DNA from: Candidatus Micrarchaeota archaeon | GTDB lineage: Archaea; Iainarchaeota; Iainarchaeia; Iainarchaeales; JAGVWC01 | Reading direction: 5' to 3' | DNA: 64,000 nt | Assembly (NCBI GenBank): GCA_043803815.1 | Contig: JAZDJR010000029.1 | Span: 7,979 to 71,978, forward strand | Part shown: positions 1 to 64,000 of the stretch, piece after piece | Numbering within the stretch: the first letter of the stretch is position 1 | Layout: every line of letters begins with the position of its first letter | Notes under the pieces: model-generated | Seen by the model: the letters and a program-made list of their open reading frames with translations, nothing else | Database searches by the model: none | Told to the model about the DNA's origin: nothing | Made by a program: the position numbers and the translations under genes

Positions 1-485
1 AACCGATGGCGGAATTGACGACTGTTCGTTCGTGATGCTTGGCAAATTTTTGTTCTTTGCGTTTCCGCATCAATAATTCGTGCTGCCGTTTTTTATTCAC
101 GGAAACCCCTTTATGCGATTTTGGAGCTGGATGCTGGCCGGACACAAGAATCAATTTCAAATGATTGTCTTTTGCTGCTTAAAAAACCTTGGACCAAACA
201 GTTTTTGAAAAAATCGCTATAGTTTTGGTAGTTTTGAAAACCTATTTAAACAGTTTTATCGAAAATTAAAGAATCGAATTGGGAGTTAAGGGGTAAGCTA
301 CACCGCCGTTCCGATTTTTGGGGGAAGTTTTTTGATAAAACTTTTTTCCAAAAAGTTTTTTGGACTGTTCTTGGCAAAGGAGAATAGAGACGGTTCCCTG
401 GCTTACCTTTTTTATTTATAGAATAAAAACCGGCGGCTGACCGACATTAAAAATTCCGCTTTTTTTTCGCCGAAAAACTCTTTGT

Positions 486-2015
486 TTAGGGTTTGATGTA
501 TTCTCGTATTACCCATGCTCCGAGCAGCAGGGTGATGATGGTTAGTATGGCGGCGGGTGTGTCGATGAGATTGGTGGGTTGGTTGATGATTTGGAGCTGT
601 TTTTGGGTGCAGGTTTTGTCAATGCATTCTTTTCCGAATCCGCAGGCGGTTCCGTTGAGTGCGGGTATTTGATAGCAGTTTTTGCTGATGCATCGTCCGA
701 TGATGCAGGTGTTGTCTGTGCATTCGTTGTTGTTTTTGCAGCCGAGTGTTTGGATTTCGCTGGCGGTGGTTTGGGTGAATTGGTTGATGATGGGAAATGA
801 GAATAGGCTGGCTTGTTCGGTGGTGAGTTGTTTGGGTAGGTAATAGATGATGGTGGTTCCTGTTTTTTCGAGGAAGGGTATTCTAAACTCAATTATTGGG
901 TCTGGGTTGATGATGTTGATGGGTGTTAAAGCGGTGATTTCGTTTGCGCTGCCGGCGATTTGTTTGTTTATTTGTTCAATTAGGGTAAGGTTTTTCCAGA
1001 CGTTTTCACTTGTGGGATTGCAGTTTTGGATGTGCAGGTAGATGGCGGTTCTGGTTTTTGTGGTAAAGCTTTGGCTGGGATAATATTGTTCGATAACAAC
1101 GGTTCTTGTGATGCAGAAGTTTTGAAGGCTTGCGGTAATGGTTTCGATGCTGCTTTCGTAGCCGGCTTGTTTTAGTTGTTCGAGAATTTGGCTGGGTGTA
1201 GGTTGATTAGTTGCTTTGGAATAATCTATTGTGAGCAGGTTGGTTTGGCCGGTGACTTGTTCTTCGGCTGAGCCGCAGTCGACTGGGCAGTTGAGCTGGT
1301 TTTCGTTGAGGTTGTTTTCGCAGATGTTGTTGCCGCAGCCGAGTACGCAGTCTTGGGAGCACGTGGTTTGGTTTTCGTTGTGGGTGCAGGCGTGGTCGCC
1401 GCAGGTTGAGGTGCAGTCGGTTGGGCAGAATGCGGCATCTTCGTTGGGGTTGCATTTGTGGTCTCCGCAGTAAGTGGTTTCGGTTGCGGGTCCGATGGGT
1501 CGGCAATCGGTTGGGCAGTTGCCGATGGTTTCGTTTCCTGTGCATTTGTTGTCGCCGCAAACGCTGCAGTCGTTCGGGCAGGATAACAACGTTTCACCCG
1601 GATTGCACACCCTGTTTCCGCACGTGCTTAAGCAGTCCGCGGGGCACGAAGAATAATTTTCGCTTCCCGTGCAGCACCCGTCTCCGCAACTGGGATTGCA
1701 ATCCTGGGCACAGGAGCAATCCGTTTCGCTTCCCGTGCAGCAATAATCGCCGCAGGAAGCAGGGCAGTCCTGAGGGCAAGTGCAGGCGCTTTCCCTGTCG
1801 CAATCTCCTGGCTGATTAGGATTCAGCTCAGTACCTGCCCCCCCGGGTGTAGAAAGCCCGCTGTCGCAGACTCCGTTTCCGCAACAGAGTCTTTCCGGGA
1901 TTGGAGAATTTTCCTCTATTTTTTGGCCGCCAACCGGCATTCCGGCGGCCAGCACCAAAATAATCAGTCCGATAAGAACCAAAGCCGGTTTTTCCATATT
2001 ATTTTGTTCGTCCAT
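486..2015 (-). CDS. Cys-rich repeat cell-surface protein (signal peptide, tandem CGD/NxxC...E...CPxDC repeats, C-terminal TM anchor)
   Basis: N-terminal hydrophobic stretch, about 9 CG(D/N)xxC-x3-E-x4-CPxDC repeats, C-terminal TM helix; start set at MDEQNN to avoid overlap with the upstream gene. Confidence 0.8.
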   Translation of the reverse strand: MDEQNNMEKPALVLIGLIILVLAAGMPVGGQKIEENSPIPERLCCGNGVCDSGLSTPGGAGTELNPNQPGDCDRESACTCPQDCPASCGDYCCTGSETDCSCAQDCNPSCGDGCCTGSENYSSCPADCLSTCGNRVCNPGETLLSCPNDCSVCGDNKCTGNETIGNCPTDCRPIGPATETTYCGDHKCNPNEDAAFCPTDCTSTCGDHACTHNENQTTCSQDCVLGCGNNICENNLNENQLNCPVDCGSAEEQVTGQTNLLTIDYSKATNQPTPSQILEQLKQAGYESSIETITASLQNFCITRTVVIEQYYPSQSFTTKTRTAIYLHIQNCNPTSENVWKNLTLIEQINKQIAGSANEITALTPINIINPDPIIEFRIPFLEKTGTTIIYYLPKQLTTEQASLFSFPIINQFTQTTASEIQTLGCKNNNECTDNTCIIGRCISKNCYQIPALNGTACGFGKECIDKTCTQKQLQIINQPTNLIDTPAAILTIITLLLGAWVIREYIKP

Positions 2016-2034
2016 TTTCGGTTCTCCTTGGAAT

Positions 2035-2739
2035 TTACGGTGCATAAATATTATCGTAAAAACTTAAATCAATATCCGCGTTTTCGTCCAGCGGTTCGGG
2101 TGTGAAAATGTTCTGGCAGTCGACTTTGTTGTCCGCATTCGTAATCTGGTCGCACAAGGCGGGATTATCCGTCATTTCGGCAACGATTGCAATGCAGTTG
2201 TCCGCGCCATCCGTCGAAGGCATTTGGCGGCAAATCTGGTAATCGCTTTTTCCAATCGCGACCGCACGAATGCACTCGTTTTGCATTTGCGAATCCGAAA
2301 TCTTTTGGCACGGATTCAACTCCAAAAACTTTTTTCCGATATCATAATAGCATTGGTTTTTCGGCGCTTGGCCAAGGCTCGCGCATTTTTGGGTATCGTG
2401 GCTTTGCACGAACAAATTGCTTTGGCACCATTGCTTGAGGTCGCCGACGGAATTGCAAACCGAAATATCATTGGTTTTTTTGGCGACTTCAAACAGGCAA
2501 TCCGTTTTGTCGCTTCCGCTTGCTTTCGCGCAATCGTCTAGCGTCTGGAACTGGTCCAAATACGGGTCCTGCGCAAAAATCTGGCCAAACACATACTCGG
2601 TATTCTCGTCAATCGGATTATTGTCCTTATTGGCATCTAAGGCAACAGCCGGAGCGGGCGGTTTAAACGGATTATACAGCCAAACAAAGCCGATAGCCAA
2701 AACCAGTATAACAACCGCGGCAATCATCCATTTTTTCAT
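2035..2739 (-). CDS. Membrane-anchored protein with paired-Cys helical repeats
   Basis: N-terminal signal/TM (MKKWMIAAVVILVLAIGFVW), repeated C-x9-10-C units. Confidence 0.75.
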   Translation of the reverse strand: MKKWMIAAVVILVLAIGFVWLYNPFKPPAPAVALDANKDNNPIDENTEYVFGQIFAQDPYLDQFQTLDDCAKASGSDKTDCLFEVAKKTNDISVCNSVGDLKQWCQSNLFVQSHDTQKCASLGQAPKNQCYYDIGKKFLELNPCQKISDSQMQNECIRAVAIGKSDYQICRQMPSTDGADNCIAIVAEMTDNPALCDQITNADNKVDCQNIFTPEPLDENADIDLSFYDNIYAP

Positions 2740-2829
2740 TTTTTAACCCAAAAACCCTTTTTTTTGGCCTTACTCGTGTTTATTTTAACGAAAGCGATGA
2801 ATAAAAGCATTTACCCCCTATTTTTTAGT

Positions 2830-3147
2830 AGCAGTAGTGGAAGGTTTGCTATCGCTTGGCCGAAAGGTTTCAAGTGAGGAAAGTCCGCCCACTTCAATTC
2901 AAAACCACTTCCGAAAGGATGTCCGCGAGAACAGAAACGGCACGGTTTCGACCGTGCGCACCGATATCGGGTACCTTCGGTACCCGTGGTGTGCATGACA
3001 AAACCGATGAAACGGCTTGCGGTTAAAATCCCGGTCACGCCGGGAGGAAGTGCAACACCCAAAGCCGGTGGCTTAGACGGATGCAAACAATCCCGTTTTT
3101 TACAAAAAACGGGACGAACAGAAGGCGGCTTACTCTCCACTGCTGCT
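2830..3147 (+). ncRNA. rnpB: RNase P RNA (archaeal)
   Basis: Universal motifs GAGGAAAGTCC and AACAGAAGGCGGCTTA; terminal helix AGCAGTAGTGGA/TCCACTGCTGCT. Confidence 0.93.
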
Positions 3148-3672
3148 CTTATTTTTTTGGCTATTTCTCCGCCGAGGCATTGGCGTAAAAGGGGTGAACT
3201 CGAATACAAGAACGAGCAAAAAGTACAGCACCGCCCAAATGGGATAAAAATTTTCTGGTTTGAAAATCAGGAAATATCCCATAGAAATAAACGCGCTCAG
3301 GACTAATGCAATCATGCAATTTATTGCCTGTTTTCCGCTGGCTAGGGTCGGTTTCGAGAATAATTTAATGACGCTTGTGGCGATTCCATATGCAAAAAGG
3401 CTGACGCTTCCGATGACACCCAGGCTAAAAATCGTGATAAATCCAAGCGGCACCACCGCCATGAGTGTCCCCTCCAGCCGGTTTCTTTCCATTCCCGCGC
3501 TTGCTAAAAAAACAAAAAAGGAAAAAAATTCAAATACCAGTATCCACTCGCCGTTTTCCAAGGCCCACTTGTCCTGAACCGCGAACAAATAAAGCATGAA
3601 GACATTGAAGAAAAAAAACGAGATTTTCGGGAAAAAAGGAATGACGGTTTCTATTTTGTCCCGGTTCTTCAC
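3130..3672 (-). CDS. Multi-pass membrane protein of unknown function
   Basis: About 5 hydrophobic segments; GTG start overlaps the alaS stop (GTGA). Confidence 0.65.
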   Translation of the reverse strand: MKNRDKIETVIPFFPKISFFFFNVFMLYLFAVQDKWALENGEWILVFEFFSFFVFLASAGMERNRLEGTLMAVVPLGFITIFSLGVIGSVSLFAYGIATSVIKLFSKPTLASGKQAINCMIALVLSAFISMGYFLIFKPENFYPIWAVLYFLLVLVFEFTPFTPMPRRRNSQKNKSSSGE

Positions 3673-5495
3673 GTTTTCGCTTCCAGAATCGCCTTGATTC
3701 TTCGGATTCCCGCGGCCGAGTTTTCTTCTTTTAAGATTTTGAAATGCCCGAGTTCTTTGGTATTGGAAACGTGGGGGCCTCCGCAGATTTCCCGCGAAAA
3801 CACTTCCTTGGTTTTCGGATTCCATACGCTGTACACCTTTACGGTATCGCCGTATTTTTCTCCGAACTCCGCCATGGCGCCAAGTTCTTTTGCTTTTTCA
3901 ATCGGCAAAATTTCCATTTTGACTTCAAGGCCGTCCGCGATTTTTTTGTTCACCAAATCTTCAACCGCTTTGACCTGCTCGAGGGTCATTTTGGACGGAT
4001 TGGGAAAATCAAATCGCAATCTTTCTTTGGTAATATTGCTTCCCCTTTGGTGTACGTGTTCTCCCAAAACTTTTCGCAAAGCCGCGTTCAAGAGATGCGT
4101 TGCGGTGTGCAGGCGGGTAACTTCGATGGAATGGTCCGCAAGTCCGCCGGAAAACCGCTGTTCCGCGCCTTTTTGCGAAAGCTTCTGATGTTTCTGTAAC
4201 CGTTTTTCAAAGTCCTGCGAATCCACTGATAGTCCCTGTTCTTCCGCGATTTCGACGGTCATTTCAAGCGGAAAGCCAAAGGACTGGTACAGGTCAAAAA
4301 CGATTTTCGAATCCAATCGCTTCAAATTATTTTTTTTGTGCAGTTCAATCTGCTGGTTCAGCAAAGCAGTCCCTTTTTCGAGCGTTTGCCGAAAGCGCGT
4401 TTCCTCTTTTTCGAGTTCTTCCAAAACGCGGCCTGAATTCTTTTTAAGTTCGGGATAAATTTTTGCAAAGCGTTTAAGAACGGTTTTGGCTATTGGACAG
4501 CAAAAATTGTTTTCGATTCCAAGCATCTTTCCGTGGCGAACCGCGCGGCGGATTAACCTTCGGAGAACGTATCCCTGGTCGGTGTTCGAGGGCAAAACCG
4601 CGTGCTCGTCCCCCAAAATGAACACCACGGAGCGGATGTGGTCTGTTACGATTCTTTGCGAGCGCAAGGCGGCGGAACCTTTGGTTTTGGAAATTTTTTG
4701 CACCATTTCAAAAGTCGGTTTCAAAAGGTCGGTTTCGTACACGGAATCCTTTTTCTCCAGAATCGCAACCGTGCGTTCCAGTCCCATTCCCGTGTCCACG
4801 TTTTTTTGCTTCAACAATTCATACTGTCCACCCGCGTTTTTGTTGTACTGCATGAACACGTCGTTCCAGATTTCAACCATTCTTTCCTTGGCGCAAGCGT
4901 CCAAAAATTTTTCAGTTGGGGACTTTCCTTTCAATTCTCCAACGTTTTTTCCAGAATCGTAGAACATTTCCGAATCCGGTCCGCAGGGACCGGTGTGGCC
5001 CGCGGGTCCCCACCAGTTGTCGGCCTTGGGCAAAAAATGAATCCGTTCTTTTGGGATTCCGACCGTTTCCCAAACCTTGGCGCTTTCCAAATCGCGCGGC
5101 GCGTCCGAATCCCCCGTAAAACAGGTCACGTGAATCCGGTTCTTGTCAAGGCCAAGCCATTTTTTGCCAGTCAAAAATTCAAAGCTCATTTCCACGGCTT
5201 CTTTTTTGAAATAATCCCCCAAACTCCAGTTCCCCAGCATTTCAAAAAAAGTCAGGTGCCATTGGTCGCCGACCGACTCGATATCTCCCGTGCGGATGCA
5301 TTTTTGGAAATTCGCCAGGCACTTTCCGGCCGGATGCGTTTCCCCCATCAGAAAAGGAATTAACGGATGCATGCCCGCGGTCGTGAACAAAACCGTAGGG
5401 TCGTTTTCCGGAATCAAAGACGCGCTTGGAATAATCGCGTGTTTTTTTTCGCGGAAAAAATCCAGGTATTTTTGCCGCAAATCGTTTGATTGCAT
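3669..5495 (-). CDS. alaS: Alanine--tRNA ligase (short form, no C-Ala domain)
   Basis: LFTTAGM, FFEMLGN, GPCGPDSE, DTGMGLER, editing HTATH...EICGGPH motifs. Confidence 0.97.
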   Translation of the reverse strand: MQSNDLRQKYLDFFREKKHAIIPSASLIPENDPTVLFTTAGMHPLIPFLMGETHPAGKCLANFQKCIRTGDIESVGDQWHLTFFEMLGNWSLGDYFKKEAVEMSFEFLTGKKWLGLDKNRIHVTCFTGDSDAPRDLESAKVWETVGIPKERIHFLPKADNWWGPAGHTGPCGPDSEMFYDSGKNVGELKGKSPTEKFLDACAKERMVEIWNDVFMQYNKNAGGQYELLKQKNVDTGMGLERTVAILEKKDSVYETDLLKPTFEMVQKISKTKGSAALRSQRIVTDHIRSVVFILGDEHAVLPSNTDQGYVLRRLIRRAVRHGKMLGIENNFCCPIAKTVLKRFAKIYPELKKNSGRVLEELEKEETRFRQTLEKGTALLNQQIELHKKNNLKRLDSKIVFDLYQSFGFPLEMTVEIAEEQGLSVDSQDFEKRLQKHQKLSQKGAEQRFSGGLADHSIEVTRLHTATHLLNAALRKVLGEHVHQRGSNITKERLRFDFPNPSKMTLEQVKAVEDLVNKKIADGLEVKMEILPIEKAKELGAMAEFGEKYGDTVKVYSVWNPKTKEVFSREICGGPHVSNTKELGHFKILKEENSAAGIRRIKAILEAKT

Positions 5496-5533
5496 AGGAA
5501 AAAAACCTTGAAAATGCCTTAAAAACAGGGGGG

Positions 5534-7219
5534 TTAGTTTTTCTGGATCTCGATTTTTTGGACACCGTCAATCTGATTTAAACGGTCCACCAGCTTTTGG
5601 ATTTTTTGGTTAGAATACGCGGGAATGTTGAACTGCAAAAGGCCCGTCCGGTGATTGGAAGGATTGCTTAAAAACGCCGCAAGATTGATTTTTTCTTTGG
5701 AAAACGCGCTTGTAGTCTGAAGCAGGCTTCCGATGCGGTCCGAAATCCATACTTTGACATCCACGCTGCGCTGCTTTTGAAACCGTTTTTTGCTCAAGAC
5801 CGCCTCGATGTGCTTTTTGGTTGCGATTGTTTTGGCGAGGGAAAGCCATTGATGGTTGGCCTGCACGATTTTGGAGGGAACAATTTCGACGATATCGCCC
5901 GACGACAAGAGGTGGTGCAATGGAACAAAATGGCCGTTGACTTTGGCGCGCCAGGTGTGCCTTCCCAAAATGGGGTTGATTTTAAACGCAAAATCAATCG
6001 GCGTCGAGCCATACTGCAATTCGATGATGTCTCCTTTCGGAGTGAACACAAACACATTGATGGGCAAAACATCCAATGTCAAAAGCTCCATAAATTCGTC
6101 TGTTTCGGAAACAAACTCGGGCAATTTGAACAGCTTGTTCAGTTTTTTGAGCTGCTTGTTAAAACCGCCGTATGATTTTTTTTCCGAGTCTGTTATCGCG
6201 ACAAATCCTTTTCTGTTGACTTCGCACATTTTGCGGGTGGCAATATACACTTTAATTGGCCTGCCGTTTTCGCCAAGAACCGTGGTGTGCAATGCGCGAT
6301 ACAGGTTCATGTTAGGCATGGCAATGTAATCCTTGAACTTGTTGGGAACCGGCGGATACGCCAGATGAATGTCCCCCAGCATGTCGTAGCATTCGCGGTT
6401 GGTATTCACTTCAACGTTTAAAACTGCGCAATCGTACAACTCCGAAATTGGCTTTCCCGTTCGCTTAAGCTTTGAATAAACCGAAAAAATGCTTTTTTTG
6501 TAAACAAAAAAATCGGCCTTGATTTTGGATTTGGAACGCAGGCGACGGATAACCTGTTCAATCGAACGAATCACGGGTTTTCGATGCTCTTCGATTTTTT
6601 GCCTGAGTTTGGAAAACTTTTTGGGGTCCACAAACCGAAACGCCAAATCCTCCAGTTCGTGCATGACATCGTGCATGCCGAGCTTGTGCGCCAAAGGAAC
6701 ATATACCTGCAATGTTTCCGCGGCGATTCGAATCCGCTTTTCTTTTGGAAGATGCTGCAAGGTGCGCAAATTATGCAGTTTGTCCGCAAGCTTAATCACC
6801 ATGACGCGCAAATCGTAGGAAGCCGCAAGCATCATTCGCTGAATGTTTTTGGCATGCTTAAAACTCTCGTGGCCTTTTCGGCTGACAATATCCAATTTTG
6901 TTACCCCCAAAACCAAATCGGTTATGGTCGGCCCGAATTCTTTTTTCAAATCGCTTTCCGTCACGTTCGTATCTTCAATCACGTCATGCAATAAAGCCGC
7001 GGCCACGCAATCCGGGTCTGCGCCCATTTCCGCCAAAATAAAAGCCACATTCGCGGGATGAATCCAATACGGCTCATCGGATGCGCGTTTTTGATTTCCA
7101 TGAGCCTTGATTCCAAAAGCAAGCGCTTTGGACACCTTTTCAATGCGGGCTTTCGGGTGCTTTTTTTTAAGCAATAAAACAAGCTTTTTTTTGAAAAACG
7201 ACGGCGATGCCTTGGACAT
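5534..7219 (-). CDS. RelA/SpoT homolog (HD hydrolase, degenerate synthetase, TGS, ACT-like C-terminus)
   Basis: QKRASDEPYWIHP, LLHDVIEDT, KLADKLHNLRTL, KDYIA..N.Y.ALHTTV, VFTPKGD/TPIDFAF TGS motifs. Confidence 0.9.
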   Translation of the reverse strand: MSKASPSFFKKKLVLLLKKKHPKARIEKVSKALAFGIKAHGNQKRASDEPYWIHPANVAFILAEMGADPDCVAAALLHDVIEDTNVTESDLKKEFGPTITDLVLGVTKLDIVSRKGHESFKHAKNIQRMMLAASYDLRVMVIKLADKLHNLRTLQHLPKEKRIRIAAETLQVYVPLAHKLGMHDVMHELEDLAFRFVDPKKFSKLRQKIEEHRKPVIRSIEQVIRRLRSKSKIKADFFVYKKSIFSVYSKLKRTGKPISELYDCAVLNVEVNTNRECYDMLGDIHLAYPPVPNKFKDYIAMPNMNLYRALHTTVLGENGRPIKVYIATRKMCEVNRKGFVAITDSEKKSYGGFNKQLKKLNKLFKLPEFVSETDEFMELLTLDVLPINVFVFTPKGDIIELQYGSTPIDFAFKINPILGRHTWRAKVNGHFVPLHHLLSSGDIVEIVPSKIVQANHQWLSLAKTIATKKHIEAVLSKKRFQKQRSVDVKVWISDRIGSLLQTTSAFSKEKINLAAFLSNPSNHRTGLLQFNIPAYSNQKIQKLVDRLNQIDGVQKIEIQKN

Positions 7220-7420
7220 TATTATTTCATTGTCGGAATCTGTATTTATTCATTTGCCAAAAAACGCGGTTTAATCGTGCGAATCGGGTTTTACATTTCT
7301 TCCAAAACCAAAAAATCCGGTTGCCAAACGGTCTAAACCGCGCTAAAATTATACCCGATTCAGCCCGCGAAGCTCCGTGGTGAGGGAACCGGCGGGAGTA
7401 GCGGACGGTTCCTATTTTTT

Positions 7421-8074
7421 TTATTCCGATAATTTTGCGTTTTGGTCTCCGACAACGACTTGGTTAATTTTGTTCCAATAAAGCAAGGGCAAAATATATT
7501 CCGCTTCGGGGGGTGCCGCGCTTCCCAAAAACTTTTTGATTTCCTCGTCAAAAACCGCTTTTGAACGCTGGTTCGCTTCCAAAGCAGTATTCCCGCTTAA
7601 CAAGGAATGAATCACCTGGTTGGATGCCTTAAAAAACGGCCTTGCAAACTTGTCATTTAACGGAATCGCACTATTGGCGTGGTCAATCCAAAACGCAAAA
7701 TCGTCCTCATAACCGATAAAAGCGCGACATCCGTTTTGAACGGCGCTCGGCCCAAGACCGTCCGCGGACCGGCACGAACGCGAAAAAACAATTTTGTTTT
7801 TTAATAATCCGTCGTTTCGGTCTTTTTCAACCAACACTTCATTATTATGCCCAAAAACCGCGTTTTCGCTTCCGTGACCATTGAACAGCACCAGTTCGGG
7901 CAAATGGTTTTTCAGCATAGCTTCAACGGTTTTAGCGCTGGCTTTTTCGCGATGGCAATCTAATACTTGAAACCCTTTTTGTACGGCTTTGTCCAGCAGT
8001 TCTTTGGACCAAACCGACAAATAAAAAACCGTATCCTCGTGTTCGGGACGCGAAACCAAAAAATGCATAATCAC
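7421..8074 (-). CDS. Caspase-hemoglobinase (CHAT/C25-like) fold protease
   Basis: LVLFNGHG ... FSRSCRSA His/Cys dyad pattern, AFIGY motif. Confidence 0.65.
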   Translation of the reverse strand: MIMHFLVSRPEHEDTVFYLSVWSKELLDKAVQKGFQVLDCHREKASAKTVEAMLKNHLPELVLFNGHGSENAVFGHNNEVLVEKDRNDGLLKNKIVFSRSCRSADGLGPSAVQNGCRAFIGYEDDFAFWIDHANSAIPLNDKFARPFFKASNQVIHSLLSGNTALEANQRSKAVFDEEIKKFLGSAAPPEAEYILPLLYWNKINQVVVGDQNAKLSE

Positions 8075-8271
8075 GAATACTCTTTTGCCAAATTCCGAAG
8101 GTACGCCATTTGAATCTCGACAAACTTTTCGCCTAACGCGCTTCCTTTTTTTATTCCATCCAGTAACTCTTCCTTTGAAACCGCGCCGCGGCTTCCCAGC
8201 GACAATTTCATGTTGGAAGGCATGGTTTGCAATCGCGCCAGCACCAGTTTTTTTTCCTCTTCACTGCTCAT
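8071..8271 (-). CDS. Small hypothetical protein (66 aa)
   Basis: Compact ORF overlapping the protease start. Confidence 0.75.
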   Translation of the reverse strand: MSSEEEKKLVLARLQTMPSNMKLSLGSRGAVSKEELLDGIKKGSALGEKFVEIQMAYLRNLAKEYS

Positions 8272-8280
8272 AACTTTTAC

Positions 8281-8466
8281 CTACAGAATTTTGAGTTCTT
8301 CCAATTTTTTCAAAATTTCGCCGCCTTTTTTTGTCCCAGCATTGATTTCCAAAAACGCGACATTCCACGAAACCGGCTCGTTTCCCAAAACCAAAATAAC
8401 CTCTTTTCGAATATTAAGCGGCAAATTCGCATACAACCCCAAAAAACGCGCCTTCAAATCAACCAT
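8281..8466 (-). CDS. Small hypothetical protein (61 aa)
   Basis: Compact ORF, first gene of a three-gene operon, TATA-like sequence upstream. Confidence 0.75.
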   Translation of the reverse strand: MVDLKARFLGLYANLPLNIRKEVILVLGNEPVSWNVAFLEINAGTKKGGEILKKLEELKIL

Positions 8467-8642
8467 ACCAATCTTAATGCAAAATCCAATATTTTAAACT
8501 ATTCAAACCCGAAAAACCTTAAAAACCGGTTCAGGCCCGATTGCCGGTGAAAAAACCAATTATACGAAAAACAGCCCGTGTTGCGGCGGAAGTACGGACG
8601 GTTGATTAACCGAAAAAAATCGGAAACCAAACTGCTGTTGAA

Positions 8643-9830
8643 TCAGTTTTCTTTTTCGCCGAGCAATAGTTTTCTTCCCCATTCGGGTAATGATTGGTTT
8701 GAGTCGTGTTCATTCAGGAGTCTCTGACCGAGTGGTGTTAGTTTGGCTACTGTGGTGTCGCGTGCGCCGCCGTGGCGTTTTGTCATTCCGCTGATTCTTT
8801 CTGTATGGATTTGCAGCAGGCCCTTTTCTTGCAGTTCCTTAAATGCGGGGTCAAGTGTTTTATGGTCATAGTGGGATTCGGGGTTTCCTGAATGATAACT
8901 TTTTCCACCCTTTTTAACAGTGAATTGTTTGTATAGTTGAGCGGCATGTTTTTCGCCGGTTCTTAAATTTGTCAGAATATACCATGCCGCGTTTGGGTAG
9001 TCCATGCGGGGATTTTTGTGTGCGGCGTGAGTCCAAACGCTGATAGCTCCGCCTTTTGGCCCGATAGATAGAGGCATTTTTTTTACTAAACCTGCAGTTT
9101 CCAATAATTGCAATGTCACATTAATGACGTTTTTGTGTTTTACATCTTCCCAGTTTAACCCAAGTTTTTTTACTAACTGCAAGCTGGTCATGGAAAATGG
9201 CACAAAGTGGTCTGTTTCCGGTTCCCAAACGGCGGATTCGAATAGCGTTCTTTCTAATTCGGGTAACAATAACTGCTTGTTGGGTAAGCGGAATTTGATT
9301 GCTTTGTAGACATCGGTTGGGTGACCAATAAGGGACATGATTCTTTTGGAATAATGATTTTGGAGCAGTATCCTGCTGTATTGCCGCAGTTTTTCAGAAC
9401 TCAATCCAGCTTCGAGAAGAATGGGGGCGAGTACATGGAATACGTGGGGGTCCCGTCCGCCTAATGCCTTTCTCAGGGTAATGCTAGTTTGTAGAACCTC
9501 TGCCTTAGCTTCCAAGCGTTGCAATTTTTTAGGCGAAGCGCGGGCACCTGAACTCATTTCAGCCAAGACTTTTTCTAATGCCCGTTCTTCCAATGGCGTT
9601 TCCGGAACGCTGCCGACTTGGTGCAATCTAATTCGGGGTCCAAAACGAGTTCGTCTCGTAACAATTTTTGCCAAGCGCTCTTCAGGACCCGCTAACCGGA
9701 CAAAATCAGGTCTTACTGAACCCTTGCCTTTCCGCCAGTCTCTTACTTGCCAGTGTTCAGCCTGTGATAAGGGGCGGGTTGGAACCCATTTTCGTTTGAC
9801 TTTGCCCACAATCGGTCTTGTCGAAACCAT
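8643..9830 (-). CDS. Basic hypothetical protein with probable winged-helix domains
   Basis: 395-aa ORF; LQLLETAGLVKK and FKELQEKGLL...AKLTPLGQ wHTH-like motifs. Confidence 0.6.
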   Translation of the reverse strand: MVSTRPIVGKVKRKWVPTRPLSQAEHWQVRDWRKGKGSVRPDFVRLAGPEERLAKIVTRRTRFGPRIRLHQVGSVPETPLEERALEKVLAEMSSGARASPKKLQRLEAKAEVLQTSITLRKALGGRDPHVFHVLAPILLEAGLSSEKLRQYSRILLQNHYSKRIMSLIGHPTDVYKAIKFRLPNKQLLLPELERTLFESAVWEPETDHFVPFSMTSLQLVKKLGLNWEDVKHKNVINVTLQLLETAGLVKKMPLSIGPKGGAISVWTHAAHKNPRMDYPNAAWYILTNLRTGEKHAAQLYKQFTVKKGGKSYHSGNPESHYDHKTLDPAFKELQEKGLLQIHTERISGMTKRHGGARDTTVAKLTPLGQRLLNEHDSNQSLPEWGRKLLLGEKEN

Positions 9831-9987
9831 ACAAATAGAAGTAGCGCCTTTCCGGTTATTTTACCCTTTGCTTTTCCAAATTCCACCAAAAAAATAGAGT
9901 AATCCATGAGCCAAACTATCCGTCTCGTCGGCCTGCGGCGGCTGCTTTTGGTATAACTTGTCAGCAATTGGGCTTCAAAAATTCGGC

Positions 9988-11715
9988 TTACATTTCTTCC
10001 AAAACGGCAATATCCAATAGTTCCAGTCCGTTGCAAAGCGCGATTCCGACGCTTTCCACCAAAGCCAGACGGCTCGCCGATAAGGCGGGATTTTTCTCGT
10101 CCAACACGGCCAATTCGTGATAAAACGAATTAAACGCTCCGGACAACTCAAGCAAAAACTGGCACAAAGAATGCGGGGACAGGCTTTTTCCGACCTGCTG
10201 AACGACCAAAGGAAAACGGCCCACCAAGGAAACCAATCTCTTTTCCGTTTCGGTTGAAAGCAATCCAAAATCGGGCTTGGCTTTTAATTTTCCCGCTTTT
10301 CTCAAAATGCTTTTGGAACGCGCGTACGCGTACAAAATGTACGGCCCGGTTTCGCCTTCAAAAGAAATGCTTTCTTCAGGATTAAACGTGAACTCTTTTT
10401 TGGCGTCCACTTTCAGCATAAAAAACTTGATGGCCGCCAAGGCAATCGAATTTGCGCGCTTTTCCACTTCCGCTTCGGATAATTTGTCGTACCGCTTTTC
10501 GATTTCTTTTTTTGCCACGGCTTTTACTTCGCTTAGCAAATCGTCCGCATCCACAACGGTTCCTTCGCGGCTCTTCATGCGGCCCGAAGGCAACTGCACC
10601 AATCCATAGCTCACGTGGCGGCATTTTCCGGACCAAGGTGCTTGCAGCAATTCGAAAATCTTGAACAATTGCCGGAAATAAAGGTCTTGTTCGGACGCGA
10701 CCACCCACAACGCTTCGTCGAAATGAAAATCCCTGTACTTTTGCTTGGTCAAGGCCAAATCCTGCGTCACATAAATGCTCGTTCCGTCCTGGCGGATTAC
10801 GGTTTTGTTCGGCAAGCCGTATTCTTCAAGCAGGGCAAATACCGAACCGTCGTCGCGTTTTTCAAAAACCCCTTTTTTCAGGCCCAGTTCGACCAAAGCA
10901 TCGGCCTTGTCGTAAATTTCGGATTCCAGATACCACTTTTCAAATTCGATTCCGTACGCTTCGTACGTTTGCTTCATTCCTTCAATCGCCCAGGCGTTCA
11001 TTTTTTTCCAGAGTTCGCGGACTTTTTTGTCGCCTTTTTCCCACTGCAAAAGCATTTCCTGCACTTCTTTTTCCAATTCCGGATTCGTCTTGGCCTCGTT
11101 CGCAAACTGAACATATAAATCCCCCAAAAAATGGTCGGATTTTTGGCCAAGCGCTTTTGGGGTTTTGTTTTCTCCCCATTTTTGGTAAGCCAGCATGGTT
11201 TTGCAGATATGCACGCCGCGGTCGTTCAACAAATTCGCGGGAATTACTTTGGAGCCGTTGGCCCGTAAAACCGCGGTCAAGCTCATGCCCAGACTGTTGT
11301 TGCGCACATGGCCGATGTGCAAGGGCTTGTTCGTGTTCGGAGCCGAAAACTCGATTAGGATTTTTTTGTTTTTCTGCGAATCGTTTTTCCCGAACGATTT
11401 TTTTTGCTTTAACACTTCGGCCAGCACGGATTCCGCCAGGTTTTTTTTTGCGATAAAAAAATTCAAATATCCGCCGGCGGCCTCGATTTTTTCAAACTCC
11501 AACAACTTTTTTTTATTCAAGGCTGTTACCAAGTCGCCTGCAATTTGGTTCGGGTTCTTTTTCAAGGTTTTGGCGAGGCGAAAACACGGCAAGGACCAGT
11601 CCCCCATTTCGGGTTTTGGGGGCCGCTCCAAAAACAAAGACAATTCGTTCAAGGATACTCCCTGCGTTTTGAGTTCAGAAAAAAGAATTTCCGCGGCTTT
11701 TTGCTTGAAATCCAT
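9988..11715 (-). CDS. argS: Arginine--tRNA ligase
   Basis: EFSAPNTNKPLHIGH (HIGH), RMKSREG, FEGETGPYILYAYAR. Confidence 0.97.
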   Translation of the reverse strand: MDFKQKAAEILFSELKTQGVSLNELSLFLERPPKPEMGDWSLPCFRLAKTLKKNPNQIAGDLVTALNKKKLLEFEKIEAAGGYLNFFIAKKNLAESVLAEVLKQKKSFGKNDSQKNKKILIEFSAPNTNKPLHIGHVRNNSLGMSLTAVLRANGSKVIPANLLNDRGVHICKTMLAYQKWGENKTPKALGQKSDHFLGDLYVQFANEAKTNPELEKEVQEMLLQWEKGDKKVRELWKKMNAWAIEGMKQTYEAYGIEFEKWYLESEIYDKADALVELGLKKGVFEKRDDGSVFALLEEYGLPNKTVIRQDGTSIYVTQDLALTKQKYRDFHFDEALWVVASEQDLYFRQLFKIFELLQAPWSGKCRHVSYGLVQLPSGRMKSREGTVVDADDLLSEVKAVAKKEIEKRYDKLSEAEVEKRANSIALAAIKFFMLKVDAKKEFTFNPEESISFEGETGPYILYAYARSKSILRKAGKLKAKPDFGLLSTETEKRLVSLVGRFPLVVQQVGKSLSPHSLCQFLLELSGAFNSFYHELAVLDEKNPALSASRLALVESVGIALCNGLELLDIAVLEEM

Positions 11716-11776
11716 GCTTTATTTACGATATAACTGCTTAAAAAATCTGTTTTGTTCCAATTGATTATGCAACCAA

Positions 11777-11905
11777 GGACCTGTAGCCTAGCCTGGATAG
11801 GGCACCTGCCTTCTAAGGCTTTTTCTTCAAAAGAAAAACCCTGGAAAAAGAACAGGGAACGTCAAGGCGAGCAGGGGGTCGTGGGTTCAAATCCCACCAG
11901 GTCCG
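11777..11905 (+). tRNA. tRNA-Arg(TCT) with a 54-nt intron at 37/38 (11816-11869)
   Basis: Acceptor GGACCTG/CAGGTCC, anticodon stem CCTGC/GCAGG, T arm GTGGG-TTCAAAT-CCCAC; relaxed BHB. Confidence 0.92.
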
Positions 11906-11962
11906 CTTTATTTTTCCACTAGTGCTGGTGAGCTGGCTGATTAAATTAGGAAAGCTTTGAAA

Positions 11963-12011
11963 AAATAAAAAAAGGGGAAACCGTTTTTTGGTTTCCCCCC
12001 TCCTTTTTTTT
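11963..12011. terminator. Probable bidirectional hairpin/oligo-T terminator
   Basis: GGGGAAACC/GGTTTCCCC stem flanked by A-run and T-run, between convergent tRNA-Arg and the ORF ending at 12025. Confidence 0.55.
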
Positions 12012-12024
12012 GTTGGAGTTTTTT

Positions 12025-13191
12025 TTAGGAGGATTGGTTTTCTATATACAGCGAATCTATGAGAGTCAAGGGCTGCGAAGCCGAAGAGGAGGTTTCGAGC
12101 TCCGCTTGGGTTACCGTTCCCTCGACCGTGCTGGTTGGAGTGAACCAGTTTAGGATGGGTGTCTTGTTGGGAACCTGGTATTTCACGGTGTAACCCACGC
12201 TTCCGTCCGCGTTCACCTTGGGATTGATTTCAAGTTCGTTTCCAAGATTGGACTTGGTGGCCCAGTCGATTCCCTGGTTTTTTACCATCTTATTGAAAAC
12301 CGCGTCCCGGATTTTTTCCACGGGAACGAATGATTTTTCCTGGGTACTCGTGTTTTTGACCATGGGCAATCCATTTTCAACCCCGATTTCGGTGTTGGTT
12401 GTGAATGGCTGGACCATGATTCTGGCCTGGTTCGTGACCACGGTGTCCGCTGAAACCGATTGGATGGCAATATTGCTTCCGCCGGTTACGGTTGGAGGGA
12501 TTACTCCTGGGTTGCTCGGGGTTGTTGAAATACCTTGGCTTGAGGTCGTTGGAATTGGCATTGGAAGCGCTTGGGGCGTTAATGCCAAGAGTTTTTCAAG
12601 GCGGCTAACCCGGTTTTCCAGAAAATTGGTTCGCTGTTCCAAATAATCTAGGCGCTCCACGAGTTTCGTGACGAGCTGCCTTAACCCCTCGCTATCGAGG
12701 TTCATGTTGCTGGGAATTTTTCGGAGAACCGCGGCTGTAGAGGTCGTGGATTGGACCTGTTCGGTTGTTGCGGAATTTCCGGCCTGGCATTCGTTGTATA
12801 CTTTGATGGATGCCAGGTGATTGCCTCCGCATTCCTTGCTTCCGGTTGGGTTTTGCGCGCAGAAATTGCTGCAGGCTTCTTCGCCGTACTGTTTCCACAA
12901 TTTCGTGGGCTTGCACGAGGATTCACTGCCGTCTTTTATAGCATCGCCGCTAGCGCAAATGTAATAGGCATAGCGGAAATTGCCGGGCAGGATTTGTTCG
13001 GTACCGGCGCCGTCGGTTTGCCCGCTTCCCGTTGCAATGGGGACGGCTATTCCGCCTCCCCCGCCTTGGGCGGTTTCGGGTGCATTATTGCCGGCCGCGC
13101 TGTTTGCGTTAGGACTGTCGGCAAAGGCAGCGATTCCAAGAGCTACCAGGCAAACAAGGATTGCCAGTGCTCCAAAAAGGTTTTTTTTCAT
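12025..13191 (-). CDS. Secreted protein with Cys domain and coiled coil
   Basis: Signal peptide MKKNLFGALAILVCLVALGIAAFA, heptad region LVERLDYLEQR; GGAGGTGA RBS. Confidence 0.8.
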   Translation of the reverse strand: MKKNLFGALAILVCLVALGIAAFADSPNANSAAGNNAPETAQGGGGGIAVPIATGSGQTDGAGTEQILPGNFRYAYYICASGDAIKDGSESSCKPTKLWKQYGEEACSNFCAQNPTGSKECGGNHLASIKVYNECQAGNSATTEQVQSTTSTAAVLRKIPSNMNLDSEGLRQLVTKLVERLDYLEQRTNFLENRVSRLEKLLALTPQALPMPIPTTSSQGISTTPSNPGVIPPTVTGGSNIAIQSVSADTVVTNQARIMVQPFTTNTEIGVENGLPMVKNTSTQEKSFVPVEKIRDAVFNKMVKNQGIDWATKSNLGNELEINPKVNADGSVGYTVKYQVPNKTPILNWFTPTSTVEGTVTQAELETSSSASQPLTLIDSLYIENQSS

Positions 13192-13297
13192 AGGCGGTTC
13201 ACCTCCAAGTGAACAAAAGAATTTGTTAGGGATTGCGTTGGAACGCTTTAAAAGGATTGGCTGGAACCAAATGAAACCAAACGAAAAAGAAGCCGAT

Positions 13298-14170
13298 TCA
13301 CTTGTTCTTGAACCATTCCGTCAAAAAAACCTTGTTGGAATAGCCGTCCTGCACCAGGCGGAGCAATTGCTTTTGCTCCAGGTTTTTTAGGGTGCGCGAC
13401 AAGGTGGCCTTGCTGTAACCTGTTTTCTGGTTCAATTGCTTTTGGGTCAAGCCGTCGGTTTCCAGCACAAGTTCCATTATTTTTTTTTCCTTTTCGCACA
13501 AGGTGCGGCAAATTTCGGTCTTGGCGTCCGAAACCGGTGTTGCTGAAGCCTGAACTTGGACGGTTTTTGGCGGAATTTTTTTCGCGCGCATCCAAAAAAA
13601 GCCCGCTGCCAAAACAAGTACAATGGCTACAGCTAAAAGCCAGGAAAAGTCAATCGCGGGTTTTTGAGGCAAAAGTTCGTATTCCAAAAGGACATGGCGG
13701 CTGGATAATGCGAATTGGTCCCATTCCGCCAAAAGGCCCTGGTTTTGGAGAGAAACATTGGCCAACGGTTCAAAACGCGTTATTTTGGATTCTCGCGGCA
13801 ATGCGACTTCGATTCTGGAAACAGTCGGAGAAATATTGGATAGGTCCAGTGTCCATTTTTCGCGGTTTTTTCCGGTCAAAGAAGGGGATAAATATCGAAG
13901 AAGAATTTCGGACGCGTTGTTTGGGTTTGCAATCGAAACCTCCTCGCCGTTTGTTTCAAACAAAATCGCCTGGCCGTCGGCCAGAATCGAAATTTCCGCG
14001 GCCTTGGAATCCAAAAGCGTTACGCGGATTTCTTCACCGCTTTGCGGCAGAATTTGGTGTTCCACCTGCGCAAAACCTGCGGAACTAATTTGGATATGAA
14101 TTTCCTGTGAAAAAGCCAAGGCGTTTGCCGCCAAAAAAAGAACCCCAAACGCAAAAAAGGCTTTTTTCAT
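13298..14170 (-). CDS. Membrane-anchored winged-helix transcriptional regulator (extracellular domain, TM, C-terminal HTH)
   Basis: Signal peptide at MKKAFF, TM helix, GLTQKQL..TGYSKATLSRTLKNLEQKQLL. Confidence 0.8.
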   Translation of the reverse strand: MKKAFFAFGVLFLAANALAFSQEIHIQISSAGFAQVEHQILPQSGEEIRVTLLDSKAAEISILADGQAILFETNGEEVSIANPNNASEILLRYLSPSLTGKNREKWTLDLSNISPTVSRIEVALPRESKITRFEPLANVSLQNQGLLAEWDQFALSSRHVLLEYELLPQKPAIDFSWLLAVAIVLVLAAGFFWMRAKKIPPKTVQVQASATPVSDAKTEICRTLCEKEKKIMELVLETDGLTQKQLNQKTGYSKATLSRTLKNLEQKQLLRLVQDGYSNKVFLTEWFKNK

Positions 14171-14338
14171 GGTAGCAAAGTGGTTGCTTTTTCTTAAAAG
14201 CGTTGGCATTTGCAAAGGCTCTCGCTTGGCTGCCCAAGGCCAAAGAAAATATTTTTTCTTCGTGTTGCGGATTTCGGAAAAATCGCCTTTGGCCAATCGC
14301 CTGGGTTTCGGGGTTCAAGAGTTGGACATTTAATTTTT

Positions 14339-15052
14339 TCAGCGGTTTCTCGGAGCCATGCGATTGATTCTTCGGGTTTTTTTTGGGGCGACACGGATTT
14401 GAGAATTGGCAAATGCCCGGAGCCGTTTCCACGCATTCAACACGGCCAAAGACGGAACTTTTTTGTAGACATCGGGAAAAGAAACCAGCGGCATTTTTCG
14501 AAACGCATGCAAAGCGGGCCGAAACCGTGGCGAAAGGCGATTTTTTCCAATGGTTTTTTTTTCAAGCGATTTTAAGAATTCTTCCTGCTTAAGCGACTCC
14601 GGAAACGGCAAAGCCGCGCTTTTTTGGTGCTGATTTCCGCTTTGCATTCTTCGAATCGCGTCCTCCAAAAAAAATCCTTTTTCCCGAATCAAATAGCCCG
14701 CAAGCATGGCTCCGACTCTGCCGTTCCCGTTGGTGCAATGCACCAAAACCCGCTGATTTTTTTGTTCCAATCGATTTAAAATCCCGCAAAAAAGCTCGAA
14801 TTCTTTTTTAGTCGGAACCCCGTGGTCGGCCACGGGAATTTGAAACCAGGCAAGCCCGTTTTTTTTCATTTCATTGCGGAACCCGCGGGCGCCAATGTCG
14901 ACGTTTTCCAATTCGTCGTCGGTCAAAAGCGTAATCACCGTTGAAATTTTGCGTTTTTTGATTTCGCGGATTTGTTCCGGAAAAAAAGGAATCGCGGAAG
15001 CGGCCACCAGGTTTCCCAGTTCGGGAATGAGCCTAAAATTGTTCAGTTCCAT
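14339..15052 (-). CDS. Dual-specificity/protein tyrosine phosphatase family protein
   Basis: IPVADHGVP and VHCTNGNGR (CX5R) motifs. Confidence 0.88.
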   Translation of the reverse strand: MELNNFRLIPELGNLVAASAIPFFPEQIREIKKRKISTVITLLTDDELENVDIGARGFRNEMKKNGLAWFQIPVADHGVPTKKEFELFCGILNRLEQKNQRVLVHCTNGNGRVGAMLAGYLIREKGFFLEDAIRRMQSGNQHQKSAALPFPESLKQEEFLKSLEKKTIGKNRLSPRFRPALHAFRKMPLVSFPDVYKKVPSLAVLNAWKRLRAFANSQIRVAPKKTRRINRMAPRNR

Positions 15053-15152
15053 ACTCTACTTTTAGGCCAAAAGGTAAAAAAATGGTTGGCTGGCCCGGCG
15101 GGTTTGGTTTTCGAACTCCGAATTCTTAAAAGCCGCCGAACCGTTTTGATGA

Positions 15153-15386
15153 TTGATGACTATGCAAGAACCCCTGTTAAAAGACTCGTTAAAAGAAATG
15201 GTGAACCGCCAAAACGACGTTAACCACTCGATGCGGCGCGTCGCGTTCCAGCTCGACCAGTTCCACATTCTGATGGAACACGCGCACAAGCACCTCGCGG
15301 TTCGCGGAGAAGGCGCGGAAATCCGAATCAAAGGAAGAACCTTCAAACGCCAGCAAAACAGCGTTCACCGCGTCAAAAACAACTGA
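15153..15386 (+). CDS. Small hypothetical protein
   Basis: Fills the gap between genes, host-like codon usage; exact start uncertain. Confidence 0.55.
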   Translation: MMTMQEPLLKDSLKEMVNRQNDVNHSMRRVAFQLDQFHILMEHAHKHLAVRGEGAEIRIKGRTFKRQQNSVHRVKNN

Positions 15387-15397
15387 TTTTCCTTATT

Positions 15398-16051
15398 TTA
15401 TTTTCTTTTCCGCAATTTCGTAACACTTTTGGCGACTAATCTGGCCTTTCTTTTCAAAAAATTCGGATTGAAAAGCTCGAGCGGAATCCGGCTTTGGCCA
15501 AGCTTTCTTTTCCGACCCGCCAACTGCATTCCAATCGTGCGAACCAGCCCGGCTTTTTTAAAAGCGTCGATGACTTTTTGCTCGTTGTTTTTGAATTCCT
15601 GATGCCGCGACTGAACGGCTTCTTTTGTTTCCGGCCTTCCCTCGCGCTGTTTTTGCCTTCTATCCGCAACCCAAATCGGAATTTTAAATTCCAATAATCC
15701 GCCAACCCGAAAGCCCCGTGCATCGACAAATTGCCGAAATTTTTCCAAGTCCTCCTTTTTTCTTGGAAAACCGTCGATAATAAAGCCGTTTTGGAAACGC
15801 TGCGGATTTTCGGCAATGGCTTTTTCCATGAACTGAAAACTATACTCGGCGGGAAAATAAACTCCCTTGGCCATCCAGTTGGAAACCACGTTTTCGGCAA
15901 CCGGGTCTTTTTTTTTGGCTTGTTCGCGGATGTATTGCCCAAGTTCAATGACCGGCAAACCCGTCAATTTGCTGACCAAAGGACCGGTTTCGGTTTTGCC
16001 GGCTCCGCCGCGACCTAAAAAAACAAAAACAGGCGGCTTTTTAGGATTCAT
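15398..16051 (-). CDS. Adenylate/nucleoside monophosphate kinase family protein
   Basis: P-loop GRGGAGKT, GFIIDGFPR motif. Confidence 0.85.
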   Translation of the reverse strand: MNPKKPPVFVFLGRGGAGKTETGPLVSKLTGLPVIELGQYIREQAKKKDPVAENVVSNWMAKGVYFPAEYSFQFMEKAIAENPQRFQNGFIIDGFPRKKEDLEKFRQFVDARGFRVGGLLEFKIPIWVADRRQKQREGRPETKEAVQSRHQEFKNNEQKVIDAFKKAGLVRTIGMQLAGRKRKLGQSRIPLELFNPNFLKRKARLVAKSVTKLRKRK

Positions 16052-16135
16052 ACTCAAATCTTGTTTCAACAAAACTTAAAACAATAGGCCGTTTGCTTTG
16101 CATCGGCCAAAAACCGCAAATGCGGCCTATTTTCG

Positions 16136-16696
16136 TTAAATCCTTTTGAACGTTGTTTTGGGCAATGTTTTTTTGAGGCTGGTTTGAAACTTTTTGAGCA
16201 CTGCGGAAGAGCCCTGCACAATCATCATGTTTGAAAACGGGTCCATAATGTCAATCAGCAATCGCTTGGACGAAAACTGGATATTGCAGAAAAAAACGTC
16301 AAACAGCAGGTTATAATCCTCCAAAACCGCGGAAACGTTTTTGGAATTAACCGTTCCATGAGCCGAGGTCTTTTGCTTTTTGTCATACGCCGAAGAATAC
16401 GATTTTAATCCGTGGCTCTTGCAAAACTGCCGAAAAATCGAATCCAAGACTTTTGGCGCAACGCTCAAATTGGAATACACCAGATTCAGCGGCTCTAACC
16501 GCTCCAGCACAACAGCCATGCGAAACTCGCCGGTCTTTTCCAGAACCGGTTTAAAATCCTGCAGCAAAAAATCGTACAACTGCGGCGTCGCATCCTTGGA
16601 AACCCCGAAATTAACCGCCAAAAAAGATTTTTCGGATTTTGGCGCAGCTTTTGGTTTTAAGCGTTTTATTCGGCGTTTTGTCCCCTTGTTTTTCAT
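16136..16696 (-). CDS. Hypothetical protein
   Basis: 186-aa ORF with ATG start, no recognisable motif. Confidence 0.65.
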   Translation of the reverse strand: MKNKGTKRRIKRLKPKAAPKSEKSFLAVNFGVSKDATPQLYDFLLQDFKPVLEKTGEFRMAVVLERLEPLNLVYSNLSVAPKVLDSIFRQFCKSHGLKSYSSAYDKKQKTSAHGTVNSKNVSAVLEDYNLLFDVFFCNIQFSSKRLLIDIMDPFSNMMIVQGSSAVLKKFQTSLKKTLPKTTFKRI

Positions 16697-16729
16697 ACGA
16701 AAGTATTTATTTTACGACTTAATATTAGT

Positions 16730-17494
16730 TTGGGTAAAACTTTGGCAAACGAAAAACCGGCAAATGAAAAGCCGGCAAAAGATTCCACGCACTTATTCTT
16801 GGCCGCGGTACTGGGCCTTGCCGGACTCGGGCTGATAGTCTCTTTTTTACTCTGGCAAAACGATTATGGCTGGGGACTTTTTCCCGGACTCGCCTTAGTT
16901 ATCGGCGCCGCCGTTCTTTGGTTCCAAACCCAAAAACCCGCACTTGACGGATTATTATCCGAACGCCGAAAACTATTATCCCAAATCGAAGAAGCCGAAA
17001 AACGCTTTTTGAACCGCCAATTAACCGACGACTCGTTCCAAAAATTCAAGGCCCAAAAACAAAAAGAACTCGTTGAAACCGAATCCAAAATCGCGGTTTT
17101 GACCAAACCCCAAGCCGAACCGTCTTCCGCTGACACCGCGGACGTCGCAAGCCGCGACAAGCACAAACTCAAGGAACTATTGGAAAAAAAACAGTTAATC
17201 AACCAGACTTTTGCGATTGCCGAGCAAAAATACTTAAAACGCGAACTATCCGAAGCGGAATTTTCAGAACTGCAGGAAAAAACCAACACCGACCTGCTCG
17301 AAACCGATTCCGAAATCAAGGCACTGACCCAAAACCCGCAAATCAAGCACGTGCAAGCCGAGCTTGAACGCGAATTAAAGCGCGCCAAATTCGAAAAACA
17401 CGCCAAGCGAAAACGCCGCGTATGGGCCGAAGGCGAAGTTCAGGACACGGACGAAATCGCCGAAGAACTATTCGACCAAAAAGCGGAAGATTAA
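16730..17494 (+). CDS. Two-TM membrane protein with duplicated coiled-coil (SHOCT-like) repeats
   Basis: Two TM helices; internal repeat AEKRFLNRQLTDDSF / AEQKYLKRELSEAEF. Confidence 0.75.
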   Translation: MGKTLANEKPANEKPAKDSTHLFLAAVLGLAGLGLIVSFLLWQNDYGWGLFPGLALVIGAAVLWFQTQKPALDGLLSERRKLLSQIEEAEKRFLNRQLTDDSFQKFKAQKQKELVETESKIAVLTKPQAEPSSADTADVASRDKHKLKELLEKKQLINQTFAIAEQKYLKRELSEAEFSELQEKTNTDLLETDSEIKALTQNPQIKHVQAELERELKRAKFEKHAKRKRRVWAEGEVQDTDEIAEELFDQKAED

Positions 17495-17631
17495 GCCGCT
17501 TGCGATCGCAACAAAAACCGCTGTTTTTGTGCGCATAAAATTCGCGGATTTTATTGCGGCTGCCCCGCGGACTTTGGGATTTCGCTTTTTCGAACCATTC
17601 GTCTCGTCGGCCTGCGGCGCTGATTCTCGAT

Positions 17632-18129
17632 TTACTTTTGCAGCGCGGTTGCGGTGAACGTCTTGATTTGTTCGAGTTGCGGAGCCGTAATATTGAGCAG
17701 GTAGGGCAGGACCAGGGTGTCTACGATGGTGACGTTGCGGGTTTGGAGCACGCTTTCCATTTTTTTGGCAACCGTTCCGGCAACGCCGAACGCGGGCAAA
17801 AACAAGGCGGCTTTTTTTCCTTCGATTCCTTTGCATTCGCGCAGATACGTCAGCATTTCGTCCGGGATTTTGCGCTTTGGCGACATTCCTTCAATCGTCG
17901 AGCCGAAAAAAACAAAGTCGAATCCCGACAAGTCGGTTTTGGTGGAAACCAGGGAAATTTTTTCCTGCGGATTCAAGTCCAAAAAACCTTTTTTTTGCTT
18001 TTCTTTGAGCGCTTTAATCGAAATAAGCTCTTTTTCGCTTGGCAAAGACGGAATCGCGGAAAAAAGCGTATTGGCCGCCAAAACCGTGTTTTTTTTGCTT
18101 CGGGAAAAAAAGACTACTGCAATTTGCAT
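17632..18129 (-). CDS. Flavodoxin-like protein
   Basis: VVFFSRSKKNT, FDFVFFGS, GKKAALF motifs. Confidence 0.7.
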   Translation of the reverse strand: MQIAVVFFSRSKKNTVLAANTLFSAIPSLPSEKELISIKALKEKQKKGFLDLNPQEKISLVSTKTDLSGFDFVFFGSTIEGMSPKRKIPDEMLTYLRECKGIEGKKAALFLPAFGVAGTVAKKMESVLQTRNVTIVDTLVLPYLLNITAPQLEQIKTFTATALQK

Positions 18130-18263
18130 AATATTATCGAATATTTCAAGGGGGTTGAATGGCTAAAAATGTTTCGATTACCGGTTAACGCTAAAAAGCC
18201 GTGTTTAAAAATTACAATACAAAAAATACCGTAAACTTGAAAAAAAATCAAAAATAGGGCGGT

Positions 18264-18653
18264 TTAGCGGCTGAAAGTTACAAAACCGTCTTTTTGAAAC
18301 GATTCTTTGGGCAAGCCGCGGACGGTTAAGCCGACGAGCATGCCTTTTTTGGCAATGCGGTTGCCCAGTTTGGATTCGAGTTCCACGATTTGAATCGAAC
18401 GACCGTTAATCGAGCCTTTCATATCGCTGGAAACCACGCCTGAAACGATTTCGGCAACCAAATAAACATCGGACAAGCCCAAAAACTGGCAGGATTTTTT
18501 GATTTTAACCCTGTTTTCTTCGTTCGGAATCTCCTGAATTAGGTCCTGCGGAGCCACAATTGGAACTTCAGATTCAGCCATAAAACTGCTTTTTTGACTG
18601 GTATGGCCTCCAAAAGTCAATGTTATCAAACTCATTTCTTCACCATTTTTCAT
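18264..18653 (-). CDS. EF-Tu domain II-like beta-barrel protein
   Basis: AEIVSGVV...IAKKGMLVGLTVRG pattern. Confidence 0.55.
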   Translation of the reverse strand: MKNGEEMSLITLTFGGHTSQKSSFMAESEVPIVAPQDLIQEIPNEENRVKIKKSCQFLGLSDVYLVAEIVSGVVSSDMKGSINGRSIQIVELESKLGNRIAKKGMLVGLTVRGLPKESFQKDGFVTFSR

Positions 18654-19199
18654 TTTTTTAATGCAACTATCAAATAAATACTGTTGCTTTTTTACTTATT
18701 GGTTAAGAAAAACAAACCAAAAAGAATGAAAAAAAACAAAAACCAAACCTTTTGGTGGTTTTTTCGAACCGGTTTGGGGTTTTTTTACCATAATTTTTGA
18801 CTTGGAACTTAACTCTATTAAAAACACCAAGGTAATATTTAAACCTATCGCCGTAGTTTGGGGTTTGTTCGTAAAAAAACCCCTTGCCCTGCCTTCAAAC
18901 TCCTTTTCTCTTGTTCACCGCCTTTGAAGGTTAAGACGGCTTAATTTTTGGCAGTTGTTTTGGTCCAAAACCGTTTAATCCGCTAAAAATTGGGCTTTGG
19001 AAGGAATTAACACTGTTTTTTCCAAAACCGGCTTGTTTTTGGAGTGGGAATTGCTCCCGCCGAAAAGGTTTCCTTTTTGGAAAAACCCAAACTTTTGGGC
19101 AATTAAGCCGGTTTTAGTTCTGTTAAGTTATGTAGTAGTTCAGGCGGATTGGATTGATGACAACCTAAAAAACAAATACTATGAGCTGAAAAGAAAAGG

Positions 19200-19322
19200 A
19201 TTGTAGGCGGGCGAATTCCCCCAAATAGTTCGAATCAGTTCCCTGTTTTTGGCTGGCGTTTTCTGCTGAAAAAGTATTACGCATAAAGTGGTATAAAGCG
19301 ATTTCGATGGGGTTCCTTAAAC
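19200..19322. repeat. Element-end repeat copy 1 (copy 2 at 21424-21546)
   Basis: About 120 bp imperfect direct repeat, roughly 80% identical by eye. Confidence 0.88.
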
Positions 19323-19328
19323 GGGCTA

Positions 19329-20357
19329 TTAAACCGTCAAATATTTCATTAACTGACGGTTGGATGCCAGCTGTACTAAACCCTTCGAAAGAAGCTGTTG
19401 GGTTTCTTCCTCGCTCAATCCAATGGAATGGGCAATATTGGCAACCGAGTTTTCTTCTAAAATGCGCTCCGATAAAACCCGTCGAATCAACGGGTTTTCC
19501 AATTGGGAAATAGCCCTCTTGGTTAGTTCGATTCGTTCCTTTTCCAGCACATAACCAGCAGGATCCGCGCGGGTAGTGGAAAGGTCAAATTTTTCTCCGG
19601 TTCTCTTGCGTGAATCTACGTCTCGATGCAGACCGCGGTTCCCAAATTCCCGAATCAGGCCCGAATAGATTTTTTCCCAATACCTTCTATTTGCCTCGGA
19701 GATTTTTCTTCTGGTTGCAGCAGATTGTCGTCGTTTTCTTCCGGCAGCCGCTATTTTGGCACGTGTCGCGTCCGAAAGCGTTTTGCCTGTTAGTGTAGCC
19801 GATATCTTGTCAATCGTCGATTGGGGCAATTTTCGCCCTCGCTGCCAAGCCCCCATCTTGGCTCGCGTTTCTGCACTCTTCTTTTTCCCCTTTCGAGCCA
19901 AAGACCACCTCCGTTTGGTCTCTTCGGAACGGAGTTTGCCTTTATTGCTTTCTCCAATCTTTCGTCTGGTTTCTGCGGAAAGCGGTTTGCCTTTTTTGCC
20001 GGCCCCGATTTTTCGTCTGGTTTCCGCTGAAACACTCTTTCCCGTTGCCGATTGGCTCATCCGCGCACGAACCCCTCCGGTTTTGGCCAACCATACGGCA
20101 TATGCGAGTTTGACTTGTTCGGGTTCTTTGCCTTCAAAAAGATTTTGAAAACCCGGTTTAAGCCCCGTCGGCCGACCAAATAGATACCGTTCCATTTCCT
20201 GCCGAGTTGAAATGCGAAATTGCGACCCGTATTTTTCCAAAAAATAATCCAAAACCTGCTGCCGGGTGGCCCCTCTTCGGAACAATGCCGCTGCCCGACC
20301 AACAGACCACTTGCCGAACCGTAATTGACGCCTTGCCATACCCATACACTGGTTCAC
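19329..20357 (-). CDS. NUMOD3-repeat DNA-binding protein with C-terminal sigma70 region 4-like HTH
   Basis: About 7 repeats of G+xxSxETRRKI with 17-aa period; C-terminal SVANIAHSIGLSEEETQQLLSKG. Confidence 0.75.
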   Translation of the reverse strand: MNQCMGMARRQLRFGKWSVGRAAALFRRGATRQQVLDYFLEKYGSQFRISTRQEMERYLFGRPTGLKPGFQNLFEGKEPEQVKLAYAVWLAKTGGVRARMSQSATGKSVSAETRRKIGAGKKGKPLSAETRRKIGESNKGKLRSEETKRRWSLARKGKKKSAETRAKMGAWQRGRKLPQSTIDKISATLTGKTLSDATRAKIAAAGRKRRQSAATRRKISEANRRYWEKIYSGLIREFGNRGLHRDVDSRKRTGEKFDLSTTRADPAGYVLEKERIELTKRAISQLENPLIRRVLSERILEENSVANIAHSIGLSEEETQQLLSKGLVQLASNRQLMKYLTV

Positions 20358-20818
20358 GAGCCTTTTTGTTTCGGTTTTTCCCCTTTTTTGATTATTTCCC
20401 GCACGCGGTCCAAAAAACCGGATACTTGGTCGAAAATTTCGTTCAAATCCTCTTCGAGTTCGGGGGTCTCCAGCGAGTACTGGATGTCGTTTCGTTTGGA
20501 GCGCAAGGAATCCAAAATAACCGCGTGCTGCATGGTAACCAGTTCCTGCATTTGGTATTTTTCCTCGATATATTTGCAGACGCAGTAATGGCTTCGTTCC
20601 TTGATGCCGTCGCGGAACAGCAAGGCCCGTGCGGCGTGAAAAGAAGCGTTGTAAAGCGCGATAAAAGTCATGTCCTTGATGTTGGAATTGATGAGGGTTT
20701 CGGCTTCGTCCAAAAAGTGCTCGGCTTGTTTCATGCTTTGCTCGGCAAAATTCAGGTTTGGCCGGATTTTCTTGAGGAGCCCCTCTTCAAAACAGCAATC
20801 AACTTTGCTTTTCGTCAA
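20354..20818 (-). CDS. HEPN domain toxin (HEPN-MNT pair)
   Basis: LYNASFHAARALL, ERSH, RNDIQY motifs; overlaps the MNT gene. Confidence 0.88.
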   Translation of the reverse strand: MTKSKVDCCFEEGLLKKIRPNLNFAEQSMKQAEHFLDEAETLINSNIKDMTFIALYNASFHAARALLFRDGIKERSHYCVCKYIEEKYQMQELVTMQHAVILDSLRSKRNDIQYSLETPELEEDLNEIFDQVSGFLDRVREIIKKGEKPKQKGS

Positions 20819-21369
20819 AACCCTTCACCATGCAGTATTTTTGACTTATATTCGAGTTCATTGTAAAAAATAGTATCGTTTTTTTTGAACTGTTCAATGT
20901 CTTCCTTGGTGAAAAACTTAATGCTGACTTCGCGCCCCAGTTCATTGGTGAACTGCTGTTTAATCTTTCCCGCTTCAACCAAACCGGGCTTTTTGTCGGA
21001 CAGAGCCCACAAGTCAATGTCGCTTTGTTTGTCCACGGTTCCATCGACAACGCTTCCGTAAACACCGATGGAGTCCGAAAGCTTTTGGATGATTGAAAAT
21101 GTTTTTGAGTTCAGGATTTTGGTTGTGAAAACCAGGGCAATCATTTCGCGGACAAGCGGGTTTTTTTTGTTGAGCCCAATCACTTTTCGGTTCTTGTCAT
21201 TTGAAACCGTCACAAGCCTGTTTTTCGAATAGGGCACAAGGAACTGCGTTACCTTGGCTGGGGAACAATTGGCTTTTTTGGCCAAGTCCCGCACGGAAGT
21301 GTTTTCCTCGATAAGCAGCTCGAACAATTGGAGATTAAACGGCCCGAGCAGTTTTGAAAGTTCAATCAT
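20815..21369 (-). CDS. HTH-MNT minimal nucleotidyltransferase antitoxin
   Basis: N-terminal HTH (SVRDLAKKANCS), YGS-x10-DID motif. Confidence 0.88.
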   Translation of the reverse strand: MIELSKLLGPFNLQLFELLIEENTSVRDLAKKANCSPAKVTQFLVPYSKNRLVTVSNDKNRKVIGLNKKNPLVREMIALVFTTKILNSKTFSIIQKLSDSIGVYGSVVDGTVDKQSDIDLWALSDKKPGLVEAGKIKQQFTNELGREVSIKFFTKEDIEQFKKNDTIFYNELEYKSKILHGEGF

Positions 21370-21383
21370 GCAACAAATTAGAG

Positions 21384-21424
21384 TGTTTACAATTTATAAA
21401 CATAATGTTTACAAAAAGTAAACA
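21384..21424. promoter_or_regulatory. Two tandem palindromic operators overlapping the TATA box of the MNT-HEPN operon
   Basis: TGTTTACAATTTATAAACA (21384-21402) and TGTTTACAAAAAGTAAACA (21406-21424). Confidence 0.7.
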
Positions 21425-21441
21425 TTGCAGGCGGGCAGATT
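21424..21441 (-). repeat. att site (duplicated tRNA-Leu 3' end)
   Basis: Exact match to 51206-51223. Confidence 0.93.
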
Positions 21442-21579
21442 TACCCCAATAGTTTGAATCAGTTTCCGGTTTTGGTTGACTTTTTCTGCTGAAACACCAT
21501 TATGCATAAAGTAGTATAAAGCGTTTTCGATGGTGTTCCCTAAAACTATTTTTGCCCGTGATCCGGTTCTCTGTTTTTT

Positions 21580-22116
21580 TTAGTGGGCAAGGATTTTTGT
21601 TTGTCCGTATTCGGTTTTTTTGGTTGGGGCGTCTGCCGCGAGTTCGTCAATGAGCTGTTTTAGTGGCAGGATTTCTTCCCTGAATTTTAGCTCTTTTTTT
21701 GTGATGGAGTGGATTAGTTTTGTTTGTTCTCCCTGACCGATTTTGATGATTATGGAGTCGGTTTTGGGGGTGTCTTCCTCAATGAGATTGGCCAGTTCTT
21801 TTTTGCTGTTTTCGACCTCTTTGCTGCGTTTTCGTTGTATGGTGTCGAGTGTTTTAAGGGGGTCTTGGGTGTAGTAAACCGTGGGTGTGGTGTTGTTGGC
21901 TTGGATTAGTTCCCAGGCCAGTAGTTCGCGTAGGACGGTGTAGGTGGTGGCTTGGTTTACGCCTGTTTCGACAATTAGGTCGCTTGCGGTTTTGGTGTCG
22001 CTGGTTAGCAAGGCGTTGTATATTCGTGCGTGGTTGATGCCAAAGCCGGGAACGAGGTCCGTGAAAATGGCTTTTAGCTTCAAGGCGCTTTCAGGTGTCT
22101 GTATGGTTTCGAGCAT
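21580..22116 (-). CDS. TrmB-family HTH transcriptional regulator
   Basis: ARIYNALL...TASDLIVETGVNQATTYTVLRELLAWELI. Confidence 0.8.
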   Translation of the reverse strand: MLETIQTPESALKLKAIFTDLVPGFGINHARIYNALLTSDTKTASDLIVETGVNQATTYTVLRELLAWELIQANNTTPTVYYTQDPLKTLDTIQRKRSKEVENSKKELANLIEEDTPKTDSIIIKIGQGEQTKLIHSITKKELKFREEILPLKQLIDELAADAPTKKTEYGQTKILAH

Positions 22117-22236
22117 ACATATTGCCTCTCTAGGAGCCTAATATGGCTGCGGTTTAAATTTGTTCAACCTGCTGGTTGATTGGCGATTGTCGTAAAATTT
22201 GTGTATTATTAGGGTTTTCGGGCTCCAAAAAACACC

Positions 22237-22497
22237 ATGTTTCAACCATCCGATTTCTGGGACCAAACAACCGTGGGACAGATTATTGTCCTGCTCAAAC
22301 AAAAGCCCGGTCTGTACTCGAAAGAAGTTTTTTTAGCACTTGCCGAAAAAGGAAATAAGTCGAGCATGCAAAATGTCCACAAAATGCTTAAGCGGCTTGT
22401 AAAAAAATCCGTTGTAACAAAAAAGGACTTGAAATATTCCCTCTCGCCCGAATGGATAAAACAGTTCAACCAGTTTGCCGATTTTTTGCAAAAATAA
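22237..22497 (+). CDS. Small winged-helix protein
   Basis: SMQNVHKMLKRLVKKSVV...YSLSPEW; divergent from the TrmB gene. Confidence 0.7.
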   Translation: MFQPSDFWDQTTVGQIIVLLKQKPGLYSKEVFLALAEKGNKSSMQNVHKMLKRLVKKSVVTKKDLKYSLSPEWIKQFNQFADFLQK

Positions 22498-22529
22498 TCT
22501 TATATATACAAAAAACACTAGCAGTTGCT

Positions 22530-22964
22530 ATGGTCAGTATGGATGCGATTTTACGTTCTAGCGAACCTTCACAAGAATTCAAGCATTTAGATGAACGGTT
22601 TCAAAAAAATGATATTGAACATCGAGTCCGATATTCTGTGCTCATTGGACACCTTTATTTAGAAAATAGAATTAATATTTTACTAGAAAAAATCGCTGCG
22701 AAAAACAGCAATCATGCACTTGGCTGGGCAACTGATTTGAGCTTTTACAATAAAAGTACTCTTTTACTTTTCAATGGTTTAATAAAACCGAACTTGCACG
22801 CAGAATTAAAGAAAATTAACGATGCACGGAATGCGTTTGTTCATAAACTTTGGCCGGCTGAAGCGAAATTTGACGAAATAAGTTTGTTAGAGGAAAGCGG
22901 AATAGAAAAAATAAGAGTTGCGATTATAGCCGCCAACGAAGAACTTAAGAATATCCGCATTTGA
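22530..22964 (+). CDS. HEPN-like (MtlR-like) protein
   Basis: GHLYLE ... INDARNAFVH (Rx4H); TATA-like TATATATA about 25 bp upstream of ATG 22530. Confidence 0.65.
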   Translation: MVSMDAILRSSEPSQEFKHLDERFQKNDIEHRVRYSVLIGHLYLENRINILLEKIAAKNSNHALGWATDLSFYNKSTLLLFNGLIKPNLHAELKKINDARNAFVHKLWPAEAKFDEISLLEESGIEKIRVAIIAANEELKNIRI

Positions 22965-22995
22965 TGTCAAATTGGCTAAGCGCGCTAACAATATA

Positions 22996-25212
22996 TTAAG
23001 CGCTAAATAATTCCTCTATTTTTTGTTTTGCTTCGAATCTGCCGAGTGTGGGGCCGTGTTGTTTGTAGGCGTTTCTTAGGCTGTTTTGGGTTACGATGAA
23101 GTACCATTCTTTGTATTTTTTGAGTCGTTCGATTTTTTCCTGTAATTCTTGGGGGTTGTGGAAACTGTTTCCGGTTTCGATTTCAAAGGCAATTGTTTTT
23201 TCTTTGGCGACAAAGACGAGGTCGGCCTGTTGGACTGCGTTTCGCGCTACTTTGTCCGTGTGTTTTTGGATTTCTTCGTATAGTAATTGGGCTAGGAATT
23301 TGTGGTCAATGGATTCGTTTTCTGGGTGGGGGTTTATCAGGTATGCTCTGGGTCCGCCTTGTTCCAAGCCCATTTGCTTTGTTTCCAGGTATCCTGCGCT
23401 TTTGAGGAATTCGATTTGTTTGTCGTTTAATTCCGAAACGGGGTAGTGCTTTTTGCTTAGCGTGTAGACTTCTTCGCTTAGGTCCTCATTTTCCAATAGT
23501 TTTTCGCGTAGGATTTCTCTTTTTCGTAGTTCTTCTGGGTTTGTGGTGATGATGTCGTATTCTTTTTCCGATGCAAGGACTTTGATGGGCAATCGGTCGT
23601 TCATGGCGAATAATAGTCCTTCTCCTTTTTCTGCGGTCAGGATGAAGTTTTTTTCTTCTTTGTTTAATCCGAATTTTTCGGTTATTTCGATTGAAACCGC
23701 TGGGTCCTGCCGGAGTAACAGTTTCCATGCTGTGTTGGCGAGAATTGTGTTTCCGGCGGGGCTGTTGAGCAGGTCGTTTACTTCTTGGGTGATGATGACG
23801 AGGCCTGCGCCGAATTTTCGGGCTGTTTTGCATATTTTGAATAGGTATTCGGCGTGTTCTCCGTGTCGCAGTAATTGCCATGCTTCGTCCACGACGATGA
23901 TTTTTCTTTCGCGGTCTTTTTGGGTTTTTTCATAAATAAAATCCAAAACCAAAAACATTAATGCCGGTTTTACCTGGTTAGGCATTTCCTTGATGTTAAA
24001 AGAAATCAGTTTCTTTTCCAGATTCAGGCTGGTTTGCTTGTTCATGAACGAGAAGCTGCCGTGTGCGTAAATTTGCAAGCGATTGAGCAGGGCGTCGTAG
24101 GTCATTTTTTCGATTTGGCTGGCTTTTCGCGCGTTTTGCTCTAATACTTCGAATAGGTCGCTTAGGACGGGTGGTTTTTGTTTCCATGTTTCCGGGCTAT
24201 TGGGGTGAATTCCCTTGTTTTTGTAGGTTTGAATCAGAGCCTTGTCTAATGTGTTTTTTTGTACTTCGGTCAGTTCGCCGAACATTATCCGGAACAAATC
24301 CATAAGGGACAACAGTTTGTCGCCGAAGTCGCGTCCCATCAAGTCCAATGGATTGATGATTGTGTCGGAATCGCGGGAAATATTTACGAGTTGGCCGTCA
24401 TATTTTTGGCACAAGTCGGAATATTCGCCTTGCGGGTCGATGATGTAACTTTGCGTGTTTTTCAACAAGTTCCGGATTAGGTATAGTTTGACAAAAAAGC
24501 TTTTTCCGCCGCCGCTTGAACCAAGGACTAACCCGTTGTAGTTGGCGAAGTCGTATTGGTTCAAAATGATTGGGATATTGTTGTTGATGTTTACGCCGAA
24601 CATTACGCCGTCTTCTTTCAAATCCAAAAATGAGGAAGTAAACGGAAAACAGGCCGCCAATGGACTGCTTGGAATGTTTCTTTGGATGCGGAGCTTGTCC
24701 TGTGCGATTGGAATAATGGATTGCAAGGCCTGTTGCATGCGAAAATAGGGTGTTTTTGGGATTATCATCATCGAGTTTAATTCGGATTCGATTTTTCGGG
24801 TTGCCAAATCCAATTCCGGCTTGTCAAAGGCGCGCGCGTTAACGTAAAAACTCAAATTGAACAGTTTTTCCTCGCCGGTCTGCAGGGATTGCAGGGTTTT
24901 GTAGGTGTCGTCATACTGGACCTTCAAGGAAGGATTGACGATTCCGCGGGTTTCCGAGGCTAATATGTCTGATTTTTGCTTGACAAGCTCTTGGTTCAGT
25001 TTTCCCAAAATCAATTCGATTGATGCGGGTTCCACGTGCAGGGATAAGTCAAAGTTTCCTTCGCTTGAAACGATTCGGTCCAGCCATCCTTCTTGTATTG
25101 TGCGCGGGTAGCCTACTGCCATGACTATTCGGTTATACGTGTCATTTATCTGAATCGAATCCGGCTCGTTGTTGACATAGGACGGTTTCAACAATTTTTC
25201 TAAACAGAACAT
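22996..25212 (-). CDS. VirB4/TraC-like conjugative ATPase with C-terminal PD-(D/E)XK-like extension
   Basis: GSSGGGKS Walker A, IIDPQGEY, IVVDEAW Walker B, RKFGAGLVIITQ, GEGLL. Confidence 0.9.
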   Translation of the reverse strand: MFCLEKLLKPSYVNNEPDSIQINDTYNRIVMAVGYPRTIQEGWLDRIVSSEGNFDLSLHVEPASIELILGKLNQELVKQKSDILASETRGIVNPSLKVQYDDTYKTLQSLQTGEEKLFNLSFYVNARAFDKPELDLATRKIESELNSMMIIPKTPYFRMQQALQSIIPIAQDKLRIQRNIPSSPLAACFPFTSSFLDLKEDGVMFGVNINNNIPIILNQYDFANYNGLVLGSSGGGKSFFVKLYLIRNLLKNTQSYIIDPQGEYSDLCQKYDGQLVNISRDSDTIINPLDLMGRDFGDKLLSLMDLFRIMFGELTEVQKNTLDKALIQTYKNKGIHPNSPETWKQKPPVLSDLFEVLEQNARKASQIEKMTYDALLNRLQIYAHGSFSFMNKQTSLNLEKKLISFNIKEMPNQVKPALMFLVLDFIYEKTQKDRERKIIVVDEAWQLLRHGEHAEYLFKICKTARKFGAGLVIITQEVNDLLNSPAGNTILANTAWKLLLRQDPAVSIEITEKFGLNKEEKNFILTAEKGEGLLFAMNDRLPIKVLASEKEYDIITTNPEELRKREILREKLLENEDLSEEVYTLSKKHYPVSELNDKQIEFLKSAGYLETKQMGLEQGGPRAYLINPHPENESIDHKFLAQLLYEEIQKHTDKVARNAVQQADLVFVAKEKTIAFEIETGNSFHNPQELQEKIERLKKYKEWYFIVTQNSLRNAYKQHGPTLGRFEAKQKIEELFSA

Positions 25213-25276
25213 AAATTGAGTAAAACCAACCGAAAACGCTTAAAAGCAGGCAGTGAAAGAATTCAGCAGAATGCGA

Positions 25277-25606
25277 TTATTTGCCGCGTGGGAGTTGTTG
25301 CGACCAAACCATGCCGGTCTTGGTATCTTTGTTAATTTCGCCCAACCAGCGTCCGTTCGCGTTGTAAAAATCCTGCCGAACAACTGGCCCATCTTTGGAC
25401 ATAACCGAAATGTTTCCATCATCTAAAACGCTTGCGGTTCGATACTTACTCTTAAAGGTTCCCGCTTTAATCATTCGGAGCGTTTTCTGCGTTAGCTGCT
25501 GTCCGCGTGCAACATTGACTCCGCGCACAGTTGCTTTCCCGGCTCTTAGAAGACCTCTTCCAAATGCGTTAATCCCGCGTCGAATTTTTCCAGCTGGCTT
25601 TGCCAT
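25277..25606 (-). CDS. Basic hypothetical protein
   Basis: 109-aa ORF inside the transfer operon. Confidence 0.6.
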   Translation of the reverse strand: MAKPAGKIRRGINAFGRGLLRAGKATVRGVNVARGQQLTQKTLRMIKAGTFKSKYRTASVLDDGNISVMSKDGPVVRQDFYNANGRWLGEINKDTKTGMVWSQQLPRGK

Positions 25607-25641
25607 TCAATTACCTAGTTATATTGCGGTTTTTCCCCTTT

Positions 25642-26568
25642 TTATTTCTTTGTTTTGGCGTTTTGAATAAGCGTCAATTCTCCGAGGTATTGGTTTTTTG
25701 TTTCCAAAAATTCGTCAAAAAAAGCCGCCATTAAACTCAGTAATTCGTCGTTTTCGAGCCGTGCGCTTAGCAAATTGCTTTTTTTGAGTTTTTGCTGGCA
25801 GAGCTTGACGCGGATTTCCAATTGCTGTAACGAGTTTTGCTGGTTTATTTCGTAACTGGTTTTCTTTTTTTGTTTTGAAAAGAGGTTTTGCAATCCGATG
25901 ATGCAGTCTTGCAGGGCCTTGGTTTTGCTGGTCGGCGAATAGGGGATTACAACGTAGAATTGCCTGTTTTTAACTTTTTTTTCGCCGATGTGGTTTTGGA
26001 CGAATTCTTCAAAAGAGCCGAATTGCTCCAAAATCTTGGGGTCTTTGGTTTCCAATGCCTGCAATTCAAGTTTTTTCAAATAGTCCGACAGATTCAGGTT
26101 GATGGTTCGCATGACTATTTGGACGGAAAAGTCCAGGGAGTTCAAAAATTCCTTGTAGGCTTGGATGATTGCTTCCTGTTCGGTCTTGGATAGCATGTGG
26201 AAATTCAATGGCATTATTTGCAGGATTGCCCGGATTGAACCTTCTTTCAGGTAGACCACGTTTTTTTCGATTTTTTTGATTCCAACCAATTGCTCAAGTT
26301 TTGGGTCAAAGTAGCCTGCTCTTTTGATGCTTTTGTGAAAAACCCAAATCTCTTTCACACGGTCAAATAACCCAAAGAACGCGAATCCTGTTCCAATGCC
26401 CATGAATGGCAGGGCAATCAGGAAGCGGACGGTCAAATCGAATGGTGCGCGGATAAGGATAATCGCGCTGATGATTCCAAACACGCCAATCCACAGTAAT
26501 TGTTCAAACGTCAGGTTGAACATGATTTTTTCCTTATACTGCAAGTTGGACGGGATTTCGTAGGCCAT
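25642..26568 (-). CDS. PrgI/VirB3-like membrane protein fused to a VirB4 N-terminal-like domain
   Basis: MAYEIPSNLQYKEKIMFNLTFEQL + 2 TM; PLNFHMLS..EQEAII..YKEFLNSL..VQI. Confidence 0.75.
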   Translation of the reverse strand: MAYEIPSNLQYKEKIMFNLTFEQLLWIGVFGIISAIILIRAPFDLTVRFLIALPFMGIGTGFAFFGLFDRVKEIWVFHKSIKRAGYFDPKLEQLVGIKKIEKNVVYLKEGSIRAILQIMPLNFHMLSKTEQEAIIQAYKEFLNSLDFSVQIVMRTINLNLSDYLKKLELQALETKDPKILEQFGSFEEFVQNHIGEKKVKNRQFYVVIPYSPTSKTKALQDCIIGLQNLFSKQKKKTSYEINQQNSLQQLEIRVKLCQQKLKKSNLLSARLENDELLSLMAAFFDEFLETKNQYLGELTLIQNAKTKK

Positions 26569-26618
26569 TGTTTTTCCTCCTTTTCATTGGTCGATAGGGT
26601 AAACTGCACATTTTGTTT

Positions 26619-27446
26619 TCACGCTGCCAGGGCCATTGCTGATTTTGCAACGGTTGCCAAGTCAATTTTTAATCCAACGGAATGCATTGCTTTTTCGATG
26701 GCAATTTTCAAGCACAAAACATTGGCGATGAAGATTAGCAGGAAGGCTGTGGCTGGCGCCAAGGTGCTCATCAAGACCATGCCGGCAAATTCTCCTTCGA
26801 AAGCCTGAACCGCGATTAAAATAATTACGTCCAAGACCTGCATGAAAATTGTGATGCCCAAAATGTTGAGAATGATTTTTCCGTACGATTCTAGTGGCGG
26901 GATAAAGTACAGGAACAGGCCGACGGGGAACAGCATTATACCGATTATCAAAATTATTTGCCGCAGTATCAGGGTAATCGTGGTTAGTGCGATGAACAGG
27001 CTTAGTATTCCGGTCCAGATGAAGTCCAGTCCTGCGAATCCGGGGCTGAACAGGGTTTCGAACTGGGTGTCCCATAAATAAGTTGTCATTCCGCTTGAAG
27101 CCTGCAAAATCAACGAATAAATCAACAGGCTCGCGTTTACGACCACGAGCATGAAAACCGCTTTTTTCAGCCATTGCTTTGACTGTTCCCGTTCAACCGC
27201 GTCAATGCTGCCGACAATGAACTTTAACCCGATTCCCATGAACAAAAGTAAGTAGAACGCGTTGATGATGGCAATGAAAACAAGCCATAAACTCTCGAAG
27301 TGCATGGGTTCGATATTGCTGGTTATGAGTGTCTTTGCAACGTCCAGCATGGGCTGGCTAAAACCGAAAAATGACTGTTTCAATGATTCAAATAAGGCCC
27401 CAGAAATAGCTTGGGGCAGGTTTCCCATTATTTCCCACAAACCCAT
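26619..27446 (-). CDS. VirB6-like polytopic membrane protein
   Basis: 6-7 TM helices, ILRQIILIIGIMLFP motif, position in the transfer operon. Confidence 0.7.
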   Translation of the reverse strand: MGLWEIMGNLPQAISGALFESLKQSFFGFSQPMLDVAKTLITSNIEPMHFESLWLVFIAIINAFYLLLFMGIGLKFIVGSIDAVEREQSKQWLKKAVFMLVVVNASLLIYSLILQASSGMTTYLWDTQFETLFSPGFAGLDFIWTGILSLFIALTTITLILRQIILIIGIMLFPVGLFLYFIPPLESYGKIILNILGITIFMQVLDVIILIAVQAFEGEFAGMVLMSTLAPATAFLLIFIANVLCLKIAIEKAMHSVGLKIDLATVAKSAMALAA

Positions 27447-28898
27447 TCAGATTGCCCCCGCTTTTTTCTTTGCAAACAAAAAAAGACCGTAGTAGGCCCC
27501 GAAGAAAAGCAATACAGATAATCCTGTTTGCTGGGTTTCGCCGTTAAAAATCGGGAACCGTTCAATTTGCGAGCTGGACGCGAACTCGTTGTCCCCTTGG
27601 AAAACGGCTTGAATGTTTCCCTTGGTTTCACTCGCGGGAACGCTTGCCTCGGCGATGCCGTTTTGGTTCGTTTCAAGCTCGATTTGCCGGATGGGTGTTT
27701 GCAAGAAAACGGTTTTGCTTGCTAACGGTTCTTGGTTTTCGTCCGTCAGTTTTAGGGTTGCTTGGATGTTTTCGTTTTGGTCAAAACTGTTCTTGTCCAG
27801 GGATAAATCCAAGAAAACCGGTTTTAGTTCAATTAATCCGCAGTCTTGGGTTTTTTCGTCAAAATCCGAGGTAATCATCAAAGTGCAGGGCGCAAGCTCT
27901 TGGACCGCAAAAATAAACTTTTTGGTTGAACCGTTTTGGTCGAACCCAATCCAATCGAGGCCCGCGGTGCGATTAATATCCTTTTGTGTCCGGGTAATGC
28001 TGATTATTCCGTTTGGTTCCGCGTTCAGGTCAAAGGCGGTTTGCGAATATTCAAACGTCCCGCCCCCAATTTCGATTTTTAAGCGGTTGATGGGTTGATT
28101 GGAATCGGTCTGGAAGAACGCTTGATAGTAGCCGTTTTTTGGCTCAAACTTGGCGTTCACAACAAGGTCTGGAACGATTGTTTTGGCTTGCAGGGTATCT
28201 TGGGCGAGTACCTGGTCTTCTTGGTTGTCCGTGTGATGGTAATCGCAGGTGTTCCAGCAATGCCAGTAACCGTCATAGTAAACGCAGTGCTGCTGAGTTT
28301 GAAAATGGTCGATTTGCAAGCGCGTGTGGACGCGCAGCTCGGCCTTGAACTCTGCGGTTAAGTCGTCCTCGTTTGGCAGGGAATAGGTTGTTTCGGGTTG
28401 GCTTCCGAGCGAGTTTTCGTTCAAGAGGATTCTTTTTTGGTTTTCAAGAATTGTGTAGGAGTAATTGGTTTGGCAGTCCTCTGGCATTGTTCCGCTTGGG
28501 ATTTGCAGGGAATAATTGCTTTGGAATAAGACTTTTCCAACGGGTGCGACGAACCATTGGTTGGTTTCTTGGTCGTAGAATCCTTTTTCGAATCCCGTTA
28601 TTTTGGCCCAAGCGTTTTGAATGATTCCTTGGGATTGGGTTTGCGTGGGCGGGTTTGTGAATTGCAGGTTTTTGTTCCAGTTGTAAGCAAAATTGAATGA
28701 AGCCAATTCGGACTGGTTTTCCAACAGGTTCAGGTACAAATCTTCTTTTTGCTGAACCGTCAAACTCGAATCCGTCAAAATGTTTTGGCAGTCTTGTAAT
28801 TGGTCGCCTTGGAAAGCGTTGCAGTTTGTTGGGAGTATGCTGGCGCTTATTCCTGTAAAAAAGAAAAAGGAAGCGAGAACAAGGAGGGTTGTTTTCAT
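27447..28898 (-). CDS. Secreted/surface protein with Ig-like domain and C-terminal TM anchor
   Basis: Signal peptide, TLKLTDENQEPL...ETNQNGIA Ig-like motif, C-terminal TM plus KKK. Confidence 0.75.
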   Translation of the reverse strand: MKTTLLVLASFFFFTGISASILPTNCNAFQGDQLQDCQNILTDSSLTVQQKEDLYLNLLENQSELASFNFAYNWNKNLQFTNPPTQTQSQGIIQNAWAKITGFEKGFYDQETNQWFVAPVGKVLFQSNYSLQIPSGTMPEDCQTNYSYTILENQKRILLNENSLGSQPETTYSLPNEDDLTAEFKAELRVHTRLQIDHFQTQQHCVYYDGYWHCWNTCDYHHTDNQEDQVLAQDTLQAKTIVPDLVVNAKFEPKNGYYQAFFQTDSNQPINRLKIEIGGGTFEYSQTAFDLNAEPNGIISITRTQKDINRTAGLDWIGFDQNGSTKKFIFAVQELAPCTLMITSDFDEKTQDCGLIELKPVFLDLSLDKNSFDQNENIQATLKLTDENQEPLASKTVFLQTPIRQIELETNQNGIAEASVPASETKGNIQAVFQGDNEFASSSQIERFPIFNGETQQTGLSVLLFFGAYYGLFLFAKKKAGAI

Positions 28899-28907
28899 GT
28901 TCTCGCC

Positions 28908-29207
28908 TCACGGTGCCGCCGGTGTCAAGAAGCTGACAACGAGGGGGGCTACCCAGACCATGACGAGCCCTGCGATACAGTAGGTTATCATGGATTTGGC
29001 TCCTTCGCGGGCCTGGATGTTGTCGCCTGATGTTGCCAAGCGGCCACCAGCATACGTCAAAGCAATCAATGCCACAAGGGTTACGATTGCCTTGATTAGG
29101 TCATAGATTTTGTTCAATGGCTCGGTTATCTCTTCCACGCCGGTTGCAAAAGCAAACGGGGAAACAGTCGCCAATGCCACGAGCAAAGCAAGGATTTTTT
29201 GTTTCAA
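28908..29207 (-). CDS. VirB2/TrbC-like pilin
   Basis: TTG start after GGAGGTGG RBS, signal peptide, two hydrophobic helices around SGDNIQAREGAK. Confidence 0.8.
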   Translation of the reverse strand: MKQKILALLVALATVSPFAFATGVEEITEPLNKIYDLIKAIVTLVALIALTYAGGRLATSGDNIQAREGAKSMITYCIAGLVMVWVAPLVVSFLTPAAP

Positions 29208-29391
29208 AATTGAACCACCTCCAAAAAAGTAGTTATAATTCGCCAATCGCAGTCCTTTAAAGCCGGCCAGTGAAAACATTAAGCAGAAACAAAAACAAAC
29301 CCCAAACTAACCATTGATTGGTTAGAAAAGACCGAAAATAACCCCAAACAGGCAAAAGGAGGGCGCTGTACTAACCAAGGCTCCCAAGGAA

Positions 29392-29955
29392 CTATAGTGT
29401 CTTTTCTGTGTCCTTGTTAGCTGGTTGTGCGTTTTTTATTTTTTTATAGAGTGTTTTGAATTCGTTGTAGTATTTGGGATTGGTTTTTTCTTCTTCGGTG
29501 GCATGTTTTAGAAATATTCCTTCATACCAATCAATTATTGCATCGTTGAAAAACTCCGTGTATTCTTCGTGAAGGTGTCCTCGGTTGATAAGGAATGCAA
29601 AGAATTCAATGCGGTTAAATAATCTCGAATCAAGTCGTCTGGCTTTTAATTGGGTTTTTCCATCAGCAGCGCCATTTGCTTCAAGGTCAAAGAGTTGCTG
29701 GCTTAGGTTGTCGATGTCGTCGGAGAATTTTGATATTGCTTGAATTTCGCTTATTTTTGCGTTTTGTTTTAGTTCGTATCCGCTAAAAAGGAGTGCAATA
29801 ATTGCGATGAAAATACTTATTTCAGTTAGTCCAAGCGTTAATCCGGTCAATCCGGGAATCATTCCGGTGTGTATTGCTGCAAGTATAGCGAGAATTAGGA
29901 TAATGGATAGTATCGGCCAGTTTTCTCTTATTTTTCTGCGTAACTGGAGTTTCAT
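29392..29955 (-). CDS. Membrane-anchored hypothetical protein (DUF4760-like)
   Basis: Two N-terminal TMs, LFNRIEFFAFLINRG, YNEFKTLY. Confidence 0.6.
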   Translation of the reverse strand: MKLQLRRKIRENWPILSIILILAILAAIHTGMIPGLTGLTLGLTEISIFIAIIALLFSGYELKQNAKISEIQAISKFSDDIDNLSQQLFDLEANGAADGKTQLKARRLDSRLFNRIEFFAFLINRGHLHEEYTEFFNDAIIDWYEGIFLKHATEEEKTNPKYYNEFKTLYKKIKNAQPANKDTEKTL

Positions 29956-30182
29956 TGTTTTTTCTCCAAATTAGCGGGCGGGGTTTCGATTGTTTTTTGG
30001 TTTTCAGCAATCGCTTGCCGGGACCGAAGCAATCCTTGACCGTTAAAGTTTTTGAGTTCAATTCCTTGTCGTGATGCTACTTGGGGTGCCGCGTTATGCG
30101 AATCGCCTATTGCCTCCCTGACATCGACGAATGGTTTTGCCACATATGCTTTTCCTACCTCTACTCTTTTTTCACCAGTCAT
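29952..30182 (-). CDS. Small hypothetical protein
   Basis: GGAGG RBS, ATGA overlap with the next gene. Confidence 0.6.
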   Translation of the reverse strand: MTGEKRVEVGKAYVAKPFVDVREAIGDSHNAAPQVASRQGIELKNFNGQGLLRSRQAIAENQKTIETPPANLEKKQ

Positions 30183-30323
30183 TTTTCTTCCTCCTATTAC
30201 TTTGCCTGCATAAACATCGTTTTTCTCTGTTTAACCCTTTTTGGAGGTTCATTTCCGCTTAAAACTCATTTAATCCACCGCTTTTCTCGTTTTTTCTTTA
30301 TTCGGCTGCGGCGTTTTGTCCAT

Positions 30324-30788
30324 TTAAACCCTTCCCCCTTTCGGGGGTCGGCTGGCGCTTAAAATGGCTCCTTTAATGAACTCATCCGTGTTTTCAATTT
30401 TGAATCCTCGCATTTTTTCTTTAATGCATCCACAAAAGATTAGCGCTTGTTTGTGAATAATTTCGATTGGTATGCGGTGAGGGGATTCCCGGTTAAACTG
30501 GTGTTGTTGCTTTTTGAATTCTTTATCTGACTTTCCGTTGTCAACGAATCGGTCCACATCAACACACTCAAATTTGAACCGGTTTGCCCATTCTAATCTA
30601 AGCACAAACTTTTCTTTGGTTTTTTTTGATTTGATTTCAGCAATCGCAAACCAACCCGTTTTGTTATATTTTGTTTTTCCATTTTTTCCTTTCAGGTCAA
30701 TAAAGAAATAGTTTGGGTTAATACAAAAAATTTCATATTCTAGCCACAGGCTGGAAATTTGGGTTGGTATTTTTTCAGGGTCGTCCAT
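30324..30788 (-). CDS. Hypothetical protein
   Basis: 154-aa AT-rich ORF. Confidence 0.6.
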   Translation of the reverse strand: MDDPEKIPTQISSLWLEYEIFCINPNYFFIDLKGKNGKTKYNKTGWFAIAEIKSKKTKEKFVLRLEWANRFKFECVDVDRFVDNGKSDKEFKKQQHQFNRESPHRIPIEIIHKQALIFCGCIKEKMRGFKIENTDEFIKGAILSASRPPKGGRV

Positions 30789-30926
30789 AAGTGCACGAAA
30801 TTATGCGTTGAAAGTTATTTAGGTTTACCTCTTTTATAAAAAACCGCCAAATATGCCCAAAAGATTCTTTAAACCTTTGTAGGCATTTTTTTAATAGATT
30901 ATTCCGCACAAGGGCGGGGTGGATTT

Positions 30927-31367
30927 ATGGGTAAATGTATTTTGTGTGATGGGCAAACAAATTGGGCGGGGGTTTGTGCATCCTGTGACTTGAATAATAA
31001 CTTGACTAAGCGGAAGGGGGATTTTTATGAATTTGTTTTCTCGGATAGGTCAAATAAAATTCCTGTTGAAGATAACCTTTCTATCGGAGAATTCATTCAT
31101 AAAAAAGGAAGAGAAAAAATTTTGGAGCTAATTAATGAGACTGCCATGGAAGAAAGTGGGTACTACAAGGGAGAAATGTGTCCTTTTACCCAGGTTGAAG
31201 TTGGTGGAACTCGGGCAGCAACTTTGGCTTTCACGGGGGCTTCACTGAATGAATTTGTTTGGACACATTCGAAATGCATGCAAGAATACTGCGCAATATG
31301 GGACAATGAAAATAAACAGTGCTCCATAAAAACAATTGCCCAACGGTTCATGAGTAAAGAAAAATAA
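30927..31367 (+). CDS. Cys-rich (Zn-binding) hypothetical protein
   Basis: CxxC-x7-CxxC N-terminus, CPF...CxxxxCAIW...C C-terminus; GGTGG RBS. Confidence 0.7.
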   Translation: MGKCILCDGQTNWAGVCASCDLNNNLTKRKGDFYEFVFSDRSNKIPVEDNLSIGEFIHKKGREKILELINETAMEESGYYKGEMCPFTQVEVGGTRAATLAFTGASLNEFVWTHSKCMQEYCAIWDNENKQCSIKTIAQRFMSKEK

Positions 31368-31397
31368 CCCAGCCGTGGTTTGTAGTTTCACAAGAAC

Positions 31398-32018
31398 CTA
31401 GTTTTTTTCCATTTCGCTTTCAACGAAGTGATAAAGTTCTTCCATAGTTTCGGGGATGGCATGCATCCAACCTTCTTCGGACGGTGTTTCTATTTCATAC
31501 ATTGTGTCGGGGAAGAGTTCGAATGAATGAACCGCAGTGTTCCTATTTTCATGTATTCTATCTAAAATATCTTTCTCTAATGGGGGGGTTATTCCCAATA
31601 AATCGACTTTTCTGATTAGTTTTTGGAGACTGATAGTTTTTCTTTTATTCAAAATGGCTTTTTCGTTGAGGTCTGCCACTTTTTTTATCTCAATGTCTTT
31701 TTCCCCAGCAACCTGAAATATGTTAAATTCTTTCAGTAGAAATGCTGACTTTAGCAGATATTCCAATGCGATTCCAGCAGCAATTTTGTATTTTTTTGAT
31801 TGGGCTATCATTTCTGCTTCAAATTCATCAGCAGAATATTTATATTGCCAATCCAACCACTTTCCTTCTTCATCTTCTAATTCTTGTTTGGCGTTTAAAA
31901 AGTCATCAAAAAAAATTTTAGCTTGGTTAAAAAATCTTCGCGCATATTCTTGGTGTAGTTCCTTTAATTCAGCAACAGTAACCGTCAAAAATTCTTCCGG
32001 TAATCGAATTTCAGGCAT
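31398..32018 (-). CDS. HEPN-like protein
   Basis: GIALEYLLKS ... HENRNTAVH (Rx4H). Confidence 0.65.
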   Translation of the reverse strand: MPEIRLPEEFLTVTVAELKELHQEYARRFFNQAKIFFDDFLNAKQELEDEEGKWLDWQYKYSADEFEAEMIAQSKKYKIAAGIALEYLLKSAFLLKEFNIFQVAGEKDIEIKKVADLNEKAILNKRKTISLQKLIRKVDLLGITPPLEKDILDRIHENRNTAVHSFELFPDTMYEIETPSEEGWMHAIPETMEELYHFVESEMEKN

Positions 32019-32059
32019 AATACAATTTTTTGTTGCCGCACATTTTTTAACCCATTTCA

Positions 32060-32207
32060 ACCTCCAGCGCTGACTCGTTTTTTCTTTCTGGCTCGGGTCT
32101 TGCCCGTTTAAACCCTTTCCCGTGGGTCGGCTTGTGCCTAAAGGGATTTAATACGTTCAAGCCCCGCGAGACGCCTTCAGAAAAAACTCGTTTTTCGCGC
32201 TGGAGGT
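32060..32207. repeat. 148-bp imperfect palindrome (mirror-image divergent promoters); half copy at about 30286-30352
   Basis: ACCTCCAGCGC/GCGCTGGAGGT, GTTTTTTCT/AGAAAAAAC, CTCG/CGAG, CCCTTT/AAAGGG nested pairs. Confidence 0.7.
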
Positions 32208-32215
32208 GATTAAAA

Positions 32216-32320
32216 ATGAGTTTCGAATTAATTGAACGTAAACGGGAGAACCCGTTTGGCGATGGTTTTACCTTCGACCAACTTCTTTCAAACATGAAAA
32301 AACAGGACGGTGGTCGCTAA
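32216..32320 (+). CDS. Micro-ORF, 34 aa (MSFELIERKRENPF...)
   Basis: Strong GGAGGTGA RBS; stop overlaps the next ATG. Confidence 0.55.
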   Translation: MSFELIERKRENPFGDGFTFDQLLSNMKKQDGGR

Positions 32321-32430
32321 TGATCTACTTTTCCGACAAACAAGTGGCTCGTGCCCTTGGAAAGGTCGTGACGGGCAAACGCCTAACCAGCTTAGACCAG
32401 GCTATTTTGGATTGGGAAGTGGAACAATGA
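32320..32430 (+). CDS. Micro-ORF, 36 aa (MIYFSDKQVARALGK...)
   Basis: TAATG and ATGA overlaps couple it to both neighbours. Confidence 0.55.
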   Translation: MIYFSDKQVARALGKVVTGKRLTSLDQAILDWEVEQ

Positions 32431-33290
32431 CCGCTACCCAAACCATTCAACAATACAAACCGGTAACGGCTGTTGACCTTGAAAAAAAGGTCGAAGAATA
32501 CATCAAACAGTTAGCCGAAGAAACCGGCGCGGTCCAGCAATCCGCATGGTTCAAAGAATACCTCGATACTATGGCGAAATTTTGGCGCTACTCCCTGAAC
32601 AACCAAATCCTTATCCACATCCAAAAACGCGATGCTACCCGCGTGGCCGGATTCCGAACCTGGAACGAAACAGGCCGTCGAATTAAGGCCGGTCAAAAAG
32701 CAATCAAAATCCTCGCGCCATTTACCAAAAAAGTGGTTCAAAAAGACGTGCAAACCGGCGAAGAAAAAGAGGTTGAATTCACTTACTTTTGTCCGGTAAG
32801 CGTTTTTGACGTTTCCCAAACCGAAGGGCGCGACCTGCCGCGCCTCGACATTGATATTGAGGGGAACAGCCACCAAGCCTTGTTGGAGAAACTCGTCGAA
32901 TTCTGCAAAACCCGCCAAATCGAAGTCGAGTTCAAACCGCTTGGCATAAACGGTCTGTACGGTTACAGTCAAGGCGGCAAAATCGTGGTTGGAACCAACC
33001 AAAGCCCCAACATGCAGGTTAATACTCTCGTTCACGAAATCGCGCATGAATTAATGCACTCCGAATCAACTGGTCAGCAGTTTACTAAGAACGAACAAGA
33101 GATTCAGGCCGAAAGCGTGGCTTATGTAGTATGTAAAGTTTTTGGGCTGGAGACAAAAAGCTCGATGTATATAACTCTTTACGAAAATGATTCTGATAAA
33201 ATTCAAGAACAACTAAAAGAAATCGCAGAAGTCACAAAAGTTATCCTTAAACATCTGGTTAATAGTAAAGAAAGCAATTTAAGCGCTTAA
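32427..33290 (+). CDS. ArdC-like ssDNA-binding antirestriction protein with zincin (HExxH) domain
   Basis: YSLNNQILI, VAGFRTW..GRRIKAGQKAIKILAP, VFDVSQTEG, TLVHEIAH, EIQAESVAY. Confidence 0.9.
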   Translation: MTATQTIQQYKPVTAVDLEKKVEEYIKQLAEETGAVQQSAWFKEYLDTMAKFWRYSLNNQILIHIQKRDATRVAGFRTWNETGRRIKAGQKAIKILAPFTKKVVQKDVQTGEEKEVEFTYFCPVSVFDVSQTEGRDLPRLDIDIEGNSHQALLEKLVEFCKTRQIEVEFKPLGINGLYGYSQGGKIVVGTNQSPNMQVNTLVHEIAHELMHSESTGQQFTKNEQEIQAESVAYVVCKVFGLETKSSMYITLYENDSDKIQEQLKEIAEVTKVILKHLVNSKESNLSA

Positions 33291-33304
33291 GCTATCCTTT
33301 TATC

Positions 33305-36043
33305 ATGGTTTTAAGTCCAAATGAAGTTAGAAGAAGAGCAATTGCGTTTGTTCATGAATGGAAAGATGAAACGCGGGAAAGGGCAGAAGCTCAGACTTTT
33401 TGGAATGAATTTTTTGATATTTTTGGAATTACCCGAAGAAGAGTTGCAACTTTTGAAAAACCAAGCGTTTCAATGCAGGGTGGAAAGGGTTTTATTGACC
33501 TGTTTTGGAAGGGTAAACTAGTTGTAGAACATAAATCGGCGGGACAAAATTTAGACAAAGCTTATTCGCAAGCGTTGGGTTATTTTAGCTCTCTTGAAGA
33601 ATCAGAGTTGCCGGAGTTTGTCATTGTAACGGACTTTAAAAAAATTCGACTTTATGATTTGGATGAGGATTCCCATGTTGAGTTTGAATTAGGTGATTTA
33701 CCTAAAAAAATTAACTTATTTGATTTTATACCTGAAAATCGGCGAGTTATTTATACGGTTGAGGACCCAGTCAACATAAAAGCCGCGGAATTAATGGGTC
33801 GACTGCATGATTCTTTAAAGAAAAATGGTTATCAAGGGCATGATTTGGAAATATTGTTAGTCCGATTAGTCTTTTGCCTTTTTGCGGATGATACTGGGAT
33901 TTTTGAAAAAGATAAATTTCATTTTTTAATTGATAAGAAAACAAATCCTGATGGAAGCGATACTGGCTCAAAGATTATTGAATTGTTTGACATTTTAAAC
34001 ACGTCCGAACTAGAAAGACAACAATCACTTGATGAAGATTTAGGGGTCTTTCCATACATTGATGGGAGTCTGTTTGAAGAACGCATTAAAATCCCATCAT
34101 TCAATAATGAAACAAGGAAAATACTGTTAGACTGTTGCTCATTCAATTGGGAGCTGGTTTCTCCTGCTATATTCGGGTCAATGTTTCAGTCAGTAATGGA
34201 CCAAGAAGAAAGACACAGTCTTGGGGCACATTATACTTCCGAAAAAAATATTTTGAAAACCATTAATGGTCTATTTTTAGAGAATTTGACCAAAGAATTT
34301 GAAAATCACAAAAAAAATAAGCAATATCTAAAGGAAATGCTTATACGAGTCGGTAAAATAAAAGTTTTAGACTCCGCCTGTGGGTGTGGAAACTTCCTGA
34401 TAATTGCATATCGCGAGCTAAGAAGACTTCAAATAAAAATTAGAAAACAACTTGTAAAACTTGAAGGGCGAGAAGGCCAGCAATTAATGAATATTAGCTT
34501 TGACGAAGACTTAAATGTTGATTCAATGTATGGCATTGAATTATTAGAATTTCCGGCAAGAATTGCACAGGTTGGTCTGTGGTTAATGGACCATTTAATC
34601 AATATGGAACTCTCAAAAGAATTTGGTCTTTATTACAAAAGACTTCCTTTAAGAAAGACAGCCAATGTTAAGATTGGAAATGCATTAAGATTGGATTGGC
34701 AAGACTTTGTCCGAAAAGAAGAACTCTCATACATTATTGGCAATCCCCCCTTCGTTTCAAAGCAGGACCGAGACACACCCCAACAGGAAGATATGGACCT
34801 AGTCTGCAAAAATATCGACAATTATGGGCTTTTGGATTATGTTTGCTGTTGGTATATAAAAGCCGCGGAATATATTCAAGGAACAAACATCGGTGTTGCA
34901 CTCGTTTCAACCAATTCAATAGCTCAAGGGGAACAAGCGGGCATCATTTGGTTTTATTTACTAAAACAAAAACAGATTAAAATAAATTTTGCACATCGGA
35001 CATTCAGATGGCATAATGATGCAAGAGGAAAAGCTCAAGTATTTGTAGTCATAATCGGATTTTCACTAAACGATGCTGAAGAAAAATTCTTATTCGAATA
35101 TGAAACTCCAAACTCTGAGCCAATACCCATCAAAGCTAAACACATAAATTCACAACTAATTGACTTTGACGACGTTTTCATTTTTAACAGAAATGAACCC
35201 CTTTGCAGTGTTCCAAAAATATCCTTCGGAAGTATGCCAAACGATGATGGAAACCTCTTATTTACTGCTGAAGAAATGAAAGAATTTATCAAGAAGGAAC
35301 CTGACGCAAAGAAGTTCATTAAGCCATTAATCAGTGCAAAGGAATTCTTGCATGGTGAACAACGATGGTGTTTGTGGCTAAAAGATGCCTCGCCATCGGA
35401 ACTAAACAGATTAACCTTCGTAAAAGAAAGAATTGAAAAAGTCAAGCAATATAGAAAGTCAAGTAAAAGAGAGGCAACGATAAAATTGGCCGAACAACCC
35501 GCCTTATTCGGTGAAATAAGACAACCCAATAGTGATTATATTTTTATTCCGTTGACGACGAGCGAAGGAAGGCACTACATTCCAATGGCATTTTTAACGA
35601 AAAACTACATAGTAAACAACACCTGCAGCATAATACCAAATGCAGAATTGTATCATTTTGGGATTTTAATGTCATCAATGCACATGGCCTGGGTTAGTGC
35701 TGTTTGTGGACGAATGAAAGGAGATTATCGTTATTCTAATAACTTAGTTTACAACAATTTTCCTTGGCCAAAGGAAATTACAACTGCACAAAAGCTACTA
35801 ATTTCTAGGCGCGCAAAAGAAGTTTTAACGGCAAGAGAAAGCTTCAAAGGTTCGACTCTTGCAGATCTTTACAATCCCTTGGCTATGCCAAAAAAACTTT
35901 TAGTGGCCCATAAAAAATTAGATTTAGCGGTCGAAAAATTGTATTCGAAAAAAAAGCTTAAGACTCAATTGGAAAAATTGACTGTTATTTTTGGCAAGTA
36001 TTTGGAATATGAAAAACCTCAGACAAAACTGACTATTTATTAA
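33305..36043 (+). CDS. MmeI-like type IIL restriction-modification enzyme
   Basis: ERAEAQTFW, FIDLFWKG..VEHKS, GAHYTS, LDSACGCGNFL, IIGNPPF, YNNFPWP, TLADLY. Confidence 0.93.
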   Translation: MVLSPNEVRRRAIAFVHEWKDETRERAEAQTFWNEFFDIFGITRRRVATFEKPSVSMQGGKGFIDLFWKGKLVVEHKSAGQNLDKAYSQALGYFSSLEESELPEFVIVTDFKKIRLYDLDEDSHVEFELGDLPKKINLFDFIPENRRVIYTVEDPVNIKAAELMGRLHDSLKKNGYQGHDLEILLVRLVFCLFADDTGIFEKDKFHFLIDKKTNPDGSDTGSKIIELFDILNTSELERQQSLDEDLGVFPYIDGSLFEERIKIPSFNNETRKILLDCCSFNWELVSPAIFGSMFQSVMDQEERHSLGAHYTSEKNILKTINGLFLENLTKEFENHKKNKQYLKEMLIRVGKIKVLDSACGCGNFLIIAYRELRRLQIKIRKQLVKLEGREGQQLMNISFDEDLNVDSMYGIELLEFPARIAQVGLWLMDHLINMELSKEFGLYYKRLPLRKTANVKIGNALRLDWQDFVRKEELSYIIGNPPFVSKQDRDTPQQEDMDLVCKNIDNYGLLDYVCCWYIKAAEYIQGTNIGVALVSTNSIAQGEQAGIIWFYLLKQKQIKINFAHRTFRWHNDARGKAQVFVVIIGFSLNDAEEKFLFEYETPNSEPIPIKAKHINSQLIDFDDVFIFNRNEPLCSVPKISFGSMPNDDGNLLFTAEEMKEFIKKEPDAKKFIKPLISAKEFLHGEQRWCLWLKDASPSELNRLTFVKERIEKVKQYRKSSKREATIKLAEQPALFGEIRQPNSDYIFIPLTTSEGRHYIPMAFLTKNYIVNNTCSIIPNAELYHFGILMSSMHMAWVSAVCGRMKGDYRYSNNLVYNNFPWPKEITTAQKLLISRRAKEVLTARESFKGSTLADLYNPLAMPKKLLVAHKKLDLAVEKLYSKKKLKTQLEKLTVIFGKYLEYEKPQTKLTIY

Positions 36044-36118
36044 AATTTTTAAAATAGTGCCGGTTTGGTGTTATCCGGTTCGCTTAACCTGGTTCAACTA
36101 TTTTTTTATTTCTTTAAT

Positions 36119-37837
36119 TTAAACCTGAATGACATTGTCTGCGTATTTTGCATATTTTTCGTCGTGGGACACGAGAATTATTTGCTGCTTTTTTGATATT
36201 TGTTTTAGTAAATTCATCGTGTTTTCGAGCCGGTCTTTGTCAAAAGAGTGAAACGGGTCGTCGAATATGAGTGGAATTGGCTTCCCGGCAAGTTCTTTTG
36301 CCACAATTATCCTGATAGCAATATAAATCTGGTCTTTGGTTCCTTGGCTTAACTGGCTTATTGGGATTGAATTTTTTGTTTTTGGGTCAATTATTTGAAT
36401 ATCGGTAATATCATTGTAGCTTACTTGGGTATACTTGTTTGAAGTAATTTGCTGGAGCAACTCGCCTATTTCTTTGTTTATTTTTGGGGTAAGCTGACTT
36501 TGAAGTTCAGTATACGCTGCTTGGAGGTATTCTGTTGCGGTTTCATACGCCTGGATTTTTGTATTTAAGTCGTTAAGCTGGGCGTCAAATTGTTCTTGCT
36601 TTTCTTTTAATTCAACGGGGTCAGCGTTCATTTCGGCGATGGTTTCGACTTGGCCGCATAGTTTGGAATATTTTTTTTCGAGTGAGGGGATTTCGGTGTT
36701 AAGGGTTTCGAGTTCGTAGAAATGCTCGTCATTGAATGGCTTTGCCGAAAATTGTTCGTTTTGAGTTTTGGCTATTGCGAACTCGTTTCGCGCGTTCGTC
36801 TCTTCCGCGTTGAGTTCTATTATCTTGTTTTTTTTATTTTGAATAAACTGTGTCGGGACGTTCGTTTGGTTAGGTTGGGGTTTTTTGTGTTTTCTGTATA
36901 AATGAATCGCAAGGGGTATCGCGACTATTAACCCGATTATGGTAACCGCGAGTATTAGCGCAAGGATTGCCAGTAAAATATCCATATTGGAAAATTTGGC
37001 TTTTTGCTGGATTATTGGCTGGCTTTCTAATTCTTTTATTTCTTTTTCGAGTTCTTCCTTCTGAGTGGTGATTCCTTTGTATTTTTTTTCAAGCTCTTGC
37101 GCTTTTTCTTCGAGCGCTTTTTTTGTTTTATTTTCTTCGAATGCCGCTTGTAGTTGTTTCTGGCGGGGCTTTTTTTCATTGAGTTGTTTGTCTAAGTATT
37201 CAAGCTCAGCTTGGTGGCCTTTTTTCTTTTCGTGATATTGCTCTACTTGGGGGATTTTTTCGTTTAAGTCATCGAGTTTTTCTTCCAATTCTTGTTTTTC
37301 TTGTTCAAAGCTCTTTGTTTTTTTTGCTATCTTTCGGTCTATTTTTGAAAAAGACTCTTCTTCGGTCGGGGTTTGGTTTAGAAATGCATCGTAAAATTTT
37401 GTTTGCGTATTTTGGTCGTCGATAATTCCGATTTGGTTTTGGGCCACAAAGGTGGTATTTTTGAAGACTTTTTCATCGACTATTCCAAAATGCTTTGCGA
37501 CCATTTGATTTATTTGGTCTTTTTTTTGGGTTACTTTTTTTGTCTTTAATTCAGTAAGTTTATCCGCTTGACTGATATAATCGCGCTCTATGGAAAACTG
37601 TTTTCCATCTAGCAAATATGTCAGTTTGGTTTCACAGGTGGTTTCTTGACCCCAGGATATTAGCGGTTCTATAACTGGGGTTCTTCTGTGAAATACTGCT
37701 GATAACAATGCTTCTAACGTGGTTGATTTTCCGGCTTCGTTTTTTCCAATTATCACATTAAAGCCCGGTTTGAGCAAAATGGTTTTTTTCTTGTCAAATT
37801 GCCGAAAACCTTGGAATTCAAGTTTTTGAAACTGCAT
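36119..37837 (-). CDS. Rad50/SMC-like ABC ATPase with central TM segment (YhaN-like)
   Basis: GKNEAGKST, coiled coil, hydrophobic apex, LSQGT signature, LIFDDPF, VSH. Confidence 0.88.
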   Translation of the reverse strand: MQFQKLEFQGFRQFDKKKTILLKPGFNVIIGKNEAGKSTTLEALLSAVFHRRTPVIEPLISWGQETTCETKLTYLLDGKQFSIERDYISQADKLTELKTKKVTQKKDQINQMVAKHFGIVDEKVFKNTTFVAQNQIGIIDDQNTQTKFYDAFLNQTPTEEESFSKIDRKIAKKTKSFEQEKQELEEKLDDLNEKIPQVEQYHEKKKGHQAELEYLDKQLNEKKPRQKQLQAAFEENKTKKALEEKAQELEKKYKGITTQKEELEKEIKELESQPIIQQKAKFSNMDILLAILALILAVTIIGLIVAIPLAIHLYRKHKKPQPNQTNVPTQFIQNKKNKIIELNAEETNARNEFAIAKTQNEQFSAKPFNDEHFYELETLNTEIPSLEKKYSKLCGQVETIAEMNADPVELKEKQEQFDAQLNDLNTKIQAYETATEYLQAAYTELQSQLTPKINKEIGELLQQITSNKYTQVSYNDITDIQIIDPKTKNSIPISQLSQGTKDQIYIAIRIIVAKELAGKPIPLIFDDPFHSFDKDRLENTMNLLKQISKKQQIILVSHDEKYAKYADNVIQV

Positions 37838-37845
37838 TTTGTCAC

Positions 37846-38931
37846 CTATAGTTTTCCGTCTAGTGCACGTAATCCGATTCGATAGGCCAGTTCTTTAACT
37901 TTCATTTCTTGGCCATTTTTTTCATTTTTTATTGATTCTTGCATTAATCGAATAAATCTGCCGCGAAGGCTTGCGTCCGGAATTTCGTTCATTGGAATGT
38001 GGGTTTGGTCGTTAATTTCCAGGTAAAAATAGTCGTCTTGAAAGTGTTCTACAAGTGAGTCTGCATCAATTTCGGTTGGATTGGCTGGGGTTCCTTTGAG
38101 GGTGAGCCGTAAACTTGTGTTTATGTCCGCATTTTGTTTTAAAATTTCAAATGCGCGGTTTTGATTTTGGGTCAGGTCAATTTCTTCTAGTTTGTACGTC
38201 GTTTCGTTTGTTTTTTGTTTTTGAACTTTTACCGTCTCTTCGGTAGTTTCAACTAGTAAAATATTTGATTCGCCGGCTTGTGAAAAACTTAATGGTTCGG
38301 GAGTGCCGGCGTACCATGCGGGTATTTTTGTGTCTAATTGGCTTGTTTTGTGGAAATGTCCCAATGCGAGGTATGTGAGTCCGCTGTTTTCAATGTCTTT
38401 TTTGTCTATTGGCGCATAGGCTTTTTCTTCTTCTTCAGCCCAGTTAAATTTTGTGTAAGAGCCGTGAACTATCCCGACATTTATTTTTTCCGGTTTTTTT
38501 ACTTCAAAAGCTTTCAGTGGATCCGCATCCGGATTTTGATAATTAAATGCACAGCCATGAATAATCCATTCGCCTAAATCGAAACTTTCCATTTTGCTGT
38601 TGGTAAAAATTTTAACATTGGATGGAAACAAAGAGCAGTCGTATGGATTTTTATCCCCAAAATCGTGATTTCCTGGAACAATAAAGACTGGGATATTCTC
38701 TTTGCGCAATTTATTGAATTCGCTAATTACTGTGTCTATTGTGACTGGGTTTGGAAAACAGGAATCAAATAAATCTCCGCAAATTAACAATGCATCTGCA
38801 TTTTCCTTAATTGAAAAATTTATAATCGTAGAAAAAGTTGTCAATAGTCGTTTTCGTTGTTTATTTGCTTTATTGCCAAGTTTGGAAAATCTGGCGCCTA
38901 AATGCAAATCTCCCGTTTGTACAAAACGCAT
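37846..38931 (-). CDS. Mre11/SbcD-family metallophosphoesterase nuclease
   Basis: DLHLG, GDLFD, GNHD, HG, LGHFH, YAGTPE motifs. Confidence 0.92.
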   Translation of the reverse strand: MRFVQTGDLHLGARFSKLGNKANKQRKRLLTTFSTIINFSIKENADALLICGDLFDSCFPNPVTIDTVISEFNKLRKENIPVFIVPGNHDFGDKNPYDCSLFPSNVKIFTNSKMESFDLGEWIIHGCAFNYQNPDADPLKAFEVKKPEKINVGIVHGSYTKFNWAEEEEKAYAPIDKKDIENSGLTYLALGHFHKTSQLDTKIPAWYAGTPEPLSFSQAGESNILLVETTEETVKVQKQKTNETTYKLEEIDLTQNQNRAFEILKQNADINTSLRLTLKGTPANPTEIDADSLVEHFQDDYFYLEINDQTHIPMNEIPDASLRGRFIRLMQESIKNEKNGQEMKVKELAYRIGLRALDGKL

Positions 38932-39024
38932 ATCGGTCTACCTTCACAGTATACTCCATTTAGAATATCTTAAAAACCAACAAAACTACTCTTCATCGTT
39001 TTCACATTGATTGTATGCCGCTTT

Positions 39025-42000
39025 TTAGTCTCCTTTTGGGCAGTATAATTTGTAGCCGCATTTTTCGCATGTTTTGTCGTCTTGGCTGGGTTCAAAATGG
39101 CTTTTTTGATAGTCTTGGCTGGCTTTTTGGGCGATTTCAAGCAATTCGGCTTGTATTTCTTGGAGCTTTGCAGGGTCTGTGCGGCCGCCGATTTCGGTCA
39201 TGTCGCCTTCAGGGCTTAGGTTATACGTGCGGGGTTTTTCCTGTTCCAGTAGCTCATAGGTTAGGTGTTTGACGGTGTATCCTTTGGCTTTTAGGGTTTG
39301 GTCGTTTTGGACTGCTAGTGCATAGAGCAAGAGTTGGCGTGCGCGCTTTGTTTTGTCGGGTTCTTGGCCGGTTTTGTAGTCGATGATTTCAATTTCATTG
39401 GTTTGCGGGTTTAATTTGTCAATGCGGTCGATTTTTCCTTTGAAGTAATAACCGTCGAGTTTGAATTGGAATCCTTGTTCGACTGAAATGTTATTTTGTA
39501 ATCTGTCGGCTTGTCGGGCCCAGAATGTATCAAATATAAGTTTGGCCCGTGCGTGGTCGATGCGTGAGTAGTCTGGGTGTTGGGCGGTTTGGTGGGCAAT
39601 TGTTTGGAGTTGTTCGCGGCTGGTTATTTTTTGTTGGACTGCAATTTCTAGTGCGCGGTGGATATATTCGCCGAATTTGAGGGCACCGTCTCCTTGGTTG
39701 TCGTTTTGGCGGGTTGGCATTCGTAGGATGTGGGCGAGTTCGTATTTTTTGGGACATTCATCGTAGGTGGATAATGCGGTGAAAGAGAAGGGCGTGTCGG
39801 CGGGGTTAAAGGTTTGGCTGTTAGTGTTTTCATTTTTGGTTTTTTCGAGGATTTGCTGGGCTTCTTGGTTGGCTTTTTGGATTTGGTCTGAATTGGGGTT
39901 GATGGGCTTGCCGGTCAGGGTTGTGTAGGTTAATAAGTGGTGGAATGCTTGGTCTGGGTCAGTGTCGATGTTGGCAATTAAGAGTTTTTTGATTTGGGCT
40001 TTTTGGCGTTCGAGGTCGGTGTCTTTGAGGATGTCGCGGGCTTTGACCTCATTGTCGGTTATGAGTTCAAGGTCGGCGTGGGTTTCGGTTAGACCGTAGC
40101 CGGCTTCGCGTAGGAAAATGGATGGTTCGCGCTCATTATCGGAGTAGGTTTTAGCAAAGCACAGGTTAAGATTTTTTTTCGCGCGCGTGCAGGCAACGTA
40201 AGCTAATCGTCTTTCTTCTTTTTGTTTTTCAGTTTTTTTGAGTTCTTTGATTTCCTCTTTGGCTTCTTTTGGTGATTTCTCTTTGAGAATGGGCGCATAG
40301 CGTTCGTCCAGGGCGTCTGGAATAAGGGGTTCTCGACCACCTCTGGTGAGTGGGAATTTATCTTTTACAAGGTCAAGGATGAATACATGATCGAATTCGA
40401 GGCCTTTGGCGGCGTGACAGGACAAAAGGATGATTCCTTCGTCAGTCGCGAGCTGTTGTGCTTCAAGTTCTTCGCCCATTTCGCCGAGGGTTTCCAAATA
40501 TTCAATGAATTCGAATAATTCTGAGCCGTGAATGTCTTGGAATTTAATAGTCAAGTCGTGTAAGTATCGTAGGTTGAGCAAGGATTGTCGGTTTTCATGA
40601 GTGGATTCGTACGAGAACCAACGTGATAGTCCTGTGCTTTCATAAATATCAAGCAAGAGATTGGAAATGGTTTTGTTTTTGTTTTTTCGTAGCTCCTCAA
40701 TTTTGGCGCTTAAGCGGGCGAGCTTTTCTTGGCCGTCGGAGGATAGTCCAGTTGGGGGTTTGCTGAACAAAACATGTTGAATGCTGTCGTATTTAGCTGC
40801 GTGGGCTAGTATATGGGAGTCAGCATTGCTCAAGCCATATTTGTAGTGCAGTAACTTCCACCAGGCAGGGTCTGCTGCAAAGGTGGGTTTTTCCATATTA
40901 GCAATGACGTAAAGATACGCGAGGCTTGTTCGGATTTCTGGGCATCGAAAAAAGCTGGTGCCGCCTATACTTTGGTATGGGATTCCACGTCGATCTAACG
41001 TATTTTGGATTTCTTGGGCAGATGAATATGAGCGGAATAATATGGCAATTTCATTATATGGCGTGCTGTTCGAATGTACTGTTTCGATTTCCTCGAGAAC
41101 CCGGCGGGCCTGTTCTTTGGGGTCAATCGTTTGCAATAATTTGACTTTGGTGCCTTCGGTTTGAAATGCGGATTCAAGTTGTATGGCTCTGGTCGGGTCC
41201 GAATAATTGTTTTGTACGAGTCGGTGGGCGGTCCGTAGAATTGTGTTCGTCGAGCGATAATTTTGCTTTAAAGCTAGTGTTTGGGCATTGAACTCTTTTT
41301 CAAATGCCTCCAAATTATTGGCATACGCTCCGCGAAATGCGTAAATTGCCTGATTAGGGTCGCCGACAACCGTGATTTTTTTTTGTTCGCCACACAATAC
41401 TTTCAACAAATCGAATTGTTGTCGGTTCGTGTCCTGGAATTCGTCCACAATCACATAATCAAACATTTTGGCCAGTTCTTCTTCGCCGCCTTCGGCTGCC
41501 CAATCAAGTACGCGCTTGTTGAGGTCCGCATAATCCAACAAATTCTTCTCCTCTTTGATTTGTTCATAGGCCGTCCATGCATTCAAAAAATTCGAATAAT
41601 CTTCATATTCCGCAAATAAGTCCAAAAAGTCCCGGAGTTCCTTCTTTTCCAGTTTAGTTTCTCCAGTCGCCCGCTCTAAATGTAATGTTTGAAGCCGAAG
41701 TCTCGCTCTATGAACATATTCTGCCAAATCCGAACCATCTGTCAACTCGTCCACTTGTCTTTTTAAGTCTGTTAAAAACGATTCATACTGTGCGGGCGTC
41801 AAATTCAGGTCTTTGGCTTTTTCTATGCTTGACACATAAAACTTGGCATTGTAAGCGGGAATCCCAAGCCTTCGATGCAACAGAATGGCGGCATCAATTT
41901 CATCCACAATCTGGGCTCCTTCAGTCACGCCCGTTTGCGTTGAATGTGAAACTAGTAAATCGTAACAAAATGCATGAAATGTGCTAGCTGTACTCTCCTG

Positions 42001-42258
42001 TGCTGAAGGTAAAACCTTCTCGACATCTTCCTTCATTTTGCGCGCAGCCTCGCGAGAAAAAGTAAGCATTAATAAACGTCCAGGTATAATCCCTTTTTCC
42101 TTTATCAAAAATGCAGCCTTGGCAGTAATCATCATCGTCTTACCCGTGCCTGCGCCAGCAATGACTAAAACAGAGCCGTTAGTCGATTCAACAGCTTGGC
42201 ATTGTTCGGGATTTAGCTGTTTGCCGGTTTCCGTTTGGAACCATTCAAAAAAAGTCAT
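39025..42258 (-). CDS. UvrD/SF1 helicase fused to a C-terminal PD-(D/E)XK nuclease with Fe-S-type cysteines (AdnB/AddA-like)
   Basis: AGAGTGKT, VDEFQD, VGDPNQAIY, NYRS, HAAKGLEF, YVACTRA; CPKKY...GKIDRID...IIDYKTG...CEKCGYKLYC. Confidence 0.92.
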   Translation of the reverse strand: MTFFEWFQTETGKQLNPEQCQAVESTNGSVLVIAGAGTGKTMMITAKAAFLIKEKGIIPGRLLMLTFSREAARKMKEDVEKVLPSAQESTASTFHAFCYDLLVSHSTQTGVTEGAQIVDEIDAAILLHRRLGIPAYNAKFYVSSIEKAKDLNLTPAQYESFLTDLKRQVDELTDGSDLAEYVHRARLRLQTLHLERATGETKLEKKELRDFLDLFAEYEDYSNFLNAWTAYEQIKEEKNLLDYADLNKRVLDWAAEGGEEELAKMFDYVIVDEFQDTNRQQFDLLKVLCGEQKKITVVGDPNQAIYAFRGAYANNLEAFEKEFNAQTLALKQNYRSTNTILRTAHRLVQNNYSDPTRAIQLESAFQTEGTKVKLLQTIDPKEQARRVLEEIETVHSNSTPYNEIAILFRSYSSAQEIQNTLDRRGIPYQSIGGTSFFRCPEIRTSLAYLYVIANMEKPTFAADPAWWKLLHYKYGLSNADSHILAHAAKYDSIQHVLFSKPPTGLSSDGQEKLARLSAKIEELRKNKNKTISNLLLDIYESTGLSRWFSYESTHENRQSLLNLRYLHDLTIKFQDIHGSELFEFIEYLETLGEMGEELEAQQLATDEGIILLSCHAAKGLEFDHVFILDLVKDKFPLTRGGREPLIPDALDERYAPILKEKSPKEAKEEIKELKKTEKQKEERRLAYVACTRAKKNLNLCFAKTYSDNEREPSIFLREAGYGLTETHADLELITDNEVKARDILKDTDLERQKAQIKKLLIANIDTDPDQAFHHLLTYTTLTGKPINPNSDQIQKANQEAQQILEKTKNENTNSQTFNPADTPFSFTALSTYDECPKKYELAHILRMPTRQNDNQGDGALKFGEYIHRALEIAVQQKITSREQLQTIAHQTAQHPDYSRIDHARAKLIFDTFWARQADRLQNNISVEQGFQFKLDGYYFKGKIDRIDKLNPQTNEIEIIDYKTGQEPDKTKRARQLLLYALAVQNDQTLKAKGYTVKHLTYELLEQEKPRTYNLSPEGDMTEIGGRTDPAKLQEIQAELLEIAQKASQDYQKSHFEPSQDDKTCEKCGYKLYCPKGD

Positions 42259-42989
42259 ACGGTCCCTCTAAAATAATTTTCTAACTTTTTAATTGTTCCA
42301 TATTTTTTGTAGTTATTATTGAACCAAATATCTGAATCTTTGATACTTTTCGCGTAGTCCCATTTTTTCGTGTGAGTTTGCTGGATTATTTTTGCTTCTT
42401 TTGGAAATTCAAAAAAAGATATACCTCTTTTGACGTTTGTAAATCGTTTATAGATTTTTTTATTTAATCTCAAGACCGATGCTGGAACCCAAAAAATACG
42501 CTTTATTTTCCAGCTCGACTTTTTAAACTCGGGATAATCTTCTCTTCCATGAAGAGTAATCAAAGCGGCAAAATCAAATTTTTCATCCCCTTTTTTATTT
42601 TTTGTACCAAACCTCCAACCCCATTGATAAATTCTGCGTTTGAATTTCCACTTTTTATTTCTCTTGATATGCATAAAGTCCTGGTTTGGATAGACTCCCT
42701 CATTTTTCAAAGTTGAAGTTTTTACTTCAATTCTGACTTCCTTTCCTTGGAACTGCAATAGTAAGTCATATCTGTGATGGCCACTTTTGTAATACACTTT
42801 GGCTTTTGGAAATTCACGCAAAAGGAGCTGTGCCACTTGGAATTCCCCATATGTGCCGATAATCGAATTGGCAATTTTTAGACCGGTTTTATCAGAATAA
42901 TTCCTGATTTGGCTAATCAATTTGAGCCCTTTTTTAATTATCTGTTTATTCAGCGGTTTGGGTGCTTCCTTTCTGTTCTTTCTACGCAT
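42255..42989 (-). CDS. PD-(D/E)XK nuclease (restriction endonuclease-like)
   Basis: GTYGE ... YDLL ... IEVKTS. Confidence 0.7.
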   Translation of the reverse strand: MRRKNRKEAPKPLNKQIIKKGLKLISQIRNYSDKTGLKIANSIIGTYGEFQVAQLLLREFPKAKVYYKSGHHRYDLLLQFQGKEVRIEVKTSTLKNEGVYPNQDFMHIKRNKKWKFKRRIYQWGWRFGTKNKKGDEKFDFAALITLHGREDYPEFKKSSWKIKRIFWVPASVLRLNKKIYKRFTNVKRGISFFEFPKEAKIIQQTHTKKWDYAKSIKDSDIWFNNNYKKYGTIKKLENYFRGTV

Positions 42990-43062
42990 CGCTGTTTTCC
43001 CACCTGTAATTTATCAAGTTCAGTATCATTTTTCTTCATTCGTTGGTATTTTTTTCACTTTG

Positions 43063-44448
43063 TTACATCTCAAGTGTTTGTAAAGCTATTTTTCCAATTA
43101 TTTCTGTTAAAGCGTCTTCGAATTCCCGTGATACATCGGATGTCCCGCTTGTGGCGTGGGTTGCTTCGTGCAATAGCACGCCCGCGTATGTTTGCAGGTC
43201 TTTTAGTTGGTCGCGTTGGATTATTATGTTTGGGTAGTCCCATAGTCCGGCTGGTTGGAATCCGTTTGCTTCCAGCCGCATGGTTTCGGTTATTAGGATT
43301 TTTTTTACGCTAGCGGGTTTTCCGCCGATTAGGTCAAGTAATTGCTTCGTTTTTGAAAATATTTCTTGTTCTTTTTGGTTAAGTTGTTTTTCGTCGATGA
43401 ATTTGAATTCGAAGCTTTCGTTGAAGTTTTGGACATATTGGCCCAGATCAATCATTGGGTTGCCTTGGATGTCCTTGACTCCTTGAATTTTTTCTTTAAC
43501 ATTGTCCGGTATCACAATTACCTTGTAACCGTCTTTTTTTGCTTGGTCGATTAGTTCTTTTTTTTCAATGAGTTCGAACGAGGTTGCGAATACAACTTTT
43601 TCAAAGCTGTTAAGCAGTTTGCAGGCGTGGACGGAAACTTCAACTCTGCTTACTTCATCGTGCATTTCCCCTGCTCCGAACTGTTGGAGGTCTTTGACCA
43701 ACTGTTCCGCGACGGGCTTGGTTTGGGATTGTAGCAGTATTTCCATGATGCGGTCGGAATAAGCGGTGCGGCCTACGTTTGAGCGTTCTCGGTTTAATGC
43801 TTTTCGCAATTTTGCAGTCATTGATGTAATATTGTATGAAAAAAGGTAATTTTCTTCAGTCGCTACTTTGAGGCCCGTAATGTAAATGATTGCTTGTTTG
43901 TCTGTTTTTTCGTAAATTTCGCCTAGTTTTGTTTTTTCGAGGATTTTGGATTGGGAAAATTTGAGAAAATTGCTTTTGGCAGCATCCATGTCTTTTTTAC
44001 TGCAGCCTTTTAGGATGATTTCTGTTCCTTGAAAGTTTTTGTCAGCGCTGGATTCGTCGATGATAGCATGGAGTGTTTTGACGTCTTTAAACCCGTGTTT
44101 TTCGAATTTTTGCGTTGTGATGCTTCCATGGCGGGAAATGATTTTGATTTGGATTCCATAGCGGTCAAATGTTGCAAATGCATCTTTGAGGCCGACTCCG
44201 AATTTACCGATGACTTTTTCCGGGTTATTTAGCTTTTCTTGGTTTTCGTTTTGGGTTAAGTGTTTGTAATGAACGCCGCGTCCATAGTCTCGGATATGCC
44301 AACCGTCTTTGTTTTCAAAGATGTCGATTTCTTTAGTATTGGATAGTATTTGTTCATCCATAGCGTTGGAAATGACTTCTCGTATTCCGTCAGCTACGGT
44401 CCAGTTTTCAAGGACCTTTTCAATGTTTAAATCGAATTTATTTTCCAT
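43063..44448 (-). CDS. GHKL ATPase (MPN635-like) fused to a C-terminal HExxH metallopeptidase-like domain
   Basis: REVISNAMDE, IRDYGRG, GKFGVGLK, GT motifs; LLHEATH near the C-terminus. Confidence 0.8.
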   Translation of the reverse strand: MENKFDLNIEKVLENWTVADGIREVISNAMDEQILSNTKEIDIFENKDGWHIRDYGRGVHYKHLTQNENQEKLNNPEKVIGKFGVGLKDAFATFDRYGIQIKIISRHGSITTQKFEKHGFKDVKTLHAIIDESSADKNFQGTEIILKGCSKKDMDAAKSNFLKFSQSKILEKTKLGEIYEKTDKQAIIYITGLKVATEENYLFSYNITSMTAKLRKALNRERSNVGRTAYSDRIMEILLQSQTKPVAEQLVKDLQQFGAGEMHDEVSRVEVSVHACKLLNSFEKVVFATSFELIEKKELIDQAKKDGYKVIVIPDNVKEKIQGVKDIQGNPMIDLGQYVQNFNESFEFKFIDEKQLNQKEQEIFSKTKQLLDLIGGKPASVKKILITETMRLEANGFQPAGLWDYPNIIIQRDQLKDLQTYAGVLLHEATHATSGTSDVSREFEDALTEIIGKIALQTLEM

Positions 44449-44459
44449 GGGGTGTCTCG

Positions 44460-45053
44460 CTATAATCGTGCTATTTTTCCGGCATCGGTTAATTTGTGTC
44501 CGTTTTCGGTTTCCTCGATGAATCCTTTGTCTTTGAGTTCTTTGATTGCGCGGTAGACCATGGCGGGGCTCAATTTAGTCTCGTCTGCGAGTTTGGCGAT
44601 TTGGGTGGAATCTTCGATTCGTTCCAATACCTTTTGTTGGCTGTCGGTCAAGTCGAATGATAATATGGGGATTGTAATTATTTCATTTTTTTCTTCGGTC
44701 ACGTATATTATTTTTTTTATTTTTGTACTTCGTTGATAGCCGGCAAAAAGGACTCCAAAGCTTTGAGTGCGGCGACCGGTTGATACATTTAGGTAAATTT
44801 CGTCCCCGTTCGGAACCATATCAATCATATCTGTTACCGCGTGTGCAACGGAAACGATTTCGTATACGGGTACTTTTTTTTCTTTTATTTCGATTATTTT
44901 TTCATAGTGTTCTTTAATTGTTTTTATTGCGGCTTGCTGTTTGTCGTCGGTTTCAGTGCTTGAGAGCAGGTAAACCCGATCAATGGAAAAGCGATTGATG
45001 GCCAAAACAATTGAATCAGTCCGGTATACGGGAGTAATTAGCACTCTTGCCAT
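44460..45053 (-). CDS. CARF-HTH transcriptional regulator (Csa3/DUF6293-like)
   Basis: RVYLL, IYLNVSTGRR CARF motif; C-terminal wHTH ...LKDKGFIE...LTDAGKI. Confidence 0.85.
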   Translation of the reverse strand: MARVLITPVYRTDSIVLAINRFSIDRVYLLSSTETDDKQQAAIKTIKEHYEKIIEIKEKKVPVYEIVSVAHAVTDMIDMVPNGDEIYLNVSTGRRTQSFGVLFAGYQRSTKIKKIIYVTEEKNEIITIPILSFDLTDSQQKVLERIEDSTQIAKLADETKLSPAMVYRAIKELKDKGFIEETENGHKLTDAGKIARL

Positions 45054-45097
45054 GATGAACTAGTAACTGTAACCGTTTATAAATATTTGGAATTGTA

Positions 45098-45128
45098 TAC
45101 TGAAAAAGAGGTTTTCTACTGAAAAAGA
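45098..45128. promoter_or_regulatory. 12-bp direct repeats in the divergent promoter region
   Basis: TACTGAAAAAGA at 45098-45109 and 45117-45128, between oppositely oriented TATA-like boxes. Confidence 0.5.
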
Positions 45129-45182
45129 TACTTTTTTAATGATTTTGATACTCCTTCTTGCTAAAATCAAGGGGTTGAATGG

Positions 45183-45458
45183 ATGAGCACCTATAGTAGA
45201 GGTATTGCAGCGGAAAATAAAATCAAAGCAAAGCTTCAGAATAAAGGCTGGCTGGTGCGCCAATCGCCTGGGAGCAGGGGTCCGTTTGACCTTTATGCCT
45301 TGAAAGGTGGACGTAAAATGCTGGTCCAGGTTAAGTCTGGGACAGCCCATTTGACTACTCAAGGTCGTTCGGATTTACGTTGGGTAGCCAAAAGAAAAGG
45401 GGCCACGGCGGTAAGCATGCACGTGCGGGGTCGACAAATCCGTTCAAGGTTTGTTTAA
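45183..45458 (+). CDS. Hjc-like small PD-(D/E)XK nuclease
   Basis: RGIAAE...GWLVRQSPGSRGPFDLYA...LVQVKS. Confidence 0.8.
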   Translation: MSTYSRGIAAENKIKAKLQNKGWLVRQSPGSRGPFDLYALKGGRKMLVQVKSGTAHLTTQGRSDLRWVAKRKGATAVSMHVRGRQIRSRFV

Positions 45459-45471
45459 GTGGTGATATTAA

Positions 45472-45855
45472 ATGCCAAATCGAAATGAGCATATTGTCCT
45501 TGGTTGCCTTCTTGCTGGCGGCGCTTATTTGCTATTTAAACGAGTTGTTAATGAAAAACCGACTTGGGGCGGATTGATAACCTCGGTGGCTGCCGGTGGT
45601 GCAATTGGACTTCTTCCAGACTTATTAGAGCCTGCTACTAACCCAACTCACAGAAATTTTTTTCATAGCGCTCTTGCTCTTGGAACCGGGACGTATGGCA
45701 CTTATAAAGTTCTTCAAAACCCGCTCTTAAATCAAAATCAAAAGCAGTTTCTCTTGGCATTGTTTGCGGGATATGCCAGTCATTTACTAGCTGATGCAAC
45801 AACCGCGCGCAGTATTCCACTCCTTGGAGTTGGTGAAGGATATGGGGAATACTAG
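45472..45855 (+). CDS. YdjM-like membrane metal-dependent hydrolase
   Basis: MPNRNEH, LLPDLLE, HRNFFHS, GYASHLLAD. Confidence 0.85.
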   Translation: MPNRNEHIVLGCLLAGGAYLLFKRVVNEKPTWGGLITSVAAGGAIGLLPDLLEPATNPTHRNFFHSALALGTGTYGTYKVLQNPLLNQNQKQFLLALFAGYASHLLADATTARSIPLLGVGEGYGEY

Positions 45856-46318
45856 TCGCGGAGAGTCCCGAAGCGGGAGTTCGTATAGTCGAACAAGTGG
45901 CTTTGGCTTGTCAGGACAAACAATTGCCATTACTCGAAGAACACTTAAAAATGAAACGCCTACCGAAGCGGGGACTTTTGTTGCAGGCGTAATTCTCCAG
46001 GGAACCGGAATTGACCTTCTTTTATCAGTTTATCAGGCCGTGGTTTATTCTTATGATAAATACCAAAAGTTCGAAAATCGGTCCTGGGTAGTTGGGGAAG
46101 AACAAGCGCTTCAAGAGATTTCAGTCGAAGTTGGAAAAGATGCCTTAAAAAGCACAGTAAAAAAAATGGCTTCTCAAGCTATCGTTAATGCGGTTGTAAC
46201 TGAGTTGGAGGAAAAAAAGATTATTCCGCCTGAATTGAAAAACCGGACAGAAGAAATAGTCGATGACCTCATTGATTTGGGCATTGATAAATTGGAGAAA
46301 CAATTTTTAGAGGAGTGA
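45842..46318 (+). CDS. Hypothetical protein with Gly/Ser-rich N-terminus (MGNTSRG...), candidate QatB-like partner
   Basis: GGTGA RBS before ATG 45842; low-complexity N-terminal tail followed by helical body. Confidence 0.7.
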   Translation: MGNTSRGESRSGSSYSRTSGFGLSGQTIAITRRTLKNETPTEAGTFVAGVILQGTGIDLLLSVYQAVVYSYDKYQKFENRSWVVGEEQALQEISVEVGKDALKSTVKKMASQAIVNAVVTELEEKKIIPPELKNRTEEIVDDLIDLGIDKLEKQFLEE

Positions 46319-46322
46319 AAAA

Positions 46323-46607
46323 ATGGGTCAAATAAACACGGATGATTTATTGTTCAAGGCCACGTATGCCACTCTTATCAAACAAGCGCAGCATATGTTG
46401 AACACTAAAGAGTTTGCTGAACGATTCAAGCTAAAAACCCGTGAAGAAAAAATTGAAATAAAAAAGAAAATGCTTGAAAAGCTAAAAGGGTACGCCGTTG
46501 AAATCGTGCAACAGTTGCCTGAAAATGTTGAAGGGGGCCAGGATATCCAAAAGCTGAAGCCAAAGCTGATAAAAATAATGCAAGGGTGTCTTGATGGCCA
46601 AGCTTGA
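46323..46607 (+). CDS. Small helical hypothetical protein (MGQIN...)
   Basis: GGAGTGA RBS, overlaps the QueC-like gene. Confidence 0.7.
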   Translation: MGQINTDDLLFKATYATLIKQAQHMLNTKEFAERFKLKTREEKIEIKKKMLEKLKGYAVEIVQQLPENVEGGQDIQKLKPKLIKIMQGCLDGQA

Positions 46608-47808
46608 ACACTATTTTACCCGTTTTTCGGAGATAAGCAAGTTTTACAAAGAAAGGAAAGGAAAATACGCGGCTGAAAAAGTTATTCCGCCGAGGCAACG
46701 GGACCTCACTAAATTTGTAGAAAGGGTAAACTTTCTGGAAAGGGACGATTTTCAAAATGAAATGGAATTTGAGTGTATTGATTATGATTTTTGGGAAAAA
46801 CAAAAACCATTACTAAAGAGCTTAATTGAAGATATTGTTGAACGGCCCGTCGAGTTAAACCTTAAAAAAATCCAAGATCCTTTTAAAAAATCAAAATGGG
46901 GCGTCCAACCTGCCGGAAAAGCACCCCTCGTTCTTTTTTCCGGCGGACTGGACAGCTTTCTTTCAGCGTATGAAAATCCAAACGCAGTCCTGGTGCATGT
47001 AAATATTGCCAAGGGAATGCACCCGTATGCAAAAAAATCAAGAGAATTTTTACCTTTAACCCAACCCTACTTTGAGATATCATTTACAGCTTACAAGCCG
47101 CCAGCAAAGGCGGGCGGTGTGTCCAGTTGTCGCGGTCTAACCTTCATCTGCCTAACTTCACTGCTAATTCCTGCATTTAATGCCGACCGAATAATAATCG
47201 GGGAAAATGGAATCCTAATCCATAACCCGCCGTTATTCGAAGGCGCCAAAATGACACGAGGGCTGCGTCCAACAATTACCTCAAAAATTGAACAACTGCT
47301 TTGCCAAGTCTATGAAAAAAAGATTAATTTGGAGTTTCCTAATAACAGCCTCACAAAAACCCAAGTAATCGAAAAAATCATGAAAACCCCCCCTTGGCCA
47401 GAAATACTGCCAAAAACAAGCTCCTGCTTTCATCAGCAACCGCATAGGGGAATAAAGAAAAAAATTCCCATGTGTGGCGTATGTTACGCCTGTATTGTTC
47501 GTCAACTCGGAACCCTTGCGCTCGGAGTAGACGAGTCAAAAAACTATTTAAAAAATCCTTTCAAAGAATGGGATTCAAAAGGAAACGGGCTAATGTTTGT
47601 GATTGACTTATGCCGCCTAATTAAACTCTACAAAAAAGGGCTGCTTTCAGTAAACCAAGCCAATATCATCCTGCAGAACAAGGCTCTTTTTGAGCGCTAT
47701 TTTGACGAAGTCCTTAAGGGTCTCAAGGAGGCACAAGCGCGAAAACTAACAGGAGACTTCGTTGATAATGAAATTGCAGAACTTGCGAAGCTTAGTCCTT
47801 TCTGCTGA
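46594..47808 (+). CDS. QueC-family PP-loop protein, QatC-like
   Basis: LFSGGLDS, IGENGILIHNPP, TR..RP, LTKTQV, TSSC, CGVCYACIVR; ~404 aa, much longer than tRNA-pathway QueC. Confidence 0.85.
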   Translation: MAKLEHYFTRFSEISKFYKERKGKYAAEKVIPPRQRDLTKFVERVNFLERDDFQNEMEFECIDYDFWEKQKPLLKSLIEDIVERPVELNLKKIQDPFKKSKWGVQPAGKAPLVLFSGGLDSFLSAYENPNAVLVHVNIAKGMHPYAKKSREFLPLTQPYFEISFTAYKPPAKAGGVSSCRGLTFICLTSLLIPAFNADRIIIGENGILIHNPPLFEGAKMTRGLRPTITSKIEQLLCQVYEKKINLEFPNNSLTKTQVIEKIMKTPPWPEILPKTSSCFHQQPHRGIKKKIPMCGVCYACIVRQLGTLALGVDESKNYLKNPFKEWDSKGNGLMFVIDLCRLIKLYKKGLLSVNQANIILQNKALFERYFDEVLKGLKEAQARKLTGDFVDNEIAELAKLSPFC

Positions 47809-47847
47809 ATTTTTTCACTGTTTTGGTTTAAAGCCTATTTTTGGGGT

Positions 47848-48075
47848 TTGTTTTGTATGCAGACTGTTTTGCAGTGGGGAAAGAAGCGTTCTTTGGATTC
47901 TCGTCAGGCCGAGGTAGTGGTTCCTTTTTCGTATTATTTGGAGCAGTTTGGCGAGTGGAAGGAGCTGCGCGGGGACCCGGGGCGGAATGCGGAGCGGTTG
48001 AAGCATTTTGAGTCCTTGCACGGAAAGGCGTTTATTGAATCTTTGTTTTTGTTTGAGAAAGTGGTGGGTGACTAA
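47848..48075 (+). CDS. Small hypothetical protein
   Basis: Short ORF continuing the operon; start uncertain. Confidence 0.45.
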   Translation: MFCMQTVLQWGKKRSLDSRQAEVVVPFSYYLEQFGEWKELRGDPGRNAERLKHFESLHGKAFIESLFLFEKVVGD

Positions 48076-48076
48076 A

Positions 48077-48232
48077 ATGCGGGATTTGGATAAAGTGGGT
48101 TTTAATTCGAATTCGCCGCTGCGGAACTACATTAAGCTGTCCGAGCGGATTGATGAATTGAATGATAAGATTCGGGAATTGGAGCAGTTGACGTTGGATG
48201 CTGTTGTCCGATTGAATGAGCGTAAACAGTGA
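48077..48232 (+). CDS. Small coiled-coil protein
   Basis: GGTGA RBS; LSERIDELNDKIRELE heptads. Confidence 0.5.
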   Translation: MRDLDKVGFNSNSPLRNYIKLSERIDELNDKIRELEQLTLDAVVRLNERKQ

Positions 48233-48414
48233 ATAAAGCCGTTTTTGTCCTATTTAATAGGGGTCTTTTTGGCTTGTTGGGCCTGTCGTTAACGGTTGAC
48301 GCGTTAACGCGCTATTTGGGAAAGTTTTAAATCGGTGCGTAGGAATAGTATGTTAGAACCTTTTCTGACCCATAGGGACTGGTTTGCTGTGGCGAAAGCC
48401 CAGAAGTAGTATTT

Positions 48415-49773
48415 TTATTTTTTATTTTTTTGTTTGATTGTTTTTTTGGGCGGGGTTTTCCAGTAGCCGCCTTTGTCTGGGCCAATTCTTTTGAGACTGC
48501 CTTGTTTTTTTAGGTTATTGATTTGCCATTCTATTCCTTTGGGGCTTATTCCTGTTTTTTTTGCCAGTTCATCGGTCGTTATTCTTGGCTGTTCGATTAT
48601 TAGGTCCACTATTTTCTCCCTAGTTTTCTCCCTAGTTTTCTCCCTAGTTTTCTCTTTGGGGTTTTCTTTGATTTTTGGTCTTTGAAAGGTCACGGTAAAA
48701 AATGTGGTGAATTCGAATTTTGGTTCTGGCAGTCCCGCTTCTTGCATTGCTTTTCGTATTCGGGCGATGCCGGAGCCGGCGTGTTCGACTAGATTGCTTT
48801 GTTGCAATAGTCCGAATAGGAGCGGGTTTCGGGATAGGCTTCTTTTTCCGAAGTCGCTTTGTTTGATGATGAGGCCGCCGGGATTTGATATTTCGACGCG
48901 GTTGTCGAAAACGTCTATTTGGGTTACGGCTCCTTTTTCGCTGTAGTCGCGGTGGCAGAGCGCGTTGATAATGGCTTCTTTGAGGGCTTCTTCGGGAATT
49001 TCGAGTATTTCTTTTCGGGGTCCAAATCCCTTTATTTCGTAGCGAAGTTTTAGGGTTCGGTACAAAAACTTGGATGTTTCGTTGTAATTGGAAACCGTGT
49101 CGTTTTTGAAGTCTTTTTTGTCAATGATGAGTGCTTTGTCGGTTCCTTTGTAGGTAATGCAGGTGATGATGCTTTGGGGGATGAACTTGGAAGGGTTTTT
49201 TCCAAAGAAAAGGATGGCTGCGTTTTTGAATTGGTTTTTTTGGTTTGTCAAACCCAAATTGTAGAATAGGTCTTTTTTTGGAATGGTTTTGGATATGCCA
49301 GCTTTTTTTAAAAACTCGTTGAATCGCTTTGTGTCAAAATCCTTCAAGGCAAAATCGGGGTTTATCATTTCTTCATACAGTATTTTTCCCTGTCGGTTAA
49401 AAAGTTCCCGTATTTCTTCGACTTCAAGTTTTTGGGAAGTGGAACCAATTCGCAAATAGAATCCTTGCGTGCAACGGTGCGGTTTTCGGTCGCTTTCCGG
49501 GACTGTGATAATAAGGACTTTTTTGAATTCTGAAATCTTGATGGAAATTGGCGGGTCGCAACTTCGAGCAATACTGTGGGCATCGGCCTTCAACCGGTTG
49601 GTAATATTGATTCCTTTGATTTTGTTGTCATCACTTACTCCGACCAGAATATCGCCGCCTTCGGCATTGGCAAAAGCCACGAGGTCTTTTTCAATTCCGT
49701 TCAGGTTTTCCTTGAACTCGCTTCGATAATCCTCGCCCTTTTTCAGGATAAAATCAAAGGTCTTTTTTTCCAT
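48415..49773 (-). CDS. Schlafen/AlbA_2 + HATPase-like + wHTH protein
   Basis: EFKE...LVAFANAEGG, EAIINALCHRDY, ISNPGG, RNP, GSGI, RIGPDKGGYW. Confidence 0.88.
   Translation of the reverse strand: MEKKTFDFILKKGEDYRSEFKENLNGIEKDLVAFANAEGGDILVGVSDDNKIKGINITNRLKADAHSIARSCDPPISIKISEFKKVLIITVPESDRKPHRCTQGFYLRIGSTSQKLEVEEIRELFNRQGKILYEEMINPDFALKDFDTKRFNEFLKKAGISKTIPKKDLFYNLGLTNQKNQFKNAAILFFGKNPSKFIPQSIITCITYKGTDKALIIDKKDFKNDTVSNYNETSKFLYRTLKLRYEIKGFGPRKEILEIPEEALKEAIINALCHRDYSEKGAVTQIDVFDNRVEISNPGGLIIKQSDFGKRSLSRNPLLFGLLQQSNLVEHAGSGIARIRKAMQEAGLPEPKFEFTTFFTVTFQRPKIKENPKEKTREKTREKTREKIVDLIIEQPRITTDELAKKTGISPKGIEWQINNLKKQGSLKRIGPDKGGYWKTPPKKTIKQKNKK
48612..48654. repeat. 12-bp tandem repeat encoding (KTRE)n
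   Basis: TTTTCTCCCTAG repeated about 3.5 times, in frame. Confidence 0.85.
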
Positions 49774-49813
49774 ACAAAATCAACTGTCCAAAAACCATTA
49801 TGCCCGCTTGGCT

Positions 49814-49939
49814 TTAAAAACGCTTTTCCAGCAACACCTTGATTTCTGCCAATAGCTTGTTTTGCTGGGCAAGCAGGCGGTTGGTTTCTGCTACCTCGTT
49901 TTTTGTTTTGACGAGTTGGATTACTTCTCCGAAACCCAT
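49814..49939 (-). CDS. 41-aa coiled-coil micro-protein downstream of the integrase
   Basis: GAGGTGG RBS; MGFGEVIQLVKTKNEVAETNRLLAQQNKLLAEIKVLLEKRF. Confidence 0.55.
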   Translation of the reverse strand: MGFGEVIQLVKTKNEVAETNRLLAQQNKLLAEIKVLLEKRF

Positions 49940-49940
49940 T

Positions 49941-51140
49941 TCAAACCACCTCTTTTTTCAGTTGCGTGGCTTGGGTAATGGCTTCTTGGATGATGTTGGG
50001 GTTGGTTTTAGCCATTTCAAGCAATTTCATTACTGCGACCATGGCTTCTTGGTCTTTTTGGCGCGTCATTTCCACTGAATTGATAGCCTGGGGGGTCAAC
50101 GGTAGCCAGCATTGTTTACAGTATTGGCTGTTTACGTCGTTGGGTGTTTTGCAGCGGGGACAGTTTTGTTGTAGTAAAATGATTTCTTTTTTTTCGGGTT
50201 TTTTTAAACCGTTTAGCTCCAAAATTGCGTTGTCGACTTGTTTTCCGGACAGGTGGACGTAGCGTGAGGCCATGTCGCTTCCTTGGGTCCAGCCGAAGTA
50301 TTCTTTCATTTGGGCTTCAGTCAGGAATTGCGCCATGTAGGTTGCGCGTGAGTGTCGGAAGTGGTGGGGGTTGACTGGTTTTTTTATTCCCGCGCGTTTG
50401 GCGGCGCCGCGGATTACTTTGATGATGTAGGCGTAGACGACTTGCTGGGTTTTTTTTCGGGTAAGCGTTACCCACAAGGGCGCGTTGGGGTCGTGGTTTT
50501 GGGGGTGCTCATTTATCCATTCCAATAAATAGGGTGCGCTGGATACTAGTCGGATGCGGCGCATTCCGGTTTTGCCGTCGACCATTACTTGACACCCGAA
50601 TTCGTCGAATTGCACGTTTTTGAGTTGTAGGCCTCCAATCTCTCCTATTCGGGCCCCGGATTCCCAGATGCACGAGATAAGTGCTTTGTCGCGTTTGGTG
50701 TGTGTGTTTTGGAGCAGGGTTTTTACTTCTTCTTGGTTTAATAGGTCGTCCGGCAGTCGTTTGTATTTGGATTTGGAACCGCTTTTTATCCAGGCCACGC
50801 ATTCGGGGTAGGTTCCTTTGTTGAACCACTTGTAAAACACTTTTAGGGTGGCTCGAAAAGTGGCAATGGATTCTTCGGCATAGTCGCTGGTTTTCATCCA
50901 GACCAAGAAGGTTTCCACGTCTTTGGCGGTAATCGTGTCAAAGGGTTTGGGGATTTTTTGGCTGAAAAGGCGCAAACAGGATGCTATGCGTAGGATTCGG
51001 GGGGTTGAAATGCCGTTTACGGTTTCAAAGTTGTGGAAATCCGTCATCCATTGCTTGTTTTGGCTTGGAATGTCGGCTTTTTCAATTCGTTCCTGTTCCT
51101 TGACTAGGTAGTGGTCGTAGTCGTGTAGGTATTTTCTCAT
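49941..51140 (-). CDS. Tyrosine recombinase/integrase with C-terminal zinc ribbon
   Basis: ESGARIGE, GKTG, HHFRHSRAT, GW, RYVH; CPRC...CKQC; adjacent to att/tRNA. Confidence 0.95.
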   Translation of the reverse strand: MRKYLHDYDHYLVKEQERIEKADIPSQNKQWMTDFHNFETVNGISTPRILRIASCLRLFSQKIPKPFDTITAKDVETFLVWMKTSDYAEESIATFRATLKVFYKWFNKGTYPECVAWIKSGSKSKYKRLPDDLLNQEEVKTLLQNTHTKRDKALISCIWESGARIGEIGGLQLKNVQFDEFGCQVMVDGKTGMRRIRLVSSAPYLLEWINEHPQNHDPNAPLWVTLTRKKTQQVVYAYIIKVIRGAAKRAGIKKPVNPHHFRHSRATYMAQFLTEAQMKEYFGWTQGSDMASRYVHLSGKQVDNAILELNGLKKPEKKEIILLQQNCPRCKTPNDVNSQYCKQCWLPLTPQAINSVEMTRQKDQEAMVAVMKLLEMAKTNPNIIQEAITQATQLKKEVV

Positions 51141-51207
51141 CAAATCACGTCTCCTTTTACCCAACCGAAAACCAATTAAAAGAGACGGATTCAAACAATT
51201 TGGTAAT

Positions 51208-51311
51208 TGCAGGCGGGCAGATTCGAACTGCCGAAAGCCACTAAGGCACAAGCCCATTGACCGTTGATACGGGCCTCAAGCTTGCGAAATTGACCGCTAT
51301 TCGACGCCTGC
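51208..51311 (-). tRNA. tRNA-Leu(GAG) with a 19-nt intron (51255-51273); integration target
   Basis: GCAGGCG/CGCCTGC acceptor, CAAGC/GCTTG stem, long variable arm, canonical BHB (TTGA/TCAA, CCGT/ACGG). Confidence 0.93.
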
Positions 51312-51416
51312 ACTATTGTAAAAGGGTTCAATAGTCCTTTTAAAATCTGTTCTCCCTGCTTGCCGATTCTTGCCGAATTTAATAGTACTGCTTGCGCACT
51401 AAAAAAAATAATGATA

Positions 51417-52250
51417 TTAATTGGGCTCATTTTTCAGGCTGGCGTTGAAGCAGACATGGTTAAATGTGACATTATCCGTGGTCACTTCGATTTCAAGCTG
51501 TTGAACATCAATTGCAATTTCGGCGGACTGCTTGTCCGCGCTTAGAACAACGGTTTGGTTCCCGTTAATCCGAAAAGCCGGCTTTCCGGCGGGGTTTTGG
51601 CTTGCGGCGTCGTCCAAAAAACCGAAGAACAAGGTTCCTTTCACGGGTTTGGAATATTTTAGCACTAAGGTTTTGTCCGAGAACGGGTGGGAAAAAACGC
51701 ACAGCATTTTTTTGTATTCAATCGGACTGTAAACGGTTGTTATTTTTTCCCAATAATTGGATCCGCAGATGAATGCATTGCCAAAAAAAGGACACGTTTT
51801 TTTTTCTTTGTTTTGCAGGGTAAACACTTCAAACTCTTTCAAATGTTCGCTTAGCAAAAAAACCTTTTTTTTGAACTGCAAAAAAGACGTTCGATAGGCG
51901 CAAATCGTTCCGACTTTGATTTCTTGGCTGCTCGAAAAAACGGTTCCGCAAAACGCCACTTTCCAATACGTTTCATACAATGATTCATCCGGATTGGCAT
52001 TTGGTCGCGCGTCAAAACTCGTGAACCGGCCCATATGCGCGTCCAATGCAAAAAACCGCAGGTAATCGGGCTCAAAAACAATCTGCTGGCCAATCATTCC
52101 CTGTTTTTCCAAGGCCGCGTTCAGATTGTCCCATGCGCTTCCCAGCGGAATTTCGGAGTAAACCACGCTTCCCCATAACGCGATAAATGCCCACATTAAA
52201 AAAATTGCGAGCCGAATCCGCTTTGCTTTTTTTTCGGTTTTTGTATCCAT
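51417..52250 (-). CDS. Membrane-anchored extracellular protein
   Basis: N-terminal TM, beta-rich C-terminus. Confidence 0.65.
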   Translation of the reverse strand: MDTKTEKKAKRIRLAIFLMWAFIALWGSVVYSEIPLGSAWDNLNAALEKQGMIGQQIVFEPDYLRFFALDAHMGRFTSFDARPNANPDESLYETYWKVAFCGTVFSSSQEIKVGTICAYRTSFLQFKKKVFLLSEHLKEFEVFTLQNKEKKTCPFFGNAFICGSNYWEKITTVYSPIEYKKMLCVFSHPFSDKTLVLKYSKPVKGTLFFGFLDDAASQNPAGKPAFRINGNQTVVLSADKQSAEIAIDVQQLEIEVTTDNVTFNHVCFNASLKNEPN

Positions 52251-52259
52251 TTTTTTTCC

Positions 52260-53390
52260 TCACATTGACAAAAGATAGATTGCTCCAAGAGCGACGGGAA
52301 CCAGTTTAAAGAAAATGTTTGGCCGGTCAAAATAATGGGCAATAATTGCAAAGCAGCCGATGCTAAGAACATAGGTATAGCGAATGGTTTCGGGCAACGG
52401 GCGCAGGTTCACCGCAACTGCCATAATGCCGATGCAAACAATCCAAAAAACCCAAAATTTGGGCATTTTTTGTTTTTCCAAGGCCAGAACGGCAAGACCC
52501 AGCAAAAAAACCGCGAAAATAAGAATTGCCTTGAATAAAAAATCCGAAACCAGAAACGGCCAAAAAATTTCCTTTATAAAGTCCCCCAAACGGAAAAAAA
52601 CAACCGGCGTCAATGGAAGGCCGCCATTAAAGCGCGCAATGAGGCTTTCCCCGAACCGGACCGCATTTAGCAGGAAGAAAAAAATGCCCGCGAGTACAAA
52701 CGGGACATATTTTTTCAGGTTTTTCCAGTCCGGTTTTTTGGATTCGCTGTTTTCTTTGAAAATCCAAAATTCGTACACCATAAGAATTACAAACAAGTAA
52801 AACGCCTCGATAAAAAGCGAGCCCAAAACAAAAAGCAAAAATGTCAGCAGGTAATAGCGCAGTTTTTTTTTGGACAGGAAATTCAGGAAAAAAAACAAGG
52901 TAAGCAATAAAAAAATAGCCGCCAATGGATGCCTTGTGCCTGACGCGATCCAATTAAGGGTGTTGATGTGCAATGGAAAAATAAAAAACAGCACCGAACC
53001 GACGTAGGCTGCCCATCGGCCGTACTCCATTTTTCGCAAGACAAAAAACAAGAGTACTGCCGCGGCAATATGAAACAAAAAAATGACGACGTGATATCCA
53101 AAGGCACCCGTGCCGAAAAATCTTGCAAACAACCCCCATTCCATGATGTCTAATGGCATGTAATGGGTCTGAGTATGAATCGTGGCTTGCTTAAAAAACG
53201 GGTCAAAGATTTTTTCAAGGCTGTTCCGCGTCTGGGCTTCGTTGTACATGGCCAAGTCATCTCCCCCTGAAATCGCGCCGTCCCACGAAAGCCTGGAAAA
53301 CCCCGCCAAAAAAACCAGTATTGCAATCAGGGTAAATGAAATAATGGCAACTTTTTCGCCTTCAGAAGAAAACGTCCAATTTAGCTTCAT
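52260..53390 (-). CDS. GT-C fold (PMT/ArnT-like) polytopic glycosyltransferase
   Basis: GDD loop after TM1, HYMPL, GYH, FPLH...WIASG, RYTY motifs; many TMs. Confidence 0.75.
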   Translation of the reverse strand: MKLNWTFSSEGEKVAIISFTLIAILVFLAGFSRLSWDGAISGGDDLAMYNEAQTRNSLEKIFDPFFKQATIHTQTHYMPLDIMEWGLFARFFGTGAFGYHVVIFLFHIAAAVLLFFVLRKMEYGRWAAYVGSVLFFIFPLHINTLNWIASGTRHPLAAIFLLLTLFFFLNFLSKKKLRYYLLTFLLFVLGSLFIEAFYLFVILMVYEFWIFKENSESKKPDWKNLKKYVPFVLAGIFFFLLNAVRFGESLIARFNGGLPLTPVVFFRLGDFIKEIFWPFLVSDFLFKAILIFAVFLLGLAVLALEKQKMPKFWVFWIVCIGIMAVAVNLRPLPETIRYTYVLSIGCFAIIAHYFDRPNIFFKLVPVALGAIYLLSM

Positions 53391-53478
53391 CCGATTGGTA
53401 AAATTACCAAAAATCAGTTAAAACGACCATTTTTGGTAACCGCATCGGTTTTTTAACTTTGAAAGCAAACTATGTAAC

Positions 53479-54270
53479 ATGATTTCAAAACAAGGAATCC
53501 TGACTTTGGTCCTTTTATTGCTGGTTGCGACTTCCTGCCAGGCGGTCACGATCCAGGCATCCGACAAAATCGTAACCGGTTCGAACTGGAGCTTTTCCGT
53601 AAAGCTAGATTCAACAGACTTGTATTACACCTTAAACGTTTTACTCGACAGCCAAAAAATCGGTTCATTGTATTCCACAAACCCGCCGACGTTTGTTCCC
53701 GACCCGTTTAACGGCTCAATGATTAATTCTTCCCGCTTTGCAAACCAGACTCTTTTTGTTTCCCTGACCGGACTTTCCGCGGGAAACCATGAACTCCGCG
53801 TGGAAACCTTTAATCAGGAAAATGTGTCCCTGCAAAGCCAAACCAAGCCTTTTTTGGCAATCGAACCCGTGGACACGCAAATCCAAACCTCGATGAATCA
53901 AAGCGTTTTGACCCTTCAAACCCAAAACACCGCGCTTGTCCAGTCGATTGAAGAATTAAAGCAGACCAATGCGGGACTCAACAACCGTTTGGAACAGCAA
54001 AACGAATTGCTTGCAGAGTTCCAGCAAAAAATAAAAAACCTCACGAGTTCCTTGCAGTCATTACAGGACAACCAGTCTGCGGACAAGACCGTTATTCAAA
54101 ACCTGCAAACCCAATTGGAATCGGTTCTGGCGGAGCAGCAATCCGCAAAAGCAAATACTGTAACGGGATTTGTTGGACTCAGAAACGCGACGCTCCTCGG
54201 AATCGGAGTTTTGGTTGTGATTGCCGTCGGATTTTTTGTTTACCGGCAACGCAAAAAAAGCGCGTATTAG
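53479..54270 (+). CDS. Secreted coiled-coil protein with C-terminal TM anchor
   Basis: Signal peptide, long heptad region, TGF + TM + RQRKK. Confidence 0.8.
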   Translation: MISKQGILTLVLLLLVATSCQAVTIQASDKIVTGSNWSFSVKLDSTDLYYTLNVLLDSQKIGSLYSTNPPTFVPDPFNGSMINSSRFANQTLFVSLTGLSAGNHELRVETFNQENVSLQSQTKPFLAIEPVDTQIQTSMNQSVLTLQTQNTALVQSIEELKQTNAGLNNRLEQQNELLAEFQQKIKNLTSSLQSLQDNQSADKTVIQNLQTQLESVLAEQQSAKANTVTGFVGLRNATLLGIGVLVVIAVGFFVYRQRKKSAY

Positions 54271-54398
54271 GACTGCAAAAAACACCGCTAATTTTTTGTT
54301 CTTTCAAAGAATGACTGCTCCCCGTTCTAAATAGGGAAATATCCGAAGCTTGACCTGGAAAATACCTTAAAAAACCGATTCAACCCAATTCTTGCATT

Positions 54399-54451
54399 GC
54401 GGAGATGGCTAAACCTCAGCTTTTTGCTTTGGGCAAAAACCTGGGAAAAAG
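54399..54451 (+). repeat. Duplicated tRNA-Ser 5' fragment (17 nt) followed by a hairpin repeat copy
   Basis: GCGGAGATGGCTAAACC (16/17 match to the tRNA 5' end) + CAGCTTTTTGCTTTGGGCAAAAACCTGGGAAAAA. Confidence 0.85.
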
Positions 54452-54470
54452 CAGCTCTGAAAAATTTGAT

Positions 54471-54609
54471 GCGGAGATGGCTGAACCTGGTTAAGGCGCA
54501 CGCCTGGAAACTCAGCTTTTTTGCTTTCAGCAAAAAACCTGGGAAAAAATTGTTTAGCCCGTGAGCGTGTGGGCGAAAGCCCTTGTGGGTTCAAATCCCA
54601 CTCTCCGCG
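54471..54609 (+). tRNA. tRNA-Ser(GGA) with a 54-nt intron (54510-54563)
   Basis: GCGGAGA/TCTCCGC acceptor, CACGC/GCGTG stem, variable arm GGGC-GAAA-GCCC, T arm GTGGG-TTCAAAT-CCCAC. Confidence 0.92.
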
Positions 54610-54651
54610 CTTTCCTCAAAATAGTCTTAAAAAAAAGCATTGGTGTTTTGA

Positions 54652-54783
54652 ATGAATCCCGACTGCCCCTGCCCCAAAACAACCTGCCCAAACCACGGCA
54701 ACTGCGACAAATGCAAGGCGTATCACCTCAAGGTGGGCGGGTTGTCGTACTGCAAGAGAAACCCGCAAAGAACGGGTTTGTGA
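54652..54783 (+). CDS. 43-aa Cys/His-rich metal-binding micro-protein
   Basis: MNPDCPCPKTTCPNHGNCDKCKAYH...YC; GGTG upstream. Confidence 0.7.
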   Translation: MNPDCPCPKTTCPNHGNCDKCKAYHLKVGGLSYCKRNPQRTGL

Positions 54784-54820
54784 ACAGGCGAATCCTTAAA
54801 ATGAGAAACCCCCTGTTGAA

Positions 54821-55135
54821 TTGGAAACGCATTTTTGGATGATGATTATGAGTACTTTGGATTGGGTTTGCGACCGCGCCCTGGACGTGGACAGTTTTTT
54901 GCTCGGACTGGCTATTTTTGACAAAGTGTTCAGGATGGATTTGTCCGCGCCGACGATTGAGGGGCGCATGGTGGCGGCTTTCGAGTTCGCGGTCATTATC
55001 CTGTTCGTGCAATGGGTCGTTAAAAAATACATTCAAAGCCATGTTCATTACAAGCGAAAGCTCTGGCAACTCGTAGCTCTCCTCATTTTGGGGGTTGGGC
55101 TTTCTTTTCTTACTGTTCTCGAATTTCACGCGTAA
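54821..55135 (+). CDS. Small membrane protein
   Basis: Three hydrophobic segments; start uncertain. Confidence 0.55.
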   Translation: METHFWMMIMSTLDWVCDRALDVDSFLLGLAIFDKVFRMDLSAPTIEGRMVAAFEFAVIILFVQWVVKKYIQSHVHYKRKLWQLVALLILGVGLSFLTVLEFHA

Positions 55136-55263
55136 ACCAAAGCGTTTTTCCGGTTTTTTTGGATTGGTGAATTTTTCCTCTTCCGCACCAAAATCATTTT
55201 AAAGCTTTAAATGCACGTTTTTAAGACATTTGAAGCACTTTTCATTCGTAAAATGGGGTCTTT

Positions 55264-56709
55264 ATGCGCGTTTTAATGCTTAATCCGCCTTTTTTCAAGG
55301 GGTTTTCTCGCTCCAGCCGCAGCCCGGGCGTTTCCAAAGGCGGGTGCGTATATTACCCGTTATGGCTGGGCGCAGCAACAGGCTGGCTTGAAAAACACGG
55401 CCACGAAGTCAAATTATTAGACTGTCCTGTTGAAGAAATTACGACTGAAGATGTCGCCAAAATTTTGGACGAATGGAAACCCGAACTGGTGGTGTTTGAT
55501 TCGGTTACCGCGTCCGCGACAAACGATTTTGAAGTGGCCAGGCAATTGCGCTCCCATTCCAAGGCAAAATTCGTGTTTGTCGGAACCAGCCCCAGCGCTT
55601 TGCCAGAAAAAACTCTCAAAGAGTGCGATGCAATCGATTTGGTTACGCAGGCGGAATACGACAAGCAATTGCTGAACCTGGCCAACAATGTTCCGCTTGA
55701 AAAAATAAAAGGAATCAGCTATCGGCTAAAAGACGGCAGCATCAGGCATAATCCGTCCGAAGAATTATTGACCGGAAAAGAACTCGACGAGTTTCCGTTC
55801 ATGTCCGAGGTTTTTGCGCGCCACTTAAAAATCAAAAATTATTTTTATCCGTCGGTTTTGTATCCCGAGACAACCATTGTGACGGGAAGAGGCTGCCCGT
55901 TTCACTGCACGTTTTGCGTCTTGCCGCAGGTCATGAACGACCACCAGTACCGCGCGCGCTCTCCCGAAAGCGTTTTTGCGGAAATGAAATGGATTCACGA
56001 CAATTTGCCAGAAGTAAAAGACGTCATGATTGAAGACGATACGTTTACCGCGGACCGCGAACGCGTTAAAAACGTCTGCCGCCTGATTATCGAAAACGGG
56101 TTAAAAATCGCATGGACGGTAAATGCGCGCGCGGATGTCGATTTGGAAACTTTGCAACTGATGAAGCAAGCCGGCTGCCGGCTCTTGTGCGTGGGATTTG
56201 AAAGCGCGGACCAGACCATTTTGAATAATATCAAAAAAGGAACCACTATTCCAAAAATTGAGCAATTCATGAAAGACACCAAAACCGCGGGTTTGTTGGT
56301 TCACGGCTGCTTTATGATTGGAAACAAAGGCGAAACCCGCGAAACCATCCGCAAAACACTGGATATGGCTATCCGCTTGGAACCCGACACCGTCCAATTT
56401 TTTCCCATTATGGTTTATCCCGGAACCGAAGCGTACGAATACGCGGCCAAGCAAGGCCATTTGACCACCAACAATTTTTCGCATTGGCTGCTGCCCGACG
56501 GCACGCACAATTCCATCATTTCAACCCCTGATTTAAGCGCTCAGGATTTGGTGCGGGAATGCGACCGCAGCCGCGTCAAATTTTACGGCAGGCCCAAATT
56601 CATGCTTAAAAAATTCTGGCAGGTTTTGCAGCACCCGTCCGATTTGCCGCGCACCATCAAAAGCGGAATCACTTTTTCAAAATATTTTATCAAAGAATTC
56701 CGCGGCTGA
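55264..56709 (+). CDS. B12-binding radical SAM protein (HpnJ-like)
   Basis: LNPP, YPLWL, GRGCPFHCTFC (CxxxCxxC), DDTF, GFES, YPGT. Confidence 0.9.
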   Translation: MRVLMLNPPFFKGFSRSSRSPGVSKGGCVYYPLWLGAATGWLEKHGHEVKLLDCPVEEITTEDVAKILDEWKPELVVFDSVTASATNDFEVARQLRSHSKAKFVFVGTSPSALPEKTLKECDAIDLVTQAEYDKQLLNLANNVPLEKIKGISYRLKDGSIRHNPSEELLTGKELDEFPFMSEVFARHLKIKNYFYPSVLYPETTIVTGRGCPFHCTFCVLPQVMNDHQYRARSPESVFAEMKWIHDNLPEVKDVMIEDDTFTADRERVKNVCRLIIENGLKIAWTVNARADVDLETLQLMKQAGCRLLCVGFESADQTILNNIKKGTTIPKIEQFMKDTKTAGLLVHGCFMIGNKGETRETIRKTLDMAIRLEPDTVQFFPIMVYPGTEAYEYAAKQGHLTTNNFSHWLLPDGTHNSIISTPDLSAQDLVRECDRSRVKFYGRPKFMLKKFWQVLQHPSDLPRTIKSGITFSKYFIKEFRG

Positions 56710-56750
56710 ACAGCTGAAAACTTTTTTTAGGCCGCTTTAACCGGTTCGAT

Positions 56751-57740
56751 TCAGGAAGCCGTATGGCAAATGTCATTTCGGCATTCCAGCGGCACAAAAC
56801 AGTAAGGCAGGTATCCGGCTTTTTGGCAGCAGGGGCCGTTTTGGAATCCGCAATCCGCGCGTTTGATGAGTACCTGCGTCATAATCAGGTAATCGTTGAC
56901 TTCGCTTATTCCGGTTCCCGCTTCGTCGTATTCCCCGTTCAAAATGTTTTGCCTGTGGCTTGGAGAATTCATCCATTGGCTGACGCATCCTTGCACGATT
57001 TGGCCGGTCGTTTCCCAGTCCACTTTTTTCCAGGCGGTTTTGGGAACGGTTTGGATGCGTTCCTGTTTTTGGTTTAAATATTGGCGAAGATTTTGCAGGG
57101 TTTGAGTTTGCGATTCATCCGGCAGAGTCGGCGGCAGTTCGATGATGGGCGGTTCGACGGCAGGTTCCAGACCTGGATAGGTTTTGTCCTTGGAAAACGG
57201 GTGAGCCAGAATGTTTTCCGCGCTGGCCGAAAAATAGTAAATGTTCATCGAATGGAGGCGGTCGGAGTGATGAAAGCCGAACGAAAATCCCTCATGTGAA
57301 ATATACGGATCGGGAAAAACCAGGTTAAAATCTGTAAGGTCCGTGTTTTCCAAGGCCAAATCGTTGGAATGGCGCCTGGCGACATTGGCAAGGCCCGAAT
57401 TCCATTTAAGCAGGGATAATTGATTTTGAATGCGTTCCCGGTTAATGGCGTCATGCATTAAAAATTCGAGTTCGCTTAGGTTCAAATCTGGTTTTGCAAA
57501 AACATTGAAATCGGAAGAATTCAATGTCTGGCTTGGAACCGCCGGAACCGTGTTCGGCAAGGCATACGTTCCGGATGAAGGGTTTGTTTCGGATGGGTTG
57601 GAATATTGATTCGGGTTAGTTGAAAAATTATTAAAAAATTCGGGGCGATATTGGATTTCAAATGCCAGCAGTCCGACGGCACCGATAAAAGCCAGGATGC
57701 CGATGATTCCAAACCAATTCAGATTTTTCATGCGCATCAA
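56751..57740 (-). CDS. CAP/SCP domain protein
   Basis: INRER, ARRHS, AENI, WMNSPSHRQNIL, GTG motifs; N-terminal TM. Confidence 0.85.
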   Translation of the reverse strand: MMRMKNLNWFGIIGILAFIGAVGLLAFEIQYRPEFFNNFSTNPNQYSNPSETNPSSGTYALPNTVPAVPSQTLNSSDFNVFAKPDLNLSELEFLMHDAINRERIQNQLSLLKWNSGLANVARRHSNDLALENTDLTDFNLVFPDPYISHEGFSFGFHHSDRLHSMNIYYFSASAENILAHPFSKDKTYPGLEPAVEPPIIELPPTLPDESQTQTLQNLRQYLNQKQERIQTVPKTAWKKVDWETTGQIVQGCVSQWMNSPSHRQNILNGEYDEAGTGISEVNDYLIMTQVLIKRADCGFQNGPCCQKAGYLPYCFVPLECRNDICHTAS

Positions 57741-57813
57741 TCAATCAGTAATGTGCTATCCTGCTTTTTTATCGTTAACCAACTTTTTATTCAATAACCA
57801 AAAAAATCCAAAA

Positions 57814-58263
57814 TTAATCTTCGGCTTTATATTGCCCGCCCGGCGGATAATACTCGTTGTATTTTCGAATCGTGGCAAACGCCTCTTCCAATAAGTCATT
57901 GCCATGCAGGGCTTTCCAGACGGCATCAAACGCATTTTGGCCCGCAAAAGCCTGCTTTTTGGCCAAGCCCATTTCATCGGCTATCCGTTCAGAAGTCCAG
58001 TTTTCGATTTCATTTAATGGCTTTCCTTCCAGTTCCGAACAAAGAAACGACAGGCAGGCAATGGTTTGGGGGGACGCGCCGGATACGAATTGGATGAACA
58101 GGACCAGATTTTTTTCGGTTTGGCAATACACTTCGATTTTGGCTTCTTTTCCGTTTTCAATCGGATTAAGTTCCGCATAATGCGTCGGATTTTTAAGCGG
58201 CCCCTGATGCATGGGCTGTTTTAGGTGTTTTTCAAAAGCCGAATTGGACTGGTTTTTGGGCAT
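57814..58263 (-). CDS. IscU/NifU N-terminal-like protein lacking the canonical Cys ligands
   Basis: HLKQPMHQG.L, S.L.SELEGK.L.E pattern; NPxCGD and GC motifs absent. Confidence 0.55.
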   Translation of the reverse strand: MPKNQSNSAFEKHLKQPMHQGPLKNPTHYAELNPIENGKEAKIEVYCQTEKNLVLFIQFVSGASPQTIACLSFLCSELEGKPLNEIENWTSERIADEMGLAKKQAFAGQNAFDAVWKALHGNDLLEEAFATIRKYNEYYPPGGQYKAED

Positions 58264-58316
58264 GAATGGAGAAAACTGCGAACGCTTTAAAAAAAGGGGT
58301 TTTCTTTGTTGATTAC

Positions 58317-59276
58317 ATGGCTAAAAAATGGAGGTCGGAACTGGACTATATCGGCAATACCCCGCTCCAAAACGTGGATGGCATTTTGGTCAAACTGGAA
58401 TACCTGAATCCGTCGGGTTCCATCAAGGACCGCATCGCCAAATATATCGTTGAAAAAGCGGAACAAAAAAAAGAGCTTAAAAAAGGATATTCGATTGTAG
58501 AAGCGACTTCCGGAAATACGGGAATCGCGTTTTCCATGGTTGCCGCGGCCAAAGGATACAATTGCACGATTGTCCTGCCCAAAGGCCTAAGCGTCGAGCG
58601 CCAAGAGCTGATTTTGGCGTACGGCTCCAAAATAATTTTTGTCCGCAAAAACTGCGTCAAATGCGCGGTTGAAAAAACCCGCGAAATCGCCCGAAAAAAC
58701 AAAAATGTTTTTTTGCCAAAACAGTTTGAAAACCCGTGGAACGCCGAAGAAAACGAAAAAATACTCGGAAAAGAAATTTTAAGGCAATTTGCGGAACAAT
58801 TCCAAAAAAATAAAAAAAAATCCAGTGAATCGATTGATGCCGTTGTGGCGGGAGTCGGGACCGGCGGAACCCTAATCGGCGTCGGAAAAGCGGTTCGAAA
58901 AAAATTTCCCCGCGTCCAAATTATCGCGGTCGAGCCCGCGGAATGCCCGCTGCTTAGTGAAAACCGGTACGGCCGTCACCGCATTTTCGGCCTGCACAAG
59001 GGCTACACCTGCAAAGCGCACGGAATCGAAGGAATCGGGGACGGGTTCATTCCCAAAATCGTGCAGGAAAACCGGAACCTAATCGACGAAGTGATTGCGG
59101 TTAAAACAGCGGACGCGGTCCAAACCGCCCGGCTGCTTGCCAAAAAAGGATTTTTTGTCGGCCCGAGCTCGGGAGCCAACTTTTGGGCCGCCCAAAAAGC
59201 AAGAAAGAAATTCCAAAACGTGCTGACTTTTTTTTGCGACCGGGGAGAACGCTACCTGAGCGAAAAACTGTTTTGA
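58317..59276 (+). CDS. Cysteine synthase family PLP-dependent enzyme
   Basis: IGNTPL, KLEYLNPSGSIKDR, EATSGNTG, GVGTGGT, GIGDG, GPSSGAN. Confidence 0.92.
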   Translation: MAKKWRSELDYIGNTPLQNVDGILVKLEYLNPSGSIKDRIAKYIVEKAEQKKELKKGYSIVEATSGNTGIAFSMVAAAKGYNCTIVLPKGLSVERQELILAYGSKIIFVRKNCVKCAVEKTREIARKNKNVFLPKQFENPWNAEENEKILGKEILRQFAEQFQKNKKKSSESIDAVVAGVGTGGTLIGVGKAVRKKFPRVQIIAVEPAECPLLSENRYGRHRIFGLHKGYTCKAHGIEGIGDGFIPKIVQENRNLIDEVIAVKTADAVQTARLLAKKGFFVGPSSGANFWAAQKARKKFQNVLTFFCDRGERYLSEKLF

Positions 59277-59331
59277 CCCGATTCGCTTGTCCGCGCCAAA
59301 AATGCCAAAACCGATTTTGTTTTCAAAGCGG

Positions 59332-59577
59332 TTAAACCAGTTTTTTTCCTGTGGCGTCGACCAGATGAATGACGTTAACCGGGCAGCTTTTGGCGGCTTC
59401 CACATTCTTGGGTTTTTGGCTGTCGGAAATGCCGCGTTCTTCGCTTCCATCGGGGTTTTCCTTGGAATCCTTGACGTGGCTTTTGTCGCCTTGCATTTCC
59501 CAAAATTCGGGGGCAACCGCAGCGCAGGCTCCGCAGCCGATGCAATTGGGCTTGTCAAACTTTATTTTATATGGCAT
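59332..59577 (-). CDS. Ferredoxin (single cluster)
   Basis: CIGCGACAAVAP ... AAKSCPVNVI. Confidence 0.92.
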   Translation of the reverse strand: MPYKIKFDKPNCIGCGACAAVAPEFWEMQGDKSHVKDSKENPDGSEERGISDSQKPKNVEAAKSCPVNVIHLVDATGKKLV

Positions 59578-59614
59578 ATTTTTTTCCTTTTTTCCTGAAA
59601 AAGATTCCTTTTTC

Positions 59615-60529
59615 TTATTTATCGCTTTTTTGGTTCGCCGGACTTGCAGCCGGAATTGTTTTTTGCCGCAACCGCTCGTAATTCTCGTCGGCCTTTTTTT
59701 GGATTTGGATTATCATTTCCGGCGTCAAATGCGAAAAGCGCTTTTGGCCGTTTAAATAATCCGAAACCGGCTGTCCGCTTTTCGGGTCAAAGTTCAGTTT
59801 GAAATTTCCGTTTTCGATTTCAAACAAAAACCACATGCGCGACTGAACCGCGGCTTTGGCGATTTGCATCGAGCGGCTTCCGTCAAAGCCCGCTCCGAGG
59901 CAGCACGGCGCATGAATCACAATAAAGCGGGCTCCTGTCATAGCTTGGGCTTTTTTTAATTTGAAACGCAAATCCGCAGGATACGCGACCGAAGCGCTTG
60001 CCGAGTATGCAATGTTGTGTGCGGCGGCAATTTCCGCAATCGGCTTGCGCTGTTTTTCGTTTCCATTATGAACAGAACCTGCTTGGGACGTGGTGGTAAC
60101 CGCCCCAAATGGGGTTGCGCCGCTTTTTTGGACTCCGGTATTCGCGTATTGCTCGTTGTCATAGCAAATGTACAGGACATCGTCGTTGCGGTCAAACATT
60201 CCAGATAACGCCGCAAAACCGATGTCATAGGTCGAACCGTCTCCCGCAATGCAGACCACGGTCGTGTGGTCGTTTCCCTTGGCTCGCAAGGCGGTACTGA
60301 CTCCGCTTGCAACCGCGGGAACGTTTTCAAACAAAGTGTGAATATACGGAACGCGCCAGGCGCTTTGGGGAAACTGCGTGGACGTGATTTCCATGCAACC
60401 TGTGGCATTCACGATGATAATGTCGTTTCCCAAAGCATCCAGAATCTGGATTAACGCGTTGGACGGCGCGCAACCGGGACAGCCCGCGTGGCCGGGAGCA
60501 TATAAGTGCATGTCGCTTTGCTGGCTCAT
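59615..60529 (-). CDS. porB: Pyruvate/2-oxoacid:ferredoxin oxidoreductase beta subunit
   Basis: GHAGCPGC, ATGC, GDG...YDNEQYANTG TPP motif. Confidence 0.93.
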   Translation of the reverse strand: MSQQSDMHLYAPGHAGCPGCAPSNALIQILDALGNDIIIVNATGCMEITSTQFPQSAWRVPYIHTLFENVPAVASGVSTALRAKGNDHTTVVCIAGDGSTYDIGFAALSGMFDRNDDVLYICYDNEQYANTGVQKSGATPFGAVTTTSQAGSVHNGNEKQRKPIAEIAAAHNIAYSASASVAYPADLRFKLKKAQAMTGARFIVIHAPCCLGAGFDGSRSMQIAKAAVQSRMWFLFEIENGNFKLNFDPKSGQPVSDYLNGQKRFSHLTPEMIIQIQKKADENYERLRQKTIPAASPANQKSDK

Positions 60530-61674
60530 TTTTTTGCCTCGGTTTTCTTGCCAATCCATTCGGAGATTGGTTCTTTGGTTTTGAGTTTGTCAAACAATAC
60601 TGCAATGTCTTTGCGCTTGAGATTTCTTCCGCCGAGGCAACCATAAAAACTGGAAACAATTGTCCCTGTGCCTTGCAATGCTTCCGCAACTTCAACGTAC
60701 AACGGCGCTTGGGCTCCGAGTGATAACGCGCGGTCAATCACTCCGACTTTTTTTCCTTTCAAAACTCGCGCAAGTTCTTCGCTTGGAAACGGGCGATAGC
60801 ATCGCAAGTGCAAACACCCGACTTTTTTTCCTTTTTTGCGGAGTTCTTCAACGGTTGCCTTGGCATTATCCATGGCGCTTCCAAGTCCAATCAAAACGAT
60901 TTTCGCGTCCTTGACATGGAATTCCTCGAACAATCCGTAGGAACGCTTGAATTGTTTTCCGAATAGTTTTCCAACTTCGAAAATCGTTTTTTTGGATGCA
61001 ATCAAATCGTTGTGCAGGTCTTCGCGGAATTCCTGGTAATATTGCGGAGCGGTATAGGCTCCCAATGTAATTGGGTTTTCAGGGTCGAGTTTAAAGGCGG
61101 GCTTAAACGCCGGCAAAAACGATTGGGTTTCTTTTTGGCTGGGAACATCCACTTGTCCGACCGCGTGCGTCAAATAATGGCCGTCCAGGCACACCATTAC
61201 GGGCAGATTGGTTTTTTCCGCGATTTCAAAGGCTTGAATGGTGTTGTCCACGGCTTCTTGATTGTTTTTGCAGTATAATTGTATCCAGCCGGTGTCTCGC
61301 TGGCTGATGGAATCCTGTTCGTCGTTCCAAATGGATAATGGCGCGGAAACCGCGCGGTTAGCAACCGCCATGACAACGGGCAATCTCAGTCCCGCAACCG
61401 CAAACAGCGCTTCGTGCATTAATAAGAGTCCCTGCGAGGAAGTCGCGGTAAAGCTTCGGGCACCTGCCGCGCTTGCGCCCATGACCGCGCTGATGGCTGA
61501 AAATTCGGATTCAACTGCGATAAAATTCTTGATTTCGCCGTTGGCAAAAAACCGGTCCATTTCTTCCACAATCTGCGTGGCAGGAGTAATGGGATAGCAG
61601 GCCACGACTTCGGGCCGGCAGTTTTTCGCGGCTTCGGCAACCGCTTCGTTTCCACTAATCGTTTTGACGACCAT
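60526..61674 (-). CDS. porA: Pyruvate/2-oxoacid:ferredoxin oxidoreductase alpha subunit
   Basis: GNEAVA, YPITP, VESE, TATSSQGL. Confidence 0.94.
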   Translation of the reverse strand: MVVKTISGNEAVAEAAKNCRPEVVACYPITPATQIVEEMDRFFANGEIKNFIAVESEFSAISAVMGASAAGARSFTATSSQGLLLMHEALFAVAGLRLPVVMAVANRAVSAPLSIWNDEQDSISQRDTGWIQLYCKNNQEAVDNTIQAFEIAEKTNLPVMVCLDGHYLTHAVGQVDVPSQKETQSFLPAFKPAFKLDPENPITLGAYTAPQYYQEFREDLHNDLIASKKTIFEVGKLFGKQFKRSYGLFEEFHVKDAKIVLIGLGSAMDNAKATVEELRKKGKKVGCLHLRCYRPFPSEELARVLKGKKVGVIDRALSLGAQAPLYVEVAEALQGTGTIVSSFYGCLGGRNLKRKDIAVLFDKLKTKEPISEWIGKKTEAKK

Positions 61675-61676
61675 TT

Positions 61677-61889
61677 TCAGTTCCCCTTTTTTGCAACCAG
61701 CGAACCGAGCAGGTAGCCAAATAACGCAAAAAGTGCAAAAGAAATAACTAAAATAGATAATGCCTTTAGCGCGTAATCGGAAGGCGGTCCTAATAGCATT
61801 AACAATTCGTTCAATATTCCAAATATTCCTCCGACAACCAGTCCGTATAACGCGAATTTTTTATTAGTTTCATTAAGTTTGAAATTCAT
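61677..61889 (-). CDS. Small two-TM membrane protein inside the por operon
   Basis: AGGTGA RBS, two hydrophobic helices. Confidence 0.65.
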   Translation of the reverse strand: MNFKLNETNKKFALYGLVVGGIFGILNELLMLLGPPSDYALKALSILVISFALFALFGYLLGSLVAKKGN

Positions 61890-61893
61890 CTTT

Positions 61894-62148
61894 TCACCTT
61901 TTTTCTGCTTCTCGTTCCATCTTGATGCATTTTACGGGGCATTCGACCGCGCAAATCCCGCAGCCCTTGCAATAATCCAAATCAATAACCGGAATTTCTT
62001 TTGGGGTTCCCATGATTCCTTCGGGGCAAAAATTTTGGCAGATTCCGCATTTAATGCATTCTTTAGCATCCACTTTAGGCTTGTCAACACTCCATTTTCC
62101 GGTCTTGTTGACAACGGTTGTTCCCGGCTTTGCAATCGCGAATTTCAT
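61894..62148 (-). CDS. porD: Pyruvate/2-oxoacid:ferredoxin oxidoreductase delta subunit
   Basis: KTGKW, CIKCGICQNFCP, YCKGCGICAVECP. Confidence 0.94.
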   Translation of the reverse strand: MKFAIAKPGTTVVNKTGKWSVDKPKVDAKECIKCGICQNFCPEGIMGTPKEIPVIDLDYCKGCGICAVECPVKCIKMEREAEKR

Positions 62149-62690
62149 TTTTTTTCACCGCTTGTTTTTTCAAAGCATTCCTGAACGGCTAAAATGTTTT
62201 GGGACGCGATTGTTGAGGGAAAGCGGCTTGAAATCGCTTTTTTAATGCTCTCGATTTTTACGATTCCGGTTATTTTGCACAACGCCCCGAGCATTACGGT
62301 GTTGGTAATCGGTTTTTTTAGATATTTAACCGCGATTTGAGTTCCATCCACGATGAAAACAAAATTGCTCTGCAGATTCAATTCTTTTTTAGGCTGATTT
62401 GAGTTCACAATCAGTTTTCCGGTTTTTTTCAGCCCAGCTTCGACTGAAACTTCCTGCAAAACCGACGGCTCGGCAACTACTATGATATCCGGCTCGTTTA
62501 TTTCCTCATGAATCGCAATCGGCTTGGAATCGATTCGGCAATAACTGGTAACCGGCGGCCCGCGTTTTTCCGAGCCGAAAAAAGGCATGGCCTGGCTAAA
62601 TTTTCCTTCCAAAGCCGCGGCTTCGGCCAAAAGTTCGGCAGCGGTAACGATTCCCTGTCCCGCCCGTCCATGAAAACGAATTTCAATCAT
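62145..62690 (-). CDS. porG: Pyruvate/2-oxoacid:ferredoxin oxidoreductase gamma subunit
   Basis: MIEIRFHGRAGQG, FGSEKRG, NTVMLGA. Confidence 0.94.
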   Translation of the reverse strand: MIEIRFHGRAGQGIVTAAELLAEAAALEGKFSQAMPFFGSEKRGPPVTSYCRIDSKPIAIHEEINEPDIIVVAEPSVLQEVSVEAGLKKTGKLIVNSNQPKKELNLQSNFVFIVDGTQIAVKYLKKPITNTVMLGALCKITGIVKIESIKKAISSRFPSTIASQNILAVQECFEKTSGEKK

Positions 62691-62711
62691 TGCATTTCCT
62701 CTTGGAACTTT

Positions 62712-62797
62712 CTTTTTCTCGAGCTTTTTTGCACGACGCAAAAAAGGCTGCTGGAAGCATTTTTTTTCCCAGGCTTTTTTCCGCAGAAAAAAGGCTG
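62712..62797 (-). repeat. Two tandem copies of the T-run/A-run hairpin repeat
   Basis: CAGCCTTTTTTCTGCGGAAAAAAGCCTGGGAAAAAA and CAGCCTTTTTTGCGTCGTGCAAAAAAGCTCGAGAAAAAG on the minus strand. Confidence 0.85.
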
Positions 62798-62823
62798 CGG
62801 CCATGAAAACGAATTTCTAGCAT
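62797..62823 (-). pseudogene. Duplicated 5' fragment of porG (MLEIRFHGR)
   Basis: ATGCTAGAAATTCGTTTTCATGGCCGC vs ATGATTGAAATTCGTTTTCATGGACGG, 23/27 identical. Confidence 0.85.
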
Positions 62824-62956
62824 AATTTTATTTAATCTTAAAAATTTTACAGTGCAATTCTCACTGCAATTCTATGACCATTGCCAAAAGCACTATTTAA
62901 ACATATTGACAATTGTCAAAGGAAATGACGGCGATTAACGTAAACCTGTTTTTGGG

Positions 62957-64000
62957 TTAATTTCCGAACCGGATGGCGTCTACGGGGTCCAATTCGGCTG
63001 CGGTTTTGGCGGGCAAAATGCCGGACAATAATCCGACCAGCATGGAAAAGCCGACGGCAAATAAAATCGTGGCCAAAGATACCGTGACGGGCAATTCGAA
63101 TCCTGCCAAAGTTGCTATGATAGATGCCAATTTTGCCAATCCGATTCCAAGAACGGTTCCGATGACTCCGCCGACTAATCCCAAAAGGATTGCTTCGGTA
63201 ATGAAAATGGAAAGAATTCTGGAATCGGTTGCGCCAATCGCTTTCATGATTCCGATTTCTTTGGTGCGCTCCGACACCGACATAAACATGGTGTTCATGA
63301 TTCCTACCGCGCCGACCAAAAGCGAAATCAGGGCAATGCCGACCAAAACGACCTGAACAAGGCCGATGACGCTTCCCGCGGTTTCGCCGACCTGCTTTGC
63401 GCTTAACACCTGAAAATCTTCCTTGCTATGGCTGCGTTTTAAAATGCGCGAAATGCGGTCTTTGGCGTCATCCAATCCGACGCCGGGAAATAATTTGACA
63501 AAAACCCGGTTGGGCAATACTTTTTGGCCGGTAACGGTTTCCAATGTTCCGATGTTCATGATAACCGCTTCATCAAACATGCCGCCGACAAACGTGTTCG
63601 CGGATTCTTTGGTGGTTCCGACCACCTTGAGTTTTTTTCCGTTGACTCCAAGCGAACTGGTCACATGAATAGGCCGCTTGAATTTTTCTTCGGAAAGTTT
63701 CGGTCCGATCATAATGCCGGTTTTATCCTGACTGTTCAAATAGCGCCCTTCTCCGAGAGAAACGATTCCCGAACCGCCCAGTTTGAGCATCTTGTCGGCA
63801 TCCAGACCGATAGCCATAATGGTTTTTTTTTCGCCCTTAAATTCCACAAAAACCGTTTGGATAGCCAGTTCCGCGGCAAAGTCGACTCCGCGGACGCTTT
63901 GAATCGTTGCAACATCGCCGCTTTGAAGCTTGACAAAAGCGGAATCCGTAAAGTTTTTTCCCGGCAAAACAATCAAGGTGTCGGTTCCGAGCGATTCAAA
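62957..64000 (-). CDS. MacB/FtsX-family ABC transporter permease (5' end beyond the window)
   Basis: ISLLVGAVGIMNTMFMSVSERTKEIGIMKAIGA, PAKTAAELDPVDAIR. Confidence 0.92.
   Translation of the reverse strand, partial: FESLGTDTLIVLPGKNFTDSAFVKLQSGDVATIQSVRGVDFAAELAIQTVFVEFKGEKKTIMAIGLDADKMLKLGGSGIVSLGEGRYLNSQDKTGIMIGPKLSEEKFKRPIHVTSSLGVNGKKLKVVGTTKESANTFVGGMFDEAVIMNIGTLETVTGQKVLPNRVFVKLFPGVGLDDAKDRISRILKRSHSKEDFQVLSAKQVGETAGSVIGLVQVVLVGIALISLLVGAVGIMNTMFMSVSERTKEIGIMKAIGATDSRILSIFITEAILLGLVGGVIGTVLGIGLAKLASIIATLAGFELPVTVSLATILFAVGFSMLVGLLSGILPAKTAAELDPVDAIRFGN

Follow-up and report, generated by a model that had tools for sequence, protein, structure and literature searches.

The window analysed here is a 64,000-nt stretch of a contig from a Candidatus Micrarchaeota archaeon, and its minus strand carries an operon for pyruvate:ferredoxin oxidoreductase (POR; Table 1). 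All subunits of the four-subunit enzyme are encoded: gamma (PF01558), delta (Fer4 families), alpha (PF01855 and PF17147) and beta (PF02775). The first gene, porG, specifies a gamma protein of 181 residues (PF01558, E 2e-40), and its orthologues in relatives begin at the same residue, with MIEIRFHGR or MLEIRFHGR.

The start of porG is present twice, as the sequence-only reading had claimed. On the same strand, the real start (ATGATTGAAATTCGTTTTCATGGACGG, beginning at 62690) is preceded at a distance of 133 nt by a 27-nt copy (ATGCTAGAAATTCGTTTTCATGGCCGC, beginning at 62823). The two are identical at 23 of 27 positions and differ by CTA/ATT (Leu/Ile) and by two synonymous changes, GGC/GGA and CGC/CGG. 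Because 133 nt is not divisible by three, the two starts are in different frames. The flanking-repeat score at porG is 36–37, and scores of 36 or more were obtained at 0.12% of 5000 random sites of the same genome under identical scoring. The copies are separated by two tandem hairpin units, both of which match our covariance model R1: unit a at 70740–70777 of contig C29 of the genome under study (G000; E 5.6e-9) and unit b at 70691–70730 of that contig (E 6.1e-6). Unit a shows its stem in the predicted MFE and centroid structures alike, unit b in the centroid structure. The tail of unit b carries a Shine-Dalgarno-like GAGG about 8 nt ahead of the real porG ATG. A promoter-like TTGACA..TTTAAATA block, judged by eye, is common to the porG upstream regions of relatives.

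Table 1 Features of the porG locus and tRNA-associated hairpin copies, in window coordinates
Feature	Position	Strand	Description
DR1, truncated porG start (upstream copy)	62797..62823	-	ATG and 8 codons (MLEIRFHGR); behind the native promoter-like TTTAAATA region; heads the 46-codon leader ORF
46-codon leader ORF	62683..62823	-	starts in DR1 and crosses both hairpin units; TGA overlaps porG codons 2-3
Hairpin unit a	62760..62796	-	HP1a (AGCC-T6-CTGCGG-A6-GCCT) at 62796-62771, then GGG and A8 at 62770-62760
Short second hairpin of unit a, linker to unit b	62749..62759	-	TGC-TTCCA-GCA, read from the sequence
Hairpin unit b	62713..62752	-	HP1b (GCC-T6-GC-GTCGT-GC-A6-GC) at 62748-62723; degenerate TCGAG-A5 tail
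Tail of unit b, GAAAGTTCCAAGAGGAAATGCA	62691..62712	-	small hairpin TTCC-AAGA-GGAA at 62707-62696
DR2, real porG start	62664..62690	-	MIEIRFHGR; runs on into the 181-aa POR gamma gene, 62145-62690
porG-porD-(70-aa hydrophobic ORF)-porA-porB operon	59615..62690	-	downstream of the insertion; PF01558, Fer4, POR_N/PFOR_II, TPP_enzyme_C
Hairpin in tRNA-Ser(GGA) 5′ leader	54415..54450	+	preceded by a 19-nt copy of the tRNA 5′ end; real tRNA at 54471-54610 follows
Hairpin in tRNA-Ser(GGA) intron	54511..54549	+	begins 4 nt after the ARAGORN-called intron start
Hairpin in tRNA-Arg(TCT) intron	11814..11849	+	begins 1 nt after the intron start; tRNA at 11777-11906

The two units belong to a family of elements of about 40–55 nt that share a conserved hairpin, HP1, with the layout C-AGC(C), five to eight T, a variable upper stem and loop, five to eight A, and (G)CC-Y-GGG. 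A second run of five to eight A follows HP1 and leads into a short variable tail, often with a small second hairpin; small palindromes like that of unit a come after the A-run in many copies. Across 22 aligned copies, 94% of the cells of the HP1 stem pair, a C.C mismatch column is conserved, and 42 double-sided changes are found compared to 10.9 in shuffles, none of 500 of which reached 42. The stem mismatches are not clearly asymmetric between strands (20 G.T versus 13 A.C) and lend no support to strand-specific RNA folding.

G000 (1.08 Mb) contains 23 strong copies at E ≤ 1.8e-5, the next R1 match having an E value of only 0.017. One R1 match (contig C18, 48406) falls inside a coding sequence that we take to be Kae1-like and was set aside as a chance match. 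The element is present in 18 of the 41 genomes of the order, with 17 copies in G002, 18 (the most in any relative) in G003, 12 in G011, five in G023, four in G034 and none in G004. The exact HP1 pattern recurs in MAGs titled Woese-, Micr-, Iain-, Nano- and Undinarchaeota. Eight copy-bearing loci searched against Rfam at E ≤ 1 returned only tRNA and two chance-level matches, with no family for the hairpin, and full-text literature searches, supplementary files aside, yielded no description of it. The element occurs in both orientations relative to genes. Near-identical HP1 copies with exact repeats were found in G011 and G023, including four tRNAs with exact repeats of 21–25 nt, which points to recent activity, and tandem hairpin-tail-repeat arrays are seen in these two genomes and in several public MAGs. 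A guide-like complementarity of the G023 tails to their targets was considered and is accounted for by a conserved tail consensus, AGTAC..GTACGAAT, common to other genomes.

Direct repeats flank the element far more often than chance allows. Scores of at least 24 were obtained for 25 of 85 copies in G000 and five relatives, and for 27 of 81 exact-pattern matches in public genomes (contigs partly shared with the 85-copy set), compared to 1.5% of random sites; for repeats directly next to HP1, 8 of 31 score above the 99th percentile of 2000 random sites. Repeat lengths run from 14 to 85 nt (16, 16, 17, 21, 23 and 25 nt where exact), and the inserts between them measure 33–126 nt in the 25 repeat-flanked cases. 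The repeated sequences are gene ends: 5′ ends of tRNAs (Trp, Ser, His, Pro), 3′ ends of tRNAs (Arg, Pro), the porA-stop/porB-start junction of G003, and protein starts. In G000 the protein starts are those of porG, a lipoyl-domain E2-like gene and adenylate kinase; with seven further duplicated protein starts in G001, G002, G003 and G027, the total is ten in five genomes. We also considered a rule by which the real gene always lies on the A-run side, and rejected it: a real tRNA abuts HP1 in G003 (locus L059), and at the L1/P0 junction both sides are real.

This junction also provides an empty site. G002 has the single-copy sequence GACGAGGTGAAACAATAAAATGACC, where G000 has the 15-nt GAGGTGAAACAATGA twice, around an insert of 55–56 nt, and the duplication preserves the L1 stop as well as the Shine-Dalgarno motif and start of P0. 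In G011 the same junction carries an independent insertion with a 25-nt repeat. The flanking repeats and this empty site bear out the earlier proposal that porG is an independent case of the hairpin standing between copies of a gene end; it is one of many. On the best reading, the element is a small, non-autonomous insertion element that produces a long, variable target duplication, and we put the probability that an insertion of this kind left the duplicated porG start as its footprint at about 0.7. In its favour, the porG start is free of the element at all 95 porG loci scanned (15 from relatives and 80 from metagenomes).

Several observations count against this reading. The repeat is seen at only about a third of copies, and a range of 14–85 nt fits no rigid transposase complex. 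Neither near-identical relatives nor reads supply an empty porG site at the nucleotide level: the closest genome is G003 at 74%, and the best match in a metagenome scan with PorG had 64% identity. One public DNA run (X1, share 0.07), aligned at 80% likeness, yielded short contigs of a relative of about 90% identity; as they do not bridge the porG start, they bear on neither empty alleles nor expression.

The association with tRNA genes invites a different view of the hairpin. Fourteen of the 23 strong G000 copies are inside a tRNA gene or no more than 400 nt from one. In three G000 tRNAs, HP1 begins 1–4 nt past the start of an intron at canonical position 37/38 (ARAGORN -i), and the tRNA-Arg(TCT) intron contains HP1 in three genomes, G000, G002 and G024. 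Elsewhere HP1 stands directly at tRNA 3′ ends (two Ala and one His in G000, others in G002, G003, G011 and G027). Archaeal T-run terminators sit at tRNA 3′ ends, and HP1 has T-runs on both strands. The hairpin might thus be mainly a conserved cellular signal that is not, or is no longer, mobile (an oligo-T terminator working in both directions, or a mark for RNA processing where tRNAs end and cistrons meet), the duplications being local by-products. The tRNA-Arg(TCT) intron and the spread of the exact HP1 pattern over several DPANN phylum labels agree with such a conserved function and, to that extent, speak against insertion, as do the T5–T8 runs, which resemble archaeal terminators and are awkward between a promoter and its gene. 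We consider this explanation unlikely, albeit one to be taken seriously. A static signal leaves unexplained the copies of the target on both sides, the empty site of G002 and the second insertion in G011, the near-identical bursts in single genomes, the occurrence of either orientation, and a site that separates porG from its promoter, at which a terminator would do harm. The signal and mobile readings are not exclusive, as a mobile element can be co-opted.

The variability of the repeats suits a process that has no dedicated enzyme, in which template switching during replication or repair would copy the hairpin from elsewhere and rejoin upstream of the point of departure, with unequal recombination between the repeats then making the arrays found in G011, G023 and several public MAGs. 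Junction microhomologies of 0–3 nt, tails that are unique and often perfect palindromes, and the lack of an enzyme correlate among six families point the same way. Such an origin is conceivable, yet we doubt it: the 5′ boundary of the inserted hairpin is constant in nearly all copies, which suggests recognition, and the bursts of identical copies in single genomes resemble an active element.

An incomplete tRNA copy next to an intact one is also the classic signature of integrases that insert larger mobile elements into gene ends, as when plasmids and viruses enter archaeal tRNA genes and a tRNA fragment stays behind; the present loci could be remnants of such events. Sugahara et al. 2012 (PMC3293823) describe a comparable case, in which a tRNA 5′ fragment and a 1.8-kb, recombinase-bearing insert are linked to intron gain. 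The element in our case, however, is a gene-less hairpin insert of merely 33–126 nt whose targets extend to protein starts and gene junctions; each repeat corresponds to its individual target and not to one attachment site; a larger element between the repeats was found in none of the 25 repeat-flanked cases; and the exact HP1 pattern has no match in 2.9 million viral contigs. An integrase remnant is therefore highly improbable.

A search of the 41 genomes for Y1_Tnp, RVT_1, Cas1, IS1634, DDE_Tnp_1 and the TnpB zinc-ribbon showed that no transposase, reverse transcriptase or integrase of these six families tracks the element, which is a further point against insertion. The copy-rich G003 and G011, both fragmented and about 83% complete, have none of the six. 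Y1_Tnp was detected in 11 of the 41 genomes and not in G002, G003, G011 or G023; the Y1 transposase of contig C21 is 2.2 kb from the nearest hairpins. The IS1634 family (NF033559) scored above its cut-off only in G004, which has no copies, and G034, which has four, and is absent from G000, G003, G011 and G023. Cas1 is absent from G000, G001–G003, G011 and G023. Of the new, target-rescuing insertion mechanism that had been suggested, the rescue stands, in that the duplication leaves an intact gene, and the mechanism found no enzyme among these families.

The distribution of RVT_1 bears on a SINE-like retroposition, in which an abundant transcript, for instance an excised tRNA intron bearing HP1, would be copied at a nicked target to yield a precise 5′ junction, a 3′ end that is A-rich and variable, and target duplications that differ in length. 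The repeat does abut HP1, the 3′ side is variable and A-rich, repeat lengths span 14–85 nt, and the position of HP1 just past the intron start in three tRNAs would fit such a source. RVT_1, however, was detected in 8 of the 41 genomes and not in G000, G002, G003, G011 or G023, burst genomes included (other RT-like polymerases were outside this search), the G.T and A.C mismatches are not clearly asymmetric between strands, and the element takes both orientations relative to transcription. Retroposition is, in our estimate, improbable.

At porG the upstream frame is open for 46 codons (46 aa), as had been noted, and closes with a TGA that ends 5 nt beyond the real ATG. This coupled geometry is present in nine of nine protein-start cases, and the upstream copies retain their start codon in all nine. 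In control frames, the inserts are free of stops in 27 of 30, and the other off-frames likewise stop beside the start in 7 of 10 cases. The geometry is thus largely automatic because the composition of the element is stop-poor, and phase-specific selection for a leader ORF is rejected by these controls. The geometry therefore gives no evidence of selection for the putative regulatory leader that the sequence-only reading had envisaged; the predicted fold of the 161-nt porG leader is of unexceptional stability (z = −0.78). The claim that the copies differ by synonymous or conservative changes receives a weak lean in its favour over ten cases (16 synonymous versus 14 non-synonymous codons; 22 differences at third positions versus 15 at others), and the differences lean somewhat further towards synonymous changes than simple decay would predict, a point against the insertion reading. 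The A-run was also considered as a promoter for the downstream gene and discarded, since its distance from the start (14–27 nt across cases) is too variable.

The retained start codons, the lean towards synonymous differences and the residence of the hairpin in tRNA introns could mean that the upstream copy is the true start and that the insert is removed by bulge-helix-bulge splicing or ribosomal bypassing. This is very hard to uphold. The downstream copy is whole and has a start and a Shine-Dalgarno-like motif of its own, and at tRNA 3′ ends the element is antisense to the tRNA. As a test of bulge-helix-bulge exon-intron pairing around porG and other non-intron copies, duplex energies were computed for the 14 nt preceding HP1 against the 45 nt that follow it; in 148 elements this pairing does not surpass that of permuted pairs (p = 0.25), which speaks against a general enclosing helix or mobile-intron structure and leaves splicing of the insert from porG mRNA unsupported.

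Known systems share parts of this pattern. Like MITEs, the element is small (below 300 bp), non-coding, present in many copies, hairpin-forming, flanked by target duplications mostly at gene borders, and found in near-identical bursts. MITEs have a fixed short duplication (2–10 bp), set by the cognate IS transposase that shares their ends. The hairpin element, in contrast, has long repeats of no fixed length and one conserved end, where HP1 is the sole inverted repeat, and no IS with such ends was seen. To our knowledge, the IS1634/IS1549 group of the IS4 family contains the only insertion sequences with similarly long and very variable direct repeats (tens to hundreds of bp), but these are elements of 1.5–2 kb with a DDE transposase, and the hairpin does not follow NF033559. 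REP and BIME sequences are likewise imperfect, extragenic palindromes of 20–40 nt in many copies, some of them tandemly arranged, and their stems contain a conserved mismatch. REPs, however, are not known to generate target duplications; they possess a conserved 5′ tetranucleotide and are located on the flanks of a RAYT gene, whereas the hairpin element is repeat-flanked in about a third of copies and Y1_Tnp does not follow it.

Integration by Cas1, in CRISPR spacer acquisition and in casposons, also leaves an insert flanked by a duplicated target (14–37 bp), and casposon targets are gene 3′ ends and tRNA genes. The hairpin differs in that it has no casposon-type terminal inverted repeats, its duplication length is not fixed, and Cas1 is missing from the key genomes. 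The palindromic elements of Rickettsia and the mitochondrial ‘byp’ elements are small palindromic or hairpin elements in or at the edge of genes, RNA genes included, and resemble the present one in being tolerated there. Those are in frame or bypassed by the ribosome, whereas here the insert is off-frame at 133 nt and the duplicated gene end would provide the rescue.

On the insertion reading, we propose that the two tandem units entered after codon 9 of porG and that no less than 27 nt of the target, spanning ATG to codon 9, came to lie on both sides. The upstream copy would have kept the native promoter and 5′ UTR and now merely head the 46-codon ORF; the downstream copy, with GAGG in the tail ahead of it, would head the intact porG-D-A-B operon. 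Since the long duplication regenerates one complete gene end, the insertion would be harmless, and in an almost spacer-free genome the element could persist within the first or last 10–40 nt of a gene. Insertion would take place at the DNA level, into wide, variably staggered breaks followed by fill-in, presumably catalysed in trans by a putative enzyme. The insert is probably co-transcribed with porG, in which case ribosomes may initiate at the former ATG, open up the hairpins and stop beside the real start, which may aid re-initiation.

A wider reading, which we advance tentatively, is that the hairpin is a DPANN-wide element, enzyme-less or mobilised by the host, that has also been the means by which archaeal tRNAs gained introns. 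Canonical tRNA introns would be built around this unit, its 5′ end coinciding with the splice site, and it would likewise insert, duplicating long stretches of target, in D-loops, T-loops, leaders and trailers and at the starts of protein genes. A 2026 preprint on Asgard tRNAs leaves open the route by which introns arrive. If the wider reading is true, a single process gives rise to introns as well as tRNA fragments and reshapes gene ends and operon junctions in these minimal genomes.

One short element is found in two states in many DPANN genomes, resident in tRNA introns and freshly inserted at the ends of tRNA and protein genes, and the question of intron origin therefore becomes testable with population metagenomes and RNA data. 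In annotation, the insertion sites give rise to spurious upstream starts, short leader ORFs and pseudo-tRNA fragments. In physiological terms, they put strong T-run hairpins inside central operons (POR, ribosomal proteins), with a predicted effect on transcription read-through and translation. A selfish insertion can, by this account, persist in genomes that are nearly free of non-coding DNA, as the long target duplication would regenerate the gene end.

The start of porG is present twice, much as the sequence-only reading had claimed: two copies 133 nt apart, identical at 23 of 27 bases, enclose two hairpin units (a unit being the conserved hairpin HP1, an A-run and a tail). They differ, conservatively as had also been claimed, by an L/I exchange (CTA/ATT) and two synonymous third positions. 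As flanking repeats they score 36–37; of 5000 random sites in the same genome, 0.12% score that high or higher. The downstream ATG, with GAGG 8 nt before it, opens a 181-aa POR gamma protein (PF01558, E 2e-40), and the porG orthologues of nine relatives begin at the same residue (MIEIRFHGR, MLEIRFHGR or similar); no GAGG-type motif precedes the upstream copy. Next in the operon come the delta subunit with its 4Fe-4S domain, a hydrophobic ORF of 70 aa and the subunits alpha (POR_N, PFOR_II) and beta (TPP_enzyme_C), the subunits being named from Pfam. A promoter-like block TTGACA..TTTAAATA, conserved ahead of the relatives' porG, was recognized by eye upstream of the truncated copy, which thus marks the ancestral start position. 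The insert, two units long, comprises 106–107 nt and supplies the GAGG. We put the probability that the porG duplication is the insertion footprint of the hairpin element at about 70%.

Regular-expression scans of the whole assembly (1.08 Mb, 36 contigs) recovered the same motif at many loci of this genome, G000. Aligning 22 copies yields the consensus C-AGC(C)-T5-8-variable stem/loop-A5-8-(G)CC-Y-GGG-A5-8, in which 94% of stem cells are paired. Cells changed on both sides of the stem number 42, against 10.9 ± 3.1 in shuffles, none of 500 of which reaches this value; the outer pair switches jointly between A-U and G-C, one C·C mismatch is kept, and all slid registers are far poorer. A covariance model built from aligned copies (R1) finds 23 copies in G000 at E ≤ 1.8e-5, the next match following only at E = 0.017; one of them, within a CDS that we take to be Kae1-like, is probably a chance match. 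The SSU model match of G000 is archaeal (1409 bits). R1 matches at E ≤ 0.01 occur in 18 of the 41 genomes of the order scanned, including all three other genera of the family, with up to 18 copies per individual genome in that scan. The exact HP1 pattern occurs in 91 stretches of a species-representative genome collection; of the 80 listed, whose titles were checked, 77 bear titles of archaea (Woesearchaeota, Micrarchaeota, Iainarchaeum, Nanoarchaeota, Undinarchaeota and, for several MAGs, 'uncultured Methanosarcinales'), and the three with bacterial titles are probably due to chance. Among 2.9 million viral contigs the pattern does not occur, and no Rfam family matched the element.

When 90 nt upstream of each copy were aligned with 130–160 nt downstream, 8 of 31 G000 candidates scored above the 99th percentile set by 2000 random sites. 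Repeats scoring at least 24, a value reached at 1.5% of random sites, and ending within 6 nt of HP1 flank 25 of 85 copies (in G000 and its relatives G001, G002, G003, G011, G023, G024 and G027), and repeats scoring at least 24 flank 27 of 81 public exact-pattern matches, two overlapping and non-independent counts because some public contigs come from the same genomes. With X denoting the repeated target stretch, the layout is invariant: X / HP1 - A-run - tail / X. One X adjoins the 5′ side of HP1, sometimes via 3–7 extra stem-extending bases, and the second comes after a tail of 3–90 nt. Tails are partly conserved inside subfamilies (GAAAAC...; CAAGTAC..GTACGAAT...) and often contain a perfect small palindrome found in that copy alone. 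X is 14–85 nt long, with exact repeats of 16, 16, 17, 21, 23 and 25 nt; the longer repeats lie mostly in tandem arrays of (HP1-tail-X). On two public Woesearchaeota-titled contigs (L127, L121), 71–85-nt repeats by hairpins hold an apparent tRNA T-arm, its T-loop broken by ~50 nt flanked by TTCGAA / TCGAAA, perhaps an interruption of another type.

X coincides with gene ends of several sorts. At tRNA 5′ ends it runs from position 1 to about 10–30 and at 3′ ends from the T-loop through the discriminator plus 1–4 nt; four tRNAs of G023 carry exact repeats and identical hairpins. A start copy followed by a hairpin and the gene, the pattern for which a scan had been proposed, occurs at ten protein starts in five genomes: porG, an E2-like gene and adk in G000, three including porB in G003, two in G001 and one each in G002 and G027, the last presumably CoaE-like from its GxxGxGKS motif. 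In further cases X is a gene junction, most clearly at L1/P0. There G002 has a single sequence, ...GACGAGGTGAAACAATAAAATGACC..., and in most of the remaining relatives the stop codon of L1 overlaps the ATG of P0. G000 carries the 15-nt GAGGTGAAACAATGA twice, around a 55–56-nt insert whose hairpin is reversed; copy one closes L1 (..DEVKQ*) and the second gives the P0 Shine-Dalgarno and ATG. The two genomes form an empty-site/filled-site pair, and the junction was hit a second time in G011 (locus L272, contig C112), where a diverged hairpin, also reversed, was independently inserted with a 25-nt repeat. The main inference of the sequence-only reading, a hairpin sitting between gene-end duplications, finds support in these independent cases and in an empty site. 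That site came from L1/P0; the comparison suggested for porG found the element at no other porG start among 95 loci scanned. The por operons were struck at least twice more: the G003 porA-stop/porB-start junction holds a hairpin with a 34–35-nt duplication, and the G002 porA/porB junction a hairpin for which no repeat was detected.

Fourteen of the 23 strong copies are located in a tRNA gene or within 400 nt of one. With introns allowed, ARAGORN predicts 36 tRNA genes in G000 and calls introns, some doubtful, in 22; without introns it finds none in the window. Copies occupy introns at the canonical position in Arg-TCT, Ser-GGA and Leu-TAA, HP1 beginning 1–4 nt past the intron start, and one further tRNA intron holds the element reversed. 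Others immediately abut tRNA 3′ ends (Ala twice, His) or lie in 5′ leaders (Trp, Ser, His) and 3′ trailers (Arg, Pro). Copies also occur at protein starts (two at porG, one each at a lipoyl-domain E2-like gene and adenylate kinase, named from Pfam) between the ribosomal protein genes L1 and P0/L10, and in intergenic DNA. The strong bias to tRNA genes exceeds what tolerance of insertion alone explains and suggests targeting to, or origin in, tRNA genes.

Coordinates of the element copies, associated genes and other repeats (window positions unless a genome and contig are named)
Feature	Position	Strand	Remarks
Upstream porG start copy	62823-62797	-	ATG CTA GAA ATT CGT TTT CAT GGC CGC; sequence read
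Real porG start	62690-62664	-	ATG ATT GAA ATT CGT TTT CAT GGA CGG; sequence read
Leader ORF	62683-62823	-	46 codons
ORF in frame with porG	62145-62804	-	219 aa; ATG inside upstream copy
ORF between porD and porA	61677-61889	-	70 aa, strongly hydrophobic; two membrane-like stretches by eye
tRNA Arg-TCT	11777-11906		intron; missed by default ARAGORN
tRNA Leu-GAG	51207-51312		intron; missed by default ARAGORN
tRNA Ser-GGA	54471-54610		intron; missed by default ARAGORN
Tandem repeat (family D12)	48612-48659		perfect 12-nt TTTTCTCCCTAG, x3-4
Direct repeat (family D5)	19247-19321, 21470-21544		75 nt, 85% identity, 2.2 kb apart
L1/P0 hairpin	G000:C36:9645-9682		reversed
adk hairpin	G000:C24:19624-19664		at duplicated start
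DDE_Tnp_1 transposase ORF	G000:C24:19788-20687	+	~100 nt upstream of adk start and hairpin
Y1 transposase	G000:C21:1362-1856	-	IS200/IS605-type; 4.8-kb contig
Hairpin array	G000:C21:4028-4200		3-4 units
rRNA operon hairpin	G000:C4:56623-56660		directly 3′ of tRNA-Ala(TGC), between 16S gene and downstream spacer
16S gene	G000:C4:56905-58390
tRNA-Ala(CGC)+hairpin+spacer	G000:C29:7361-7467		comparable arrangement, just beyond window edge
porA/porB hairpin (L066)	G003:C29:7023-7057
porA/porB hairpin (L079)	G002:C7:18861-18897

The upstream porG frame does stay open for 46 codons, its TGA overlapping porG codons 2–3, but the coupled leader ORF proposed from it held only in its geometry. An ORF from the upstream copy spans the insert in all nine scorable protein-start cases, stops end −6 to +19 nt relative to the real start, and in four of these cases the overlap is ATGA/GTGA, an arrangement that looks like translational coupling. 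However, 27 of 30 reading frames through the inserts lack a stop, and in 7 of 10 cases the other off-frames likewise stop beside the real start. Element composition (T-runs, A-runs, G/C) and stop-rich start regions therefore account for the geometry, which is not evidence of selection. It may well matter functionally, as ribosomes would melt the hairpins. The 161-nt porG leader as a whole is of ordinary stability (z = −0.78), and its first hairpin (HP1a) and a small tail hairpin are present in both MFE and centroid structures. The 219-aa in-frame ORF would lengthen PorG by 38 basic/hydrophobic residues coded by the two units (AAAFFLRKKAWEKK / QQPFLRRAKKLEKKK); no ribosome-binding motif precedes its ATG, and we regard it as incidental. 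In well-studied archaea, the T5–T8 runs would be terminators; transcription of porG, E2, porB and P0 would have to cross them.

The element inserts in either orientation, repeatedly and in some genomes recently, duplicating its target in long, variable repeats. Breaks on the two strands would lie far apart and then be filled in; an insertion would survive where the duplicated stretch includes a whole gene end, and such duplications would form a large share of tolerated sites in compact genomes. Later unequal recombination of the two copies would yield arrays or remove the insert. Flank pairing in 148 elements lends no general support to removal at the RNA level, and stem mismatches show no clear strand bias. 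Differences between protein-start copies (22 third-position versus 15 elsewhere, for an expected third-position share that we roughly estimate at about 44%; 16 synonymous versus 14 non-synonymous codons) lean somewhat further towards synonymous change than would be expected if one copy decayed and the other changed under constraint, which is suggestive only. Six candidate enzyme families were each searched in 41 genomes and found in 11 (Y1_Tnp), 8 (RVT_1), 7 (Cas1), 2 (IS1634, over cut-off), 16 (DDE_Tnp_1) and 18 (TnpB zinc-ribbon); none tracks the element there. None of the six was found in G003 or G011, whose assemblies are fragmented and only about 83% complete and may therefore be missing an IS. 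The DDE_Tnp_1 ORF next to the adenylate kinase duplication may be a coincidence; on C21, 2.2 kb containing other ORFs separate the Y1 transposase from the hairpin array.

With MITEs and REP-like repeats the element shares its small size, hairpin fold and many copies, and with the IS1634/IS1549 group its long variable duplications. Cas1-type integrations duplicate a 14–37-bp target, a likeness in target duplication to which the element brings no Cas1. Larger elements integrating into archaeal tRNA genes leave tRNA fragments and have been tied to intron gain (Sugahara et al. 2012, PMC3293823); the hairpin insert, by contrast, bears no integrase. The element has no cognate transposase, terminal repeats, fixed duplication, Cas1, RT or integrase-bearing insert, and departs from each of these closest kinds in its defining features. 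Full-text literature searches, which covered main texts, yielded no description of the element, and a 2026 preprint treats the arrival route of archaeal tRNA introns as still open. We file the element as a small non-autonomous insertion element, unusual in that it rescues gene ends by a long target duplication of variable length, in its residence in tRNA introns and its spread over DPANN-labelled archaea.
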